NCBI GenBank assembly: GCA_963732915.1
Contig: CAVTBF010000003.1
Coordinates: 675,970-739,969, forward strand
DNA: 64,000 nt
DNA from: an uncultured Actinomycetes bacterium
GTDB lineage: Bacteria; Actinomycetota; Thermoleophilia; Gaiellales; Gaiellaceae
Reading direction: 5' to 3'
Shown here piece after piece: positions 1-64,000 of the stretch. Position numbers and translations under genes: made by a program. The notes under the pieces are model-generated. The model saw only the letters and a program-made list of their open reading frames with translations. It was not told the origin of the DNA and made no database searches. Positions within the stretch are counted from its first letter, which is position 1, and every line of letters starts with the position of its first letter.

Positions 1-130
1 CGCGCGCCCGCGCACGTCAAGTCGCTACGGGAGAGGCGGGCGGGGTGGAAGCAGCGGCCGCCGCGTTCGTCGGGCACGGCTTTCGGCCAGCCGGTGGATC
101 CCCCGACAGCGAAGCCGGCGCACGCCGCGC

Positions 131-2566
131 CTACGCGCTCTCGGCGAGCGGCAGCGTGAGCAGGAAGCTCGTTGCGCTGCCCTGGACGCTCTCGACCCAG
201 ATGCGTCCGCCGTGCGCCTCGACGATGCCGCGGCAGATCGCGAGCCCGAGACCGGCGCCGCGGACGCCGCGCTGTTTGGAGCTCGCGCCCCGGTAGAACG
301 GCTCGAAGATCTGCTCGAACTCCGCCTCGGCGATGCCGTCGCCGCGGTCGGTGACGCTCACGAGCGCGTGGCCGTCCTCGCGCACGAGCGCGACGTCGAT
401 GTCGGAGCCGGGGTCGGAGTACCGGGCCGCGTTCTCGAGCAGGTTGTCGAGCACCTGCTCGATGCGAAGCTCGTCCGCGAGCACGACCGGGTCGTCGTCG
501 GGGAGATGCACGACGACCCCGCGGTCGTCGGCGAGCGTCGGGCCGGCCTTGCCGACGGCGCGCGCGACGAGCGCGCCGAGCGGCACCGGCTGCGGGTCGA
601 TCGGCAGCCGTCCCGCCTGGAGCCGGCTGGCGTCGAGCAGCTCGTCGATCATGTGCGCGAGCTTCACCGTCTCCTCGTCGATGATCTCGAGGAACTGCCG
701 GCGGGTGGCGGGCTCGATCGGCGTGTCCTCGCGCAGGAGCGTCGTCGCATAGCTCTTGATGAACCCGAGCGGGGTGCGCAGCTCGTGGGAGACGGCCGAG
801 ATCAGCTCGCTCCGCAGCCGTTGCACCTCGTGCTGGGCTTCGAGCCGGCGCAGCTCCCCGGCGAGGCGGGTGTTCTCGACCGCGACGGCGATCTGGTCGC
901 AGATCGCGGTCAGCACGGGACGCTCGTCCGGGGCGGGCAGCGCGCCCCGGCGGCGTGCGAGCGTGAGGACGCCGACGACGCCGTTCGGGCCGTGCAGGGG
1001 CAGGACCGTGAGCGCCTCGGCGGCGACGGCGCAGCCCGGATGGACGCGCTCGCGCTCGACCGCGTCGAGGTAGAGCGCGTCTCCGCCGGCGGTCGCCGTC
1101 GCGCAGAACGTGTCCGTGCACGTGCTGCACGGGAACTCCTTCCAGGCGCCGCGCACGACCGTCTCGGCGGCGCGTCCGTCCCGGCCGTCGGCGAGCCGCA
1201 CGGCCGCCGCGTCGGCCGAGGTCTCCTCGAGCACGACGTCGAGGCAGCGGTGGAGCATGCCCTCGAGGTCGTGCTCGTCGTCGGCGGCCGCCATGATCGC
1301 GCCGACCGCGGCGAGCTGGCGGTTGCGCGCGTTGAGCTCCTCCGTCCGCTCGCCGACTTTCTGCTCGAGCTCCTCGCCCCAGCGGCGAACGGTGTCGAGC
1401 GACTCCCTGAGCTGCGTGCGCATCGTCTCGAGGCTCTCACCGAGGACGCCGATCTCACCGCCCTCCGAGACCTCGACCGGCTGCTCGAGGTTCCCCGACG
1501 CCATCTGCTCGGCGGAGCGGGTGAGCTCGCGGACCGGCCGGACGAGGAAGCGGGCGCCGAGCAGCGTGAGGATCCACAGCGCGGCGAGCGAGCTCGTGCC
1601 GGCGAGCATGAGCGTGCGCCGCAGGCGATGCGCGGACGCGAAGGTCTCGCTGTCGGTGCCGCCGAGGGCGACGCCCCAGGGCGCCGTGACGAGCCGGGCG
1701 AACGCCATCACGTGCCGCTCGTTGTCACCGTCGCTCGGGCTCGGATCCGTGCCGTTGTGGCTGACGTCCCCGATCCCCGGCTTCGACGCCTCGAGCATCT
1801 TCCGGTAGAAGACCGCGTGCTCCCCCGGGCGCAGCTCGTCGGAGAACTCGGTCGAGGCGAGCGCGATCCCGCCGGGGCCGACGAGCTCCGCGTGGCCGGT
1901 CTTGCCGAGCTTCCGGGCTGCGTCGAGACGGCGCATCACCGCCGGGCCGGTGAGCTCGAGCGTCCCGACGAGCAGCGCGCGCGGCGAGCCGTGCCCGCCC
2001 AGTGGGGTGGCGAGCGCGACGACCGGACGGTGGCGCGCGTCCCAGTACGGGAGCGAGACGCTCTGCCTCGCTCCGGCGAGCAGACGTGCGACGTAGGGCT
2101 TCCGTGCGAGCGAGGCGCCGACGCGCGGCGCCGCCGCCCCGAGCGAGACGCGCACGCGCCCGTCCGGCCCGAGCAGCGAGACGGTCGCGAACTCGCCGTC
2201 GCCGTGCTGGTAGATCTCGGCCAGGAGCTCGTGCTCGGCCGGCGACGAGAGCGCCGCGGGCGTGAAGGCGCGCAGGTCGTCGAAATCGTGCCGGAGCAGC
2301 CCGTCGAAGTCGTTGGCGAGCATCTCCGTGATCGCGAGCCGCTGCTGGAGGATCCGGTTCGTGCTCTCGTTGACCGCACGGAGCCCGACGACGCTGAAGC
2401 CGGCGAAGAGGATGCCGAAGCCGAGCGTGACGCCGATCGCGAGCCGCGGCCACAGCGCGAGCCGCGTCCAGAACGAGAGCAGCCGGCCGACACCGTGCAG
2501 CCTCCCCCACCTCCGCCCGTTAGCGTTCATCGTCGAAATGTCGCCTGTCCCCTTCACAGCCCGCAT
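131..2566 (-). CDS. Sensor histidine kinase (TM - extracytoplasmic domain - TM - HAMP - GAF-like - HisKA - HATPase_c)
   Basis: 811-aa ORF. H-box 'ISAVSHELRTPLGFI', N-box 'VLDNLLENAARYS', G-boxes 'DRGDGI' and 'GLGLAICRGIVEAHGG', HAMP-like 'SGNLEQPVEVSEGGEIGVLGESLETM'. Alternative start at 2530. Confidence 0.9.
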   Translation of the reverse strand: MRAVKGTGDISTMNANGRRWGRLHGVGRLLSFWTRLALWPRLAIGVTLGFGILFAGFSVVGLRAVNESTNRILQQRLAITEMLANDFDGLLRHDFDDLRAFTPAALSSPAEHELLAEIYQHGDGEFATVSLLGPDGRVRVSLGAAAPRVGASLARKPYVARLLAGARQSVSLPYWDARHRPVVALATPLGGHGSPRALLVGTLELTGPAVMRRLDAARKLGKTGHAELVGPGGIALASTEFSDELRPGEHAVFYRKMLEASKPGIGDVSHNGTDPSPSDGDNERHVMAFARLVTAPWGVALGGTDSETFASAHRLRRTLMLAGTSSLAALWILTLLGARFLVRPVRELTRSAEQMASGNLEQPVEVSEGGEIGVLGESLETMRTQLRESLDTVRRWGEELEQKVGERTEELNARNRQLAAVGAIMAAADDEHDLEGMLHRCLDVVLEETSADAAAVRLADGRDGRAAETVVRGAWKEFPCSTCTDTFCATATAGGDALYLDAVERERVHPGCAVAAEALTVLPLHGPNGVVGVLTLARRRGALPAPDERPVLTAICDQIAVAVENTRLAGELRRLEAQHEVQRLRSELISAVSHELRTPLGFIKSYATTLLREDTPIEPATRRQFLEIIDEETVKLAHMIDELLDASRLQAGRLPIDPQPVPLGALVARAVGKAGPTLADDRGVVVHLPDDDPVVLADELRIEQVLDNLLENAARYSDPGSDIDVALVREDGHALVSVTDRGDGIAEAEFEQIFEPFYRGASSKQRGVRGAGLGLAICRGIVEAHGGRIWVESVQGSATSFLLTLPLAESA

Positions 2567-2622
2567 CGGTGGAGCGCCGCGGCCGCCCTGCGGATCACCG
2601 CGGACGCCCGGGGAGGGCCCGG

Positions 2623-3327
2623 ATGCCGGGTGAGCGGATCCTCGCCGTCGACGACGAGCCGCGCTACCTCGAGATCATCCGCTTCAACCTCGAGACGGCC
2701 GGCTACAGGGTAGACACGGCAGCGAGCGGCGAGCAGGCGCTCGAGGCGGTCGCCGCGAACGAGCCCGACCTGATCGTCCTCGACCTCATGCTGCCCGGCA
2801 TCGACGGCTTCGAGGTCTGCCGGCGGGTGCGCGAGCACTCCACCTGCCCGATCATCATGCTCACCGCGAAGGGCGCCGAGGAAGACAAGGTCGTCGGCCT
2901 GCGGCTCGGTGCGGACGACTACGTCACGAAGCCGTTCTCGGCGCAGGAGCTGCTCGCGCGCGTCGAGGCGGTCCTGCGGCGTGTTCGGCCGCCCGACGGC
3001 GCAGAGCCGGGGCCGGAGGCGCTCGCGTTCGGCGAGCTCCGCATCGATTCGCGGCAGAAGCAGGTGACGCTCGCCGGCAACGAGCTGCGGCTTTCCCCGA
3101 CCGAGTACCGGCTGCTCACCTGCCTCGCCGCGAATGCCGGCACGGTGCTCAGCCGGGACGAGCTGCTCACCCGGGTGTGGGGCGACGGGTACCGCGGCGA
3201 GCACGAGATCCTGCGCGTGACCCTGTGGCGCCTCCGCCAGAAGCTCGCGGACGATCCCGCCGATCCGCGCTACATCGTCACCCGTCCAGGCCACGGCTAC
3301 ATGTTCGCCGGTCCCGGCGAGCTGTAA
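2623..3327 (+). CDS. OmpR/PhoB-family response regulator
   Basis: Receiver domain 'ILAVDDEP...DLIVLDLMLPGIDG...MLTAKG' plus winged-helix 'LSPTEYRLLTCLA...RVTLWRLRQKL'. Start set at ATG 2623; the track ORF opens at 2569. Divergent from the kinase. Confidence 0.9.
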   Translation: MPGERILAVDDEPRYLEIIRFNLETAGYRVDTAASGEQALEAVAANEPDLIVLDLMLPGIDGFEVCRRVREHSTCPIIMLTAKGAEEDKVVGLRLGADDYVTKPFSAQELLARVEAVLRRVRPPDGAEPGPEALAFGELRIDSRQKQVTLAGNELRLSPTEYRLLTCLAANAGTVLSRDELLTRVWGDGYRGEHEILRVTLWRLRQKLADDPADPRYIVTRPGHGYMFAGPGEL

Positions 3328-3363
3328 CGGACCTGTGACGGCTCCGCTATGGAGCCGTAACGG
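3323..3363 (+). promoter_or_regulatory. Phased direct repeats TGTAACGG / TGTGACGG / CGTAACGG; candidate response-regulator binding site
   Basis: Copies start at 3323, 3334 and 3356 (offsets 11 and 22 bp, one helical-turn phasing). They lie between the regulator stop (TAA 3325..3327) and the cupredoxin gene. AAAGGAG Shine-Dalgarno (SD) at about 3402. Confidence 0.4.
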
Positions 3364-3416
3364 GCATCGGCCGTAGACCTAGAGGCAAGACATCCCGCCT
3401 CAAAGGAGACGCCCCC

Positions 3417-3872
3417 ATGAACCGCATGATCCGCCGCCTTTCACTGCTCGCCTTCCTCGCAGCCGCCTCGCTCGTCTTCGCGGGCGTCGCCTCAGCGCAG
3501 ACGGCCAGCCATCACAAGCGGCTCGTCCAGCACGTCAAGCTCGTCGTCAAGTCGGACGACCAGCACGGCAAGAAGGGCTCGGACGGCAAGTGGCACGACG
3601 CATTCCTGCCCGCCAGCTTCAAGGTCAAGGCCGGCGCCAAGGTGCTCGTCACCGTCGTCAACTACGACGACATGCCGCACAGCTTCAACGCGAAGGGCCT
3701 GAAGACGAACGCGATCATCATGCCCGGCAACGACGCGGGGAAGACCACGAAGTTCTCGTTCATCGCGCCGAAGAAGGCCGGCAAGTACGCGTGGCACTGC
3801 GATCCGAAGTGCGATCCGTGGGCGATGAAGCACGTCGGCTTCATGCGCGGGTTCGTCACCGTCACCGCCTGA
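3417..3872 (+). CDS. Secreted cupredoxin-like protein (possible type-1 copper site)
   Basis: 151 aa. Signal peptide 'LLAFLAAASLVFAGVASA|Q'. Beta-rich, with 'VVNYDDMPHSF' and 'GKYAWHCDPKCDPWAMKHVGFMRG' (His88/Cys128/His139/Met143 are candidate ligands). Good SD. Confidence 0.7.
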   Translation: MNRMIRRLSLLAFLAAASLVFAGVASAQTASHHKRLVQHVKLVVKSDDQHGKKGSDGKWHDAFLPASFKVKAGAKVLVTVVNYDDMPHSFNAKGLKTNAIIMPGNDAGKTTKFSFIAPKKAGKYAWHCDPKCDPWAMKHVGFMRGFVTVTA

Positions 3873-3954
3873 GCGTCAACCGATACTCCCGGCGCGACCC
3901 GGCGCGGGCGGAGGCCGAACGGCTTCCTCCCGCGCCGGCGCCATGGTCCGGCGC

Positions 3955-4254
3955 CTACGCCTGGCTGGCGAGCACCTCGCGCTTCATCAGGTCGAGCAGC
4001 TCGTGGTACAGCTCGGCGAGGCCCTGCTCGGAGAGCGGCCCGCGGTTCGCGCGCTGGAGGTAGCGGAGCATCCACTCCTCGCGGGCGAGGTCGACGAAGC
4101 CGATGCCGTGCTCGTCCTTGTAGCGCTTCAGTCCGCCGACCAGGCGCAGCCGCTTGTTCACGAGCTCGACGAGCGCGCGGTCGATGTCGGAGATCTCGCG
4201 ACGGACCCGGACGACGTGCGGGTCCTCCGCGGTGGTGGCTGTCGTGTCGGTCAT
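3955..4254 (-). CDS. Chorismate mutase (AroQ-type, monofunctional)
   Basis: Last 99 codons of track ORF 3955..5100: 'VRVRREISDIDRALVELVNKRLRLVGGLKRYK...'. Its ATG overlaps the pheA stop (ATGA). Confidence 0.85.
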   Translation of the reverse strand: MTDTTATTAEDPHVVRVRREISDIDRALVELVNKRLRLVGGLKRYKDEHGIGFVDLAREEWMLRYLQRANRGPLSEQGLAELYHELLDLMKREVLASQA

Positions 4255-5078
4255 GCCGCCTCCTCGGGGTGGCCTTGGTAGACGCCGACCACGCGGAGCG
4301 CGGCGGCCTGGGATGCGAGCTCGCGGAGCGCGAGCCGGACGTTGGTCTCGAGCGGGTGGCCCGCGACGACGGCGTCGAAGCGGTAGCGCCACGGCGTCGC
4401 CGGCAGCGGGCGGGACACGAGGCGCACGAGGTCGAGCCCGACCCGCGCGAACGGCTCGATCGCCTTGAACAGCGCCCCCGGCTGGTGGTCGGTCACGAAC
4501 GTGAACGCCGTGCGCGAGTTGCTGCCGGCGGCCAGCTGCGTGAACGGGGCGATCGAGACGAAGCGCGTGAACGCGAGCCGGTCGCCCGCGTCGGCGACGA
4601 GCACGGTCAGCCCGTACAGCTCGGCCGCCGCGGGCGAGACGAGCGCCGCCACGGCCGGGTCGCCGGCCTCCGCGATCCGCCGCCCCGCCTCCGCCGTCGT
4701 CACCGCGGGAACGACGTCGACCGCCAGGCTCGCGAGCAGGCTGCGGCACTGGTCGAGCGCGGTCGGGTGCGAGTGGACGGTGCGGATCTCGTCGAGCGGC
4801 GTCGGACCGCTCGCGACGAGGCAGTGCGTGATCGGCATGATCGTCTCGCCGACGATCGAGAGCGACCGCTCGTAGAGCAGGTCGTGCGTCTCGGCGACCG
4901 AGCCGGCGAGCGAGCTCTCGATCGGCAGGACGCCGTAGGCGACGTCGGCGGCGAGGACGGCGTCGGCCACCGCCCTGAAGCCGCCGACCGGCAGGTACGG
5001 GCCCGAGGGGAAGAGCGCGACCGCCGCAGCGGCGGTGTGCGTGCCGGGAGGTCCCGGATAGGCGACCGGAGGGGTCAT
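4251..5078 (-). CDS. pheA: Prephenate dehydratase
   Basis: 275 aa. PDT domain ('VLPIESSLAGSVAETHDLL', 'TRFV') plus C-terminal ACT domain ('TAFTFVTDHQPGALFKAIEPFARVGLDLVRLVSRP'). Confidence 0.93.
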   Translation of the reverse strand: MTPPVAYPGPPGTHTAAAAVALFPSGPYLPVGGFRAVADAVLAADVAYGVLPIESSLAGSVAETHDLLYERSLSIVGETIMPITHCLVASGPTPLDEIRTVHSHPTALDQCRSLLASLAVDVVPAVTTAEAGRRIAEAGDPAVAALVSPAAAELYGLTVLVADAGDRLAFTRFVSIAPFTQLAAGSNSRTAFTFVTDHQPGALFKAIEPFARVGLDLVRLVSRPLPATPWRYRFDAVVAGHPLETNVRLALRELASQAAALRVVGVYQGHPEEAA

Positions 5079-5242
5079 CGCCGGAGACGGAGCGGCACAC
5101 GCAGTCCGCAGCGCTGACAGAGAACGACGGCCGCGCCCTTCCGCTCGGCCCGCTCCACCGGCACGGGATCGCTGCAGCTGCAGCGGTCCGGGTGGTTGGT
5201 GGCGAGGCGAACGACGGTTTCGGTGAGGGTGGTCTGATGCAA
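5075..5242 (-). CDS. Unannotated 55-codon ORF encoding a CxC...CxxC (zinc-ribbon-like) microprotein
   Basis: TTG start 10 nt after AGGAGG. Peptide (M)HQTTLTETVVRLATNHPDRCSCSDPVPVERAERKGAAVVLCQRCGLRVPLRLRR. Its TGA overlaps the pheA ATG (ATGA). Below the 60-aa cutoff of the track. Confidence 0.45.
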   Translation of the reverse strand: MHQTTLTETVVRLATNHPDRCSCSDPVPVERAERKGAAVVLCQRCGLRVPLRLRR

Positions 5243-5297
5243 GGCGGAATGGCCTCCTGGACAGAAGGGAAGTCCCGCGGGGGAGAAACGCTTCTTT

Positions 5298-5338
5298 GCT
5301 AGCCGGCGGCGGGGCGGGGAGCGAAAGCGCCGGCTAGC
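5298..5338 (-). terminator. Stem-loop downstream of leuB (11-bp perfect stem GCTAGCCGGCG / CGCCGGCTAGC)
   Basis: Perfect inverted repeat with a 19-nt loop, about 80 nt after the leuB stop. No clear U-tract. Confidence 0.4.
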
Positions 5339-5418
5339 CGATAAAGGCGTACGCCGAGTAGCCGCCGAAAAACGGAATGAACTGCGCGGCGGTCGGCGCG
5401 AACACCATCGACGGCAGG

Positions 5419-6444
5419 CTAGATGTGCGCGGAAGCCCCGTCAACGGCGAGTTGTGCCCTAATCGCCGCGCCGAGCTCGGCCGTCGTCGCCGTGCCGCCG
5501 AGATCCGGTGTCGGTGCGAGCTCGAGTCCGCGGTCGACCGCGTCGGCGAGCGCCCGCGCCTCGTCCGGCCGTCCGAGCCCGTGCTCGAGCAGAAGCGCGG
5601 TCGAGCGGAGCATTGCCGCCGGATTCGCAATCCCGCGGCCGGCGATGTCGGGGGCGGAGCCGTGCACCGGCTCGAAGATCCCCGGCCCCGAGTCGGAGAG
5701 GCTGGCCGAAGGGGCGAGACCCAGCCCGCCGGTGACCGCGGCGGCGAGGTCGGAGAGGATGTCGCCGAACATGTTCTCGGTCACCAGCACGTCGAAGCGC
5801 TCGGGCCGGGTCGCGATCTGCATGGCGCAGTTGTCGACGAGCATGTGCTCGACGGTCACGTCCGGGTACTCGGGCGCGATCTGGTCGACGACCCGCCGCC
5901 ACAGCCGCGACGTGTCGAGCACGTTCGCCTTGTCCACCGACAGCAGATAGCCGCGGCGCGTGCCGGCGAGCACGAACGCGCGCCGCGCCACCCGCTCCAC
6001 CTGGCTCGGGTGGTACTCGCACGTGTCGAAGACGGTGCCGTCCTCGCGGACGCCGCGGGCGCCGAAGTAGAGCCCGCCGATCAGCTCGCGGACGATCAGC
6101 AGGTCGACGTCGCCGCCGTCCCGATTCGCCTGCACCGCCGGGCGCAGGTTCGCGTACGCGTCGAGCTCGGCGCGCAGGCGGAGCATCCCCTGCTCGGGCC
6201 GCACCTCCGCCCCGTCGAACTCGGGGTCGCCGATCGGCGCCTTGAGGACGGCGGTCGCCGCGCGGCAGGCCGCGAGCGTCTCGTCCGGCAGCGAGGATCC
6301 GGTCGCCCGGATCGCCGCGCCGCCGAGCAGCTGCTCCTCGATCTCGACGTCGGGAGCGAGGAGCTCGAGCGCGAGCCGCGCCTCGTGTGCGACCTCCGGC
6401 CCGACTCCGTCGCCGGGCAGAAGGACAACTCTCGGGCTAGACAT
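5419..6444 (-). CDS. leuB: 3-isopropylmalate dehydrogenase
   Basis: 341 aa. 'VVLLPGDGVGPEV', 'SVDKANVL', 'ENMFGDILSDLAA', 'HGSAPDIAGRGIANP'. Confidence 0.95.
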   Translation of the reverse strand: MSSPRVVLLPGDGVGPEVAHEARLALELLAPDVEIEEQLLGGAAIRATGSSLPDETLAACRAATAVLKAPIGDPEFDGAEVRPEQGMLRLRAELDAYANLRPAVQANRDGGDVDLLIVRELIGGLYFGARGVREDGTVFDTCEYHPSQVERVARRAFVLAGTRRGYLLSVDKANVLDTSRLWRRVVDQIAPEYPDVTVEHMLVDNCAMQIATRPERFDVLVTENMFGDILSDLAAAVTGGLGLAPSASLSDSGPGIFEPVHGSAPDIAGRGIANPAAMLRSTALLLEHGLGRPDEARALADAVDRGLELAPTPDLGGTATTAELGAAIRAQLAVDGASAHI

Positions 6445-6697
6445 CGAGGAGCGCGCCCTCCTCGCCCACCGTCCGGCGCGGCCGTCCGCGCGGGCGGGGA
6501 TTGAAACCTGCGGCGATCATCGCCTCGTTCCAGCTGCCGAACACGCGAGCAACAGTCTGACGGGAGGGATGGTTCTCTCCCGCCTGGTCCCACTCGCTCG
6601 TGAACGGGGGCCGGCTATGCCTGCGGTACCAGAGAGTGATCGCGTAGACGATCGTCTCCGGCGTCCACCGGAAGCCCGTCCGCGGGCCGGTTCTCAT
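6437..6697 (-). CDS. Small protein with one homing-endonuclease-associated (HNH_repeat-like) motif
   Basis: 86 aa. 'WTPETIVYAITLWYRRHSRPPFTSEWDQ...HPSRQTVARVFGSWNEAMIAAGF'. Stop overlaps the leuB start by 8 nt. More A/T-ending codons than its neighbours. Confidence 0.6.
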   Translation of the reverse strand: MRTGPRTGFRWTPETIVYAITLWYRRHSRPPFTSEWDQAGENHPSRQTVARVFGSWNEAMIAAGFNPRPRGRPRRTVGEEGALLDV

Positions 6698-6733
6698 CGC
6701 GCACCTCCTTGGGTCGTCGTTGGCCTACAGCGC

Positions 6734-7999
6734 TTACACCTGGACACCGAGCAGCTCCAGGATCGAGTCGGCGTCGGGCGCGACCAGGGTCGGGTCGAGC
6801 CGGTCGGCCACGAGGGCAGGGGTCTTGAGGCCGTCGCCGGTGACGACGAGGACGACCGAGTCGGACTCGCCGAGCTCGCCGCGGGCGACCGCCTCGCGGA
6901 GCGCGCCGAGCGCGACCGCGGGCGCGGTCTCGCCGAAGACGCCGGTCGTCTCGGCGAGCAGGACGATGTTCTCGGGCACGTCCTCCTCGGCGACCGCATG
7001 GATCGAGCCGCCGGACGAGCGGGCGGTCGCGAGCGCGAGCTCGCCGTCGGCCGGGCTGCCGATCGCGAGCGAGCGGGCGATCGTGGCGGGCCGCACCGGC
7101 TTGACGCGGCCGCCGTTGTGGAAGGCGGTCGCGACCGGGGCACAACCCTCCGCCTGGCCACCGAAGAGGCGTGGCGAGGAGCCGTCGACGAGACCGAGCT
7201 CCTGCAGCTCGGCGAAGCCCTGGTGGATCTTCGAGTACATCGCGCCCGAGGCGATCGGGGCGACGACGGCGTCCGGCGTCCGCCAGCCGAGCTGCTCGGC
7301 GATCTCGAAGGCGATCGTCTTCGAGCCCTCGGCGTAGTAGGCGCGAAGGCCGACGTTGACGAACGCCCAACTTCCCTCGGGATGGGCGAGCTCGAAGGAG
7401 AGCTCGACCGACAGGCGCGAGCAGTCGTCGTAGGTGCCGTCGACGGCGAGGATGCGGGCGCCGTAGACCGCGGTGGCGAGCAACTTCTCCGGCTCGAGGT
7501 CGGCCGGGCAGAGCACGACCGCCTCGATCCCCTCCGCGGCCGCGCGGGCGGCGACCGCGTTGGCGAGGTTGCCGGTCGAGGAGCAGGAGAGCGTCGTGGC
7601 GCCGGCCTCGAGCGCCTTGGCGCAGGCGACGGCGACGACACGGTCCTTGAACGAGTGCGTCGGGTTGGCGGTGTCGAGCTTGAGCCAGAGCTCGCCGACA
7701 CCGACCGCCGCGGCGAGCCTGGGAGCCGTGACGAGCGGGGTGAACCCCGGTGCGAGCCGCTGCTCGGCGGGTGCGGCGACGGGAAGCAACGGGGCGTAGC
7801 GCCAGATCGAGGGCGGACCTGCGGCGATCGACTCCCGGCTGACGACGCGGCGCTGCTCGTCCCGGTCGTACACCGGGTCGAGCGGCCCGAAGCAGCGCGA
7901 GCAGACACCGATCGGATCGAGGGGGTACTGCGTCTCGCAGACGCGGCACCGAAGTGCGGCGGCGGGCAAAGCGGTCTCCTTTCGTCCTTCGCTCAACAT
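6734..7999 (-). CDS. Threonine-synthase-family PLP enzyme (second ThrC paralogue) with N-terminal zinc ribbon
   Basis: C-terminal 421 codons of track ORF 6734..9979. 'CRVCETQ...CSRCFG', PLP-lysine motif 'NPTHSFKDR', 'SSTGNLANA'. ATG 7999 lies in riboswitch helix P1. Alternative TTG 7969 sits behind AAGGAG. Confidence 0.9.
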   Translation of the reverse strand: MLSEGRKETALPAAALRCRVCETQYPLDPIGVCSRCFGPLDPVYDRDEQRRVVSRESIAAGPPSIWRYAPLLPVAAPAEQRLAPGFTPLVTAPRLAAAVGVGELWLKLDTANPTHSFKDRVVAVACAKALEAGATTLSCSSTGNLANAVAARAAAEGIEAVVLCPADLEPEKLLATAVYGARILAVDGTYDDCSRLSVELSFELAHPEGSWAFVNVGLRAYYAEGSKTIAFEIAEQLGWRTPDAVVAPIASGAMYSKIHQGFAELQELGLVDGSSPRLFGGQAEGCAPVATAFHNGGRVKPVRPATIARSLAIGSPADGELALATARSSGGSIHAVAEEDVPENIVLLAETTGVFGETAPAVALGALREAVARGELGESDSVVLVVTGDGLKTPALVADRLDPTLVAPDADSILELLGVQV

Positions 8000-8113
8000 C
8001 CCCCGAGCTCCACCGTGGAGCCCGGCCGGGCTTGGCACCTTTCTCGCGCTGTGGCGGGCAGGTTGCCGAGGCGTCATCGGGCCGGTTCCCTCAGCCTCTC
8101 TCGATGCGGAGCG
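7990..8113 (-). promoter_or_regulatory. SAM-I (S-box) riboswitch
   Basis: Minus-strand RNA: CGCUCCGCAUC GAGAG AGGCUGAGGGAACCGGCCCGAUGACGCCUCGGCAACC...GGUGCCAAGCCCGGCCGGGC...GAUGUUGAGCG. All conserved S-box core elements are recognisable. The P1 3' strand includes the AUG. Confidence 0.85.
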
Positions 8114-8160
8114 GGACGAGCCCGTCTCCGGTAGTGCGGTGTCACTATACAAAAACAAGC

Positions 8161-9855
8161 TCAACGCAGGACGGCTCCTTCCGAAGCCGACGAGACGCCC
8201 GCCGCGTAGCGAGCGAAGACACCGGTCGTGTAGCGCGGCTCCGGGTGAACGACCGCGGCGAGCCGGGCCGCGAGCTCCTCCTCGGAGAGGAGGACGCGCA
8301 GCTCGCGCGCCTCGACGTCCAGCTCGATCGTGTCGCCGTCGCGCAGGGCGGCGATCGGGCCGCCGTGCGCGGCCTCGGGCGCGACGTGGCCGACCATCAG
8401 CCCGTGCGTGGCGCCGGAGAAGCGGCCGTCGGTGATCAGCGCCACCTCGTCGCCGATCCCCTCGCCGACGATCGCAGCGGTGACGTGGAGCATCTCGCGC
8501 ATCCCGGGGCCGCCCGCGGGGCCTTCGTAGCGGATGACGACGACGTCGCCCGCCTCGATCTTCCGCGCCTTGACCGCGGCGAAGCACTGCTCCTCGGAGT
8601 CGAAGACGCGGGCAGGCCCGGAATGGGAGAGCCGCTCGTGACCGGCGAGCTTGACGACGCAGCCGTCGGGCGCGAGGTTGCCGCGCAGGATCGCGAGCCC
8701 GCCGGTCGCCTTGAGCGGACGCTCGATCGGGACGACGACCTCCTGGCCGGGTGTCTCGACGGCAGCGCGCGCGATCTCGGCGAGCGTGCGCCCGTCGACC
8801 GTCGGCGCGTCGCCGTGGATGAGCCCGGCCTTCAGCAGCTCGCGGGCGACGAGGGCGACGCCGCCGGCCGCGTGCAGGTCGGTGGCGACGAAGCGGCCGC
8901 CCGGCGTGATGTCGGCGACCACCGGTGTGCGCGAGGCGATCTCGTCGAACTCGTCGATCGTGAGCGGGACGCCGAGCTCGCGCGCGATCGCGAGCAGGTG
9001 AAGGACGCCGTTGGTCGAGCCGCCGGTGGCGGCGACGGAGGCCACGGCGTTCTCGAGCGCCACCCGGGTGAGGATCTGCGAGGGACGGACGTCGTCGCGG
9101 ACGAGGCGCATCGCGATCTTGCCGGCCTCGTAGGCGGCATCCTTCTTGGCCGGGTCGGTGGCGGGCACGTCGTTCAGCCCGGACGGAGCGATGCCGAGGA
9201 ACTCGACGACGGTCGCCATCGTGTTCGCCGTGAACTGCCCGCCGCACGCGCCCGCGCCCGGACAGGCGGCGTCCTCCAGCTCGTGCACGTCCTCCGGGCT
9301 CATCTTCCCGGCGGCGGCGGCGCCGACCGCCTCGAAGACGTCCTGGATCGTCACGTCGCGGTCGCGGTAGCGCCCCGGCGCGATCGAGCCGTTGTAGAGC
9401 ACGAGGCCGGGCACGTCGAGCCGTGCGAGCGCCATCACCGCCGCGGGGATCGTCTTGTCGCAGCCGACGAGACAGACGAGCCCGTCGAGCAGGTGGCCGC
9501 GGACGACGAGCTCGATCGAGTCGGCGATCGTCTCGCGGGAGACGAGCGAGGCGCGCATCCCCTCGGTGCCCATCGAGACGCCGTCCGAGACCGCGATCGT
9601 GTTGAACTCGACCGGCGTCCCGCCCGCCTCGATGATCCCGCGCCGGACGTGCCGCGCCAGCTCGCGCTGGTTCCAGTTGCACGGCATGGTCTCGATCCAG
9701 TTGGTCGCGATGCCGACGAGCGGCCGCGCGAGCGCCTCGTCGTCGAGCCCGATCGCCTTCAGCATCGCGCGTGCCGGAGCGCGGTCGACGCCGTCGGTGA
9801 TCGCGGCGCTGTGCCGCTTGGCGGGATCGGTCGGGGTCGAGTACGGGTCGCTCAT
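8161..9855 (-). CDS. ilvD: Dihydroxy-acid dehydratase
   Basis: 564 aa. 'AMLKAIGL', '[24 protein letters not shown]', '[10 protein letters not shown]', '[14 protein letters not shown]'. Confidence 0.96.
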
Positions 9856-10030
9856 GCACGCACCTTCCCGTCGTCGCCTCCCGCCGGGCGGAGCCCGGCT
9901 CCGCCGACGCCTGGCCCCGCTGAGCGCACGGTGCTCTCCGGCCCCGTACCACCGTTCTGCGACCTCCGGCCCCGCACACTCAGCGGCGCCCGAGGAACGC
10001 GCATGCTTCTCAGGGTTGACATACGGTGGC

Positions 10031-10846
10031 TCATGCCTGGCCGGCTCCTTTGGTTGCGACAGCGAGATTGAGGATGTCGTGCTCGGGGAAGCGCGCCGCG
10101 AGCTGGGCGGCGACCTCGTCGGCGTGCGGACGCTCGGCCCAGACGATCACCGTCGGCCCGGAGCCCGACAGCGTCGCGCCGAGCGCGCCCGAGGGGAGGT
10201 CGTCGCGGATGGCGTGCAGGTGGGGCGCGCGGGCCGCTCGATACGGCTCGTGCAGGCGATCGTCGGCGCTTGCGGCGAGCAGCCGAGCGTCGCCGGCGGC
10301 GAGCGCCGCGCCGAGCAGCGCCGCGCGCCCCGCGCTGAAGACGGCGTCCGCGTACCGCACCTCCTGCGGCAGGGAGGCACGCGCCTCGGCCGTCTTCACG
10401 CGCTCTTTCGGAACGACGGCGATCGCGGCCGCGGGCACGTCGTCTGCGATCCGCGCGATCCGTCCTTCCCAGGTCAGGCAGACGCCGCCGGCCAGCGCCG
10501 CCGCGAGGTTGTCGGCATGGCCCTCGAGCTCGAGCCCGGCCGCGAGCAGCTCGTCGGTCGTCGGGGTCGCGCCGGCTGCCGCCGCGCCCGCGACGAGGCC
10601 GAGCGCGACGACGGCGGCGCTCGAGCCGAGGCCGCGCTCACGCGGGATCCGGTCGGTGAACCGGAACGAGTAGGCGTCGGGGTCGGCGAAGAGCGCGAAC
10701 GCGCGGACGGCGAGATGCTCGCGATCCGGAGGCGTCCCGTTGCGCTCGCCGAGCTCGAGCTCGTTCCAGAGCTCGAATGCGACCGCGGCAACGTCGAACC
10801 CGGAGCCGAGGTTCGCGCTCGTCGCGGGCGCCCTGACGTGAATCAC
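10031..10846 (-). CDS. thrB: Homoserine kinase
   Basis: Last 271 codons of track ORF 10031..11623. '[15 protein letters not shown]', '[12 protein letters not shown]'. Its GTG start overlaps the thrC stop (GTGA). Confidence 0.92.
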
Positions 10847-11724
10847 GCGACCGCCTTCACGAGCGCGTCGACGTCCTTCAGGCCGTGCCCGGTGACGATG
10901 CAAACGACGCGCGAGCCGGCCGCGGGCGGAGACGCCTCGACGGCGGCGATCCCGGAGGCGCTCGCCGGCTCGCAGAACAGCCCCTCCTCGCGGGCGAGCG
11001 CGAGCCAGGCGCGCTCGATCTGCTGCTCGGTGAGCGAGACGACGCTGCCGCCGGAGCGCTCGAGCACCCGGTCGACCTCGGCGCGGTGGACGGGCTCGAC
11101 GATCCGGATCGCGGACGCGAACGTGTCGGCGCGGCGGGCGGCCTCGCCGAGCAGGAAGCGCGGCAGCTCGTCGCCGAAGCCCTGGGCGTAGGCGACCGTG
11201 TTGCCGCCGCCGCCGAAGGGCAACGCGAGCACGTCGGGCACCCCGCCGAGCTGGCGGACGATCTCCCCGGCGGCGCGGCTCTGGCCCTCGATCCGGTCGG
11301 GGTTGATCGAGTTGACGTTGACGAGCCCTTCCTCGTCGGCGAGCCGGCGCGCCTCGCGATGCGCATCCTCGAACGAGCCGTCGATCTCGCGGAGCTCCGC
11401 GCCGGCCGCGCGCGCCTGCGCCACCTTGCCGCCGGCGATCGCCCCCCGCGGCCCGAGCACGACCGCGCGGATCCCGGCGCGGGCCGCGTACGCGGCGGCC
11501 GAGGCGGCGGTGTTGCCGGTGGACGCGCACACGACGCCGGTCGCGCCGCGCTCGACCGCCCGGCTGACCGCCACGGCCATGCCGCGATCCTTGAACGACC
11601 CGGTCGGGTTCGCCCCTTCCCACTTCAGCCAGACCTCGACGCCGATCCGCGCCGAGAGGCGCGGCGCCGGCAGGAGCGGCGTCCGGCCCTCACCGAGCGT
11701 CACCGCGGCGTCGGCCATCCTCAT
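10843..11724 (-). CDS. thrC: Threonine synthase (short canonical form)
   Basis: 293 aa. 'LGEGRTPLL', 'NPTGSFKDRGM', 'ASTGNTAASAAAYAA', 'IVTGHGLKD'. ATGA overlap with the hom stop. Confidence 0.92.
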   Translation of the reverse strand: MRMADAAVTLGEGRTPLLPAPRLSARIGVEVWLKWEGANPTGSFKDRGMAVAVSRAVERGATGVVCASTGNTAASAAAYAARAGIRAVVLGPRGAIAGGKVAQARAAGAELREIDGSFEDAHREARRLADEEGLVNVNSINPDRIEGQSRAAGEIVRQLGGVPDVLALPFGGGGNTVAYAQGFGDELPRFLLGEAARRADTFASAIRIVEPVHRAEVDRVLERSGGSVVSLTEQQIERAWLALAREEGLFCEPASASGIAAVEASPPAAGSRVVCIVTGHGLKDVDALVKAVA

Positions 11725-13010
11725 AGCGGCCGCTCCGAGATCACGGGCGCGAGAAAAGGGGGACGCAGCACCTCGGGGAACGTCGCCATCTCGGCGGCCA
11801 CCTTCGCGACCGCCCCGTACGGCGCCTCGTGGAGCACGACGTCGATCGTCGCCTCGCCGTCGCGCAGATGCTGGACGATCTGCGCGACGGAGATGTCGGC
11901 CGCGGCGAGCCGGCTCGTGGTGTGGGCGAGCACGCCGGGCCGGTCGGCGACCTCCAGGTGGAGGTAGAACGGCGAGCGCCAGGCTGCCGGGTCGAGCCGC
12001 GGCAGCTCACGCCAGCAGGCGTCGTTCTGGAGGAAGCCCGTGCCGGCCGTGCCGACGACGCTGACGAGGTCGGCCACGACCGCCGACGCCGTCTCGATCC
12101 CGCCCGCGCCGGGGCCTTCGAGCGTGATCTCGCGGATTGCGTCGCCCTGGAGCATGACCGCGTTGAAGGCGCCGTCGATCGCCGCGAGCGAGTGCGCGCG
12201 GTCGACGAAGGCCGGCTGGACGCGGACGTCCACGCCCTCCGGCGCGAGCGTCGCGATCCCGACGAGGCGCACGACCATCCCCAGCTCGGCGGCCGCCGTG
12301 ACGTGCGCCTGCTCGACCATGTCGATCCCGCGGGCGTCGACGTCACCGAGCTCGACCCGCGAGCCGAACGCGACGGTCGCGAGGATCGCCATCTTCGCGG
12401 CGGCGTCGGCACCCGTGACGTCGTCGGTCGGGTCGGCTTCGGCGTAGCCGAGCGCCTGCGCCTCGGCGAGCGCCTCGGCGTAGCTGCCGCCCGCTTCCAT
12501 CCGCGAGAGGACGAAGTTCGTCGTCCCGTTGACGATCCCGAGCACACGGTGGACGTTCGAGACGACGAGCGACTCACGCAGCACCTTGACGACCGGGATC
12601 GCGGCGCACACCGACGCCTCGAACCGCAGCTGCACGCCCCCCGCGGAGGCGGCCGCGAACAGATCGGCGCCCTCGCGCGCGATCAGCTGCTTGTTCGCCG
12701 AGACGACCGGCTTGCCCGCCTCGAGCAGCTCGCGGACGTAACGACCGGCCGGCTCGAGCCCGCCCATCACCTCGGCGACGACCGTCACCCGCGGGTCGTC
12801 CCGGATCGACTCGAAGTCGGTCGTGAGCACGCCGTCGCCGGCCGGAAAGCCGCGCTGCTTGGCGGGATCGCGGACGAGCGCGCGGACGACGCCGATCCGG
12901 TGCCCGGTCGCCCGCTCGATCTCGTCGCCGCTGTCGACGAGCAGCCGGTGCACCGCCGCGCCGACGGTGCCGTAGCCGAGGAGGGCGACGCCGACGTCAA
13001 CCGCTGACAC
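11721..13010 (-). CDS. hom: Homoserine dehydrogenase (with C-terminal ACT domain)
   Basis: 429 aa. '[13 protein letters not shown]', '[11 protein letters not shown]', '[12 protein letters not shown]'. Confidence 0.95.
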
Positions 13011-14013
13011 GCGCCTCCGCCCCGAGCAGGCCCTCGATCCCTGCGAGCTCGCGGAGCTCCTTGCCGACCCGCTCCATCTCCTGCGACCGCTCGGCGCCCT
13101 GGCGGCGCAGCTCCGCGAAGCCCGGGCGGCCCGCGTCGTCGTCCGAGAACAGCTCCTTCGCGAAGGCGCCGCTGCGGATCTCCTCGAGGATCGTCTTCAT
13201 CCGCTCGCGCGTCCCCGCGTCGACGACGCGCGGCCCGCGGGAGAGGTCGCCGTACTCGGCGACGTCCGAGACGGAATAGCGCATGTACTCGAGGCCGCCC
13301 TGGTAGAGGAGGTCGACGATCAGCTTCAGCTCGTTCATGCACTCGTAGTAGGCGATCTCGGGCTGGTAGCCCGCCTCGACGAGCGTGTCGAAGCCGGCCT
13401 GGACGAGTGCGGGAACGCCGCCGCAGAGCACGGCCTGCTCGCCGAAGAGGTCGCTTTCGGCCTCCTCCGCAAACGTCGTCTCGAGCAGCCCGACCCGGCC
13501 GCAGCCGATGCCGACCCCGTACGCGAGCGCGAGCGGAAGCGCGTGCCCGCTCGCGTCCTGGTGGATCGCGACGAGGCCCGGGGTGCCGGCGCCCGAGACG
13601 TAGAGCTCGCGGACGCGGTGGCCCGGCGCCTTCGGCGCGACCATGATCACGTCGCGGTCGGCAGGCGGGACGATCCGCCCGAAGTGGACGTTGAGCCCGT
13701 GCGCGAAGAGGACGGCCGCGCCCGGGGCGAGGTTCGGCGCGACGTCGGCGTCCCAGACGCCCTTCTGCACGTGGTCGGGAACGAGCATCGCCACGACCTG
13801 CGCGCCGCGGACGGCGTCGGCGATGGGGCGGACCTCGACGCCCGCCTCCTCGGCGGCGGCCCGAGAGCCGCTGCCGTCGCGCAGGCCGACGACGACGTCG
13901 ACGCCGGAGTCGTGGAGATTGAGAGCGTGGGCGTGTCCCTGGCTGCCGAAGCCGACGACGGCGACGGTGCCGTCGAGGAGGGAGAGGTCGCCGTCGCGAT
14001 GGATCGTCGCCAT
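12997..14013 (-). CDS. ilvC: Ketol-acid reductoisomerase
   Basis: 338 aa. '[17 protein letters not shown]', '[11 protein letters not shown]', '[10 protein letters not shown]'. Confidence 0.96.
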
Positions 14014-14030
14014 GGTGGTGTGCTCCTTTT

Positions 14031-14543
14031 TCAGACGAGGACTTGTTTACGGTTGGTTCGGCCGGCCCGTGGCACACGGCCGAGACCGATACGGCCGGTG
14101 CGGACGACCTCCTGCAGGCCGTGCGGACGGATCAGCTCCTCGAACGACTCGACGTCCTCCGGGGACGCGGTCAGCTCGAAGACGATCGAGTCGGGCCCGA
14201 GGTCGGCGACGCGCGCCTTGAACACCTCGCCGAGCGCCATCAGCTCGGTGCGCTTGCTCGCGGGCGCGGCCACCTTGAACAGCGCCAGCTCCCGCTCGAC
14301 GGACTCGCCGGGCGACAGCTCCGCGACGCGGAGGACGTTGACGAGCTTGTGCATCTGCTTCTCGATCTGGTCCAGGGAGTGGGTCTCGCAGTCGACGCGG
14401 AGCGTGATCCGCGAGACGTCGTGGCGCTCGGTCGGGCCGACGGCGAGGCTCTCGATGTTGTACCCGCGCCGGGCGAACATGCTCGTCACACGCGTCAGCG
14501 CGCCCGGCTTGTTCTCGAGGAGGACGGAGAGCGTGTGTCTCAA
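14031..14543 (-). CDS. ilvN: Acetolactate synthase small (regulatory) subunit
   Basis: '[35 protein letters not shown]'. Start set at TTG 14543 (170 aa, GAAAGG upstream). The ORF stays open up to ATG 14627. Confidence 0.88.
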
Positions 14544-14627
14544 AGCCGTGAGCCTTTCGTCGCATTTTCTGGAGCGCCCGTCACACCCTGGTGACGGGTG
14601 GCGGCACGCAAACCGGCTTTTCTCCAT

Positions 14628-14685
14628 GGCGTCGCCACGTGGCGTGGCGTGGCGTCGCCACCTGGCGTGGCGTGGCGTCGCCAGC
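14628..14685. repeat. 23-bp tandem repeat, 2.5 copies (GGCGTCGCCAC[G/C]TGGCGTGGCGT), in the ilvB-ilvN spacer
   Basis: Units at 14628..14650, 14651..14673 and a partial unit at 14674..14685. The first unit contains the 12-bp palindrome CGCCACGTGGCG. A separate 8-bp-stem hairpin lies at 14577..14598. Confidence 0.85.
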
Positions 14686-16419
14686 TCATAGGGCGAGCGC
14701 CTCCGAGTCGCTCTCGGGCGAGTACTCGACGACGTCGAGCGCGGCCGCCCCTGCCGGGATCATCGGGAAGCAGTGCTCGCGCGGGTCGACGCGGCAGTCC
14801 ACGACCGCGGTGCGGCCGCTGGCGAGCGCCTCGGCGAGCACGCCCTCCAGCTCCTCCTCCGCCTCGACCGTGAAGCCCAGAGCGCCGTAGGCGCGGGCGA
14901 GCATCGCGTAGTCGGGTAGCGCGTGCGTGAGGTGGCTCTGCGAGAAGCGCTCCTCGAAGAACATGTCCTGCCACTGCCGCACCATGCCGAGGTAGCCGTT
15001 GTTGACGATCACCACGACGATCGGCAGCTCCTCGAGTACGGACGTCGCCAGCTCCTGACAGGTCATCTGGAAGCAGCCGTCGCCGTCGACGCAGACGACG
15101 GTCGCGTCCGGACGGGCCGCCTTCGCCCCGACGGCGGCGGGCAGGCCGTAGCCCATCGTTCCGAGACCGCCGGAGGTGACGAACGTCCGCGGCCGGTCGC
15201 AGTCGAGGTACTGCATCGCCCACATCTGGTGCTGGCCGACACCGGTCGTCCAGACGACGTCGTCGCGGCCCGCGGTCAGGTCGCGCAGCGTCTCGAGCAC
15301 CTTCTGCGGCTTGAGCAGGTCGCCGCCCGCGCCGTAGCGAAGGGGGAAACGCTCGCGCCACTCGGCGATCTGCTCGAGCCACGGCTCCGTCCGCCCCGGC
15401 GTCGCCTCCTCGGCGACCTGCTTCGCCAGCTCGGCGAGCACCGACTTGAGCGGCCCCACCACGGGCACGTCGGCGTGGCGGATCTTCGAGATCTCCGCCG
15501 CGTCGACATCGAGATGGACGATCTTCGCTCCTGGCGCGAACGCCGCGACCTTGCCGGTGACGCGATCGTCGAACCGCGCGCCGGCCGCGACGATCACGTC
15601 CGCCTTGTTCAGTGCCCAGTTCGACCACTTCGGCCCGTGCATCCCCGGCCAGCCGACGTGCAGCTCGTGCGACTCGGGGAAGGCGCTCTTGGCCATCAGC
15701 GTCGTCACGACCGGGATCCGTGCGGCCGCCGCAAGGGCACGCAGCTCCTCGGTCGCGTCCGCGTTCAGCACTCCGCCGCCGGCGTAGATGATCGGCCGCT
15801 CCGCCGCGACGACGGCCTGAGCAGCAGCCGTGATCTGGCGAGGATGCCCGCGGCGCGGCGGCTTCCAGCCCGGGAGGGACACCTCGCTGGGATACGAGAA
15901 GTCGAGCTCCGCCTCCTGGATGTCGCGCGGAACGTCCACGAGCACGGGCCCGCAGCGGCCGGTGCTCGCGACGTGGAAGGCCGCCTTCATGACATGCGGC
16001 AGCTCGCTCACGTCCTGCACGAGCCACGAGTGCTTGACGATCGGGATCGTGATCCCGGTGATGTCGCACTCCTGGAAGGCGTCGGTGCCGATCAGGAAGC
16101 TCTTCACCTGGCCGGTGATGCAGACGAGCGGCGTCGAGTCCATCCACGCGTCCGCGATCGGCGTGACGAGGTTCGTCGCGCCCGGGCCCGAGGTCGCGAT
16201 CGCGACGCCGACGCGGCCCGACGCGCGCGCGTAGCCCTGGGCCATGTGACCTGCGCCCTGCTCGTGGCGGGCGAGGACGTGACGAACGGCCGTGCCCTTC
16301 GCCATCGCGTCGTAGAGCGGCAGGATGGCGCCGCCCGGGATCCCGAACATCACGTCGACGCCCTCCGCCTCGAGGCAGCGGAGGATCGCGTCGGCTCCGG
16401 TCATCCGTTGCCCGCTCAT
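14686..16419 (-). CDS. ilvB: Acetolactate synthase large (catalytic) subunit
   Basis: Last 577 codons of track ORF 14686..17046. 'GADAILRCLEAEGVDVMFGIPGGAILP', 'GGLGTMGYGLPAAVGA', 'VDGDGCFQMT'. ATGA overlap with the upstream gene. Confidence 0.95.
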   Translation of the reverse strand: MSGQRMTGADAILRCLEAEGVDVMFGIPGGAILPLYDAMAKGTAVRHVLARHEQGAGHMAQGYARASGRVGVAIATSGPGATNLVTPIADAWMDSTPLVCITGQVKSFLIGTDAFQECDITGITIPIVKHSWLVQDVSELPHVMKAAFHVASTGRCGPVLVDVPRDIQEAELDFSYPSEVSLPGWKPPRRGHPRQITAAAQAVVAAERPIIYAGGGVLNADATEELRALAAAARIPVVTTLMAKSAFPESHELHVGWPGMHGPKWSNWALNKADVIVAAGARFDDRVTGKVAAFAPGAKIVHLDVDAAEISKIRHADVPVVGPLKSVLAELAKQVAEEATPGRTEPWLEQIAEWRERFPLRYGAGGDLLKPQKVLETLRDLTAGRDDVVWTTGVGQHQMWAMQYLDCDRPRTFVTSGGLGTMGYGLPAAVGAKAARPDATVVCVDGDGCFQMTCQELATSVLEELPIVVVIVNNGYLGMVRQWQDMFFEERFSQSHLTHALPDYAMLARAYGALGFTVEAEEELEGVLAEALASGRTAVVDCRVDPREHCFPMIPAGAAALDVVEYSPESDSEALAL

Positions 16420-17392
16420 GCCCGCTCCGGCCAGAACTCGGCGTTGCGGAGCGAGAGCTGGAAGCCGGCGACGACGCGCGACGTGAAGTCGCGGGTCGAC
16501 GCGCCGAGTCCCCGGCGCAGCAGGTCCGGCGTCCGCGGCCCGTCGACGAGCGCGGCCGAGACCGCGCCGGCGAGGGTCGCTGCGGCGCCCGGCTGGTGCA
16601 GGCCGTACTCGAGCGCGAGCGCCGCCGCGAGCAGCATGCTGCTCGGATTGACGACTCCCCCTCCGGCCTCCGGCCGGGCAAGGGCGGCCGAGACGCCGTT
16701 GCCGCGCGCCTCGCCGGCGAGCGCGAAGCCGCCCTCCGGCGACGGCATGAACAGGCTCGGGCCGTGCCCGGCGAGCAGTGCGTGCGCGGCGACGCGGGCG
16801 GATGCGGGCGCGGCCACGATCTCGACGATCGGCTCGGCCCACCGCTCCGCGACCACGATGACGTCGAAGCGCGCCGCGTCGAAGGCGGCGAGCGGGACGG
16901 CCACCTTCGGCGAGAGGTACTCCGCGTCGACGTGGTCGTGTGCCTCGGCGACCTCCTCCGCCAGCTCGTGCCACTCGCGGTCGCCGACGACCGCGAGCCT
17001 CAGCCGGCGCGCCTCGGCGAGCTCGAATGCGGTCTCGAGCGTCCACGCGTCGGCCGACTCGTCGAGCGGCGAGACGATCGCCACGTCGTCGTCGCGGCCG
17101 AACCGCACGCGCGTTAGGCGTGCACGTAGGTCGAGCTCCGCCATCACTTCGGCCAGCGTCGGGTCCTCGGCCCCGGCCACGAGCACCGCGTCGGCGCCGA
17201 GAACGGCCGCGCGCGTCGCGGGCGGGAACGCCTGCCCGGCGCGGGCGACCGCCGGCGCTCCGAACGGCACGTGCACGTCGTCGATCTCGACCGCGTGGAG
17301 ACGCCCGACCGCGGAGAGCGCGAGCGCGGCCTCCGCCATCAGCTCCGGCGCGGTCCCGGCGCCCGCGAGACAGGCGACTGTCGCCCTGCGGG

Positions 17393-17396
<4 letters not shown>
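16416..17396 (-). CDS. Isocitrate/isopropylmalate-dehydrogenase-like protein lacking catalytic residues (probable pseudoenzyme)
   Basis: 326 aa. Collinear with LeuB of this window (GAGTAPEL, VNPSSMLLAAALALEYGL), but DKANV and GDILSD are replaced (GDREW, AEPIVE). ATGA overlaps at both ends. Confidence 0.8.
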
Positions 17397-18541
<1,145 letters not shown>

Positions 18542-18568
18542 TTCCTCCTTCGCTTACCTCGTGTGAGT

Positions 18569-18654
18569 GCGAAACGGGGACGCAGCTCTCCCGGAGGGAG
18601 GTCGGCGTCTGCGCTCTTTCAGCGCGTGTTCGTGTACTCCCCCTAGAGGGGGAG
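18569..18654 (-). promoter_or_regulatory. Transcription attenuator (alternative helices 1:2, 2:3, 3:4) of the ilv/leu/thr super-operon
   Basis: Segment 1 CUCCCCC (18654..18648), 2 GGGGGAG (18643..18637), 3 CUCCCUC (18600..18594), 4 GGGAG (18592..18588). Outer stem GCGCAG/CUGCGU, then CCCCGUUUCG. Confidence 0.6.
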
Positions 18655-18741
18655 AATCGCGATAACGATGAAAATGAAGAGCGCGCACGCGGTCGCCAGG
18701 CGTGTCTGCCCGGGCGAGATGCGTGTCAGCGCAGTCGTCAT
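18643..18741 (-). CDS. Leader peptide rich in Ile/Leu/Val/Phe
   Basis: 32 aa: MTTALTRISPGQTRLATACALFIFIVIAILPL. Uses ATT, GTT and TTC codons. Stop codon abuts attenuator segment 2. Confidence 0.6.
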   Translation of the reverse strand: MTTALTRISPGQTRLATACALFIFIVIAILPL

Positions 18742-18750
18742 CGCGGTCTG

Positions 18751-18779
18751 ACAATGCCTGCGATCCGGGCGCAAGTCAA
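18751..18779 (-). promoter_or_regulatory. Candidate promoter of the leader peptide (TTGACT-17 nt-CATTGT)
   Basis: -35 at 18779..18774 and -10 at 18756..18751. The ATG lies 9 nt after the -10, so the leader mRNA would be (near-)leaderless. Confidence 0.4.
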
Positions 18780-18890
18780 ATCACGGCCCGGCGCGCCCGG
18801 ACAGTTGACCGGTTTTCGAGAGACCGCCCGTGCCCGCTTGCCGCCTGCGATCCGGGCCTTCCCGCCCCCGCCCCGAAACGCGGCCGCGGC

Positions 18891-18920
18891 TTGACGGCCG
18901 TCCGACCGCCCTCCTAGGGT
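18891..18920 (+). promoter_or_regulatory. Candidate promoter upstream of amt (TTGACG-18 nt-TAGGGT)
   Basis: -35 at 18891..18896 and -10 at 18915..18920 (TAnnnT type). Confidence 0.45.
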
Positions 18921-18967
18921 GCTGCCCACGCGGACGGCGAGGTCGCCGGCCCGCGGAGGCAGTGGAG

Positions 18968-19001
18968 CCTCAGGACTCACAAGAGTCCTGGGGCTTTTTT
19001 T
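18968..19001 (+). terminator. Canonical intrinsic terminator inside the amt 5' leader
   Basis: CCTCAGGACTC-ACAA-GAGTCCTGGGG (11 bp, one G-U pair), followed by C and seven T. It ends 70 nt before the amt start. Confidence 0.8.
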
Positions 19002-19071
19002 GTTGGGCAAAAAGGGATGTGTCGGCAAACGAGGCGGGCCCGCGGGAACGGCCTCGGAAAGGAGTGAGGCG

Positions 19072-20448
19072 GTGCTTGCATCGGCCCTGTATCCCTCGTA
19101 TCTCAACCCAGGTGACAACGCCTGGCAGATGACGGCGGCCACGCTGGTCGGCCTGATGAGCATTCCCGGGCTCGTAGTCCTCTACGGCGGGGTGATGCAG
19201 AAGCGCTGGTCGGTGAACAGCATGATGCTGGCGTTCATCGCCTTCGCGATCATCCTCGTGGAGTGGGTGCTCTACGGCTACAAGATGGGCTTCGGCAACC
19301 CGTGGCACGGGCTGTCGCACTCGGGCTTCTTCGGCAACTTCATCGGCCAGCCGGGGAGCTCGCTGAGCCCGAAGGACCTGCAGGGCCAGGGGAACATCCC
19401 GCTCGTCGGCACGACCGACTTCCCGCAGTCCACGCTCATGTACTTCCAGCTCGTGTTCGCGGCGATCACGCCGATCCTGATGCTCGGCTCGGTGCTCGGG
19501 CGCGTGAACTTCAAGGCGTGGATCCCGTTCACCCTGCTCTGGGGCACGTGCGTCTACACGGTGAACGCGTTCCTGATCTGGGGCGGCGGCTTCTTCGCGC
19601 AGAAGGGCGCGGTCGACTTCTCCGGCGGCTACGTGATCCATCTCTCCGCCGGCATCTCGGGCTTCGTCGCGGCGGCCGTGATCGGCCCGCGTCTCGCACG
19701 TGACCGCGAGATCGACGCGCCGAACAACCTCGCGATGGTCGCGGTCGGCGCCGGTCTGCTCTGGATGGGCTGGAACGGCTTCAACGGCGGCGACCCGTAC
19801 AACGCGGGCGCGGACGCCGCGGCAGCCGTCCTGAACACGAACCTCGCGACGGCGGTCGCCTTCCTGACGTGGGTCGCGTGCGACTACGCGACGAAGCGCA
19901 AGCCGTCCCTGATCGGCAGCGTCAACGGCATGATCGTCGGCCTCGTCGCGATCACGCCCGCCGCCGGTTTCGTCAACGGCTGGGGCGCGATCGTGATCGG
20001 TCTCGTCGCGTCGATCCTCGTCTACGTGGCCTACAACTATCTCGCGCTGCTGCGGCCGTTCCGGTCGGTCGACGACACGCTCGGTGTCATCTACACGCAC
20101 GGCTTCGCCGGCCTCTTCGGCGGTCTCCTCACCGGACTGCTCGCCGACTCGGCGATGCAGGTCGTGCCGGGCTTCTCCGTGACCGGCGGTCTGCACCTGT
20201 TCAAATGGCAGCTGCTCACCGCACTCTGGGTGATCATCTTCTCGGGGATCGGCACCTTCATCATCCTCAAGGTGGTCGGCCTGTTCGTGCCGCTGCGGAT
20301 GAGCGAAGAGGACATGGAGACCGGCGACATCGCCGTCCACGGGCACGAGGTCTACCCGTCCGACATCCCCTCGCTGGCGTTCCCCTCGGGACTGCCTCAG
20401 CCGAGCCAGGTCGTCGGAGGTGGTGTCGCGCCTTCCGCCTCGGCGTGA
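19072..20448 (+). CDS. amt: Ammonium transporter (Amt/MEP family)
   Basis: 'NPGDNAWQMTAATLVGLMSIPGLVVLYGG', 'DFSGGYVIHLSAGISGF', 'NGMIVGLVAITPAAGFV'. Start set at GTG 19072, 7 nt after AAAGGAG; the track ORF opens at 18919. No glnK follows. Confidence 0.93.
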   Translation: MLASALYPSYLNPGDNAWQMTAATLVGLMSIPGLVVLYGGVMQKRWSVNSMMLAFIAFAIILVEWVLYGYKMGFGNPWHGLSHSGFFGNFIGQPGSSLSPKDLQGQGNIPLVGTTDFPQSTLMYFQLVFAAITPILMLGSVLGRVNFKAWIPFTLLWGTCVYTVNAFLIWGGGFFAQKGAVDFSGGYVIHLSAGISGFVAAAVIGPRLARDREIDAPNNLAMVAVGAGLLWMGWNGFNGGDPYNAGADAAAAVLNTNLATAVAFLTWVACDYATKRKPSLIGSVNGMIVGLVAITPAAGFVNGWGAIVIGLVASILVYVAYNYLALLRPFRSVDDTLGVIYTHGFAGLFGGLLTGLLADSAMQVVPGFSVTGGLHLFKWQLLTALWVIIFSGIGTFIILKVVGLFVPLRMSEEDMETGDIAVHGHEVYPSDIPSLAFPSGLPQPSQVVGGGVAPSASA

Positions 20449-20455
20449 TCCACCC

Positions 20456-20493
20456 TGCGGGGACTGCGGGGCTTACGCTCCGCAGTCCCCGCA
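20456..20493 (+). terminator. 14-bp-stem hairpin immediately after amt
   Basis: TGCGGGGACTGCGG-(10 nt)-CCGCAGTCCCCGCA. No U-tract. Confidence 0.5.
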
Positions 20494-20556
20494 CCCCGCA
20501 ATGGCGCGGCTGCCGCGCCCGTCCGGAAAGCGCGACACGGAGCTCGAGAGGAACCT

Positions 20557-21243
20557 ATGCCACCGACGATCATCGTCTCGTACGACGGAACGGACAACGA
20601 CCGCGACGCACTCGCGCTCGGCCGGCTGCTCGCCGGCGCGGGAGCGACGCTCGAGCTGGCGTACGTCCGCCACGCTCAAGAGTCCCGGAGCGGCCGCGAG
20701 CGGCTCGCCGAGGACGAAGCGAGAGCGCTGTTGAAGGCAGGTGCGGAGGCCGTCGGGCTCGCCGACGTCCCGCAGCATGTCGTGATCAGCGGCTCCACCG
20801 CGGAGGGGCTGCGCGACCTCGCGCTCGCACAGGGCGCGAGCGTGGTCGTGTTCGGCTCCGAATACCGCACCGCGAAGGGGCACGTCGACCCGCAGCCCAC
20901 CGCACGGCGTCTGCTCGACGGCGGCCAGTTCGCGGTCGGGCTCGCCCCGTCCGGCCTCGCGGCCGACACCGGCTTCACCCTCGGCACGGTCGCGGCCGTG
21001 AGCGAGGACGGCGACCCGTGCGCGCTCGAGACCGCCCAGTCGGTCGCCGGCAAGCTCGGCGCCGCGCTCGCCGAGAGCTCGACACGCGACGTCGACCTGC
21101 TCGTCGTCGGGTCGAAGCCGGGCACGGTCCAGGGGCGCGTCAGGATCAGCGCCGCAGCCGACTACCTGATCGAGCTCGCCGGCTGCCCGGTGCTCGTCCT
21201 CCCACGCGGCGTCGCCCTGCTCTTCAACGGCGGAGCCGGGTAA
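20557..21243 (+). CDS. Universal stress protein family (tandem Usp domains)
   Basis: 228 aa. 'IIVSYDGTDNDRDAL', 'VVVFGSEYR', 'DLLVVGSKPG...AADYLIELAGCPVLVLP'. Confidence 0.8.
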   Translation: MPPTIIVSYDGTDNDRDALALGRLLAGAGATLELAYVRHAQESRSGRERLAEDEARALLKAGAEAVGLADVPQHVVISGSTAEGLRDLALAQGASVVVFGSEYRTAKGHVDPQPTARRLLDGGQFAVGLAPSGLAADTGFTLGTVAAVSEDGDPCALETAQSVAGKLGAALAESSTRDVDLLVVGSKPGTVQGRVRISAAADYLIELAGCPVLVLPRGVALLFNGGAG

Positions 21244-21277
21244 GTCCGCGAGGGTCGCGGCTAGGATCGTCCCGTCA

Positions 21278-21574
21278 ATGCCGGCGGAAAACGCACGCAT
21301 GTTCAGGCGGATCCGACCGCGGGATCGCTGGTTCGTCGGTCTCGTCGTGGCCGCGACCGCGGTCGGAACGCCTATCGCGATCATTGCGGGCGCGAACACC
21401 AACCCGAAGCTCGCGCCGGGCTGCGTGACGACGATCGAGCCCGGGTTCATGGGCGGGCAGACGGCGAAGTACTGCGGCGATCGGGCGCTGGCGGTCTGCC
21501 GCAACCGGGCCGGCAGCGACTCCTCGCTCGCCGCCGTTTGCCGGCGCCAGGGCCTCTCGGTGGGAAACGAGTAG
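21278..21574 (+). CDS. Hypothetical small membrane-anchored protein with 4 Cys
   Basis: 98 aa, one N-terminal TM ('WFVGLVVAATAVGTPIAIIAG'), GC3-rich codons. The start could be ATG 21299. Confidence 0.55.
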   Translation: MPAENARMFRRIRPRDRWFVGLVVAATAVGTPIAIIAGANTNPKLAPGCVTTIEPGFMGGQTAKYCGDRALAVCRNRAGSDSSLAAVCRRQGLSVGNE

Positions 21575-21804
21575 CCATGCGGGTTGACGCGCTCGTTAAC
21601 CGGAGAACACGATTGACGAACCCGGCGTGGCGCTGCAGTCTCGACAGTCCGATGACGCGCCCAACGAACGCCTCGAAGAAGCCGGTCGCTTTCGCGTTCG
21701 TCGCGCGCATTCGTCCGCGCTAGTCGGCGCTCTCCCCGCCACAGCCGACTAGCCGCCAGAGGCGGAAGTACCCGAAGTCCTCTCCCTCGGAGGAGCCGTT
21801 CCCG

Positions 21805-24800
21805 TTGAGCCGCGCACACGACAACCCGATCCCGTCCCGCAGCAGCGGTCTCTACGACCCGGCGTACGAGCACGACGCCTGCGGGGTCGCCTTCGTCGCG
21901 CGCCTCGACGGAACGGCACGCCACGAGACCGTCCGGCGCGCGCTGACCGCGCTCGCGAACCTCGAGCACCGCGGCGCCTCGGGCGCCGATGCGGACTCGG
22001 GCGACGGCGCGGGGATCCTGCTCCAGATTCCCGACGGCCTGTTCCGCGACGAGCTGGGCGACGCGCTGCCGCCCGCCGGCTCCTACGGCGTCGGCGTCTT
22101 CTTCCTGCCCACCGACACGGCCCGGCGCGCCGAGGTCGAGGCGCTCGTCGAGCGCACGGTCGAGGCCGAGGGCCAGAGCCTGCTCGCCTGGCGCGACGTC
22201 CCGCTCGACGAGTCGGTGCCCGGCGCCTCGTCGGCCGCGGTCATGCCGGCGATCCGGCAGGCCGTGATCGCCGCCTCGCCGGAGCTGACGGCCGACCAGG
22301 ACGCGTTCGAGCGCAAGCTGTACGTGATCCGCCGGCTCGTCGAGAAGGCGGCCGGGACGGAGCTCGTCGTGCCGAGCCTCTCGTCGCGGACGATCGTCTA
22401 CAAGGGGATGCTGACCGCGCCGCAGCTCGACGGCTTCTTCCTCGACCTGGCCGACGACCGGGTCGAGAGCGCGCTCGCGCTCGTCCACTCGCGGTATTCG
22501 ACGAACACCTTCCCGAGCTGGGAGCTCGCGCACCCGTACCGGCTGGTCGCACACAACGGCGAGATCAACACGCTGCGCGGCAACGCGAACTGGATGCGGG
22601 CCCGCGAGTCGCAGCTCGCGTCGGCGCTCTTCGGCGACGACCTGCCGAAGCTGCTGCCGATCATCCGCGACGGCGGCTCCGACACGGCCACCTTCGACAA
22701 CGTGCTCGAGCTGCTGCTCCTCGCCGGCCGCTCGCTGCCGCACGCGCTGATGATGATGGTGCCGGAGGCGTACGAGTCGAACGACGACCTGCCGGACGAG
22801 CTGCGCGGCTTCTACGGCTACCACCGCTGCCTGATGGAGCCGTGGGACGGACCGGCGGCGATCGCGTTCTCCGACGGCCGCGTGATCGGTGCGACGCTCG
22901 ACCGCAACGGGCTCCGGCCCGGCCGCTGGTACGAGACCGCCGACGGCTGGGTCGTGCTCGCCTCCGAGACGGGTGCGCTCCCCGACGAGCCCGCGAACAT
23001 CGTCCACAAGGGCCGCCTGCAGCCCGGCAAGCTCTTCCTCGTCGACCTCGCGGAAGGCCGGATCGTCCCCGACGCGGAGCTCAAGCAGCGCGTGGCGACC
23101 CGGCGCCCCTACGAGCAGTGGTTCCGCGAGGAGAGCGTGCACCTGGGCGATCTGCCCGAGGCCGACCCGGTGCCCGAGCCCGAGACGCCGCTGCGGACGC
23201 GGCAGCTCTTGTTCGGCTACGCGCAGGAGGACATGAAGGTGATCCTCGCCCCGCTCGCGGCGCGGGCGGAGGAGCCGATCGGCTCGATGGGCAACGACAC
23301 GCCACTCGCCGCGCTCTCCGGTGCGACGAGGCTCCTCTACTCGTACTTCAAGCAGCTGTTCGCGCAGGTCACGAACCCGCCGATCGACCCGATCCGCGAG
23401 GCGATCGTGATGAGCGTCGGCGCGAGCGTCGGCTCGGAGCGGAACCTGCTCACCGAGACGCCCGCGCACGCGCGCCAGCTGCTGATCGACAACCCGATCC
23501 TGCGCGGCCGCGAGCTCGAGCAGCTCCGGAGCGTGGAGTCCGACGTCTTCAAGTCCTGGACGGTGGACACGACGTGGCCGGTCGAGGAGGGCGCCGCCGG
23601 GATCGAGCCGGCGCTCGAGCGGATCTGCACCGAGGCTGACCTCGCGCTCGCTGCCGGCGCGAACATCCTCATCCTCAGCGACCGCGCCGCCGGGCTCGAG
23701 CGCGTGCCGATGCCGTCGCTGCTTGCGACCGCGGCCGTGCACAACCACCTCGTCCGTGAGGGCACCCGTCTGCAGGCCGGGATCGTCGTCGAGTCGGGCG
23801 AGCCCCGGTCGGTGCACTCGATCGCCGTGCTGATCGGCTACGGCGCGGCGGCCGTCAACCCGTACCTGATGCTCGAGACGCTCGCCGAGCTCGTCGAGCT
23901 CGGCTGGCTGCCGGAGGGGATGACCGCGGAGAAGGCGCAGGCTCGCGCGGTGAAGGGGATCGCGAAGGGCCTGCTCAAGGCGATGTCGAAGATGGGCATC
24001 TCGACCCTCACCTCGTACTGCGGTGCGCAGATCTTCGAGGCGATCGGGCTCGCGCCGGAGCTCGTCGAGCGCTGCTTCACCGGCACGGCGTCGCGGATCG
24101 GCGGCATCGGACTCGCGGAGATCGGCGAGGGCGCGGTCCAGCGGCACGCGCGCGCCTTCCCGGGCGTCGGCGACGAGCTGCTGCCGGTCGCCGGTCTCTA
24201 CGCGTGGCGGCGCGACGGTGAGCCCCACATGTGGAACCCCGAGACGATCTCGCGCCTCCAGCACGCCGTCCGCTCCGGCTCGCCGGAGACGTACGAGGAG
24301 TACGCCCGGACGGCGAACGAGGACGCGGCCCGGCTCGGCAACCTGCGCGGCCTGCTCCGCCTCCGTCCTCCGGCGGGCGGCGGCATCCCGCTCGAGGAGG
24401 TCGAGCCCGCGTCGGAGATCGTCAAGCGGTTCTCGACGGGCGCGATGTCGCTCGGCTCGATCTCGCGCGAGGCGCACGAGACGCTCGCGAAGGCGATGAA
24501 CAGGCTCGGCGGCAAGTCGAACACGGGCGAGGGCGGCGAGGACCCCGTCCGCTTCGACGACGACCGCCGCTCGGCGATCAAGCAGGTCGCCTCCGGCCGG
24601 TTCGGAGTCACCTCGCACTACCTCGCGAACGCCGACGAGCTGCAGATCAAGATGGCGCAGGGCGCGAAGCCCGGCGAGGGCGGGCAGCTGCCGGGCCACA
24701 AGGTCGACGGCTACATCGCGTCGGTCCGCCTGACGACGCCGGGCGTCGGTCTCATCTCGCCGCCACCGCACCACGACATCTATTCGATCGAGGACCTGAA

Positions 24801-26334
24801 GCAGCTGATCTACGACCTGCGCTGCGCGAACCCGAAGGCGCGCGTCTCGGTGAAGCTCGTCGCCGAGGTCGGGGTCGGGACGGTCGCCGCCGGCGTCGCG
24901 AAGGCGGGGGCCGACCACGTCCTGATCTCCGGTCACGAGGGCGGGACGGGCGCGGCACCGCTCTCCTCGATCCTGCACGCGGGCATCCCGTGGGAGATCG
25001 GGCTCGCCGAGACGCAGCAGACGCTCGTCCGCAACGACCTGCGCTCGCGGATCTGGGTGCAGACCGACGGCCAGCTGAAGACGGGGCGCGACGTCGTGAT
25101 CGCCGCGCTGCTCGGGGCGGACGAGATGGGCTTCGCGACCGCGCCGCTGATCGCGTCGGGCTGCGTGATGATGCGCGCCTGCCACCTGAACACCTGCCCG
25201 GTCGGAATCGCGACCCAGGATCCGGAGCTGCGGAAGCGCTTCACCGGCCAGCCGGAGCACATCGTCAACTTCTTCTTCTTCGTCGCCGAGGAGGCGCGGC
25301 GGCTGATGGCCGAGCTCGGCGTCGCCCGCTTCGAGGACCTGACCGGCCGGGTCGACCTGCTCGACGCCGACGAGGCGGTCGCCGAGTGGCGCGAGCGCGG
25401 GATCGACCTCTCGGCGCTGCTCGCGCAACCCGACGCGGCCGAGAGCGTGCCGCGCCGCCGCGTCCAGCCGCCGCCGCCCGCGCTCGAGGACGCGCTCGAC
25501 TGGCAGCTGATCGAGGCGGCGCGCCCGGCGATCGACGCCGGCGGCAAGGTCGAGGCGGAGGTCGCGATCGCAAACACGAACCGGACGGTCGGCGGGCTGC
25601 TCTCGAACGCGGTCACGCTCGCGCACGGCGCCGTCGGGCTCGAGCCGGGATCGATCCGGTTCACGCTCCACGGCTCCGCCGGCCAGTCGTTCGGCGCCTG
25701 GCTCGCGCCGGGCATCGAGCTGACGCTCGTCGGCGACGCGAACGACTACGTCGGCAAGGGCCTCTCCGGCGGCGTGCTCGCGCTGCGGCCGCCCGACGAC
25801 GCCGCGTTCGTCCCCGAGGAGAACGTGATCGCCGGCAACACGGTGCTCTACGGCGCGACGCGCGGCCGGGCCTTCTTCCGCGGGCTCGCCGGCGAGCGGT
25901 TCGCCGTCCGCAACTCGGGCGCCTACGCGGTCGTCGAGGGCGTCGGCGACCACGGCTGCGAATACATGACCGGCGGCGTGGTCGTCGTCATCGGCCCGAC
26001 CGGCCGCAACTTCGCGGCGGGCATGAGCGGCGGCGTCGCCTACGTGCTCGACGACGACGTGACCTTCTCCTCGCGCTGCAACACCGAGCTCGTCGGACTC
26101 GAGCACGTCGGCCTCGAGGACGGCGAGGCGCTGCGGCAGCTGATCGCCGAGCACCAGGAGCGCACCGGCTCGACCGTCGCCGCGGGGCTGCTCGCGAGCT
26201 GGACCGACTCGGCGCAGCGCTTCGTCAAGGTGATGCCGCACGACTTCAAGCGCGCGCTCGAGCTGGCCGCGGTGTCGACCGGCGGCGAGGGCTTCTACAC
26301 GACCGAGTCCGAGGCGGAAGAGGCGATCGTCTAG
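21805..26334 (+). CDS. gltB: Glutamate synthase large subunit
   Basis: 1509 aa. N-terminal amidotransferase 'HDACGVAFVA', FMN domain 'ISPPPHHDIYSIEDL', GXGXG domain 'GDANDYVGKGLSGG'. TTG start after GGAGGAG. Confidence 0.97.
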   Translation: MSRAHDNPIPSRSSGLYDPAYEHDACGVAFVARLDGTARHETVRRALTALANLEHRGASGADADSGDGAGILLQIPDGLFRDELGDALPPAGSYGVGVFFLPTDTARRAEVEALVERTVEAEGQSLLAWRDVPLDESVPGASSAAVMPAIRQAVIAASPELTADQDAFERKLYVIRRLVEKAAGTELVVPSLSSRTIVYKGMLTAPQLDGFFLDLADDRVESALALVHSRYSTNTFPSWELAHPYRLVAHNGEINTLRGNANWMRARESQLASALFGDDLPKLLPIIRDGGSDTATFDNVLELLLLAGRSLPHALMMMVPEAYESNDDLPDELRGFYGYHRCLMEPWDGPAAIAFSDGRVIGATLDRNGLRPGRWYETADGWVVLASETGALPDEPANIVHKGRLQPGKLFLVDLAEGRIVPDAELKQRVATRRPYEQWFREESVHLGDLPEADPVPEPETPLRTRQLLFGYAQEDMKVILAPLAARAEEPIGSMGNDTPLAALSGATRLLYSYFKQLFAQVTNPPIDPIREAIVMSVGASVGSERNLLTETPAHARQLLIDNPILRGRELEQLRSVESDVFKSWTVDTTWPVEEGAAGIEPALERICTEADLALAAGANILILSDRAAGLERVPMPSLLATAAVHNHLVREGTRLQAGIVVESGEPRSVHSIAVLIGYGAAAVNPYLMLETLAELVELGWLPEGMTAEKAQARAVKGIAKGLLKAMSKMGISTLTSYCGAQIFEAIGLAPELVERCFTGTASRIGGIGLAEIGEGAVQRHARAFPGVGDELLPVAGLYAWRRDGEPHMWNPETISRLQHAVRSGSPETYEEYARTANEDAARLGNLRGLLRLRPPAGGGIPLEEVEPASEIVKRFSTGAMSLGSISREAHETLAKAMNRLGGKSNTGEGGEDPVRFDDDRRSAIKQVASGRFGVTSHYLANADELQIKMAQGAKPGEGGQLPGHKVDGYIASVRLTTPGVGLISPPPHHDIYSIEDLKQLIYDLRCANPKARVSVKLVAEVGVGTVAAGVAKAGADHVLISGHEGGTGAAPLSSILHAGIPWEIGLAETQQTLVRNDLRSRIWVQTDGQLKTGRDVVIAALLGADEMGFATAPLIASGCVMMRACHLNTCPVGIATQDPELRKRFTGQPEHIVNFFFFVAEEARRLMAELGVARFEDLTGRVDLLDADEAVAEWRERGIDLSALLAQPDAAESVPRRRVQPPPPALEDALDWQLIEAARPAIDAGGKVEAEVAIANTNRTVGGLLSNAVTLAHGAVGLEPGSIRFTLHGSAGQSFGAWLAPGIELTLVGDANDYVGKGLSGGVLALRPPDDAAFVPEENVIAGNTVLYGATRGRAFFRGLAGERFAVRNSGAYAVVEGVGDHGCEYMTGGVVVVIGPTGRNFAAGMSGGVAYVLDDDVTFSSRCNTELVGLEHVGLEDGEALRQLIAEHQERTGSTVAAGLLASWTDSAQRFVKVMPHDFKRALELAAVSTGGEGFYTTESEAEEAIV

Positions 26335-26422
26335 TGGGTGCGACTGCTGTCATGGGTGAGCTGGGCGCCTTCAAGAAGATCGCGCGCGCGGGCGTGCCCG
26401 AGCGGGCGACCCGGCCGAGCGG

Positions 26423-27775
26423 GTGCACGACCACCGCGAGTTCGTGCGCGTGCTGCCGCTCGTCGAGCTGCGCGAGCAGGGCGCGCGCTGCATGGAGTGC
26501 GGCGTTCCCTTCTGCCACAACGGGTGCCCGCTCGGGAACCTGATCCCCGACTGGAACGACCTCGTCTATCGCGACCGCTTCGCCGAGGCGATCACCGAGC
26601 TGCACCGGACGAACAACTTCCCCGAGTTCACCGGCCGCCTCTGCCCCGCCCCGTGCGAGGCCGCGTGCGTGCTCGAGATCGACGAGGGCAACGCCGTCTC
26701 GATCAAGCAGATCGAGCTCGCGATCGTCAGCCGCGCCTGGGACGAGGGCTGGATCGTGCCGCAGCCGGCGGTCGAGCGCAGCGGCCGCAGCGTCGCGGTC
26801 GTCGGCTCCGGGCCTGCGGGGCTCGCCTGCGCGCAGCAGCTCGCGCGGGCCGGTCACGAGGTCGTCGTCTTCGAGCGCGACGAGGCCGCGGGCGGGCTGC
26901 TCCGCTTCGGCGTGCCGGACTTCAAGATCGAGAAGCAGGTGATCGAGCGCCGCCTCGCGCAGCTCCAGGAGGAAGGCGTCGAGTTCCGGTTCGGGGTCGA
27001 CATCGCCGCCGCCGAGCAGCTCGACGGCTTCGACGCGGTCGTGCTGGCAACCGGCTCGCGCACGCCGCGGGATCTGCCGGTGCCGGGCCGCGAGCTCGAC
27101 GGCGTCCACTTCGCGATGGAGTACCTCTACGGCCAGAACCGCGCGGTCGCCGGCACCGCCGAGCCGGGGATCACCGCGCGCGGCAAGCACGTGATCGTCG
27201 TCGGCGGCGGCGACACCGGGGCCGACTGCGTCGCGAGCGCGCACCGCGAGGACGCCGCCTCGGTGACGCAGATCGAGCTCCTGGGCGAGCCGCCGGAGCA
27301 CCGCTCCGACGAGCTGACGCCGTGGCCGCTCTGGCCGGTCAAGTACCGCCGCTCGTACGCGATCAAGGAGGGCGGCGACCAGATCTTCGCGCTCTCGACG
27401 ACCGGCCTCTCCGGCGACGGGCGCGTCGAGCGCATCCACTGGGTGCAGAACTCGGGCGCGCCGCCGTTCGAGGCGATTCCCGGCACCGAGGAGGAGCATC
27501 CCGCCGACCTCGTCCTGCTCGCGATGGGCTTCCTCGGCCCCGAGTCGCCGCTGCTCGACGCGCTCGGGCTCGAACGCGACGGACGCGGCAACGTCGCGAC
27601 GGACGGCTACCAGAGCTCGCTCCCCGGCGTCTTCGCGGCCGGCGACGCGCGCCGCGGCCAGTCGCTGATCGTCTGGGCGATCGAGGAGGGCCGGCGCTGC
27701 GCGGCGGCCGTCGACGCGTGGCTTTCCTCCGACGGCCAGACGCACGAGGCCGGCGCGGGCTCGCGCGCCGCCTAG
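26423..27775 (+). CDS. gltD: Glutamate synthase small subunit (5' end apparently frameshifted)
   Basis: '[17 protein letters not shown]', '[14 protein letters not shown]', '[13 protein letters not shown]'. The first in-frame start is GTG 26423, but the conserved N-terminus is encoded from ATG 26352 in another frame. Confidence 0.9.
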
Positions 27776-28476
27776 CCACTCAGCGAGAAGGTTCCGTCCA
27801 GCAGCGCGCGGCCGACGACGACGCCGTCGGCGCCCGTCTCGCGCACCGCCTCGACGTCGGCGGCGTCGCGGATCCCGCCCGCGGCGAGCAGGCGGCCCGC
27901 GAAGGCGGCGCGTGCCTCCCGGAGCAGCGCGAGCGCCGGGCCCTCCGCGGTCCCGTCACGCTCGATCGCCGTGCAGACGACCGTCGCGACGCCTGCCGCG
28001 GAGCAGCGCGCGAAGGCGTCCGCCGCGGTGAGCCCGGACGACTCGAGCCAGCCGGCGGTGCGGACGACTCCGCCGGCGACGTCGACCGAGACGGCGAGCT
28101 TCTCGCCGAGCGCGGCGGAGAACTCGGCGAGCGGGATCGGCCCGAACGCCGCGGTGCCGACGATCACGCGCGCGACTCCCGCCTCCACGAGCGCGACGGC
28201 GTCGGCGACGCTGCGGACGCCGCCGCCGAGCTGCACTCCCACCGGGTCGGCGGCCGCGACGGCGGCGCGTGCGAGCTCGAGCGGCGGGCCGCCGTCACGC
28301 GCCGCGCCGAGCGCGACGACATGGACGAGCGGCGGCCGGGTGGCGGCGAAGCGGCGCACGAGCTCGAGCGGGTCGCCCGCCTCCGAGCCGACCCGGTCGT
28401 AGTCGCCCTGGACGAGCCTCACCGCACGGCCGTCGAGCACGTCGACTGCCGGCAGGACTGCGAACGCTTGCGTCAT
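27772..28476 (-). CDS. hisA: ProFAR isomerase HisA (possibly PriA-type)
   Basis: 234 aa. '[20 protein letters not shown]', 'VQLGGGVRS', 'ERDGTAEGP', 'AAGGIRD'. Confidence 0.92.
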
Positions 28477-28499
28477 CGTGTTACCATGCTAACACGATG
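28474..28499. promoter_or_regulatory. 26-bp palindrome CATCGTGTTA-CCATGC-TAACACGATG spanning both divergent start codons; candidate operator
   Basis: Perfect 10-bp arms. The outer CAT and ATG are the start codons of hisA (-) and the TrpR/YerC-like gene (+). The centre carries TACCAT (+) and TAGCAT (-), both -10-like hexamers. Confidence 0.6.
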
Positions 28500-28802
28500 G
28501 AATCAGCGGAGCCCCGACATTGGCCCAGCGGCGAGCACGAGGAGCTGTTCGCGGCGATCGCGTCGCTGAAGACGCCGGCAGAGACGCAGAGCTTCCTGCG
28601 GGATCTCTGCACGCGGTCGGAGCTGGACGCGATGGCGCACCGCTGGCAGGTGGCGCAGCTGCTGGACGAGGGGCTGCCGTACCTCGAGGTGGCGAAGCAG
28701 GCGCACGCGTCGACGACGACGGTGACGCGGGTCGCGCAGTGGCTCCGCAACGGCGAAGGCGGCTACACGCTGGCGCTGCGCCGGCGACGGCGGCGCGGTT
28801 GA
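28497..28802 (+). CDS. TrpR-related YerC/YecD-family DNA-binding protein (HisR-like candidate regulator)
   Basis: 101 aa. 'EELFAAIASLKTPAETQSFLRDLCTRSELDAMAHRWQVAQLL...ASTTTVTRVAQWLRNGEGGY'. Its stop overlaps the hisG TTG (TTGA). Confidence 0.85.
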   Translation: MESAEPRHWPSGEHEELFAAIASLKTPAETQSFLRDLCTRSELDAMAHRWQVAQLLDEGLPYLEVAKQAHASTTTVTRVAQWLRNGEGGYTLALRRRRRRG

Positions 28803-29629
28803 GGATCGCGATCCCGTCAAAGGGCCGCCTGCGCGAGCCGGCGGTCACGCTGCTCCACGACGCGGGCCTCGGGCCGGAGACGCCCGGCGACCGCGCGCTC
28901 GCCTTCCCCTGCCGCAACGCGCCGATCGAAGCGCTGCTCGTCCGCGCCGACGACGTCCCCGAGTACGTGCAGGACGGTGTCGTCGACTGCGGGATCACGG
29001 GCCTCGACATCGTCCGCGAGCGCGGCTCCGACGTACGCGAGCTCGTCCAGCTCGGCTTCGGCGCCTGCTCGCTCGAGGCAGCCGTCCCCGCCGAGTCGGC
29101 CGCGACCTCACTCGACGACCTGCGTGGCGCGCGCGTCGCGACGAGCTTCCCGCGCCTGGCGCGCGAGCTCCTGCCCGAGCCGATCGAGCTGGTGGACGTG
29201 CACGGCTCGGTCGAGCTGGCGCCGCGGCTCGGGCTCGCCGACGCGATCGTCGACCTCGTCTCGAGCGGCAGCACCCTGCGCACGAACGGCCTGCGCTCGA
29301 TCGCGACGCTGCTCGAGTCGGAGGCGGTCCTGATCGGCCCGCCCGACCCCCGGCCGGACGCCGTCCAGCTCGCCGGCGTCTTCCGCAGCGTCGTCGACGC
29401 GCGCGGCATGCGCTACCTGATGCTGAACGCACACGAGGACTCGGTCGAGCGGATCTCCTCGCTCGTCCCGGGCTCCCGCGCCCCGAGCGTGCTGCCGCTC
29501 GCAGAGCCGGGCATGGTCGCGGTGCACAGCCTCGTGCCCGCCGCCGACGTGTGGCGGCTGCTGCCCGAGCTCGAGGCGGCAGGCGCGTCCTCGATCCTGC
29601 TCGTGCCCGTCGAGAGGATGCTGGGATGA
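28799..29629 (+). CDS. hisG: ATP phosphoribosyltransferase, long form
   Basis: 276 aa. 'LRIAIPSKGRL', 'DCGITGLD', 'DLVSSGSTLRTNGL', plus a C-terminal regulatory domain. TTG start in frame with track ORF 28520..29629. Confidence 0.92.
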   Translation: MRIAIPSKGRLREPAVTLLHDAGLGPETPGDRALAFPCRNAPIEALLVRADDVPEYVQDGVVDCGITGLDIVRERGSDVRELVQLGFGACSLEAAVPAESAATSLDDLRGARVATSFPRLARELLPEPIELVDVHGSVELAPRLGLADAIVDLVSSGSTLRTNGLRSIATLLESEAVLIGPPDPRPDAVQLAGVFRSVVDARGMRYLMLNAHEDSVERISSLVPGSRAPSVLPLAEPGMVAVHSLVPAADVWRLLPELEAAGASSILLVPVERMLG

Positions 29630-29651
29630 CGTCCGCAACGACCATGACCCG

Positions 29652-30701
29652 GTGTCTGACACCACGGCGTGCGCGAGGAACGCGGTGAGCTCGGTCGCGG
29701 AGATCGTCGCGGACGTCCGCGCGCGCGGCGACGAGGCGCTGCGCGACTGGTCGCTCCGCTTCGACGGCGTCGAGCCGGCGCTCGCCCGGCCCGCGGCGGG
29801 CCTCCCCGAGCAGGCCGTGCTCGACCTTGCGCGCCGCGTCCGGCGCTGGCACGAGGCGCAGCGTCCCGCCGACCTCCGGCTCGAGGTCGAGCCGGGCGTC
29901 GAGCTGGAACGGCGCTGGACGGCGCTCGGCTCGGTCGGGATCTACGTCCCGCGCGGGCTCGTCTCGACGCTCGTCATGTGCGCGGTGCCGGCGCAGGCGG
30001 CCGGGGTCGAGCGGATCGTCGTCGTCACGCCGCCCGCGGGCGCCGGACTCGTCGCCGCGGCCGCCGAGCTGCTCGGGTTGGCCGACGTCTGGGCGGTCGG
30101 CGGCCCGCAGGCGATCGCCGCGCTCGCATACGGCACCGACACGATCCCGCGCGTCGACAAGATCGTCGGCCCGGGGAACGCGTACGTGAACGAGGCGAAG
30201 CTCCTCGTCTCGCGCGACGTCGCGATCGACCTGCCGGCGGGCCCGTCGGAGGTCGTCGTCGTGCTCGGGCGCGGCGGCGACCGCAGTCTGGCCGAGCTCG
30301 AGCTGGCCGCGCAGGCGGAGCATGGCCCCGACGCGGTCTGCGCGATCGTCGAGGCGGACGACCTCGAGGCGGCGCTGGCCGAGGTCGAGCAGCGGGCGCC
30401 GGAGCACGTCGTCCTGCTCGGCGAGGCGGAGTCGCTGGCGCCGCGGATCCGCAACGCGGGCGCGGTCTTCGTCGGCGCCAGCTCGCCGGTTCCGACCGGC
30501 GACCTCGGCACGGGCGGCAACCACGTCCTCCCCACCGGCGGCTGGGCGCGCTCGGTCGGCGGCCTCGGGCTCGAGACCTTCCTCAAGCCGGTGACCGTGC
30601 AGCGTCTGACGCCCGAGGGGCTCGCGCTCGTGCGGCCGACCGTCGAGGCGCTCGCCGCGGTCGAGGGATTGCCCGCGCACGCGGCGGCGGTCGCCCGATG
30701 A
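29652..30701 (+). CDS. hisD: Histidinol dehydrogenase (unusually short, 349 aa)
   Basis: 'VRARGDEALRDWSLRFDG', 'KIVGPGNAYVNEAK', 'PAGPSEV', 'AQAEHGPD', 'APEHV', 'GGNHVLPT'. Confidence 0.9.
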   Translation: MSDTTACARNAVSSVAEIVADVRARGDEALRDWSLRFDGVEPALARPAAGLPEQAVLDLARRVRRWHEAQRPADLRLEVEPGVELERRWTALGSVGIYVPRGLVSTLVMCAVPAQAAGVERIVVVTPPAGAGLVAAAAELLGLADVWAVGGPQAIAALAYGTDTIPRVDKIVGPGNAYVNEAKLLVSRDVAIDLPAGPSEVVVVLGRGGDRSLAELELAAQAEHGPDAVCAIVEADDLEAALAEVEQRAPEHVVLLGEAESLAPRIRNAGAVFVGASSPVPTGDLGTGGNHVLPTGGWARSVGGLGLETFLKPVTVQRLTPEGLALVRPTVEALAAVEGLPAHAAAVAR

Positions 30702-32302
30702 GAGCGCTGGCCGGCGAGTTCACGCCGTACTCCTGGGCGCCTTCGACGGAGGAGCTGGCGCGCCGCGCCGGGCTCGATCCGGTCGAGATCGTCCGCTTCG
30801 ACGGCAACGTCCCGGCGGTGCCGCTGCCGAGCTCGCGGCCCGGCGCGCTCGCGGGCGCGCTCGCGGAGGTCAACACCTATCCGCATGGCGGCTACACCGC
30901 CCTCGAGGCGGCGATCGCAGGCTACGCGGGCGTCGACCCGGAGAACGTCGTCCTCGGCGCGGGCGCCGACGACCTGATCCTGCTCTGCGCGCGGGCGTTC
31001 GCCGGGCCCGGCGACACGGTCGCGATCCCGCCGGCGCCGACGTACCCGCTCTTCCGGGTCGGCGCGCAACTCGCGGGCGCGACCGTCGGCGGCGACGATC
31101 CCGTCCTCACGTTCGTCTGCCGGCCGGGGAACCCGTTCGGCGACCTGCCCGACCTGCCGGCCGCCCGCCCGCTCGCGGTAGACGAGGCGTACTTCGAGTA
31201 TGCGGGCGACACGGCCGCGGGCCTGATCCACGACGAGGACGTCGTCGTCATCCGCACCTTCTCGAAGGCGTTCGCGCTCGCCGGCGCCCGCGTCGGCTAC
31301 GCACTCGCCGGACGCGACCTGGCGGCCGAGCTCCGCCAGCGGCAGTCGCCCGCGCCGGTCTCGACCCTGTCAGCGGCTCTCGCGGTGGCCGCCCTGCGCC
31401 ATCCTCCGGACGTCGCCTGGGTGGTCGAGGAGCGCGAGCGGCTCGCGTCCGAGCTGCGCGCGCTCGGGCTCGACCCGCTGCCCTCGCACGCGAACTTCGT
31501 CTTCGTCCCGTTCGACGATCCGCAGTGCCTGGCCGACCGGCTGCTCGGCTTCGGCTGCGTCCCGCGCGTCACCGGCGGCGGGATCCGGATCAGCGTCCGC
31601 GACCGCGAGGACGACGACCTGCTGCTCGAGGCGATGGCGCACGCGCTCGACCGGGAGCCGAGCAACAGTCTGTTACTCGGCAACGGCCGGCGCGCGCGGA
31701 CGGTTCGGGCCACCGCCGAGACGGCGATCCGCGTCCGGCTCGGGCTCGACGGGAACGGGCGCGTGCGCGTCCAGACCGGCGCCGGGCTCTACGACCACCT
31801 GCTCGAGCAGCTCGCGTTTCACGGCGGCCTCGACCTCGTCGTCGACGGCAACGGCGACTGGGAGACCGGCCCGCATCACACGGCCGAGGACACGGCGATC
31901 GCGGTCGGCGAGGCGCTCGACCGCGCGCTCGGCGACCGGAGTGGAATCGCCCGCTACGGGAACGCGGTCGTACCGATGGACGACGCGCTCGCACAGGCGG
32001 CGGTCGACCTCGGTGGACGCCGCGGCGCCGAGATCACGCTCGAACAGCGGCTGGCTGGAAGCATCGTCGGCGGAGCCGACGATGCCCGGCCGGAAGACTG
32101 GGCCGCCTCCAGCGTCCTGGGCCTGGCCCGGCACGCCCTCGAGTCGCTCGCCTCGGCGGCGCGGATGACCCTGCACGTCCAGGCGAGCGGACGGGACGAC
32201 CACCACGTCGCCGAAGCGGCGTTCAAGGCGGTCGGCCGGGCGCTGCGCGCGGCCGTGACGCGGGAATCCGCAGGGCTCCCGTCGACGAAGGGCCTCCTGT
32301 GA
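30698..32302 (+). CDS. hisC/hisB: Fusion protein: histidinol-phosphate aminotransferase (N) + imidazoleglycerol-phosphate dehydratase (C)
   Basis: 534 codons in one frame with no stop. HisC part '...VIRTFSKAFALAGARVGY...', linker 'DREPSNSLLLGNG', IGPD part 'RATAETAIRVRLGLDGNG...GPHHTAEDTAIAVG...DDHHVAEAAFKAVGRAL...PSTKGLL'. ATGA overlap with hisD. Confidence 0.9.
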   Translation: MRALAGEFTPYSWAPSTEELARRAGLDPVEIVRFDGNVPAVPLPSSRPGALAGALAEVNTYPHGGYTALEAAIAGYAGVDPENVVLGAGADDLILLCARAFAGPGDTVAIPPAPTYPLFRVGAQLAGATVGGDDPVLTFVCRPGNPFGDLPDLPAARPLAVDEAYFEYAGDTAAGLIHDEDVVVIRTFSKAFALAGARVGYALAGRDLAAELRQRQSPAPVSTLSAALAVAALRHPPDVAWVVEERERLASELRALGLDPLPSHANFVFVPFDDPQCLADRLLGFGCVPRVTGGGIRISVRDREDDDLLLEAMAHALDREPSNSLLLGNGRRARTVRATAETAIRVRLGLDGNGRVRVQTGAGLYDHLLEQLAFHGGLDLVVDGNGDWETGPHHTAEDTAIAVGEALDRALGDRSGIARYGNAVVPMDDALAQAAVDLGGRRGAEITLEQRLAGSIVGGADDARPEDWAASSVLGLARHALESLASAARMTLHVQASGRDDHHVAEAAFKAVGRALRAAVTRESAGLPSTKGLL

Positions 32303-32931
32303 AGGTCGCGATCGCGTCCTACGGGGCCGGAAACGTCCGCTCCGTGGAGCTGGCCCTCGCGCGGCTCGGCGCCGAGAGCGTGCTCGTCCACGACTCGGCG
32401 CCGCTGCTCGACGCCGACCTCGCGGTGCTGCCGGGCGTCGGCTCGGCGGCGGCCGCGATGACGGGGCTCCGCGACCGCGGCCTCGACGAGGCGCTGCGCC
32501 TGCGCGCCTCCTCCGGCCGCCCGATCCTCGGCATCTGCCTCGGCCTCCAGCTCGCGCTCGACGCGAGCGAGGAAGACGGAGGCGTCCCCGGGCTCGGTCT
32601 CGTCCCCGGCCGTGCCGTCCGCCTGCGGGAGGGTCGCGTGCCGCGCATCGGCTGGGCTGTGGTGGAGCCTGTAGCTGGAAGCGACGAGGGCGAAGCCGTC
32701 CTCGCCGGGCCGGACGTCCCGCTCGCCTCCGGCGGCCGTGGGGGCGAGGCGTTCTGGTTCGCGCACTCCTACGCCGCCGAGAGCCCGAACGCGACCGCGA
32801 CGAGCGAGGGGATCGCGGCCGTCGTCGAGCACGGCTCGTTCCTCGGCGTCCAGTTCCACCCGGAGAAGAGCGGCGCCGCCGGCCACCGCTTCCTTGCGAC
32901 CTACCTCGAGCGATGCCTCTCCCGCGTCTGA
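32299..32931 (+). CDS. hisH: Imidazole glycerol phosphate synthase, glutaminase subunit
   Basis: 210 aa. 'VAIASYGAGNVRSV', 'ILGICLGLQL', 'GVQFHPEKSG'. GTGA overlap with the fusion gene. Confidence 0.92.
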   Translation: MKVAIASYGAGNVRSVELALARLGAESVLVHDSAPLLDADLAVLPGVGSAAAAMTGLRDRGLDEALRLRASSGRPILGICLGLQLALDASEEDGGVPGLGLVPGRAVRLREGRVPRIGWAVVEPVAGSDEGEAVLAGPDVPLASGGRGGEAFWFAHSYAAESPNATATSEGIAAVVEHGSFLGVQFHPEKSGAAGHRFLATYLERCLSRV

Positions 32932-33653
32932 TCCCGTGCCTCGACGTCGCCGACGGGCGCGTCGTCAAGGGCGTCAAGTTCCGCAACCTGCAGGACGTGG
33001 GCGACCCGGTCGCGCTCGGCGCCGCCTACTCCGAGGCGGGCGCCGACGAGCTCGTGTTCCTCGACGTCGCCGCGACGATCACGAACCGGGTGTCGGCGGT
33101 CGAGGTCGCGGCGCGCGTGGCCGAGCAGGTGTCGATCCCGTTCACGGTCGGCGGCGGCATCCGCTCGGTCGAGGACGCGACCGCGCTGCTCGAGGCGGGC
33201 GCGGACAAGATCAGCGTCAACTCGGCCGCGCTTGCCAGGCCGCAGCTCGTCGAGGAGCTCGCCGACACGCTCGGCAGCCAGGCGGTCGTCGTCGCGATCG
33301 ACACCGAGCACGGCCGCGTCCACTCGCACGCCGGCACGCGCGACGTCGAGCGCGACACCGTGCTCTGGGCGCGCGAGTGCGAGGCGCGCGGGGCCGGTGA
33401 GCTGCTCGTCACCTCGATCGACCGCGACGGCATGCGTTCCGGCTACGACCTCGAGCTGCTCGCCCAGCTCCGCGACGCCGTCTCGATGCCCGTGATCGCC
33501 TCGGGCGGCGCCGGCTCGGCAGCCCACGTCGCCGCGGCGCTCGAGGTCGCCCAGGCTGCGCTCCTCGCCTCGATCCTCCACGAAGACCCGGCACGACTCG
33601 TCTCGCTCCGCGACGAGCTCCGCGAGCTCGGCGTCCCGGTGCGCGATGCCTGA
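32913..33653 (+). CDS. hisF: Imidazole glycerol phosphate synthase, cyclase subunit
   Basis: 246 aa. '[19 protein letters not shown]', 'TVGGGIRS', '[13 protein letters not shown]', 'IASGGAG'. Confidence 0.96.
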
Positions 33654-34191
33654 GGGCGAGCTGCGCGCGGCGATCGTCCAGGACGCCGACTCGGGCCGCG
33701 TGCTGATGCTCGCGTGGATGGACGCCGAGGCCGAACGGCGTACGCGCGAGACGGGCGAGGCGTGGTTCTGGAGTCGCTCCCGGCAGGAGCTCTGGCACAA
33801 GGGCGCGACCTCCGGGAACGTGCTCCACGTCGAGGAGCTGCGCGACGACTGCGACGGGGACGCGCTGCTCGTGCGCGTGCGCGCCGACGGCCCCGCCTGC
33901 CACACGGGCTCGGTCTCGTGCTTCGCGCCCGCGCTGTGGCGGACGGTGGTCGAGCGGGTGCACGACCGGCCCGAGGGCTCCTACACCGCGTCACTCGCCG
34001 AGGCGGGCGTCGAGCGGGCCGCGCAGAAGCTCGGCGAGGAGGCGGTCGAGGCGGCAGTCTCGGCGACCGCGCGCGACGGGCGACTCGCCGAGGAGGCCGC
34101 CGACGTGCTCTACCACCTGTACGTCCTGCTCGCCGTCTCCGGCGTCGACGTCGCCGACGTCGAGGCCGAGCTGGCCCGGCGCGCCGGCTAG
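33646..34191 (+). CDS. hisI: Bifunctional PR-AMP cyclohydrolase / PR-ATP pyrophosphatase
   Basis: 181 aa. HisI part '[19 protein letters not shown]...WHKGATSGN...CHTGSVSCF'. HisE part '[10 protein letters not shown]...[14 protein letters not shown]'. Confidence 0.93.
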
Positions 34192-35210
34192 CCCGGAGCA
34201 GACCGGCCGAGCGCCTCGCGGACGGCCGGCGCGACCTCGGTGCCGTAGAGCTCGATCGCGTGCAGCACCTTCTCGTGCGGCATCGGGCCGACGGTGAGCT
34301 GGAGCAGGAAGCGGTCGTGGCCGAACAGCTCGTGCTGGTGGAGGATCTTCTCGACGACGTCCTCGGGAGCGCCGACGAAGTTCGCGCCGCGCAGCGTCGC
34401 CGCGGCGTCGTAGTCGGGACGCTGCATCGGCGGCCAGCCGCGCTCGCGGCCGATGCGGTTCATCACGCCGGCGACGGGGCCGAACGAGTCGTCGAGCGCC
34501 TCTCGGCGCGTGTCCGCGATGAAGCCGTGCGCGTTGATCCCGACCGGCGGCGGCTCGTGGCCGGCCCGGCGCGCGGACTCGCGGAAGAGCTCGACGAAGC
34601 CGGCGAAGCGCGCCGGCTCGCCGCCGATGATCGCGAGCGCCATCGGCACGCCGAGCGTGCCGGCGCGGACGGCCGATTGTGGCGTGCCGCCGACGGCCAC
34701 CCACACCGGCAGCGGGCTCTGGAGCGGCCGCGGGTAGACGCCGAGACCCGGGAGCGGCGCGCGCGTCCGGCCCTCCCACTCCACCAGCTCGCGCTCGCGG
34801 AGGGCGAGCAGCAGCTCGAGCTTCTCCGCGAAGAGCTCGTCGTAGTCGCGCAGGTCGTAGCCGAAGAGCGGGAACGACTCGATGAACGAGCCGCGACCGG
34901 CCATGATCTCGGCCCGCCCGCCGGAGAGGAGGTCGAGCGTCGCGAACTGCTCGAAGACGCGCACCGGGTCGTCGGAGCTGATCACGGAGACCGCGCTCGA
35001 GAGCCTGATCCGCTCGGTGCGCGCGGACGCTGCGGCGAGCACGACCGCGGGCGCGGAGACGGCGAAGTCGGGCCGGTGGTGCTCGCCGACGCCGAAGACG
35101 TCGAGCCCGACGCGGTCGGCGAGCTCGATCTCGGCGACGAGCTCGCGCAGGCGCTGCTCGGCCGGCTCGCCGGGCGCGACCTCCGCGAAGCTGTAGACGC
35201 CGATCTCCAC
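34188..35210 (-). CDS. LLM-class (luciferase-like) flavin-dependent oxidoreductase
   Basis: '[10 protein letters not shown]...[11 protein letters not shown]...'. Start set at GTG 35210; alternative ATG at 35276. Track ORF is 34188..35591. Confidence 0.85.
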
Positions 35211-35331
35211 CGGGCAACGATGCCTGAGCCGGCGCTGCTCGGCGCCGCAGGCGCGCGGCTCGTCGTCTGCGGACATGTCCCGAGCTCTGACGCCGCGGCA
35301 TGGGCTCGCGCCGCGGTCGTAGGCTGCCGGG

Positions 35332-35913
35332 ATGCGCCTCTTCCTGCTCGTCCGGCACGGCCAGTCGCTGTTCAACGTCGACGGGATCGTCAACGGGAAC
35401 CCGCTGCTCGACCGCGGGCTCTCCGAACGAGGGATCGAGGAGGCGCAGCGGCTCGCCGGGCAGCTCGCCGCGGTTCCGATCGAGCTCGTGCTCGTCTCGC
35501 CGTTCCCCCGGACGGTGCAGACCGCGAACATCGCGACCGCCCGCCGCCACGCGACCCACGAGCTCGACGACGACCTCGGCGACGTCCGCATCGGCGAGCT
35601 CGAGGGCGCAACGCTCGACGACTACCGCGCGCAGCCGGCGCACGACGACCCGACGCTCCGCTTCCCCGGCGGCGAGAGCCTGAACGAGGCGGCACTCCGC
35701 TACGCCGGAGCCTTCGAGCGGCTGCTGGCCCGCCCCGAGGGCGTGACGCTCGCCGTCTGCCACGAGATCCCCGTGCGCTACGCGGTCAACGCCGCGTCCG
35801 GCGGCGAGAGCCTGAACGGCCCCCTCCACATCGTCGCAAACGCGACGCCGTACCTCTTCGACGAGCGCTCGCTCGAACGCGCCGCCGCGCGCATCCGCGA
35901 GCTCGCTACGTGA
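35332..35913 (+). CDS. Histidine phosphatase (phosphoglycerate-mutase-like) family protein
   Basis: 193 aa. '[13 protein letters not shown]' (RHG motif), '[12 protein letters not shown]', 'AVCHEIPVR'. Confidence 0.85.
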
Positions 35914-36193
35914 GCAGCCGCGCCAGCGTCCGGTCGATCCGGAGCCCGCACTCCCCGGCCACCCGGCTCCAGCGCGCGAAGTGCTCCGTCTGCCCGTGCG
36001 CCTCGTACGACGCCGCGTCGGCGTAGACCTCGTAGAGGATGAAGCGGTTCTCGTCGTCCGCGACCGCGCAGACGTCGAACCGGAGGCAGCCCGGCTCGCG
36101 CTCGAGCGACGCCGCCGCCTGTTCGGAGATCGCCTCGATGAAGCGGTCCCGCGACTCGGGGGGAGACTCGATCTGAACGACGAGCGCGAACAT
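35906..36193 (-). CDS. Antibiotic-biosynthesis-monooxygenase (ABM) domain protein
   Basis: 95 aa. 'MFALVVQIESPPESRDRFIEAI...CLRFDV...FILYEVYADAASYEAHGQTEHF'. Confidence 0.8.
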   Translation of the reverse strand: MFALVVQIESPPESRDRFIEAISEQAAASLEREPGCLRFDVCAVADDENRFILYEVYADAASYEAHGQTEHFARWSRVAGECGLRIDRTLARLLT

Positions 36194-36245
36194 CGAGCCG
36201 AGCCTACCGGGTCGCCGCACCGGGCAGGTTAGGCTGGCCGAGACC

Positions 36246-36602
36246 ATGGACCTGAAGAGCAAGCGATCGGTGAGGAGCCCGCTCGGAGCGGCGCGGCGGC
36301 TTGCCGAGCATGCGACGCGGCTCGTGCGGCTCGAAGCCGAGCTGCGGACCGTCGAGGTGAAGCGCAGGGCGGCGCCGTTCGGCATCGGCGCCGCACTCGG
36401 GCTGCTCGCGGTGCTGCTCGCGCCGCTGCTCGTCGTCTTCCTGCTGGCTGCCGCAGCGGCGGCGCTCGCCACCGTCGTGCAGGTGTGGCTCGCGATCCTC
36501 ATCGTCGCCGGCGTCCTGCTGGTGCTCGTCGCCGCGCTCGCCGGCGGCGCTGTGGCGTTGATCTCGCGCGCGACGAAGGGAGGCACCGTTGCCGGCAAGT
36601 GA
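36246..36602 (+). CDS. Small membrane protein, actinobacterial 'phage holin family'-like
   Basis: 118 aa, with two hydrophobic helices after an amphipathic N-terminus. Confidence 0.65.
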   Translation: MDLKSKRSVRSPLGAARRLAEHATRLVRLEAELRTVEVKRRAAPFGIGAALGLLAVLLAPLLVVFLLAAAAAALATVVQVWLAILIVAGVLLVLVAALAGGAVALISRATKGGTVAGK

Positions 36603-36783
36603 CAGGCGGACGCCCGATCAGGTTCGCGAGGAGATCCGCGCCGAGCGGGCGAAGCTCGACGCAGCCCGCGCGGAGCTGGCGGCGGACGCAGAGCGCTCGG
36701 CCCGCATCGCCGGCTCGGCGCTCGCAGCGCTCGGTGGGCTTGCGGTCGTCGCCCGGCTGCTCGGCCGCCGGCGCCGCGGCTAG
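36589..36783 (+). CDS. DUF3618-like small protein
   Basis: 64 aa. 'TPDQVREEIRAERAKLDAARAELAADAE' plus a C-terminal hydrophobic helix. Overlaps the previous gene by 14 nt. Confidence 0.6.
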   Translation: MPASDRRTPDQVREEIRAERAKLDAARAELAADAERSARIAGSALAALGGLAVVARLLGRRRRG

Positions 36784-36808
36784 GCGCATCTCGCACCGAG
36801 CCTCCGGC

Positions 36809-37429
36809 TCAGCGGTGCTCGAACGCGAGCCGGACGCCGAAGCCGATCAGCACGATCCCGGTGAAGCGATCGAGCGTCTTGCGGACGCGCGGCCGCCGGA
36901 TCACGTCCGCGGCAAGGCCGACGGCGACGCCGTAGGCGGCGAGCCAGGCGAGGGTCAGCGCCGCGAAGATGCCGCCGAGCGCGAGCAGCGGCACGAACGC
37001 GGAGCCGGTCCCGTGGACGAACTGGGGCAGGAAGCTCGTGAAGAAGACGGCGATCTTCGGGTTCCCGAGGTCGGAGAGCAGCCCCTGCCGCAGCGCCCGC
37101 ACGCTGTGCCCGCGGCCGGCCGCCCGCACCCCCGCCTCGCCGATGGTGTCGCGCGCCCGCAGCATCTGCACGCCGATCCAGACGAGATAGACGGCGCCGA
37201 CGACCTTGAGCGCGTCGAAGGCGAGGCTCGAGGCCTTCAGGAGCGCAGCCAGCCCGAGCGCCGCGGCCGCCGTCCAGATCGTCAGCCCGAGGGCGACGCC
37301 GACCGCCGCGGCGACCCCCGGACGCCGGCCCGAGATGAGCGCGTTCTTCGTCACGACGGCCGTGTCGGGCCCCGGGATCAGGATCAGCAGCACCGACACG
37401 ACGAGGAACGGAGCCAGATCGACGTGCAT
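36809..37429 (-). CDS. LysE/RhtB-family amino-acid exporter
   Basis: 206 aa. 'ILIPGPDTAVVTKNAL', 'LSDLGNPKIAVFFTSFLPQF'. Confidence 0.9.
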   Translation of the reverse strand: MHVDLAPFLVVSVLLILIPGPDTAVVTKNALISGRRPGVAAAVGVALGLTIWTAAAALGLAALLKASSLAFDALKVVGAVYLVWIGVQMLRARDTIGEAGVRAAGRGHSVRALRQGLLSDLGNPKIAVFFTSFLPQFVHGTGSAFVPLLALGGIFAALTLAWLAAYGVAVGLAADVIRRPRVRKTLDRFTGIVLIGFGVRLAFEHR

Positions 37430-37452
37430 CGCTCGGATCTCCCTCGTCGGTG

Positions 37453-37674
37453 CTAGATGGTTGATGCCACGATCGCGCGCGTCCGGCTGCGCGGTCTGGC
37501 ACGCCTGGGCCGCTTCGACCCGCCTGCGGCCGGCGGAGCCGGCCCCCGCCGGGCCTGCGCTTCGCCCCGTCGATCGCTCACCGCTGCACCAGCAGCGGCA
37601 AGCGCCCGCCACGGCGCCCCAGACATGCCAGCCCACGCCCCGGAACGGACGATCTCGTGGCATCAACCATCTAG
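37453..37674. repeat. 222-bp element bounded by 19-bp perfect inverted repeats (CTAGATGGTTGATGCCACG)
   Basis: Left arm 37453..37471, right arm 37656..37674. The pairing extends through ATCG/CGAT across a 2-nt bulge. The 184-bp GC-rich interior has no convincing ORF. Confidence 0.8.
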
Positions 37675-37982
37675 AGCTTGACCTCGCTGACGAGGACGGT
37701 CGGCGTCGCGTTCGTGTAGTTCGGGATGTCGGCCATGATCTCCGCCGCGTGCGGCCCGAACGAGGACTGGAACGACTCGAGCGAGTCGAAGAGGAGATGG
37801 CCCACGGCCACGAACGGGGGAGGCGACCCCGGCTCGCCGCCGCCGAGCCCCTCGTCGACGGCGATCTCCTTGCAGGCGCCGCCGCACAGGTCCTGCACCA
37901 TCGGCATGTGCTTCTCGGAGTAGTAGGCCATGTCGAACGTCCGGTCGTCGGCGTTCGGGTAGAGCACGCTGATCTTGATCAC
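37671..37982 (-). CDS. EthD-family protein
   Basis: 103 aa. 'IKISVLYPNADDRTFDMAYYSEKHMPMV'. GTG start after GAGAGGA. Confidence 0.8.
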   Translation of the reverse strand: MIKISVLYPNADDRTFDMAYYSEKHMPMVQDLCGGACKEIAVDEGLGGGEPGSPPPFVAVGHLLFDSLESFQSSFGPHAAEIMADIPNYTNATPTVLVSEVKL

Positions 37983-38048
37983 GGTGGTCCTCTCGGTCGT
38001 CGGGCCGGCGCTTCCGCCGGAACCCTACGCTGAGCGACTCGCCGCGCG

Positions 38049-38935
38049 CTACGCGCCGAGCAGCGAGACGAGCAGCGCCTTCTGCACGTGCAGCCGGTTC
38101 TCGGCCTCGTCCCAGATCGCCGAGCGCTCGCCGTACAGCACCTCCGCGGTGATCTCCTCGCCGGGGTGCGCGGGCAGGCAGTGCATCACGAACGCCCCGG
38201 CCGAGGCGAGCGCGAGCAGGTCGCGGTCGAGGCGGTACGGCTCGAGATCGGAGAGCCGCTTCGCCCGCTCGTGCTCCTGGCCCATCGAGATCCACGTGTC
38301 GGTGACGACGACGTCGGCGCCCTCGACGGCGGCCCGCGGATCGTCCGTCGTCTCGACGCCGGGCGCCTCGTAGCCCGCGGGCGAGGCGGCGACCACCGTG
38401 TAGCCGAGCAACTCCCCGAGCGCCGCGAGCGAGACGAGGACGTTCGAGCCGTCGCCGACCCACGCCACCCGCACCCCGCCGAGCCCGCCGAGCCGGTCGC
38501 GAATCGTCAGCGCATCGGCCAGCGCCTGGCACGGATGCTCGTCGGCGGTCAGCGCGTTGATCACCGGGATCGACGCCCACTCGGCCCACGCCTCGAGCTC
38601 CGCGTGCTCGTGCGTGCGTACCGCGAGCGCGTCGAGGTAGCGCGAGAAGACGCGCGCCGTGTCGGGCAGCGACTCGCCGCGCGAGAGCTGCAGCTCCTCG
38701 GGCGCGAGCGGCAGCGCCGCGCCGCCGAGCTGGGTCATCCCCGCCGTGAACGAGATCCGCGTGCGGGTCGAGTGCTTCGCGAAGTAGAGGCCGAGGGTCG
38801 CACCGGGGAGCAGCGGCTGCTTCGGGCTCTCGCGCAGCTCGACGGCGAGATCGAGGAGCGCCTCCGCCTCGGCCGACGACAGGTCGGAGGCGCGGAGGAA
38901 GTCACGACCGGCGAGCGAGGTCTCCGACACACTGC

Positions 38936-38939
<4 letters not shown>
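38049..38939 (-). CDS. argF: Ornithine carbamoyltransferase
   Basis: 296 aa. 'FAKHSTRTRISF', 'DEHPCQALAD', 'MHCLPAHPGEE'. Confidence 0.96.
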
Positions 38940-43077
<4,138 letters not shown>

Positions 43078-43081
<4 letters not shown>

Positions 43082-43785
43082 GCGAGCACCGCCGTCACGC
43101 CGATCTCCGCGACGAGCCCGCCCTTCGCGGCCTGCACCGCGGCGAGCAGCTTCGGGACGATGCCGCCCTCGAAGACGCCGTCGCCGATCAGCGCCTCGGC
43201 GTGCGCGACGCGGATCTCCGAGAGCAGCTCGCCACCGTGGAACACGCCCGGCACGTCGGTGAGGAAGAGCAGCCGCTCGGCGCCGAGCCCGACGGCGAGC
43301 GCCGCGGCGACCTCGTCGGCGTTCACATTGAGCGAACCGCCACCGCCACCGCAGGCGGCGGTGTCCGCCTGGCTGAAAGCCAGCGCGAGCGGTGTCACGA
43401 CGGGGACGCGGCCGGCGGCGAGTGCGGCGCTCACCGCGGGCGGCGAGGAGAGCCGGGCTGTCCCGACGAGGCCGAGCTCGGGGACGGCGTCCGCGAGCAG
43501 GCCGATCGCGTCCCCCTCGAGCGGAACGGCGTCCGGGCCGATCGCCGCGCAGACGGCGGCGTTGACCGCAGCCAGGCTCTCGCGCACGACCTCGAGCGCC
43601 TCGGGCGTCGTGTAGCGCCGGCCGCGGACGAACTGCACCTCGAGCCCGCGCCGCGCCATCTCCTCGGAGATCTGCGGGCCGGCGCCGTGGACGACGCAGA
43701 CGGCGTCGCCTGCGGCGCGGAGCTTCGCGACGGCGTCCGCGACACCCGCGGTCGACGCACCCCCGACTTTCAGCAGGACGGTCAT
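43078..43785 (-). CDS. argB: Acetylglutamate kinase
   Basis: 235 aa. 'LLKVGGAS', 'VCVVHGAGPQI', 'LNVNADEVAAALA', 'FLTDVPGV'. Confidence 0.93.
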
Positions 43786-44951
43786 GTCCGGTAGTCCGCG
43801 TTGATGCGGACGTAGTCGTAGGAGAGGTCGCTCGTGAGATAGCTCGCGGAGCCGGAGCCGAGCCCGAGGTCGAGGTCGATCGTGCAGCTCGGGCCCGTGA
43901 CGTCCGGCTCGGCCCACGAGGGGCGGCCGTGGTCGAGCACGACCGTGCCGTTGTAGCTCAGCGTCACGCGCTCCGGGTCGATGTCGGCATAGCCGCCGTT
44001 CCAGGGCGCCGAGCCGGCAGCCATCAGGACGCGGCCCCAGTTGGCGTCGTGGCCGAAGAGCGCGGTCTTGACGAGCGGCGAGGTGGCGATGCGGCGCGCG
44101 ATCGCCCGCGCCTGCGCGGTGTCGACGGCGCCGCTCACGGAGATCTCGGCGAGCACCGTCACACCCTCGCCGTCCTCGACGATCTGGCGCGACAGCGACC
44201 GGCAGGCCTCGAGCACGGCGGCGGCGAAAGCGGCGTCGCTCTCGGCGCTCCGCGCGATCCCGCTCACGCCGTTGGAGAGCAGGATCACGGTGTCGTTCGT
44301 CGAGCAGTCGCCGTCGACCGAGATCGCGTTGAACGTCTCGTCGACCGCCGGCCGGAGGACGTCGATCGCCTCGCCGGGCTCGAGCGGATAGTCGGTCGTG
44401 AGCACCGCGAGCATCGTCGCCAGGTCGGGATGGATCATCCCGGAGCCTTTCGCCATGCCGCCGACGACGAAGCCGTCGCCCACGACACGGGCCTCCTTCG
44501 GCCGCGTGTCCGTGGTCATGATCGCCTGCGCGGCGTCGTGCCCACCGTGAGGCCCGAGCGCAGCGGTGGCGTCGGCCAGGCCGGGAAGCAGGCGATCCAT
44601 CGGCAGCTGCACGCCGATCACGCCGGTCGAGAGGACGAGCACCTCCTCGGGCCGGAGCCCGAGCAGCCGCCCCGCCTCCGTCGCGGTTGCGGTCGCGTCG
44701 ACCCGGCCCTGCTCGCCCGTGGCCGAGTTGGCGACGCCGGAGTTGATCACGACGGCCTGCGGCTGGGCGTGCTGCAGATGCTCCCGGTTGACGAGCAGGC
44801 ACGCGGCCTGCACCTTGTTGCGGCTGAACATGGCCGCGCCGGTCGCAGGCGCCGTCGACCGCACGAGCGCGAGGTCACGCCGCTCGCGGTTGCGGCGGAT
44901 GCCGCAGTGGACGCCGCTCGCGAGGTACCCGGCCGCCGAGGTGACGCTCAT
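43782..44951 (-). CDS. argJ: Bifunctional ornithine acetyltransferase / N-acetylglutamate synthase
   Basis: 389 aa. 'GVHCGIR', 'MAKGSGMIHPDLATMLAVLTTD', 'SVDGDCSTNDT', 'GHDANWGR'. Confidence 0.95.
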   Translation of the reverse strand: MSVTSAAGYLASGVHCGIRRNRERRDLALVRSTAPATGAAMFSRNKVQAACLLVNREHLQHAQPQAVVINSGVANSATGEQGRVDATATATEAGRLLGLRPEEVLVLSTGVIGVQLPMDRLLPGLADATAALGPHGGHDAAQAIMTTDTRPKEARVVGDGFVVGGMAKGSGMIHPDLATMLAVLTTDYPLEPGEAIDVLRPAVDETFNAISVDGDCSTNDTVILLSNGVSGIARSAESDAAFAAAVLEACRSLSRQIVEDGEGVTVLAEISVSGAVDTAQARAIARRIATSPLVKTALFGHDANWGRVLMAAGSAPWNGGYADIDPERVTLSYNGTVVLDHGRPSWAEPDVTGPSCTIDLDLGLGSGSASYLTSDLSYDYVRINADYRT

Positions 44952-45940
44952 ACGAGCACTCCCGCGAGCCGCAGCCCGGCCGTCTCGTCGAGGCCGAGCG
45001 CGAGATTGGCGTTCTGGAGCGCCTGCCCGGCGGCGCCCTTGCCGAGGTTGTCGATCGCGGAGACGACGACCGCGCGGCCGGTGGCGCGATCCTCGAAGAC
45101 GCCGATCTCGGCGCCGTCGGTGTGCTGGACGCGCGCCAGCTCCGGCGCGACGCCCTCGGGCAGGACGCGCACGACCGGGCTCGACGCGTACGCCTCCTCG
45201 AGCAGGGAGCGCACGTCGCCGGTCGGGGTCACGTAGCAGGTGGCGAGCAGACCGCGCCGCACGGGCAGCAGGTGCGGGACGAAGCAGACGGGAAAGCCCA
45301 GCGCCTGCGCGATCTCGGGCGCGTGCTGGTGGCTGCCGACCTTGTAGGCGGAGAGGTTCTCGAGCACGAAGCCGGCGTGCGAGCTCGCCTTCAGCTCGCG
45401 GCCCGCCCCGGAGACGCCCGACTTCGCGTCGACGATCACGCTCCCGGGATCGACCGCGCCGGCGAGCGGGGCGAGCGCGAGGATCGCCGCGGTCGCGTAG
45501 CAGCCCGGGTTCGCGATCAGGTTGCCGGCGGGCGGGAAGAGCTCGGGCACGGCGTAGCTCCACTCGCCGAGCGAGCCGGGCTGCGGATGCTCGAAGCCGT
45601 ACCACGCGGGGTAGAGCTCGGCGTCCCGCAGCCGGTGCGCGCCGGAGAGGTCGACGACGACCGCGCCGGCGGGCGGCTCGAGCCGGGCGGCGCGGTCGTG
45701 GCCCAGGCACGCGAAGACGACGTCGGCGTCGGCGGCGAGCGCCTCCGCATTCGAGACGAACGCGGGCAGCGAGCCGTTGAGCCGGACGTCGAGCGCCGAG
45801 GCGGGGCTGCCGGCGAGCGAGTCGGAGCCGAGGGCGAGGATCTCCATGCCCGGATGCCGCAGCACGCGGTCGAGCATCTCCTGGCCGGAGTAGCCGGAGG
45901 CGCCCACGATGGCGGCGGTGATGTGCACTGCGTCGTTCAC
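44948..45940 (-). CDS. argC: N-acetyl-gamma-glutamyl-phosphate reductase
   Basis: 330 aa. 'AAIVGASGYSGQEM', 'IANPGCYATAAILAL'. GTG 45940 (alternative GTG at 45928). Confidence 0.95.
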   Translation of the reverse strand: MNDAVHITAAIVGASGYSGQEMLDRVLRHPGMEILALGSDSLAGSPASALDVRLNGSLPAFVSNAEALAADADVVFACLGHDRAARLEPPAGAVVVDLSGAHRLRDAELYPAWYGFEHPQPGSLGEWSYAVPELFPPAGNLIANPGCYATAAILALAPLAGAVDPGSVIVDAKSGVSGAGRELKASSHAGFVLENLSAYKVGSHQHAPEIAQALGFPVCFVPHLLPVRRGLLATCYVTPTGDVRSLLEEAYASSPVVRVLPEGVAPELARVQHTDGAEIGVFEDRATGRAVVVSAIDNLGKGAAGQALQNANLALGLDETAGLRLAGVLV

Positions 45941-45992
45941 GTTCGCATATTACGCGAAGAACCGCATATTACGCAAGAGGGAATCGTCAGCG
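45941..45992. promoter_or_regulatory. Divergent argC/hypF control region with two direct CGCATATTACGC repeats (candidate ARG boxes)
   Basis: Repeats at 45944..45955 and 45963..45974 (19-bp period). Minus strand: TTGCGT-18-TAATAT-6-GTG(argC). Plus strand: TTCGCA-17-CATATT, then 22 nt to the hypF ATG. Confidence 0.55.
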
Positions 45993-48161
45993 ATGATGCG
46001 CGGGATGGAACGCAGGCGCATCCGCGTCACCGGCATCGTGCAGGGCGTCGGCTTCCGGCCGTTCGTCTACGGCGTGGCGCGGCATCTCGGCGTCGCGGGC
46101 TTCGTCCTGAACGACGGCGACGGCGTCCTGATCGAGGCCGAGGGCGACGCGGCGCTGCTCGACGAGCTCGAGCGGGCGCTGCATGAAGAGCCGCCGCCGA
46201 TCGCGCGCGTCGAGTCGGTCGCTGCGGAGCGGATCGCGCCGCTCGAGGAGCGCGGCTTCCGGATCGAGCCGAGCGCGCCGAGCGGCCGCAGCGCGCTGAT
46301 CCCCGCCGACCTCGCGACGTGCGACGACTGCCTGCGCGAGCTCTTCGACCCGGCCGACCGCCGCTACCGCTACCCGTTCGTCAACTGCACGCAGTGCGGG
46401 CCCCGCTTCACGATCGTCACCGCGTCGCCGTACGACCGGCCGTCGACGACGATGGCCGGGTTCCCGCTGTGCGCCGACTGCCGGCGCGAGTACGAGGATC
46501 CGTCCGACCGCCGCTTCCACGCCGAGCCGATCGCCTGCCCGGTGTGCGGGCCGCGGCTCTCGCTGCCGCTCGAGGAAGCGGTCGGGTTGCTGCGCGCCGG
46601 GGCGATCGTCGCCGTCAAGGGGCTGGGCGGGTACCACCTCGCCTGCGACGCGGCGAACGAGGAGGCGGTCGCGCGGCTGCGCGCGCGGAAGCTGCGCGAG
46701 GACAAGCCGTTCGCGGTGATGACGCGCGATCCCGATGCGCTGTGCGAGGTCGGAGACGCCGAGCGGGCGCTGCTCGAGTCGCGCGAGCGGCCGATCGTGC
46801 TGTGCCGGCGTCGGGCCGGCGCGGCGGTCGCCGGCTCGGTCGCGCCGGGCAACCCGTGGCTCGGCGTGCTGCTGCCGTACACGCCGCTCCACCACCTGCT
46901 GCTCGCGGAGACGGGCGGAGCGCTCGTCATGACGAGCGGCAACCGCTCGGACGAGCCGATCGCGACCGGCGACGAGGAGGCGCGCGAGCGGCTGGGCGGG
47001 ATCGCCGACGCCTTCCTCGCGCACGACCGGCCGATCCACCGGCGCTGCGAGGACTCGGTCGTGCGGGCCGCGTTCCCGATCCGGCGCTCGCGCGGCTACG
47101 TACCGTCCGCGCTCGCGCTGCCGGTCGCCGCGCCACGGCCGGTCGTCGCGGCGGGGCCCGAGCTGAAGGCGACGTTCTGCGTCGCGCGCGGCGGCGAGGC
47201 GTTTCTCTCGCCGCACCTCGGCGATCTCGACGGCGAGCTCGCGTATCGCGCCTTCCTCGCCGACCTGGAGCTCTACACGGCCATGCTCGGCGTGCGACCC
47301 GAGGCGATCGCGCACGATCTCCATCCCGAGTACCTCGCGACGAAGTGGGCGCTCTCCCAGGAGGCGGAGCTCGTCGGCGTCCAGCACCATCACGCGCACG
47401 CGGCTGCCTGCCTCGCGGAGCACGGCGAGACCGGGCCGGCGCTCGCGCTCGTCTTCGACGGCACCGGTTACGGCACCGACGGGACGCTCTGGGGCGGCGA
47501 GCTGCTGCGCTGCGACCTCGCCGGCTTCGAGCGGGTCGCGCACCTCGAGCCGGTGCCGCTGCCGGGCGGCGAGGCGGCGATCCGCGAGCCGTGGCGCGTT
47601 GCGGCCGTGCATCTCGAGCTCGCCGGGCGGCCGGTGCGATGGGAGCGCTGGCGGGAGGTTCGGGCGTCGCTCGCCGTGAACGCGCCGCCGTCGTCGGGGA
47701 TGGGGCGTCTCTTCGACGCCGTCGCCGCCCTGCTCGGCGTTCGCGACGAGGCGACCTACGAGGGCCAGGCCGCGATCGAGCTGGAGCTGCTCGCCGGCGA
47801 CAGCGAGGCCGGGCCCTATCCGTGGCGTTTCGGCAGCGGCGTCGAGCTCGTGGCCGCGCTTCACGACGACCTGGCCGCCGGCCGCGACCGGCGCGAGCTG
47901 GCGGCCGCGTTCCACGAGACGGTCGCGGCAGCCGCGGCGGAGGCGTGCGCCGAGGCTGCCGAGCCGCGCGTCGCCGTCCTCTCGGGCGGCACGTTCCAGA
48001 ACCTGCGGCTGCTCGCCTCGACCCGCCGCCGGCTCGAGGAACACGGCTTCCGCGTGCTCGCCCACCGCCGCGTCCCGCCGAACGACGGCGGCGTCAGCTA
48101 CGGCCAGGCCGCGGTCGCCGCCGCCCGCCTCGCCGGCGGGACCTGGCCCGATCGGCCATGA
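45993..48161 (+). CDS. hypF: [NiFe]-hydrogenase maturation carbamoyltransferase HypF
   Basis: Acylphosphatase domain 'IRVTGIVQGVGFRPFVY', two zinc fingers 'CDDCLRE...CTQCGPRF' and 'CADCRRE...CPVCGP', YrdC-like 'VKGLGGYHLACDA', Kae1-like C-terminus. Start set at ATG 45993; the track ORF opens at 45909. Confidence 0.93.
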   Translation: MMRGMERRRIRVTGIVQGVGFRPFVYGVARHLGVAGFVLNDGDGVLIEAEGDAALLDELERALHEEPPPIARVESVAAERIAPLEERGFRIEPSAPSGRSALIPADLATCDDCLRELFDPADRRYRYPFVNCTQCGPRFTIVTASPYDRPSTTMAGFPLCADCRREYEDPSDRRFHAEPIACPVCGPRLSLPLEEAVGLLRAGAIVAVKGLGGYHLACDAANEEAVARLRARKLREDKPFAVMTRDPDALCEVGDAERALLESRERPIVLCRRRAGAAVAGSVAPGNPWLGVLLPYTPLHHLLLAETGGALVMTSGNRSDEPIATGDEEARERLGGIADAFLAHDRPIHRRCEDSVVRAAFPIRRSRGYVPSALALPVAAPRPVVAAGPELKATFCVARGGEAFLSPHLGDLDGELAYRAFLADLELYTAMLGVRPEAIAHDLHPEYLATKWALSQEAELVGVQHHHAHAAACLAEHGETGPALALVFDGTGYGTDGTLWGGELLRCDLAGFERVAHLEPVPLPGGEAAIREPWRVAAVHLELAGRPVRWERWREVRASLAVNAPPSSGMGRLFDAVAALLGVRDEATYEGQAAIELELLAGDSEAGPYPWRFGSGVELVAALHDDLAAGRDRRELAAAFHETVAAAAAEACAEAAEPRVAVLSGGTFQNLRLLASTRRRLEEHGFRVLAHRRVPPNDGGVSYGQAAVAAARLAGGTWPDRP

Positions 48162-48290
48162 CCGGGGTCTGACCCCAGACACGCCTCGAACGGACGCGTC
48201 CGTTCGAGGCATCGAGCACTGTCCGCCTCAATGTTGTGGCGGGAGCCATGTCCCGCCGGGAGATGGCCGGGGTCAGACCCCGGACATGGC
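48155..48290. repeat. 136-bp palindromic element with 22-bp terminal inverted repeats, an internal 28-bp perfect palindrome and a further hairpin
   Basis: Left inverted repeat (IR-L) GCCATGACCGGGGTCTGACCCC (48155..48176). Right inverted repeat (IR-R) at 48269..48290 is its reverse complement with 1 mismatch. GCCTCGAACGGACGCGTCCGTTCGAGGC at 48183..48210. GGCGGGA-GCCATG-TCCCGCC at 48238..48257. Confidence 0.8.
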
Positions 48291-48351
48291 TGTGCGAGCC
48301 GTATGCCCGGAGCACGGTGAGATCCGTCTAGCATCGAGGCGTGGCTCCGGT

Positions 48352-49548
48352 ATGAGGCTCGGGATCGACAGGCGCGGGATGACGACGCTCTCCGGCGGTC
48401 ACCTCGCGGTCGACTTCGCCTCCGGCTCCGTGCCGGCGCTGATTCCGTTCCTCACCGACAAGTTCGACCTGAGCTACGCGCTCGCGGCGCTGCTGCTGCT
48501 CGCGGTGACCATCTCGTCCTCACTCGTGCAGCCGCTGTTCGGACTGCTCTCCGACCGGCGCGGCGCGCTCTGGCTGATCCCCGGCGGCACGCTCCTCGCG
48601 GCGGTCGGCGTCGGCGCTGCGGCCGTCTCGCCCACCTACCCGCTCGTCGTCGTGCTCGTGTTCGCGGGCGGGCTCGGCGTCGCCGCGTTCCACCCCGAGG
48701 GCGCGAAGCACGCCGCCTACGCCTCGGGCCGCAAGCGCGCGAGCGGCATGTCGTACTTCAACATCGGCGGCAACACGGGCTTCGCGCTCGGCGCCTTCGC
48801 CACCGGCCAGCTCGTCGTCTGGCTCGGTCTCGCCGGCGGGCTCGCCGCGATGGCGCCGGTGCTCGCGATCGCGCTCTGGCTCGCCCGCGAGACGCCGCGG
48901 ATCCGCGAGCTGAAGCCGGAGGAGCCCGGTGCGGCCACCGACCGCGGCGACGACCGGCGCGCGGCGATGGCGACCCTCAGCGGCGTGATCGCGCTGCGCA
49001 GCGTCTCCTGGTTCACGCTGCTCGCGTTCGTTCCCCTCTGGGTCGTCTCGCTCGGCCATTCGAAGGCGGACGGAAACAGGCTCCTCTTCCTGATGCTGCT
49101 CGCGGGCGCGGCGGGAACGCTGCTGCTCGGGCCGGTCGCCGACCGGATCGGCCTGCGCCGCACGCTGACGCTGACGCAGGCGCTGATCCCGCCCGCGGTG
49201 CTCGTCTTCATCTACGTCGGCGGCGTCCCCGGCACGCTCGCGCTGATGCTCGTCGGCGTTTGCACGGTCGGCTCGTTCGGGGTGACGATGGTGCTGAGCC
49301 AGCTCTACCTGCCGCGCCACGTCGGCATGGCGTCCGGCCTCTCGGTCGGGCTCGCGATGGGGATCGGCGGGCTCGCGGCGGTCGTCCTCGGCGCGGTCGC
49401 GGACGCGATCGACCTGAAGGCGGCGCTGACGATCTGCGCGCTCGCGCCCGCGTTCGGGCTCCTCTTCTGCTTGCGGCTCCCCGCGCCCGCGGCGCGCGCC
49501 CAGGCCGCGGTCGAGCCGTCGCCTCAGACGCTCTCGAGCCCGACGTAG
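48352..49548 (+). CDS. MFS transporter
   Basis: About 398 aa with 12 predicted TMs. 'LFGLLSDRRG' motif-A-like loop. Start set at ATG 48352; the track ORF opens at ATG 48286 inside IR-R. Confidence 0.88.
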   Translation: MRLGIDRRGMTTLSGGHLAVDFASGSVPALIPFLTDKFDLSYALAALLLLAVTISSSLVQPLFGLLSDRRGALWLIPGGTLLAAVGVGAAAVSPTYPLVVVLVFAGGLGVAAFHPEGAKHAAYASGRKRASGMSYFNIGGNTGFALGAFATGQLVVWLGLAGGLAAMAPVLAIALWLARETPRIRELKPEEPGAATDRGDDRRAAMATLSGVIALRSVSWFTLLAFVPLWVVSLGHSKADGNRLLFLMLLAGAAGTLLLGPVADRIGLRRTLTLTQALIPPAVLVFIYVGGVPGTLALMLVGVCTVGSFGVTMVLSQLYLPRHVGMASGLSVGLAMGIGGLAAVVLGAVADAIDLKAALTICALAPAFGLLFCLRLPAPAARAQAAVEPSPQTLSSPT

Positions 49549-50696
49549 TTCTCCGACAGCGCCTTCGCCTGCGCCTCGGAGGTCGTCACGTACCGCAGCT
49601 GCGACCGCTGCAGCCGCAGGTCGAACGGATCGGAGCCCGGCGGCAGATGCAGCATCGTCGTCATCCACCACGAGAAGTGCTCGGCCCGCCAGACCCGCCG
49701 CAGGCAGGCGTCCGAGTAGGAGTCGAGCAGCGCCTCGTCCCCGCTCTCGTAGAACCGGACGAGCGCCTCGCCGAGCAGCCGCACGTCCTGGATCGCGAGA
49801 TTCAGGCCCTTCGCGCCCGTCGGCGGGACGATGTGGGCCGCGTCGCCGGCGAGGAAGAGGCGGCCGTGCCGGAGCGGCTCGCAGACATAGCTGCGCATCC
49901 GCGTCACGTCCTTCTCGAGGATCGGCCCCCGCTCGAGCGACCAGCCGGGAACGGCGGTGCGCGCCTCCAGCTCGTCCCAGATCCGCTCGTCCGGCCATTC
50001 GTCGAGGTTCTCGTCGGGCGCGCACTGGAGGTAGTAGCGCGACAGCGTCGGCGAGCGGAGCGAGAGGAGCGCGAACCCGTTCTCGGTGTGCGCGTAGACG
50101 AGCTCGTCGATCGAGGGCGCGACCGGCGCGAGGATGCCGAGCCAGCCGTACGGATACTCGCGCGAGAACTCGCGCAGCGCGTCGGCCGGGATCGCCTGGC
50201 GGCAGATGCCGTGGAAGCCGTCGCAGCCGGCGATCACGTCGCACTCGAGCTCCGACTCGACGCCCTCGTGGCGGTAGCGGATCCGCGGCCGCGAGCCGTC
50301 GAGCGCCTCGACAGCGAGCCCTTCCGCCTCGAAGAGGAGCGGCAGACCGCTCTCGACGCGGGCGGCGATCAGGTCCTTCGTCACCTCGGTCTGGCCGTAG
50401 ATGACGATCGTGCGGCCGCCCGTCAGGTCGCTCATCGGCACGCGGTGCCGCTCGCCGTCGAACTGGAGCGAGATGCCGTGGTGGACGAGCCCCTCGCTCG
50501 CCAGCCGCGCGCCGACTCCCGCCTCGGTCAGGAGGTCGACCGACCCCTGCTCGAGCACCCCGGCGCGAATCCGGGCCTCGCAGTACTCCCGGCTGCGCGA
50601 CTCGAGGATCACCGACTCGACGCCCGCGTTCTCGAGCAGCCGCGCAAGCGTCAGCCCGGCCGGGCCCGCACCGACGATTCCCACCTGTGTCCTCAT
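49524..50696 (-). CDS. pobA: 4-hydroxybenzoate 3-monooxygenase
   Basis: 390 aa. 'VGIVGAGPAGLTLARLL', 'CDGFHGICR', 'LAGDAAHIVPPTGAKGLNLAIQD'. ATGA overlap with pcaC. Confidence 0.95.
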   Translation of the reverse strand: MRTQVGIVGAGPAGLTLARLLENAGVESVILESRSREYCEARIRAGVLEQGSVDLLTEAGVGARLASEGLVHHGISLQFDGERHRVPMSDLTGGRTIVIYGQTEVTKDLIAARVESGLPLLFEAEGLAVEALDGSRPRIRYRHEGVESELECDVIAGCDGFHGICRQAIPADALREFSREYPYGWLGILAPVAPSIDELVYAHTENGFALLSLRSPTLSRYYLQCAPDENLDEWPDERIWDELEARTAVPGWSLERGPILEKDVTRMRSYVCEPLRHGRLFLAGDAAHIVPPTGAKGLNLAIQDVRLLGEALVRFYESGDEALLDSYSDACLRRVWRAEHFSWWMTTMLHLPPGSDPFDLRLQRSQLRYVTTSEAQAKALSENYVGLESV

Positions 50697-51067
50697 TCCT
50701 CTGCGAGCACCTCCTGCGCGATCGCGAACGCGCGGTTCGCCGCCGGCACGCCGCAGTAGATCGCAGCCTGCAGCAGGATCTCCTTGATCTCGTCCGGCGT
50801 CAGCCCGTTGCGGCGGGCGGCGCGAACGTGCATCGCCAGCTCGTGCTGGTGGTTGAGCGCGGTCAACGCGGTGAGCGTGACCGCGCTGCGCATCCGCCGG
50901 TCGAGCCCGGGACGCGACCAGATCTCGCCCCACGCGTAGCGCGAGATGAAATCCTGGAAGTCGGCCGTGAACGCGGTCGTACCGGCGATCGCCGCGTCGA
51001 CGTGGCTCTCGCCGAGCACCTCGCGACGCGTCTTCATGCCCTGCTCTTTGCGCTGCTCGTCGTTCAC
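50693..51067 (-). CDS. pcaC: 4-carboxymuconolactone decarboxylase
   Basis: 124 aa. 'FQDFISRYAWGEIWSRPGLD', 'ELAMHVRAARRNGLTPDEIKEILLQAAIYCGVPAA'. Confidence 0.93.
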   Translation of the reverse strand: MNDEQRKEQGMKTRREVLGESHVDAAIAGTTAFTADFQDFISRYAWGEIWSRPGLDRRMRSAVTLTALTALNHQHELAMHVRAARRNGLTPDEIKEILLQAAIYCGVPAANRAFAIAQEVLAEE

Positions 51068-51831
51068 GCCGCCTCCTTCAGATGTCGCAGGGCCGCCTCG
51101 GCGAACTCGGCCGGGCGCTCGAGGTTGCCGAGGTGCGCCGCGCCCTCGATCGTGACGAGCCTCGCGCCCGGGATCCGCTCGGCGAGCAGGTCGGTGTCGG
51201 GCTTCGGCGTCGCCTCGTCCTCGCTCGTCGCGACCACGAGCGTCGGCACCGAGACGCCGGCGAGGCGGTCGCGGAAGTCCCAGCCGGCGAGCGCCTCGCA
51301 GCAGCCCGCGTACCCCTCGACCGAGGTGTCGAGGAGGATCTCGCGGAACCGCTCCGGCAGCTCGGGCCGCTCACGGAACGTCTCGGCGGTGAACCAGCGG
51401 CCGACCACCGCGTCGGCGACCGGCTCGAGCCCCTGCTCGCGCACGAACCCGGCGCGCTCGCGGTAGGCGTCCGGTGCGCCGACCTGCGCTGCCGTGCAGG
51501 CGAGCACGAGCGCGTCGAGCCGGTCCGGCGCGTTCGCTCCGAGCCACATCCCCACCATGCCGCCGAGCGAGACCCCGCACCAGGACGCACGCGCCGCCCC
51601 GACCTCGTCGAGCAGCTCGATCGCGTCGCGGGCGAGCTCCGCCATCGAGTACGGCCCCGGCGGGGCCGGCGAGTCGCCGTGGCCGCGATGCTCGTACCGG
51701 AGCACGCGGAACTCGCGTGCGAACGCGTCGAGCTGCGGCGCCCACAGCTCGCGGGTCGTCCCGAGCGAGCTCGGCAGGACGAGGACGGGCGCGTCGGCCG
51801 GCCCGTCGAACCGATGGGCGAGCAAGGTCAC
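51064..51831 (-). CDS. pcaD: 3-oxoadipate enol-lactonase
   Basis: 255 aa alpha/beta hydrolase. 'LVLPSSLGTT', 'WCGVSLGGMVG', 'GAAHLGNLERP'. GTGA overlap with pcaB. Confidence 0.9.
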   Translation of the reverse strand: MTLLAHRFDGPADAPVLVLPSSLGTTRELWAPQLDAFAREFRVLRYEHRGHGDSPAPPGPYSMAELARDAIELLDEVGAARASWCGVSLGGMVGMWLGANAPDRLDALVLACTAAQVGAPDAYRERAGFVREQGLEPVADAVVGRWFTAETFRERPELPERFREILLDTSVEGYAGCCEALAGWDFRDRLAGVSVPTLVVATSEDEATPKPDTDLLAERIPGARLVTIEGAAHLGNLERPAEFAEAALRHLKEAA

Positions 51832-52985
51832 GCCCGCGGCTCCTTCCGCCGCGCGAGCGCGCGGTCGACGAACGCCTCCGCCGAGCCGAGGTAGGCCGCG
51901 TCGTCGAGGCCGAGACGCTCCCGCTCGGAGTAGAGCTCCGGCCGCATGTTCTCGCGCATCCGCTCCGGGAACACTTCGAGCCCTGCGAGCGACTCGCGCG
52001 CCGCCGCGGCCGCGCCGCCGGCGTGGGCCAGCGCCTCGGTCAGGGCCGTCCACTCCGCGTGCCAGGCGCCCGCGGCGCGCTCGTGCTCGTGCTCGCCGCC
52101 GGCGAGGACGGCCGCGTTCGCATGGACGAGGGTCGCGCAGGCCCGCGCCCGCGCCGCGGCGACCGGGTTCCGCTTGTGCGGCATCGTCGAGGAGCCGCCG
52201 CCGGCCGCCTCGGCGACCTCGCCGACCTCGGTCTGTGCGAGCAGCACCACGTCGAGACCGATCTTCGCGCAGGCGGCCGCCACGCCGTCGAGCGCGGCGC
52301 CGAGCGCGGCGACCGGCCCCCGATGGGTGTGCCAGGGCAGGACGGGCTCGGCGAGACGGAGCTCGGTCGAGAACGCCGACAGCACCGCGAGCCCCTGCTC
52401 GCCGAGCGCGGCGAGCGTGCCCGCGGCCCCGCCGAGCTGCGCGTGTAAGCGGACCGCGCGCAGGCGGTCGCGCGCGACGACCGCGTCGACGTACCAGCCC
52501 GCCGCCTTCGCGCCGAAGGTCGTCGGCACCGCCTGCTGGAGCAGCGTCCGCGCGGCCATCGGCGTCGAGCGGTGCTCCCGTGCGAGCCGGGCGCATGCCT
52601 CCGTGAGCCCGTCGAGCTCCTCGACGACCAGCTGCACCGCCGAGCGCGCGACGAGCATCGCCGCCGTGTCGACCACGTCCTGGCTCGTCGCGGCGAAGTG
52701 GACGAACCGCGCCTCGTCGCCGCCGACGCGGTCCCGCAGCGCCCGGACGAGCGGCTCGGCGGGATTCCCGACCGCGCGCCCCTGCTCGCAGAGCTCGGCG
52801 ACGTCGTAGGCCTCCGGCTCGCAGGCGCGGGCGATCGCCGCCGCCGCCGCCGCCGGGATGACGCCGACGGCCGCCTCCGCGCGGGCGAGCGCCCGCTCGG
52901 CGTCGAGCATCGCGCCGAGCCAGGCGCCGTCCGACACCGCGTCGCGCAGCGCGGACGGCACGAAGATCGGCGCGAACGTCGTCAA
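51828..52985 (-). CDS. pcaB: 3-carboxy-cis,cis-muconate cycloisomerase
   Basis: About 385 aa, fumarate-lyase fold. 'ATSQDVVDTA', 'GSSTMPHKRNP'. Its TTG start overlaps the pcaG stop (TTGA). Confidence 0.9.
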   Translation of the reverse strand: MTTFAPIFVPSALRDAVSDGAWLGAMLDAERALARAEAAVGVIPAAAAAAIARACEPEAYDVAELCEQGRAVGNPAEPLVRALRDRVGGDEARFVHFAATSQDVVDTAAMLVARSAVQLVVEELDGLTEACARLAREHRSTPMAARTLLQQAVPTTFGAKAAGWYVDAVVARDRLRAVRLHAQLGGAAGTLAALGEQGLAVLSAFSTELRLAEPVLPWHTHRGPVAALGAALDGVAAACAKIGLDVVLLAQTEVGEVAEAAGGGSSTMPHKRNPVAAARARACATLVHANAAVLAGGEHEHERAAGAWHAEWTALTEALAHAGGAAAAARESLAGLEVFPERMRENMRPELYSERERLGLDDAAYLGSAEAFVDRALARRKEPRA

Positions 52986-53425
52986 TGCGCGAAGAAGACG
53001 GTGGCGCGGTCGCCCTGCATGCGGATATCGAACCGCATACCGTCGCCCTCCGTCCACGCCGTCAGCGTCGCGCGCTCCCCCGGGTCGAGACCGGCCAGCA
53101 CGGCGTCGTCGACCTCGGCGAGGTAGATCCGCGTCCGCTGGTGCCGCAGCAGGCCGCGCGCGAACACGAACGCCTCGAGCACGTCGCAGTCGCGAGGGAC
53201 GACGAACCGGAACTGCCCGTGCGGATGGGTGCCCGAACGCCCCCAGCGCCGGCCGGCGGCGTCCCAGACCTCGACCATGCCGTCCACGATCGGCTCGCCC
53301 TGCCCGTCGTAGAGCGTCCCGGTCAGCTCGACCCCGTCCGCGACGAGCTCGTCGTCGGCCCGGCGGCAGAGCCCGATCGTGTAGTACGGCCCGACCGTCT
53401 GCGAGGCGGTGCTGCGGAGGCTCAT
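52982..53425 (-). CDS. pcaG: Protocatechuate 3,4-dioxygenase alpha subunit
   Basis: 147 aa. 'SQTVGPYYTIGL', 'VEVWDAAG', 'FVFARGLLRHQRTRIY'. Confidence 0.92.
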   Translation of the reverse strand: MSLRSTASQTVGPYYTIGLCRRADDELVADGVELTGTLYDGQGEPIVDGMVEVWDAAGRRWGRSGTHPHGQFRFVVPRDCDVLEAFVFARGLLRHQRTRIYLAEVDDAVLAGLDPGERATLTAWTEGDGMRFDIRMQGDRATVFFAH

Positions 53426-54165
53426 CAGTGCCCCTCCTCGAGCGGTGTCGTCTCGCGCGCGCCGCGGCCGAGGACGATGTCCCACTCGAACGCGAGCGCC
53501 CAGTCGGGCTGGGTCGTCGCGATGTCGAAGCGGGCGATCAGCAGCTCGCGCGACTTGGGATCGCGCACCGAGTTGAAGATCGGGTCGTACGGGAAGAGCG
53601 GGTCGCCGGGGAAGTACATCTGCGTGACGAGCCGCTGCGTGAACTGGCGGCCGAAGACCGAGAAGTGGATGTGCGCGGGCCGCCACGCGTTCGGGTGGTT
53701 GCCCCACGGGTAGGCGCCGGGCTTGATCGTCGTGAACGTGTAGCGACCCTCGTCGTCGGTCAGCACGCGCCCGCCGCCCGAGAAGTTCGGATCGAGAGGA
53801 GCCGGATGCTGGTCGACGCCGTGCCGGTAGCGCCCGCACGCGTTCGCCTGCCAGACCTCGACGAGCGCGCCGCGAACCGCGCGGCCGTCCTCGTCGAGCA
53901 CCCGGCCCGAGACGGTGATCCGCTCGCCGAGCGGCTCGCCCTCGTGCTGGCGGGTGAGGTCGTTGTCGGAGACGACGAGCGCGTCCTCGCCGAAGACGGG
54001 CCCGTCGATCGTGTGCAGCTCCTCGGGCAGCGGCACGAGCGGCCGCCTCGGCGCCCGCCACTGGGTCGAGCGGTAGCCCGGGTAGTCGACCTGCACCTCC
54101 GGCCCGAAGCTCGGGTCGTCGGGGAGGACGACCGGGCCCTGATAGGGGTCAGCGGTCACGCTCAT
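53425..54165 (-). CDS. pcaH: Protocatechuate 3,4-dioxygenase beta subunit
   Basis: 246 aa. 'VEVWQANACGRYRH', 'YPWGNHPNAWRPAHIHFSVFG'. Confidence 0.95.
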   Translation of the reverse strand: MSVTADPYQGPVVLPDDPSFGPEVQVDYPGYRSTQWRAPRRPLVPLPEELHTIDGPVFGEDALVVSDNDLTRQHEGEPLGERITVSGRVLDEDGRAVRGALVEVWQANACGRYRHGVDQHPAPLDPNFSGGGRVLTDDEGRYTFTTIKPGAYPWGNHPNAWRPAHIHFSVFGRQFTQRLVTQMYFPGDPLFPYDPIFNSVRDPKSRELLIARFDIATTQPDWALAFEWDIVLGRGARETTPLEEGH

Positions 54166-54866
54166 GCGGATCCTTTCGTTCGCAATGCTCGCAACGCGGT
54201 CAGCTCGGCCGCGGTCGGCGGCTCGGTCTCGCGCAGCCCGTCGGCGACACGCAGCTCCCAGCCGGTCGCCTCGCGGGCCGTCTCGGGATCGATGCCGCGG
54301 TGGACGGCGGTGAGAGTGAGCTCCCCGTCGAGGGGCTCGAGGATGCCGAGGTCGGTGACGACGACGCGGACGTTGTCGCCGAGGCTCGTCGTGAAGTCGA
54401 GGGCGGAGACGAAGGCGCGACGCGTCTGCCGGAGCATCACGAAGACGTCGCGCACGCCGAGCGCGATCTCGGGCGCGCCGCCGCCGCCGGGAAGACGGAC
54501 GCTCGGCCTGTCGTAGGGCCCGATCACGGTGCTGTTCAGGTTCCCGTGCCGGTCGATCTGGGCCGCGCCGAGGAAGCCGACGTCGATCCGCCCGCCCTGC
54601 AGCCAGTAGGCGAACATCTCCGGCACCGAGACGACGGCGTCGGCCGTCTCGGCCAGCTCGCCGTCGCCGATCGAGAGCGGCAGCTCCTCGGGCTTCGCCC
54701 CGATCGTGCCGCTCTCGTAGATGAGGACGCAGTTCGGTGCGTGCGTCCGCCGGGCGAGGTTCGCGGCCGTGCTCGGCAGGCCGATGCCGACGAAGCAGAC
54801 GTTGCCGTCGCGCAGCCGGCGGGCCGCCTCGATCGCCATCATCTCGTCGGCGGTGTACTCCGTCAT
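54162..54866 (-). CDS. pcaJ: 3-oxoadipate CoA-transferase subunit B
   Basis: 234 aa. 'VCFVGIGLPSTAANLA', 'ESGTIG', 'LGAAQIDRHGNLNS'. Confidence 0.92.
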   Translation of the reverse strand: MTEYTADEMMAIEAARRLRDGNVCFVGIGLPSTAANLARRTHAPNCVLIYESGTIGAKPEELPLSIGDGELAETADAVVSVPEMFAYWLQGGRIDVGFLGAAQIDRHGNLNSTVIGPYDRPSVRLPGGGGAPEIALGVRDVFVMLRQTRRAFVSALDFTTSLGDNVRVVVTDLGILEPLDGELTLTAVHRGIDPETAREATGWELRVADGLRETEPPTAAELTALRALRTKGSA

Positions 54867-55723
54867 ACGGCGGCCGCCTCGCCCGCGCCGGCAAGGCTCG
54901 CGTGGTACTCCGCGACGTCGGCCGTGTCCAGCACGTGGCGCTGCATCCAGGTCCGGAAGGTGTCGCGGTCGCGGCTGACCGCGTCCCACGCGACGTAGAA
55001 GTCGTTGTCGCGGTCGTAGTAGCCGTGGGCGTACGAGGGGTGGGCGCCGCCGGGCGCGAGACAGACGGCGTCGATCGTCCAGCTCGGCAGCACGATCGCT
55101 CCCGGCCTCGGCTCGAGCACGTCGACGATCTCCTCGACGGTGACGATCGAGCGCGCCGACGCGAGCACGGTCTCCTTCTGGACGCCCGTGATCCCCCAGA
55201 GCTGCACGTTGCCGGCCCGGTCGGCCCGCTGCGCGTGGATGATGCCGACGTCCGGCCGGATCGCCGCCACCGCCGCGAGCTGCTCACCGGTGAACGGGCA
55301 GGCGATCGTCTCGACGCGCGTGCGCGCTCCGAGGTCGCCGCCGCGGTACCCGCGCAGGACGCCGAACGGGAGGTTGGCCGCCCCCGCCGCGTAGGCGGTC
55401 GCCATGCCGGCGTGCGAGTGCTCCTCGATCTCGAGCGCGTGCGGCCACTCGTTCTCGACTGCGTCGCGCAGCCGCCGCAGCGAGCCGACCCCGGGGTTGC
55501 CGCCCCACGAGAAGACGAGCCGCCGCGCGGCGCCCATCCCGATCAGCTGGTCGTAGACGACGTCGGGCGTCATCCGGATCAGCGTCAGGTCGCGCCGGCC
55601 CTGCCGGACGAGCTCGTGGCCGGCGGCGTGCGGGATCAGGTGCGTGAAGCCCTCGAGCGCGACGGTGTCGCCGTCGCGGACGAGCTCGCGGACTGCGTCG
55701 CTGAGGGAGACGATCTCGGGCAC
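54863..55723 (-). CDS. pcaI: 3-oxoadipate CoA-transferase subunit A
   Basis: 286 aa. 'LSDAVRELVRDGDTVALEGF', 'SWGGNPGVGSL', 'IIHAQRADRAGNVQ'. The GTG start shares 1 nt with the upstream TAG. Confidence 0.92.
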   Translation of the reverse strand: MPEIVSLSDAVRELVRDGDTVALEGFTHLIPHAAGHELVRQGRRDLTLIRMTPDVVYDQLIGMGAARRLVFSWGGNPGVGSLRRLRDAVENEWPHALEIEEHSHAGMATAYAAGAANLPFGVLRGYRGGDLGARTRVETIACPFTGEQLAAVAAIRPDVGIIHAQRADRAGNVQLWGITGVQKETVLASARSIVTVEEIVDVLEPRPGAIVLPSWTIDAVCLAPGGAHPSYAHGYYDRDNDFYVAWDAVSRDRDTFRTWMQRHVLDTADVAEYHASLAGAGEAAAV

Positions 55724-57189
55724 TAGAACGGGAAGGGGTGGCCCTCGTTGCGGACGGTCACCCAGCGCAGCTCGGTGAACTCGTCGACGACAGCCTGGCC
55801 GCCGAAGCGCCCGAAGCCGGAGTCCTTGACGCCGCCGAACGGCATCTGCGGCTCGTCGGCGACCGTCTGGTCGTTGACGTGGACGATCCCGGAGTCGATC
55901 CGCTGGGCGAGCGAGAGCCCGCGGTCGCGGTCCGAGGTGATGATCCCGGCCGAGAGGCCGTAGCTCGTGCGGTTCGCCTTCGCGATCGCCTCCTCGGCGT
56001 CCGCGACCCTCTCGACCGCGGCGACCGGCCCGAACGTCTCGTGCTTCGCGAACTCCGAGTCCTCGGGCACGCCGGTGAGGAGCGTGGCCTGGAAGCACGG
56101 CCCGACCGCCTCGCCGCCGGCGAGCACGGTGGCGCCGGCCGCGACCACGTCGTCGACGCGGCCCTTGACCATCGCGAGCGCCTGCTCGTTGATCAGCGGC
56201 CCGATCACCGTGTCGTGCTCTCTCGGGTCGCCGGTCTTCAGGCCCTTCGTCTTGGCGGCGAGCCGCGCGATGAACTCGTCGGCGATCGACTCCTCGACGT
56301 AGATCCGCCGTGTCGACATGCAGATCTGTCCCTGGTGGAGATAGGAGCCGAAGGCCGAGGCGTTGACCGCGTACTCGAGGTCGGCGTCGGCGAGCACGAT
56401 CAGCGGATTGTGGCCGCCGAGCTCGAGCACGACGCGCTTGAGCTGCCGGCCGGCCGCCTCGGCGATCAGCCGCCCGACCTGGCTCGAGCCGGTGAAGTTG
56501 AGCCGCCGCACGTGCGGGCTCTCGATCAGCGCCGTGCCGATCGGGCCCGCACCGCCGGGCGCGTGGGTGACGATGTTGAGCACGCCGGCCGGCAGCCCGG
56601 CCTCGGCGAAGATCTCGCCCCAGAGCAGGCCGCCGGTGAACGGCGACCACTCCGACGGCTTCAGCACGACGGTGTTGCCGAGCGCGAGCGGCGCGGCGAT
56701 CGAGCGCGCCGAGAGGATCAGCGCCGCGTTCCACGGCGCGAGCGCGGCGACGACGCCGACCGGCTTGCGGATCCCCATCGCGAACGCGCCCGTGTCCGAG
56801 GGGATGATCTGCCCCATCGGCGCGTAGGCGAGCGCGGCCGCCTGCCGGAAGAGGTTCGGCACGAACATGCTCTGGAACATCCCGAAGCCGAAGCTCGCGC
56901 CCGTCTCGCGGGCGAGCAGCTCGACGACCTCCGTCTGGCGCGCCTCGAGCAGGTCGGCGGCCTTGAGGAAGATGCGCTGGCGCTCGACCGGCGGCGTCTG
57001 CGACCAGGCGCCGAATGCGGCCGCGGCCGCCTCGATCGCGCGCTCGGCGTCGGCCACGCCGCCCGCCGGGGCGAGCGCGACGATCTCGCCGGTGAAGGGG
57101 TCTCTGTCCTCGTAGGTGGCGCCGTCCGCGGCAGCCACCCACTCACCGCCGATCAGCTGCTGGTACTCCGTTGCCACGGTCGCGGCCAT
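55723..57189 (-). CDS. NAD(P)+-dependent aromatic aldehyde dehydrogenase (benzaldehyde/vanillin dehydrogenase-like)
   Basis: 488 aa. 'VVLKPSEWSP', 'FTGSSQVGRLI', 'LELGGHNPLIV', 'HQGQICMSTRR', 'PFGGVKDSGFG'. Confidence 0.92.
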   Translation of the reverse strand: MAATVATEYQQLIGGEWVAAADGATYEDRDPFTGEIVALAPAGGVADAERAIEAAAAAFGAWSQTPPVERQRIFLKAADLLEARQTEVVELLARETGASFGFGMFQSMFVPNLFRQAAALAYAPMGQIIPSDTGAFAMGIRKPVGVVAALAPWNAALILSARSIAAPLALGNTVVLKPSEWSPFTGGLLWGEIFAEAGLPAGVLNIVTHAPGGAGPIGTALIESPHVRRLNFTGSSQVGRLIAEAAGRQLKRVVLELGGHNPLIVLADADLEYAVNASAFGSYLHQGQICMSTRRIYVEESIADEFIARLAAKTKGLKTGDPREHDTVIGPLINEQALAMVKGRVDDVVAAGATVLAGGEAVGPCFQATLLTGVPEDSEFAKHETFGPVAAVERVADAEEAIAKANRTSYGLSAGIITSDRDRGLSLAQRIDSGIVHVNDQTVADEPQMPFGGVKDSGFGRFGGQAVVDEFTELRWVTVRNEGHPFPF

Positions 57190-57249
57190 ACTGCTAACTC
57201 CTCTCTCGCTCGGCGTGGGGACTTGATCCTGTCGGCGAGGAGTCGCTAC

Positions 57250-57359
57250 GTCAAGACGTCGTCCCGATTATTCGAACTAGACGTCGCCCCGCCCGAGCGA
57301 CGAAATACCCGACATAACCCTTGTTCGAGTGTCAAGATGATGTTCTACTAACTCGAACA
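57250..57359. promoter_or_regulatory. Divergent pca control region with TTCGAAC half-sites and a 9-bp inverted repeat TGTTCGAGT / ACTCGAACA
   Basis: Inverted-repeat arms at 57322..57330 and 57351..57359 (the right arm abuts the regulator ATG). TTCGAAC at 57271..57277. GTCAAGA repeated at about 57250 and 57331. Confidence 0.5.
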
Positions 57360-58156
57360 TGCCTGCTTCCACCGACGGATCCGCCTATTCGCAGTCGCTC
57401 GAGCGCGGCCTCGCCATCCTCTCGGCGTTCCGCTCGGGGCGGCCGCTGCTCGGCGTCAGCGAGCTCGGACGCGAGATCGGCCTCGGACGCTCGACGACGC
57501 ATCGCTACGTCGCGACGCTCGCCGCGCTCGGCTACCTGACGCAGGACGCGCCGACCCGGAAGTACCGCCTCGGGCCGCGCGTGCTCGACCTCGGCTTCTC
57601 GGCCATCAACTCGATGGAGCTGCGCGAGGTCGCGTTCCCGCACCTGCGCCGGCTGAGCGACGAGACCGGCTACACGGTGAACATGGCGATCCTCGACGGC
57701 TCCGACGTCGTCTACGTCGAGCGCTGCCGCAGCTCGCAGGCCGGTCAGCGCGAGATCGACCTGAACCTGCACGTCGGCGCACGGCTCCCGGCCTACTGCA
57801 CCTCGCTCGGCAAGTGCCTGCTCGCCTTCCAGCCCGAGCCGGCGCGGGCCGTGTCGCTCGACCGCATCGACTTCACGCAGCGCGGCCCGAACACGATCGT
57901 CTCGCGGCGCTCGCTCGAGGCGGAGCTGAAGCGGATCCGCGCGGCCGGCTTCGCGACAAATAACGAGGAGCTCGCCTACGGCCTGCGCTCGATCGCGGCG
58001 CCGATCCTCTCCCACGACGGCGACGCGGTCGCGGCGATCAACCTCGCCGCGCACAGCTCGATGATGCCGATGGACCGGCTCGCCGAGCAGCTCAGCCCGA
58101 CGCTGCGCCACGCCGCCGCCGACATCTCGGCGCACCTCGGCTACCGGCCTGGGTAG
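57359..58156 (+). CDS. pcaR: IclR-family transcriptional regulator (PcaR/PcaU-like)
   Basis: 265 aa. wHTH 'LERGLAILSAF...LGVSELGREIGLGRSTTHRYVATL' plus an IclR effector domain. Divergent from the pca operon. Confidence 0.88.
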   Translation: MPASTDGSAYSQSLERGLAILSAFRSGRPLLGVSELGREIGLGRSTTHRYVATLAALGYLTQDAPTRKYRLGPRVLDLGFSAINSMELREVAFPHLRRLSDETGYTVNMAILDGSDVVYVERCRSSQAGQREIDLNLHVGARLPAYCTSLGKCLLAFQPEPARAVSLDRIDFTQRGPNTIVSRRSLEAELKRIRAAGFATNNEELAYGLRSIAAPILSHDGDAVAAINLAAHSSMMPMDRLAEQLSPTLRHAAADISAHLGYRPG

Positions 58157-58283
58157 CCCGCTCGCCCGCTTCGCGTCGGCCGGGCGCGCTTCGCGCGCGC
58201 GGCCTTCCGCTCTCGCTTTCCGCTCGCTCGGCAAGCGAGCCGGCTGTGCCGGCTCGCGCCATTTGAGGCCGCGCGGTTGACGT

Positions 58284-58309
58284 GTCGCGCCCGCCATGTC
58301 GGGCGCGAC
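58284..58309 (-). terminator. 10-bp-stem hairpin after the amidase gene
   Basis: GTCGCGCCCG-(6 nt)-CGGGCGCGAC, 11 nt past the amidase stop. Further overlapping hairpins at 58222..58255 lie after the IclR gene. Confidence 0.45.
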
Positions 58310-58319
58310 GGCTGCAGGC

Positions 58320-59672
58320 CTACGCCGGCCCGAGCGCCGTCGCGGGCGCGATCGTCCCGAGCTCGGCCTGCAGGGCGGCGCCCGCGGCGAGCAGGTCCCA
58401 GTCGCCGCCGGGCGGGCCGACCAGCGAGACGCTCGTCGGCAGGCCGCTGCGGGCGCCGACCCCGGAGGGGAGAGCGACGACCGGCAGGCGCGTCCAGTCC
58501 CAGTAGTGGGTGAGCGAGATCTCCTCGATGTCGGTGAACGGGGCGTCGTAGCCGTGGCCGCGCTCGCGGGCGACGATCGGCAGCGTCGGCTCGACGACCG
58601 CGTCGATCTCGTGCTCGGCGAACCAGTCGGCCCAGCGGGCCGCGTCCTCTGCGCGCTGCGCCTGCGCGGCCGCGTACTCGACGCCGCTCAGCCCGCGCTC
58701 CTCGGCGTAGGCGAGGAAGCCACGGATCGAGGGCCGGTAGGAGTCGCGGTGCTCGTCGAGCCGGCGGTGCCAGGCGAGCATCTCCGTGACCACGAGGTCG
58801 AGGAAGACCGTGCCGAGGTCGAGCGGAACGTCGGGCGGCGGCTGCTCGACGACCGGCAGCAGCGCGAGCGCGCGCTCGAGGTTCGCGGCGACGTCCGGAT
58901 CGAGCTCGGCGATGCGCGGTGAGAGGGCGACCCGCCGCAGCGGCCGGCGCTCCTGCGGCGCACGGACACCCGCCATCGCGGCGAGCAGCGGCTCGCAGTC
59001 GGCGATGCTGCGCGCCATCGGCCCGGCATGGTCGAAGGTCGGCGCGAGCGGCACGATGCCGCGGATCGACACGAGCCCGGTGGTCGGCTTGACGGTCGAG
59101 ACGCCGCACGCCGCCGCGGGGATGCGGAGCGAGCCCGCCGTGTCGGTGCCGGTCGCGGCGGGCGTCATGCGCGCGGCGAGCGCGGCGCCCGAGCCGCCGC
59201 TCGAGCCGCCGGCCGAGCGGGAGAGATCCCACGGGTTGCCCACCTGGTCGGTCGTGCCGCCCGCGGCGAACTCGTGCGTATGCAGGTGGCCGAGCAGCAC
59301 CATGCCCTGGGCGGCGAGCCGCGCCCACACGTCGCAGTCGCGCGCCGGCGTCTCGGAGAAGAAGCCGCTCGACGCGGTCACCGGTTTGCCCGCGACGCCG
59401 TAGAGGTCCTTGAGCCCGATCGGGATCCCGCACAACGGCGGCGCGCCGCCCGCCGCCAGCCGCGCGTCCGCCCGGGCCGCCGCGGCGAGCGCCTCGTCGC
59501 GATACAGGCGCACCCAGGCGTTGACCGACGCCGGATCGCCGTCGTGGCTCGAGGCGCCGTTCCGCTCGGAGATGCGCGCGAGGCACGCCTCGGTCAGCTC
59601 ACGAGACGAGAGCGCCCGCCGGCCGAGCTGCTCCGCCGCGTCGACGACACCGAGGTCCGCCGCATCGTCCAC
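58320..59672 (-). CDS. Amidase-signature (AS) family amidase
   Basis: 450 aa. 'GIPIGLKDLY', 'GGSSGGSGAALAA', 'TGTDTAGSLRIPAAACG'. Confidence 0.92.
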   Translation of the reverse strand: MDDAADLGVVDAAEQLGRRALSSRELTEACLARISERNGASSHDGDPASVNAWVRLYRDEALAAAARADARLAAGGAPPLCGIPIGLKDLYGVAGKPVTASSGFFSETPARDCDVWARLAAQGMVLLGHLHTHEFAAGGTTDQVGNPWDLSRSAGGSSGGSGAALAARMTPAATGTDTAGSLRIPAAACGVSTVKPTTGLVSIRGIVPLAPTFDHAGPMARSIADCEPLLAAMAGVRAPQERRPLRRVALSPRIAELDPDVAANLERALALLPVVEQPPPDVPLDLGTVFLDLVVTEMLAWHRRLDEHRDSYRPSIRGFLAYAEERGLSGVEYAAAQAQRAEDAARWADWFAEHEIDAVVEPTLPIVARERGHGYDAPFTDIEEISLTHYWDWTRLPVVALPSGVGARSGLPTSVSLVGPPGGDWDLLAAGAALQAELGTIAPATALGPA

Positions 59673-59688
59673 CGCACGCGATCATCGC

Positions 59689-60858
59689 ATGTTCGAGGTC
59701 TCGGGACAGGATCCCGCCGCGTGGTATACACCGCTCGTGGCGCCCCGCACGACTCCCCCCTTCCGCGCCGACCACGTCGGCAGCCTCCTCCGCCCGCCCG
59801 CGCTGCTGCAGGCCCGCGACGACTTCGCCGCCGGCCGGATCGACGCGGCCGAGCTGCGCGGAGTCGAGGACGAGGCGATCCGCGCCGCCGTCCGCATGCA
59901 GGAGGAGGTCGGCCTGCGTGCGGCCACCGACGGCGAGTTCCGCCGCGCCTCCTGGCACATGGACTTCATCTACCGGCTCGACGGCGTGACGAAGGAGGCC
60001 GGCGACATGGCCGTCCGCTTCCACAACGCCGGCGGCGACATCGAGTTCACGCCGGCCCAGCACCACGTCACCGGCAAGGTCTCGGTCTCGGAGACGATCT
60101 TCGGCGACGACTTCCGCTTCCTCGCCGACACCGTCTCGACCGCCGTCCCGAAGCTGACGATCCCGTCGCCGAGCATGGTTCACTACCGCGGCGGCCGCGC
60201 GGCGATCGACGAGTCGGTGTATCCGGACATGGACTCGTTCTGGGCCGACCTCGCTGCCGCCTACACCGACGAGGTGGGACGCCTCGGGGCGCTCGGGTGC
60301 CGCTACCTGCAGGTCGACGACACGAGCCTCGCCTACCTGAACGACCCGGCGCAGCGCTCCTACATCGCGACGATGGGCGGCGACCCCGACTCGCAGCACG
60401 TCGAGTACATCCACCACATCAACGAGGCGATCGCCGGCAGGCCGGAGGGGATGGCGGTGACGACGCACATGTGCCGCGGCAACTTCCGGTCGTCGTGGGT
60501 CGCGTCGGGCGACTACGAGTTCGTCGCCGAGGCGCTCTTCAGCGAGCTGGCGGTGGACGGCTTCTTCATGGAGTGGGACGACGAGCGCTCGGGCGGCTTC
60601 GCGCCGCTTCGCTTCGTGCCGCCCGGCAAGACGGTCGTGCTCGGGCTCGTGACGACGAAGCAGCCCGAGCTCGAGGCGAAGGACGCGCTCAAGCGGCGGA
60701 TCGAGGAGGCGAGCCGCTACGTCGACGTCGAGCAGCTCTGCATCTCGCCGCAGTGCGGCTTCTCGTCCACGGTCGAGGGGAACGCGCTCACCTACGACGA
60801 CGAGGTGGCGAAGCTCCGGCTCGTCGCCGAGGTCGCCGGCGAGGTCTGGGGGGCCTAG
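59689..60858 (+). CDS. Cobalamin-independent methionine synthase (MetE C-terminal domain)-like protein
   Basis: 389 aa. 'PFRADHVGSLLRP', 'THMCRGNF', 'ISPQCGFSS'. Start set at ATG 59689; the track ORF opens at 59410. Confidence 0.88.
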   Translation: MFEVSGQDPAAWYTPLVAPRTTPPFRADHVGSLLRPPALLQARDDFAAGRIDAAELRGVEDEAIRAAVRMQEEVGLRAATDGEFRRASWHMDFIYRLDGVTKEAGDMAVRFHNAGGDIEFTPAQHHVTGKVSVSETIFGDDFRFLADTVSTAVPKLTIPSPSMVHYRGGRAAIDESVYPDMDSFWADLAAAYTDEVGRLGALGCRYLQVDDTSLAYLNDPAQRSYIATMGGDPDSQHVEYIHHINEAIAGRPEGMAVTTHMCRGNFRSSWVASGDYEFVAEALFSELAVDGFFMEWDDERSGGFAPLRFVPPGKTVVLGLVTTKQPELEAKDALKRRIEEASRYVDVEQLCISPQCGFSSTVEGNALTYDDEVAKLRLVAEVAGEVWGA

Positions 60859-60860
60859 TC

Positions 60861-62492
60861 CTGGCAACGAAGGCGCCCGCAGCGACCCGCACCGTCCGCG
60901 ACCAGACGTTCGACCTCTTCCGCCGGCGCGGGCTGACGACGCTCTTTGCGAACCCCGGCTCGACGGAGATCCCGTTCCTCACCGGGATGCCGGACGACCT
61001 CGACTTCGTGCTCGGCCTGCACGAGGGCTCGGTCGTCGGCATGGCGTCGGGCTACGCGATCGGTCGCGACGAGCCGGCGCTCGTCCTCCTGCACACGACC
61101 GCGGGGCTCGGCAACGCCGTCGGCGCGCTCGCCACCGCGCGCGTCAACCGCGCGCCGCTCGTCGTCGTCGTCGGCCAGCAGGACCGCCGCCACATCGCCT
61201 ACGAGCCGTTCCTCGCCGGACGTCTCGAGGGGCTCGCCGGCAGCTACCCGGTCCGCGTCGAGCAGCCGTTGAGCGCCCAGGACGTCCCCGCCGCCCTCGA
61301 GCGCGCCTACCACGCGGCGGCGCTCGAACGGGGCCCGGCGCTCGTGATCGTGCCGATGGACGACTGGGCCGGTGCCGCCGACGAGGAGCGCGAGCCCGCG
61401 TCCGCGGTCGGCACGGTGCGACGCGCGGCCGCCGCCGACCGCGAGACGGTCGACGCGCTCGCCGCGTTCGTCGCGGAGGCCGAGTCGCCGGCGCTCGTCG
61501 TCGGCGCCGGCGCCGACACGCCGGAGACCTGGGCCGCGCTCGTCGCGCTGGCCGGCAAGCTCGTCGCGCCCGTGTACCAGGAGCCGTTCGGCGGTCGCGC
61601 CGGCTTCCCGCAGGACCACCCCCTCTTCGCCGGCGTGCTGCCGGCCGACCGGCCCCGCGTGCGGGAGGTGCTGGCGCCCTACGACACGGTCCTCGTCGTC
61701 GGCGCGCCCGCCTTCCGCCAGACCGCGTACATGCCCGGCTCGTTCACGGCCCCCGGCACGCGGATCGCGCTCGTCGCCGACGACGCCGAGGAGGTCTACC
61801 GCAGCCCGGCCCACCTCGCGGCCGTCGGCTCGCCGGCGAGCATCTGCGCCCAGCTGGCCGCCCGGCTCGAGCAGCGGGACGCCGAGCCGCCGGCGCTCCA
61901 CCTGCGGCCCGAGGCGCCGCCGCTGCCCGCGCCGGGCGAGCGTCTGACCGCCTCGCACGTCCTCGCCGAACTGGCGGCGCGGCTTCCACGCGAGGCGATC
62001 GTGCTCGAGGAGGCGCCGGTCGACCGGCCCGACATCCACGACCGCCTACCCGCCCGCGAGCCGCTCGGCTACCTGAGCGCCGCCCAGGGCGGCCTCGGCT
62101 TCGCGCTCCCGGCCGCCGCCGGGCTGCGCATGGCGCTGCCCGACCGGCCCGTGGTCGCGATCACGGGGGACGGCGCCGCGATCTACCAGATCCAGTCCGT
62201 CTGGAGCGCGCAGCGCTACGGCTGCGGCGCGCTGTACGTGATCCTCGCCAACGGCGGCTACACGATCATGGACCGCCTCGCCGAGAAGGCGGGCGGCGCC
62301 GGGCCGTGGCCCGGCTTCGAGGAGATCCAGCTCTCGGCGATCGCCCGCAGCTTCGGCTGCCCGGCCGAGCGGATCGAGACACACGACCAGCTCGTCTCGA
62401 CCCTCGACGAGGTCGTTCCGGGCCTCGCGGGCCGCACCGAGCCGCTCCTGCTCGACTGCGTGATCGAGCCCACCGGCTCGTTCAAGCCGTAA
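60861..62492 (+). CDS. Thiamine-diphosphate enzyme, benzoylformate decarboxylase-like; start codon uncertain
   Basis: 'LFANPGSTEIPFL', 'LLHTTAGLGNAVGAL', TPP motif 'ITGDGAAIYQIQSVWSAQRYG...ILANGGY'. No ATG/GTG/TTG near the homology start. CTG 60861 is used as a placeholder; GTG 60753 and ATG 60987 are alternatives. Confidence 0.8.
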   Translation: MATKAPAATRTVRDQTFDLFRRRGLTTLFANPGSTEIPFLTGMPDDLDFVLGLHEGSVVGMASGYAIGRDEPALVLLHTTAGLGNAVGALATARVNRAPLVVVVGQQDRRHIAYEPFLAGRLEGLAGSYPVRVEQPLSAQDVPAALERAYHAAALERGPALVIVPMDDWAGAADEEREPASAVGTVRRAAAADRETVDALAAFVAEAESPALVVGAGADTPETWAALVALAGKLVAPVYQEPFGGRAGFPQDHPLFAGVLPADRPRVREVLAPYDTVLVVGAPAFRQTAYMPGSFTAPGTRIALVADDAEEVYRSPAHLAAVGSPASICAQLAARLEQRDAEPPALHLRPEAPPLPAPGERLTASHVLAELAARLPREAIVLEEAPVDRPDIHDRLPAREPLGYLSAAQGGLGFALPAAAGLRMALPDRPVVAITGDGAAIYQIQSVWSAQRYGCGALYVILANGGYTIMDRLAEKAGGAGPWPGFEEIQLSAIARSFGCPAERIETHDQLVSTLDEVVPGLAGRTEPLLLDCVIEPTGSFKP

Positions 62493-62530
62493 GGGCCTCC
62501 CCGCCGCCTGGCGGAGCCGCCGACGCCGAC

Positions 62531-62637
62531 ATCCGGAACCCGGCTCCCGGACATCTTCGTCCACCCGGCCTTGCATTCCGGATCCGAAAACACTAAAGAT
62601 TGTCCCCTCGTCCGGTATCCGGAGTCGAGTTCCGGAT
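62531..62637. promoter_or_regulatory. Cluster of TTCCGGAT / ATCCGGAA octamers upstream of the binding-protein gene
   Basis: ATCCGGAA at 62531..62538. TTCCGGAT at 62576..62583 and 62630..62637. TCCGGTATCCGGA at 62611..62623. An AT-rich patch at 62586..62603 lies between them. Confidence 0.4.
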
Positions 62638-62708
62638 GCTCGAACGGAGTCGGCAGAGGACCACCCCACCCAAAGGCTCGACGGAGAGTCACAGAAAGGG
62701 AGGAGCGG

Positions 62709-64000
62709 ATGACGTTTCGGAGGGCACTGATCGCAGGCACGCTTGCGGCGGCGTTCGCGGCGGCTGTGGTCGTCACGGGCGCCGGCGCGGCACCGACTGC
62801 GAAGCCGCCCGGCATGGGCAAGGCGATGGCGTCCGGCGTCTGCGGAATGGGCACCGGCAAGAAGGCAACCGGCAAGCCGATCGTGATCGACGGGCTCGAC
62901 ATGCTGATTCCCGGCGTCGACTTCACGACGGTCGGCAAGACCGCAGCCGCCTACTTCGCCTGCGTCAACGACAACGGCGGCATCCATGGCCGCCCGGTCA
63001 AGTACACGCTCTACAGCGAGGCGCTCGACCCGAACCAGGAGAAGGCGCTCGCGAAGAAGATGGTCGAGTCGGACCACGCGATCGGCATCGTGGGCAACAC
63101 GAGCTTCGCCGAGTGCGGAACGAACTGGAAGTACTACAAGAGCAAGCACATGATCGTGATCGGCGCCGGCGTCCAGGCCGAGTGCTACTCGAAGCCCTCC
63201 TACGTCGAGGTGAACGCGGGCCCGCGCTACTCGAACGTCGGTGCCGCACAGGCGCTGATCGCCGCAGGAGCCAAGAAGCTCGCGATCGCTTCGCCGGACA
63301 CCATCTCGGCATACGCCGACGGCGGCCCGGCGCTCGTCGCCCAGAAGGCGGGCATTCCGGTGAAGGTCTACCCGACCCACCTGCCCGTCACCGACGCGAC
63401 GTCGCAGCTGCTGCAGATGTACCAGTTCGCCGGTAACGGCGGCGGCATCCTGATCGACTTCACCCCGGACACCGCGCCGGCCTTCCTGAAGGCCGCCGAG
63501 CAGCAGGGGATCGTCGACAAGGTGCTGTGGGGCTCGTCGACCCCGATCGCGAACACGTTCATGGCGAGCCAGTTCTCGCCCGCGTTCGACGGTCACCTCT
63601 GGATCGACAACGAGTTCTCGAACGTCGACCCGTCGGTCGGCCCGGACTCGGCCCTGATGTTCAGCATCCTCAAGCGGTACGCGCCGAAGATCGCCCCGCA
63701 GGCGTTCGCCCAGATGGGCTTCCTCGACGCGAAGTTCGCGACCCACGCGCTGCTGAGCATCAAGGGGGCAATCACCGCGCACTCGTACTACAAGGCGGTC
63801 GAGGGCCTGAAGAACCAGCGGACGGACATGCTCTGCAAGCCGTTCTACGTGGGCGGTCTGCCGTACCACATCCCGAACAACTCGAACATCATCGTCGACT
63901 ACAAGAACGGCCAGGTCGTGCAGAAGAAGCCGTGCACGGAGTTCCAGGCGGTCGACCCGGCCATCTCCCAGACTCGCCTGTGGGAGAAGAAGTACAACCT
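62709..64000 (+). CDS. ABC-transporter periplasmic solute-binding protein (LivK/Peripla_BP_6-like), 3'-truncated by the window end
   Basis: Translated by hand; absent from the track because no stop is reached. 'MTFRRALIAGTLAAAFAAAVVVTGAGAAP' signal peptide, then '...GIVGNTSFAECGTNWKYYK...'. GGGAGGAG SD 5 nt upstream. Confidence 0.8.
   Translation, partial: MTFRRALIAGTLAAAFAAAVVVTGAGAAPTAKPPGMGKAMASGVCGMGTGKKATGKPIVIDGLDMLIPGVDFTTVGKTAAAYFACVNDNGGIHGRPVKYTLYSEALDPNQEKALAKKMVESDHAIGIVGNTSFAECGTNWKYYKSKHMIVIGAGVQAECYSKPSYVEVNAGPRYSNVGAAQALIAAGAKKLAIASPDTISAYADGGPALVAQKAGIPVKVYPTHLPVTDATSQLLQMYQFAGNGGGILIDFTPDTAPAFLKAAEQQGIVDKVLWGSSTPIANTFMASQFSPAFDGHLWIDNEFSNVDPSVGPDSALMFSILKRYAPKIAPQAFAQMGFLDAKFATHALLSIKGAITAHSYYKAVEGLKNQRTDMLCKPFYVGGLPYHIPNNSNIIVDYKNGQVVQKKPCTEFQAVDPAISQTRLWEKKYN

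Follow-up and report, generated by a model that had tools for sequence, protein, structure and literature searches.

The closest described system to the locus analysed here is the pathway of MetM and MetO in Streptomyces albulus, published by Hasebe, Adachi, Maruyama and Hamano (2024, Appl Environ Microbiol 90:e01247-24; cited by PMC12172450 and by the GapMind 2026 preprint), which the earlier note on this DNA had named and which, according to these secondary accounts, does exist. In this literature MetM is described as converting O-phosphohomoserine into homocysteine with MetO, Mec and MoeZ (the last two are named in the GapMind description) and as often misannotated as ThrC, and a SAM riboswitch is located upstream of S. 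albulus metM (PMC12172450). Because this SAM-riboswitch/MetM architecture was published in 2024, our main idea belongs to known biology. Like S. albulus metM, the gene studied here is preceded by a SAM riboswitch and codes for a PLP enzyme homologous to ThrC, with O-phosphohomoserine as the logical substrate, and it is routinely labelled threonine synthase. Judged by sequence, it differs from the published system in that there is no metO in cis (neither in the window, i.e. the whole 64-kb stretch of DNA that was analysed, nor in about 60 Gaiellaceae-type loci), in its location within the thrC-thrB-ilvD-X-leuB-pheA supercluster, where the Gaiellaceae-type gene resides, and in a compact expression platform with a predicted, lineage-specific 5' competitor hairpin sharing the P1 5' strand, instead of a long 3' sequestor.

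SAM-I/metM/metO two-gene operons were found in Solirubrobacterales/Conexibacter (L083-L162, L097) and in Nonomuraea gerenzanensis (L082). The Solirubrobacterales belong to the same class (Thermoleophilia) as the source of the window, the operons have the riboswitch class and enzyme family of the window, and the metO-linked enzymes share with the window enzyme a zinc ribbon and 13 signature residues. Unlike the window, these operons contain an overlapping ThiS-like gene of 90-91 aa ending with AVAGG (or AVAGGC), and their leaders have no 5' hairpin, but a spacer of about 60 nt with an anti-SD element.

In Mycobacterium tuberculosis the CysM/CysO/Mec/MoeZ system makes cysteine from O-phosphoserine and a thiocarboxylated carrier. 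The likeness consists in a phosphorylated hydroxy-amino acid combined with a protein thiocarboxylate as sulfur donor; unlike the window enzyme, CysM belongs to the CysK/CysM PLP lineage, which is not ThrC-like, yields cysteine and is not known to be under a SAM riboswitch. With the classical Firmicutes S-box the leader has in common the RF00162 aptamer, the predicted OFF direction and methionine/SAM target genes. The Firmicutes leaders carry a terminator/antiterminator pair 3' of the aptamer, whereas in the leader studied here there is no terminator, the Shine-Dalgarno sequence (SD) lies about 10 nt past P1 and the competing helix is located 5' of the aptamer. In this last respect it resembles the adenine (add) riboswitch of Vibrio vulnificus, reportedly a three-state switch (the work of Reining and co-workers from 2013), where 5'-proximal alternative pairing rivals P1 and makes the aptamer binding-incompetent under translational control; the add riboswitch responds to another ligand, is an ON switch and has no proposed masking of the start codon by a displaced strand.

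Gene neighbourhood and the ThrC-like enzyme

The Thermoleophilia, Gaiellaceae among them, are actinobacteria that abound in soil and are represented mostly by MAGs. The genes of the window relevant to this work are:

6437..6697, minus strand: ORF of 86 aa located between leuB and the enzyme gene, with HNH_repeat (Pfam PF18780, 34 bits) and a strong SD (AAGGAGG)
6734..7969, minus strand: PLP enzyme of 411 aa placed in the MetM family, with an N-terminal four-Cys zinc ribbon and PLP lysine K108
10031..10846, minus strand: thrB, homoserine kinase, source of O-phosphohomoserine (TIGR00191, 168.6 bits, cutoff 168.25)
10843..11724, minus strand: thrC, canonical, compact threonine synthase of 293 aa (TIGR00260, 197.7 bits, cutoff 167.1)
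11721-13010: hom, of hom-thrC-thrB

All three genes of the canonical hom-thrC-thrB set are present 3 kb away from the enzyme gene, as the earlier note had stated, and the thrC slot in it is taken by the gene at 10843-11724, not by that at 6734..7969; in a tree the product of the former clusters with solved ThrCs. The latter was correctly recognized as a second ThrC-like paralogue: its product matches Pfam PALP with 221 bits, its zinc-ribbon cysteines C8, C11, C23 and C26 (411-aa numbering) are invariant in 65 relatives and K108 is aligned with K61 of T. thermophilus ThrC.

The suspicion that this paralogue stands apart from proven threonine synthases was borne out by several comparisons. It is 52-55% identical to the metO-linked enzymes versus 38% to the window's own ThrC, and it scores 157-182 bits against solved ThrCs, while the window's ThrC reaches 230-247 bits. 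In a neighbour-joining tree with four solved ThrCs it falls into a separate clade, sister to the metO-linked enzymes of the SAM-I/metM/metO operons (Solirubrobacterales, Nonomuraea). At thirteen ThrC-invariant positions the groups G, N and B carry one and the same replacement; among these are G58H, adjacent to the PLP lysine, T88L, N157R, R160Y and Q164S, and the replacements of G64 and M65. Identity between ThrC and MetM-type enzymes amounts here to 36-38%, similar to the approximately 33% given for ThrC and MetM in the literature. The enzyme does match TIGR00260 (241.3 bits, cutoff 167.1), a model which is not discriminating, because metO-linked enzymes pass it as well. By placement, the enzyme is a member of the MetM family and not a threonine synthase; its tie to characterised MetM runs via operon architecture and literature descriptions. 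There is no MetM model in NCBIfam and annotation pipelines still say threonine synthase, while the gene, read as a probable homocysteine synthase, would fill an apparent gap, or explain a redundant thrC, in methionine reconstructions for Gaiellaceae/Thermoleophilia.

The 86-aa ORF shows 74-92% identity in the closest relatives and is probably co-transcribed with the enzyme gene. Considered as a candidate MetO it was rejected, being an HNH_repeat protein with no ThiS or MetO similarity. The window also encodes a MetE-type homocysteine methyltransferase.

The SAM-I leader and its start codon

A single Rfam match was obtained across the 64-kb window, RF00162 (SAM-I) at 7993..8110 of the minus strand, covering the full model (1-108) with 64.9 bits against a gathering threshold of 44.4 (E 7.8e-13), which agrees with the riboswitch that had been proposed in front of the ThrC-like gene. 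Elements of the leader are as follows:

7961..7969, minus strand: start codon TTG (7969-7967), conserved in relatives, with codons 2-3 CCC GCC
7976..7980, minus strand: SD AGGAG, 6 nt ahead of the TTG
7982..7987, minus strand: 3' strand GGACGA of the predicted P0, an extension of P1, pairing with UCGUCC 8119-8114 across a 2-nt AA bulge
7993..8110, minus strand: SAM-I (S-box) aptamer, P1-P4, matching RF00162, with extended P1 8113-8103 / 8000-7990
8108..8129, minus strand: predicted H5 (anti-P1) hairpin, arm GGAG-A-CGGG 8129-8121, loop CUCGU 8120-8116, arm CCCG-CUCC 8115-8108
8144..8149, minus strand: putative -10-like element TATAGT directly after the ilvD stop, with a predicted transcription start at about 8137-8140

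Alignment to the consensus revealed the four-way junction P1-P4 with all core elements (AUC.AGAG, GAGGGA, GCAACC, GGUGCCAA). The claimed P1 helix of 11 bp was found, with one C.U mismatch, and its outer pairs display covariation versus L001 and L004. One RF00162 match occurs at the same place in 40/40 tested Gaiellaceae-type relatives, as well as in 10/10 tested metM-metO metagenome loci, in L018 and in Nonomuraea, and the association of SAM-I with this enzyme family holds down to 52% protein identity. As far as sequence and its conservation tell, the SAM-sensing riboswitch upstream of the ThrC-like gene is genuine.

The switch mechanism described in the earlier note, with a start codon inside P1 and a P4 strand competing for P1, did not stand up. 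A P4 hairpin is missing from about 30 of 50 related aptamers (these still score 61-72 bits on RF00162), so that the 3' strand of P4 cannot be a general partner for the 5' strand of P1, and this competitor was ruled out. An AUG within P1 (7999-7997) had been taken as the start of a 421-aa product, but the conserved start is TTG 7969-7967 with its SD AGGAG, and therefore the protein has 411 aa; in relatives a conserved AAGGAG/GGAGG is located 6-9 nt ahead of the conserved start. Of 51 leaders, 18 have the P1 AUG in frame, which equals the chance rate, and 15 have it in frame and open; in L001 it is directly followed by UGA, so this start was dismissed.

Most Gaiellaceae-type loci keep the motif ...TTTTGTATAGT... 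9-14 nt ahead of the 5' hairpin. Since a sigma-70 consensus scan of 6300-8400 gave no full -35/-10 promoter, it is conservation that speaks for the TATAGT element. A dedicated promoter after ilvD would drive the SAM-I leader, and the leader would control the MetM-family enzyme.

The 3' arm of H5 is composed of the outer P1 5' strand and the P0 strand. RNAfold assigns H5 of the window -11.5 kcal/mol, and a 5' hairpin is predicted in 48/48 unique leaders, where individual positions are occupied by several kinds of base pair. According to per-sequence folding and shuffles, the hairpin of Gaiellaceae-type leaders has a mean of -12.2 kcal/mol (z -1.96) and engages the P1 strand in 46/46, whereas metM-metO leaders, at -3.4 to -3.8 kcal/mol (z about 0), are without it; RNAalifold run on equal-length 5' segments found no structure, the variable loop not being placed by MAFFT. 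In these folding predictions a 5' hairpin competing with P1 is lineage-specific. P0, which ends 1-2 nt ahead of the SD, is present in the minimum free energy (MFE) structure of the leader and in most duplex predictions for relatives, but statistical support for pairing beyond P1 is weak, as cognate and non-cognate medians are equal. For this reason we do not claim that the SD pairs directly with the 5' flank (P0/P-1, extending no further than the start codon).

Proposed switch at the start codon

In the absence of SAM, H5 (8129-8108) would hold the outer P1 5' strand, the 3' tail, which carries SD and start codon, would stay single-stranded, and the gene would be translated. Upon SAM binding P1 would close and zip outward through P0 to the nucleotide preceding the SD, and the displaced G-rich 5' arm of H5 might then pair with GCCCG (7967-7963, start codon and codons 2-3), blocking translation initiation. 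This sequence is complementary to CGGGC 8124-8120 of the H5 5' arm, and the pairing is present in the P1-closed MFE. For duplexes of the arm with the translation initiation region (TIR) the mean is -15.7 versus -11.0 for shuffled sequences, and the TIR ranks within the best 5% of windows of its own CDS in 12/47 loci. The cognate versus non-cognate contrast is small, however, and the window's own rank of 0.33 among windows of its GC-rich CDS counts against the pairing. A further point against the switch model as such is that folding in silico favours the P1-closed state over the hairpin state by 5 kcal/mol already without ligand.

Control may operate otherwise, through steric occlusion or through Rho-dependent termination or mRNA decay following reduced translation, with the 5' hairpin merely tuning the SAM threshold via competition with P1; we regard this as possible, albeit somewhat unlikely. 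High-GC actinobacteria typically have few intrinsic terminators and rely on Rho, and the finding of no intrinsic terminator in 6300-8400 favours such control, as does the weak rank of the arm-TIR pairing in the window. Occlusion is favoured by the SD beginning 1-2 nt past P0, i.e. the SAM-bound aptamer with its P1/P0 extension would abut it, and RBS-adjacent aptamers are able to occlude without incorporating the RBS (review PMC10907184). What occlusion alone would not explain is the behaviour of codons 2-3, because these avoid G-ending synonymous codons in riboswitch-bearing loci: there the avoidance is complete, CCG being used as codon 2 in 0/42 cases versus 61% gene-wide and GCG as codon 3 in 0/45 versus 49% (counts which ignore kinship), and among riboswitch-less relatives CCC GCC is not conserved. 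Compensatory variants occur in L043 (GCAGGC/GCCUGC) and L026 (GAAGCGGGC/GCCCGCUUC), and in L037/L041/L042 the register is shifted to CCCGUG. Such a pattern points to an RNA-level constraint on synonymous sites and fits pairing with the other arm of H5.

We consider the whole picture, a SAM-I leader, MetM-type homocysteine synthesis and an H5/P1 switch with masking of the start codon, to be probable on balance. The leader offers a compact case, supported by comparative genomics, of a competitor helix located upstream of the aptamer and of regulation that would reach into the coding sequence.

Reaction and sulfur donor

From homology, shared signature residues and regulatory logic we infer that the enzyme most likely converts O-phosphohomoserine, provided by the neighbouring thrB, into homocysteine. 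With a SAM-controlled aptamer ahead of a MetM-family gene, high SAM would shut off the methionine branch at O-phosphohomoserine, while the unregulated canonical ThrC would still make threonine. The sulfur donor may be a thiocarboxylate carrier of the ThiS/CysO type encoded elsewhere, or free sulfide. The MetO sequences of the operons described above resemble CysO and fall into the ThiS/MoaD type, and a carrier of this kind, encoded elsewhere, could serve the window enzyme in trans.

We hold it to be very improbable that the product is another isozyme of threonine synthase, repressed by SAM, whose zinc ribbon and signature residues would be lineage peculiarities and whose reaction would be unchanged. 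Such an isozyme would agree with the enzyme passing the curated TIGR00260 model (241 bits, cutoff 167) and with the annotation of relatives as threonine synthase in all sources, and there is a cyanobacterial precedent in a MetM homologue of Microcystis (51.6% identity, gene next to a metO-like one), which acted as a threonine synthase/deaminase in vitro (PMC12172450), so that about 50% identity is no guarantee of function. Against the isozyme stand the canonical ThrC already present in hom-thrC-thrB and much nearer to solved ThrCs, and the acceptance of metO-linked enzymes by TIGR00260. Among the 13 replaced ThrC-invariant residues are T88 and R160, which presumably contact the substrate phosphate in T. 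thermophilus ThrC. Switching threonine synthesis off by SAM would moreover be the reverse of the control known for the branch point at O-phosphohomoserine; plant ThrC is activated by SAM. Improbable as well, in our opinion, is some other replacement reaction of relevance to SAM, with O-phosphohomoserine or a similar compound as substrate, e.g. formation of cystathionine from cysteine (as by plant CGS, but with a ThrC fold) or use of another nucleophile. The ThrC fold has given rise to enzymes that use other nucleophiles, weak matches to the cysteate synthase model were obtained here, and the lack of a dedicated sulfur carrier in cis, unlike in every metM-metO locus, would suit this reading. 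Yet all 13 signature residues are identical between metO-less and metO-linked groups, which argues for the same chemistry in both, and the sulfite reductase that adjoins the gene in L022, L043 and L054 suggests sulfide or a sulfide-derived donor.

For homocysteine synthesis, the preferred reaction, the earlier note's comparison with MetM had implied a MetO partner, and none was located: the MetO HMM gave nothing at E<=10 in the window or at any G/N locus, and no ThiS-like gene was seen in the window or in any Gaiellaceae-type locus. Within the 64-kb window there is also no GG-terminal small ORF of coding quality, and no mec or moeZ. The metO-less form poses the question whether the enzyme family requires a protein thiocarboxylate or can use sulfide. 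A carrier-independent O-phosphohomoserine sulfhydrylase acting on free sulfide would fit, because metO is lost and sulfite reductase is recurrently adjacent. Such an enzyme in Gaiellaceae, together with an undescribed SAM-I expression platform whose 5' hairpin would act as anti-P1 as long as the aptamer is empty and would sequester the start codon once SAM is bound, constraining the first codons, is a rather unlikely combination by our estimate; if true, the free-sulfide enzyme would provide a one-enzyme bacterial route from the threonine pathway to homocysteine.

Scanning a genome collection with the MetO profile returned at least 80 loci, none of them labelled Gaiellales among the matches listed (ranked by similarity). 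Compared for co-occurrence in one genome, the metO-less and metO-linked types shared neither taxa nor contig sizes among the best 120 matches per search. The database matches listed came from Solirubrobacterales and Gaiellaceae, the Nonomuraea locus being obtained via a plasmid collection.

The SAM-I aptamer and its gene neighbourhood

In the 64-kb window (73% GC), cmscan against all 4227 Rfam families returned RF00162 (SAM-I) as the sole match, at 7993-8110 on the minus strand, with the whole model covered and a score of 64.9 bits (E 7.8e-13) against a gathering threshold of 44.4. The RF00162 search proposed in the earlier note thus scores above the gathering threshold, and the S-box aptamer that it had placed at 8113-7990 of the minus strand is borne out. 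The P1 helix has 11 bp (8113-8103 / 8000-7990) with a single C.U mismatch, and no intrinsic terminator was found after the aptamer.

Genes around the aptamer
6437-6697 (-), HNH_repeat ORF (PF18780), 86 aa, downstream of the paralogue, as are leuB, pheA and a chorismate mutase gene
6734-7969 (-), paralogue, the zinc-ribbon ThrC-like protein
8161-9855 (-), ilvD, upstream
10031-10846 (-), thrB, upstream
10843-11724 (-), canonical thrC, compact, upstream
11721-13010 (-), hom, upstream
(-), ilvC/N/B, upstream
59737-60858 (+), MetE-type homocysteine S-methyltransferase

The canonical thrC lies within hom-thrC-thrB as described before; it overlaps both neighbours by 4 nt each, and its product is unusually compact (293 aa vs about 350 for solved ThrCs). 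In the related locus L001 a public gene call (5513-7294) fuses Homoserine_dh, ACT and PALP domains into a 593-aa product, the ThrC part of which is just 47% identical to the window ThrC. The HNH_repeat ORF, located between the enzyme gene and leuB, has a strong SD and a 3' end overlapping the leuB start, and 74-92% identity is kept in the closest relatives. The MetE-type product is short (373 aa; NF005085, 451 bits), has no Rfam riboswitch in front and would consume homocysteine made by a MetM-like enzyme.

Kinship of the paralogue

The product of the ORF ending at 6734 is a PLP protein of fold type II (221 bits with Pfam PALP) and carries the CxxC...CxxC ribbon reported previously, whose cysteines are kept without exception in 65 relatives; threonine synthases lack the entire N-terminal module. 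The closest relatives listed come from Gaiellaceae MAGs, and each carries the label 'threonine synthase'.

Groups of relatives, with identity to the window protein
Group G: 63-85%; SAM-I in 40 of 40 tested; context thrC-thrB-ilvD-X-(HNH_repeat, chorismate mutase or leuC)-leuB-pheA
Group N: 61-67%; no riboswitch; context as group G; also Gaiellaceae
Group B: 52-56%; SAM-I in all 10; a 90-91-aa ThiS-family ORF directly after the enzyme, ending AVAGG (AVAGGC in L081)

TIGR00260, the curated thrC model, accepts the paralogue at 241 bits; it accepts the metO-linked enzymes just as well (270-289 bits), and NCBIfam holds no MetM model. In a tree of four structurally solved threonine synthases, the window ThrC and groups G, N and B, the solved enzymes cluster with the canonical ThrC, while G plus N make up a clade sister to B, so that the second ThrC-like protein is set apart from proven threonine synthases. 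Against the solved ThrCs the window ThrC scores 230-247 bits and the paralogue, though longer, 157-182 bits. Thirteen alignment columns invariant in ThrCs hold one identical, different residue throughout G, N and B (T. thermophilus numbering: G58H, next to the PLP lysine, G64V, M65V, T88L, A113E, Q119A, F134Y, N157R, R160Y, Q164S, A194K, A240S and D323T). T88 and R160 of the T. thermophilus enzyme presumably contact the substrate phosphate. The paralogue shares 36-38% identity with ThrC and 52-55% with group B, in agreement with the published values of about 33% between ThrC and MetM and 51.6% between MetM and a Microcystis homologue (PMC12172450). The paralogue is placed in the MetM family, and it most likely works like MetM. 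As a caution, the Microcystis homologue, which has a metO-like neighbour, acted as a threonine synthase/deaminase in vitro (PMC12172450). Full-length homologues spanning the zinc ribbon (35-37% identity, annotated thrC) are also present on haloarchaeal megaplasmids.

Start codon, 5' hairpin and a possible switch

The frame of the paralogue is open far upstream in GC-rich DNA, and the start therefore had to be found by comparison with about 60 related loci from metagenomes. The conserved start (GTG, ATG or TTG, then CCC GCC), with AAGGAG 6-9 nt upstream, aligns with the window TTG at 7969-7967, which gives a protein of 411 aa, not 421 aa as first proposed, and a start codon outside P1. The AUG inside P1, formerly taken as the start, is rejected: in L001 it is directly followed by UGA, and among 51 distinct leaders it is in frame in 18, as expected by chance, 15 of these being open as well.

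The competitor suggested earlier, in which the P1 5' strand pairs with the P4 3' strand, is not general and was likewise discarded. About 30 of 50 related aptamers (L004-L006, L009-L012, L014, L016, L018, L019, L023-L027, L029, L031, L034, L037-L039, L041-L044, L046-L049, L071) have no P4 hairpin (GGUGCCAA..CCCGG..GGAUG instead) and still score 61-72 bits with RF00162, so the window P4 (8023-8004) is dispensable in this lineage.

A conserved -10-like TATAGT motif (8149-8144) lies just past the ilvD stop, on the basis of which the leader has its own predicted promoter, with a start near 8137. Just downstream of this motif a hairpin is predicted in every group G leader; in the window it consists of GGAG-A-CGGG (8129-8121), loop 8120-8116 and CCCG-CUCC (8115-8108), at -11.5 kcal/mol, with the outer half of the P1 5' strand serving as its 3' arm. 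A hairpin is predicted in 48/48 distinct sequences, and most positions show more than one type of pair (e.g. GCGGG/CCCGC, GCGAGG/CCUCGC, GCAGGC/GCCUGC, GGAA/UUCC). Group G hairpins average -12.2 kcal/mol (z -1.96 vs dinucleotide shuffles), engaging the P1 strand in 46/46, whereas the same region of 9 group-B and 71 Solirubrobacterales leaders averages about -3.5 kcal/mol (z about 0), these leaders having a spacer of about 60 nt and a classical anti-SD element in place of the 5' hairpin. In the metM-metO leaders L069, L074 and L077-L079 we noticed a classical 3' platform, in which a CCCUUCGCC element has two alternative partners, GGCGAAG and the SD region GCGAAGGGAG; part of the P1 3' strand also lies within a GUGUGGCG...CGCCACAC hairpin.

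Beyond an AA bulge P1 is lengthened by six further base pairs, P0 (8119-8114 / 7987-7982), and 1-2 nt separate the end of this helix from the SD. The predicted transcript can adopt either the P1-closed fold (-86.0 kcal/mol) or the hairpin fold (-81.1 kcal/mol) but not both at once, and the two differ little in energy. In the former, the freed 5' arm CGGGC (8124-8120) is predicted to pair with GCCCG (7967-7963), which comprises the final base of the start codon, all of codon 2 and the opening base of codon 3. Tests of this pairing supported it to differing degrees. Duplexes between the arm and the translation initiation region (TIR) average -15.7 kcal/mol vs -11.0 (sd 3.3) for shuffled TIRs, and cognate pairs are better than non-cognate ones (p = 0.006). 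The TIR ranks in the best 5% of native windows of its own coding sequence at 12/47 loci (2.4 expected), with a median rank of 0.20 and 0.33 at the window locus. The strongest support for arm-start pairing, independent of folding, is codon usage: in riboswitch-bearing loci, uncorrected for phylogeny, codon 2 is Pro in 42/48 and never CCG (gene-wide 61% CCG), and codon 3 is Ala in 45/48 and never GCG (gene-wide 49%), while in the riboswitch-less group N codons 2-3 are not conserved at all. Variants of arm and start are wobble-compatible or compensated (e.g. L043, L026/27/34, L013); in L037/L041/L042 the complementarity has moved to CCCGUG, and L047 has a near-equal duplex in that register. For direct pairing between SD and 5' flank, cognate partners did no better than non-cognate ones, and such pairing is not claimed.

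In the proposed switch, the hairpin would form in the apo state, leaving the tail free and the gene ON; with SAM, P1 and P0 would close and the arm would mask the start region, turning the gene OFF. We regard this arm-to-start-codon mechanism as evenly balanced between right and wrong. Riboswitch-less Gaiellaceae loci of the same synteny (L050, L051, L053, L058-L061, L065, L066; enzyme 61-67% identical) have a motif, ttcattt.gtaaagt, that resembles the promoter found elsewhere ahead of the riboswitch; here it stands immediately in front of the SD, as a deletion of the aptamer would leave it.

Relation to MetM/MetO and the sulfur donor

For Streptomyces albulus the literature (PMC12172450 and the GapMind 2026 preprint) describes MetM as a ThrC homologue that converts O-phosphohomoserine to homocysteine with the carrier MetO, Mec and MoeZ; its gene follows a SAM riboswitch, and annotations often wrongly name the enzyme threonine synthase. 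A SAM riboswitch with such a synthase is thus published biology (Hasebe et al. 2024) and not new in kind. This architecture is matched by group B (SAM-I, enzyme, ThiS-like carrier), including Nonomuraea gerenzanensis (SAM-I, 68.7 bits; carrier ending IIPAVAGG) and, among the matches listed, at least 80 Solirubrobacterales, Thermoleophilales and Conexibacter genomes, where the two genes metM and metO overlap and form an operon. MetO carriers of L081 (4276-4551), L083, L152 and L153 end in GG-Cys instead of GG, in line with reports that the Mec hydrolase is required to uncover the GG end. The Nonomuraea record, NZ_LT559118.1 (PLSDB 'Nonomuraea gerenzanensis plasmid I'; 11.85 Mb, only 10 annotated features, three ThrC-like places), is evidently the chromosome.

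The window type differs in being an order-level lineage whose enzyme gene has no metO in cis, belongs to a supercluster for amino-acid biosynthesis and in some loci has sulfite reductase as a neighbour. Its leader is set apart from metM-metO leaders by a compact platform in which the competitor hairpin lies on the 5' side and constraint extends into the coding sequence; no description of such a platform was found in the limited literature searched. The MetM idea, named in the earlier note, is upheld by the published pathway and the sister relationship to metO-linked group B; its carrier part has no counterpart in the window. The feature is real, the riboswitch call correct and the functional guess largely right, the start codon and switch mechanism being what had to be replaced. 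That the riboswitch controls a MetM-family, non-ThrC enzyme we hold with high confidence; the best combined explanation, a MetM-type enzyme under the proposed switch, is moderately probable.

The window contains no ThiS/MoaD-like gene and no coding-quality ORF ending in GG; the 86-aa HNH_repeat ORF is not a sulfur carrier. Neither the window nor any G/N locus gave a MetO HMM match at E<=10, and no carrier gene was found within 10 kb of a relative on a 2.1-Mb contig. Since the partner was sought and not found, the locus is not filed under the two-component MetM/MetO system. A MetO profile scan of 185,579 species genomes gave only Solirubrobacterales-type loci among the matches listed, a ranking by similarity that does not prove absence from Gaiellales; the G/N-type and B-type protein lists have neither taxa nor contig sizes in common among the matches listed, which is weakly consistent with the two types replacing each other instead of co-occurring. 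Given the missing carrier in cis and a sulfite reductase near some loci, the sulfur donor may be a carrier in trans or sulfide. A sulfite-reductase (NIR_SIR) homologue is the next gene downstream of the MetM-like gene in L022 (about 4283-5930), L043 and L054, and L001 has one at a distance of 5 kb (16288-17811) in a cysH/sirohaem sulfate-assimilation cluster, an adjacency that hints at a link to sulfide supply.
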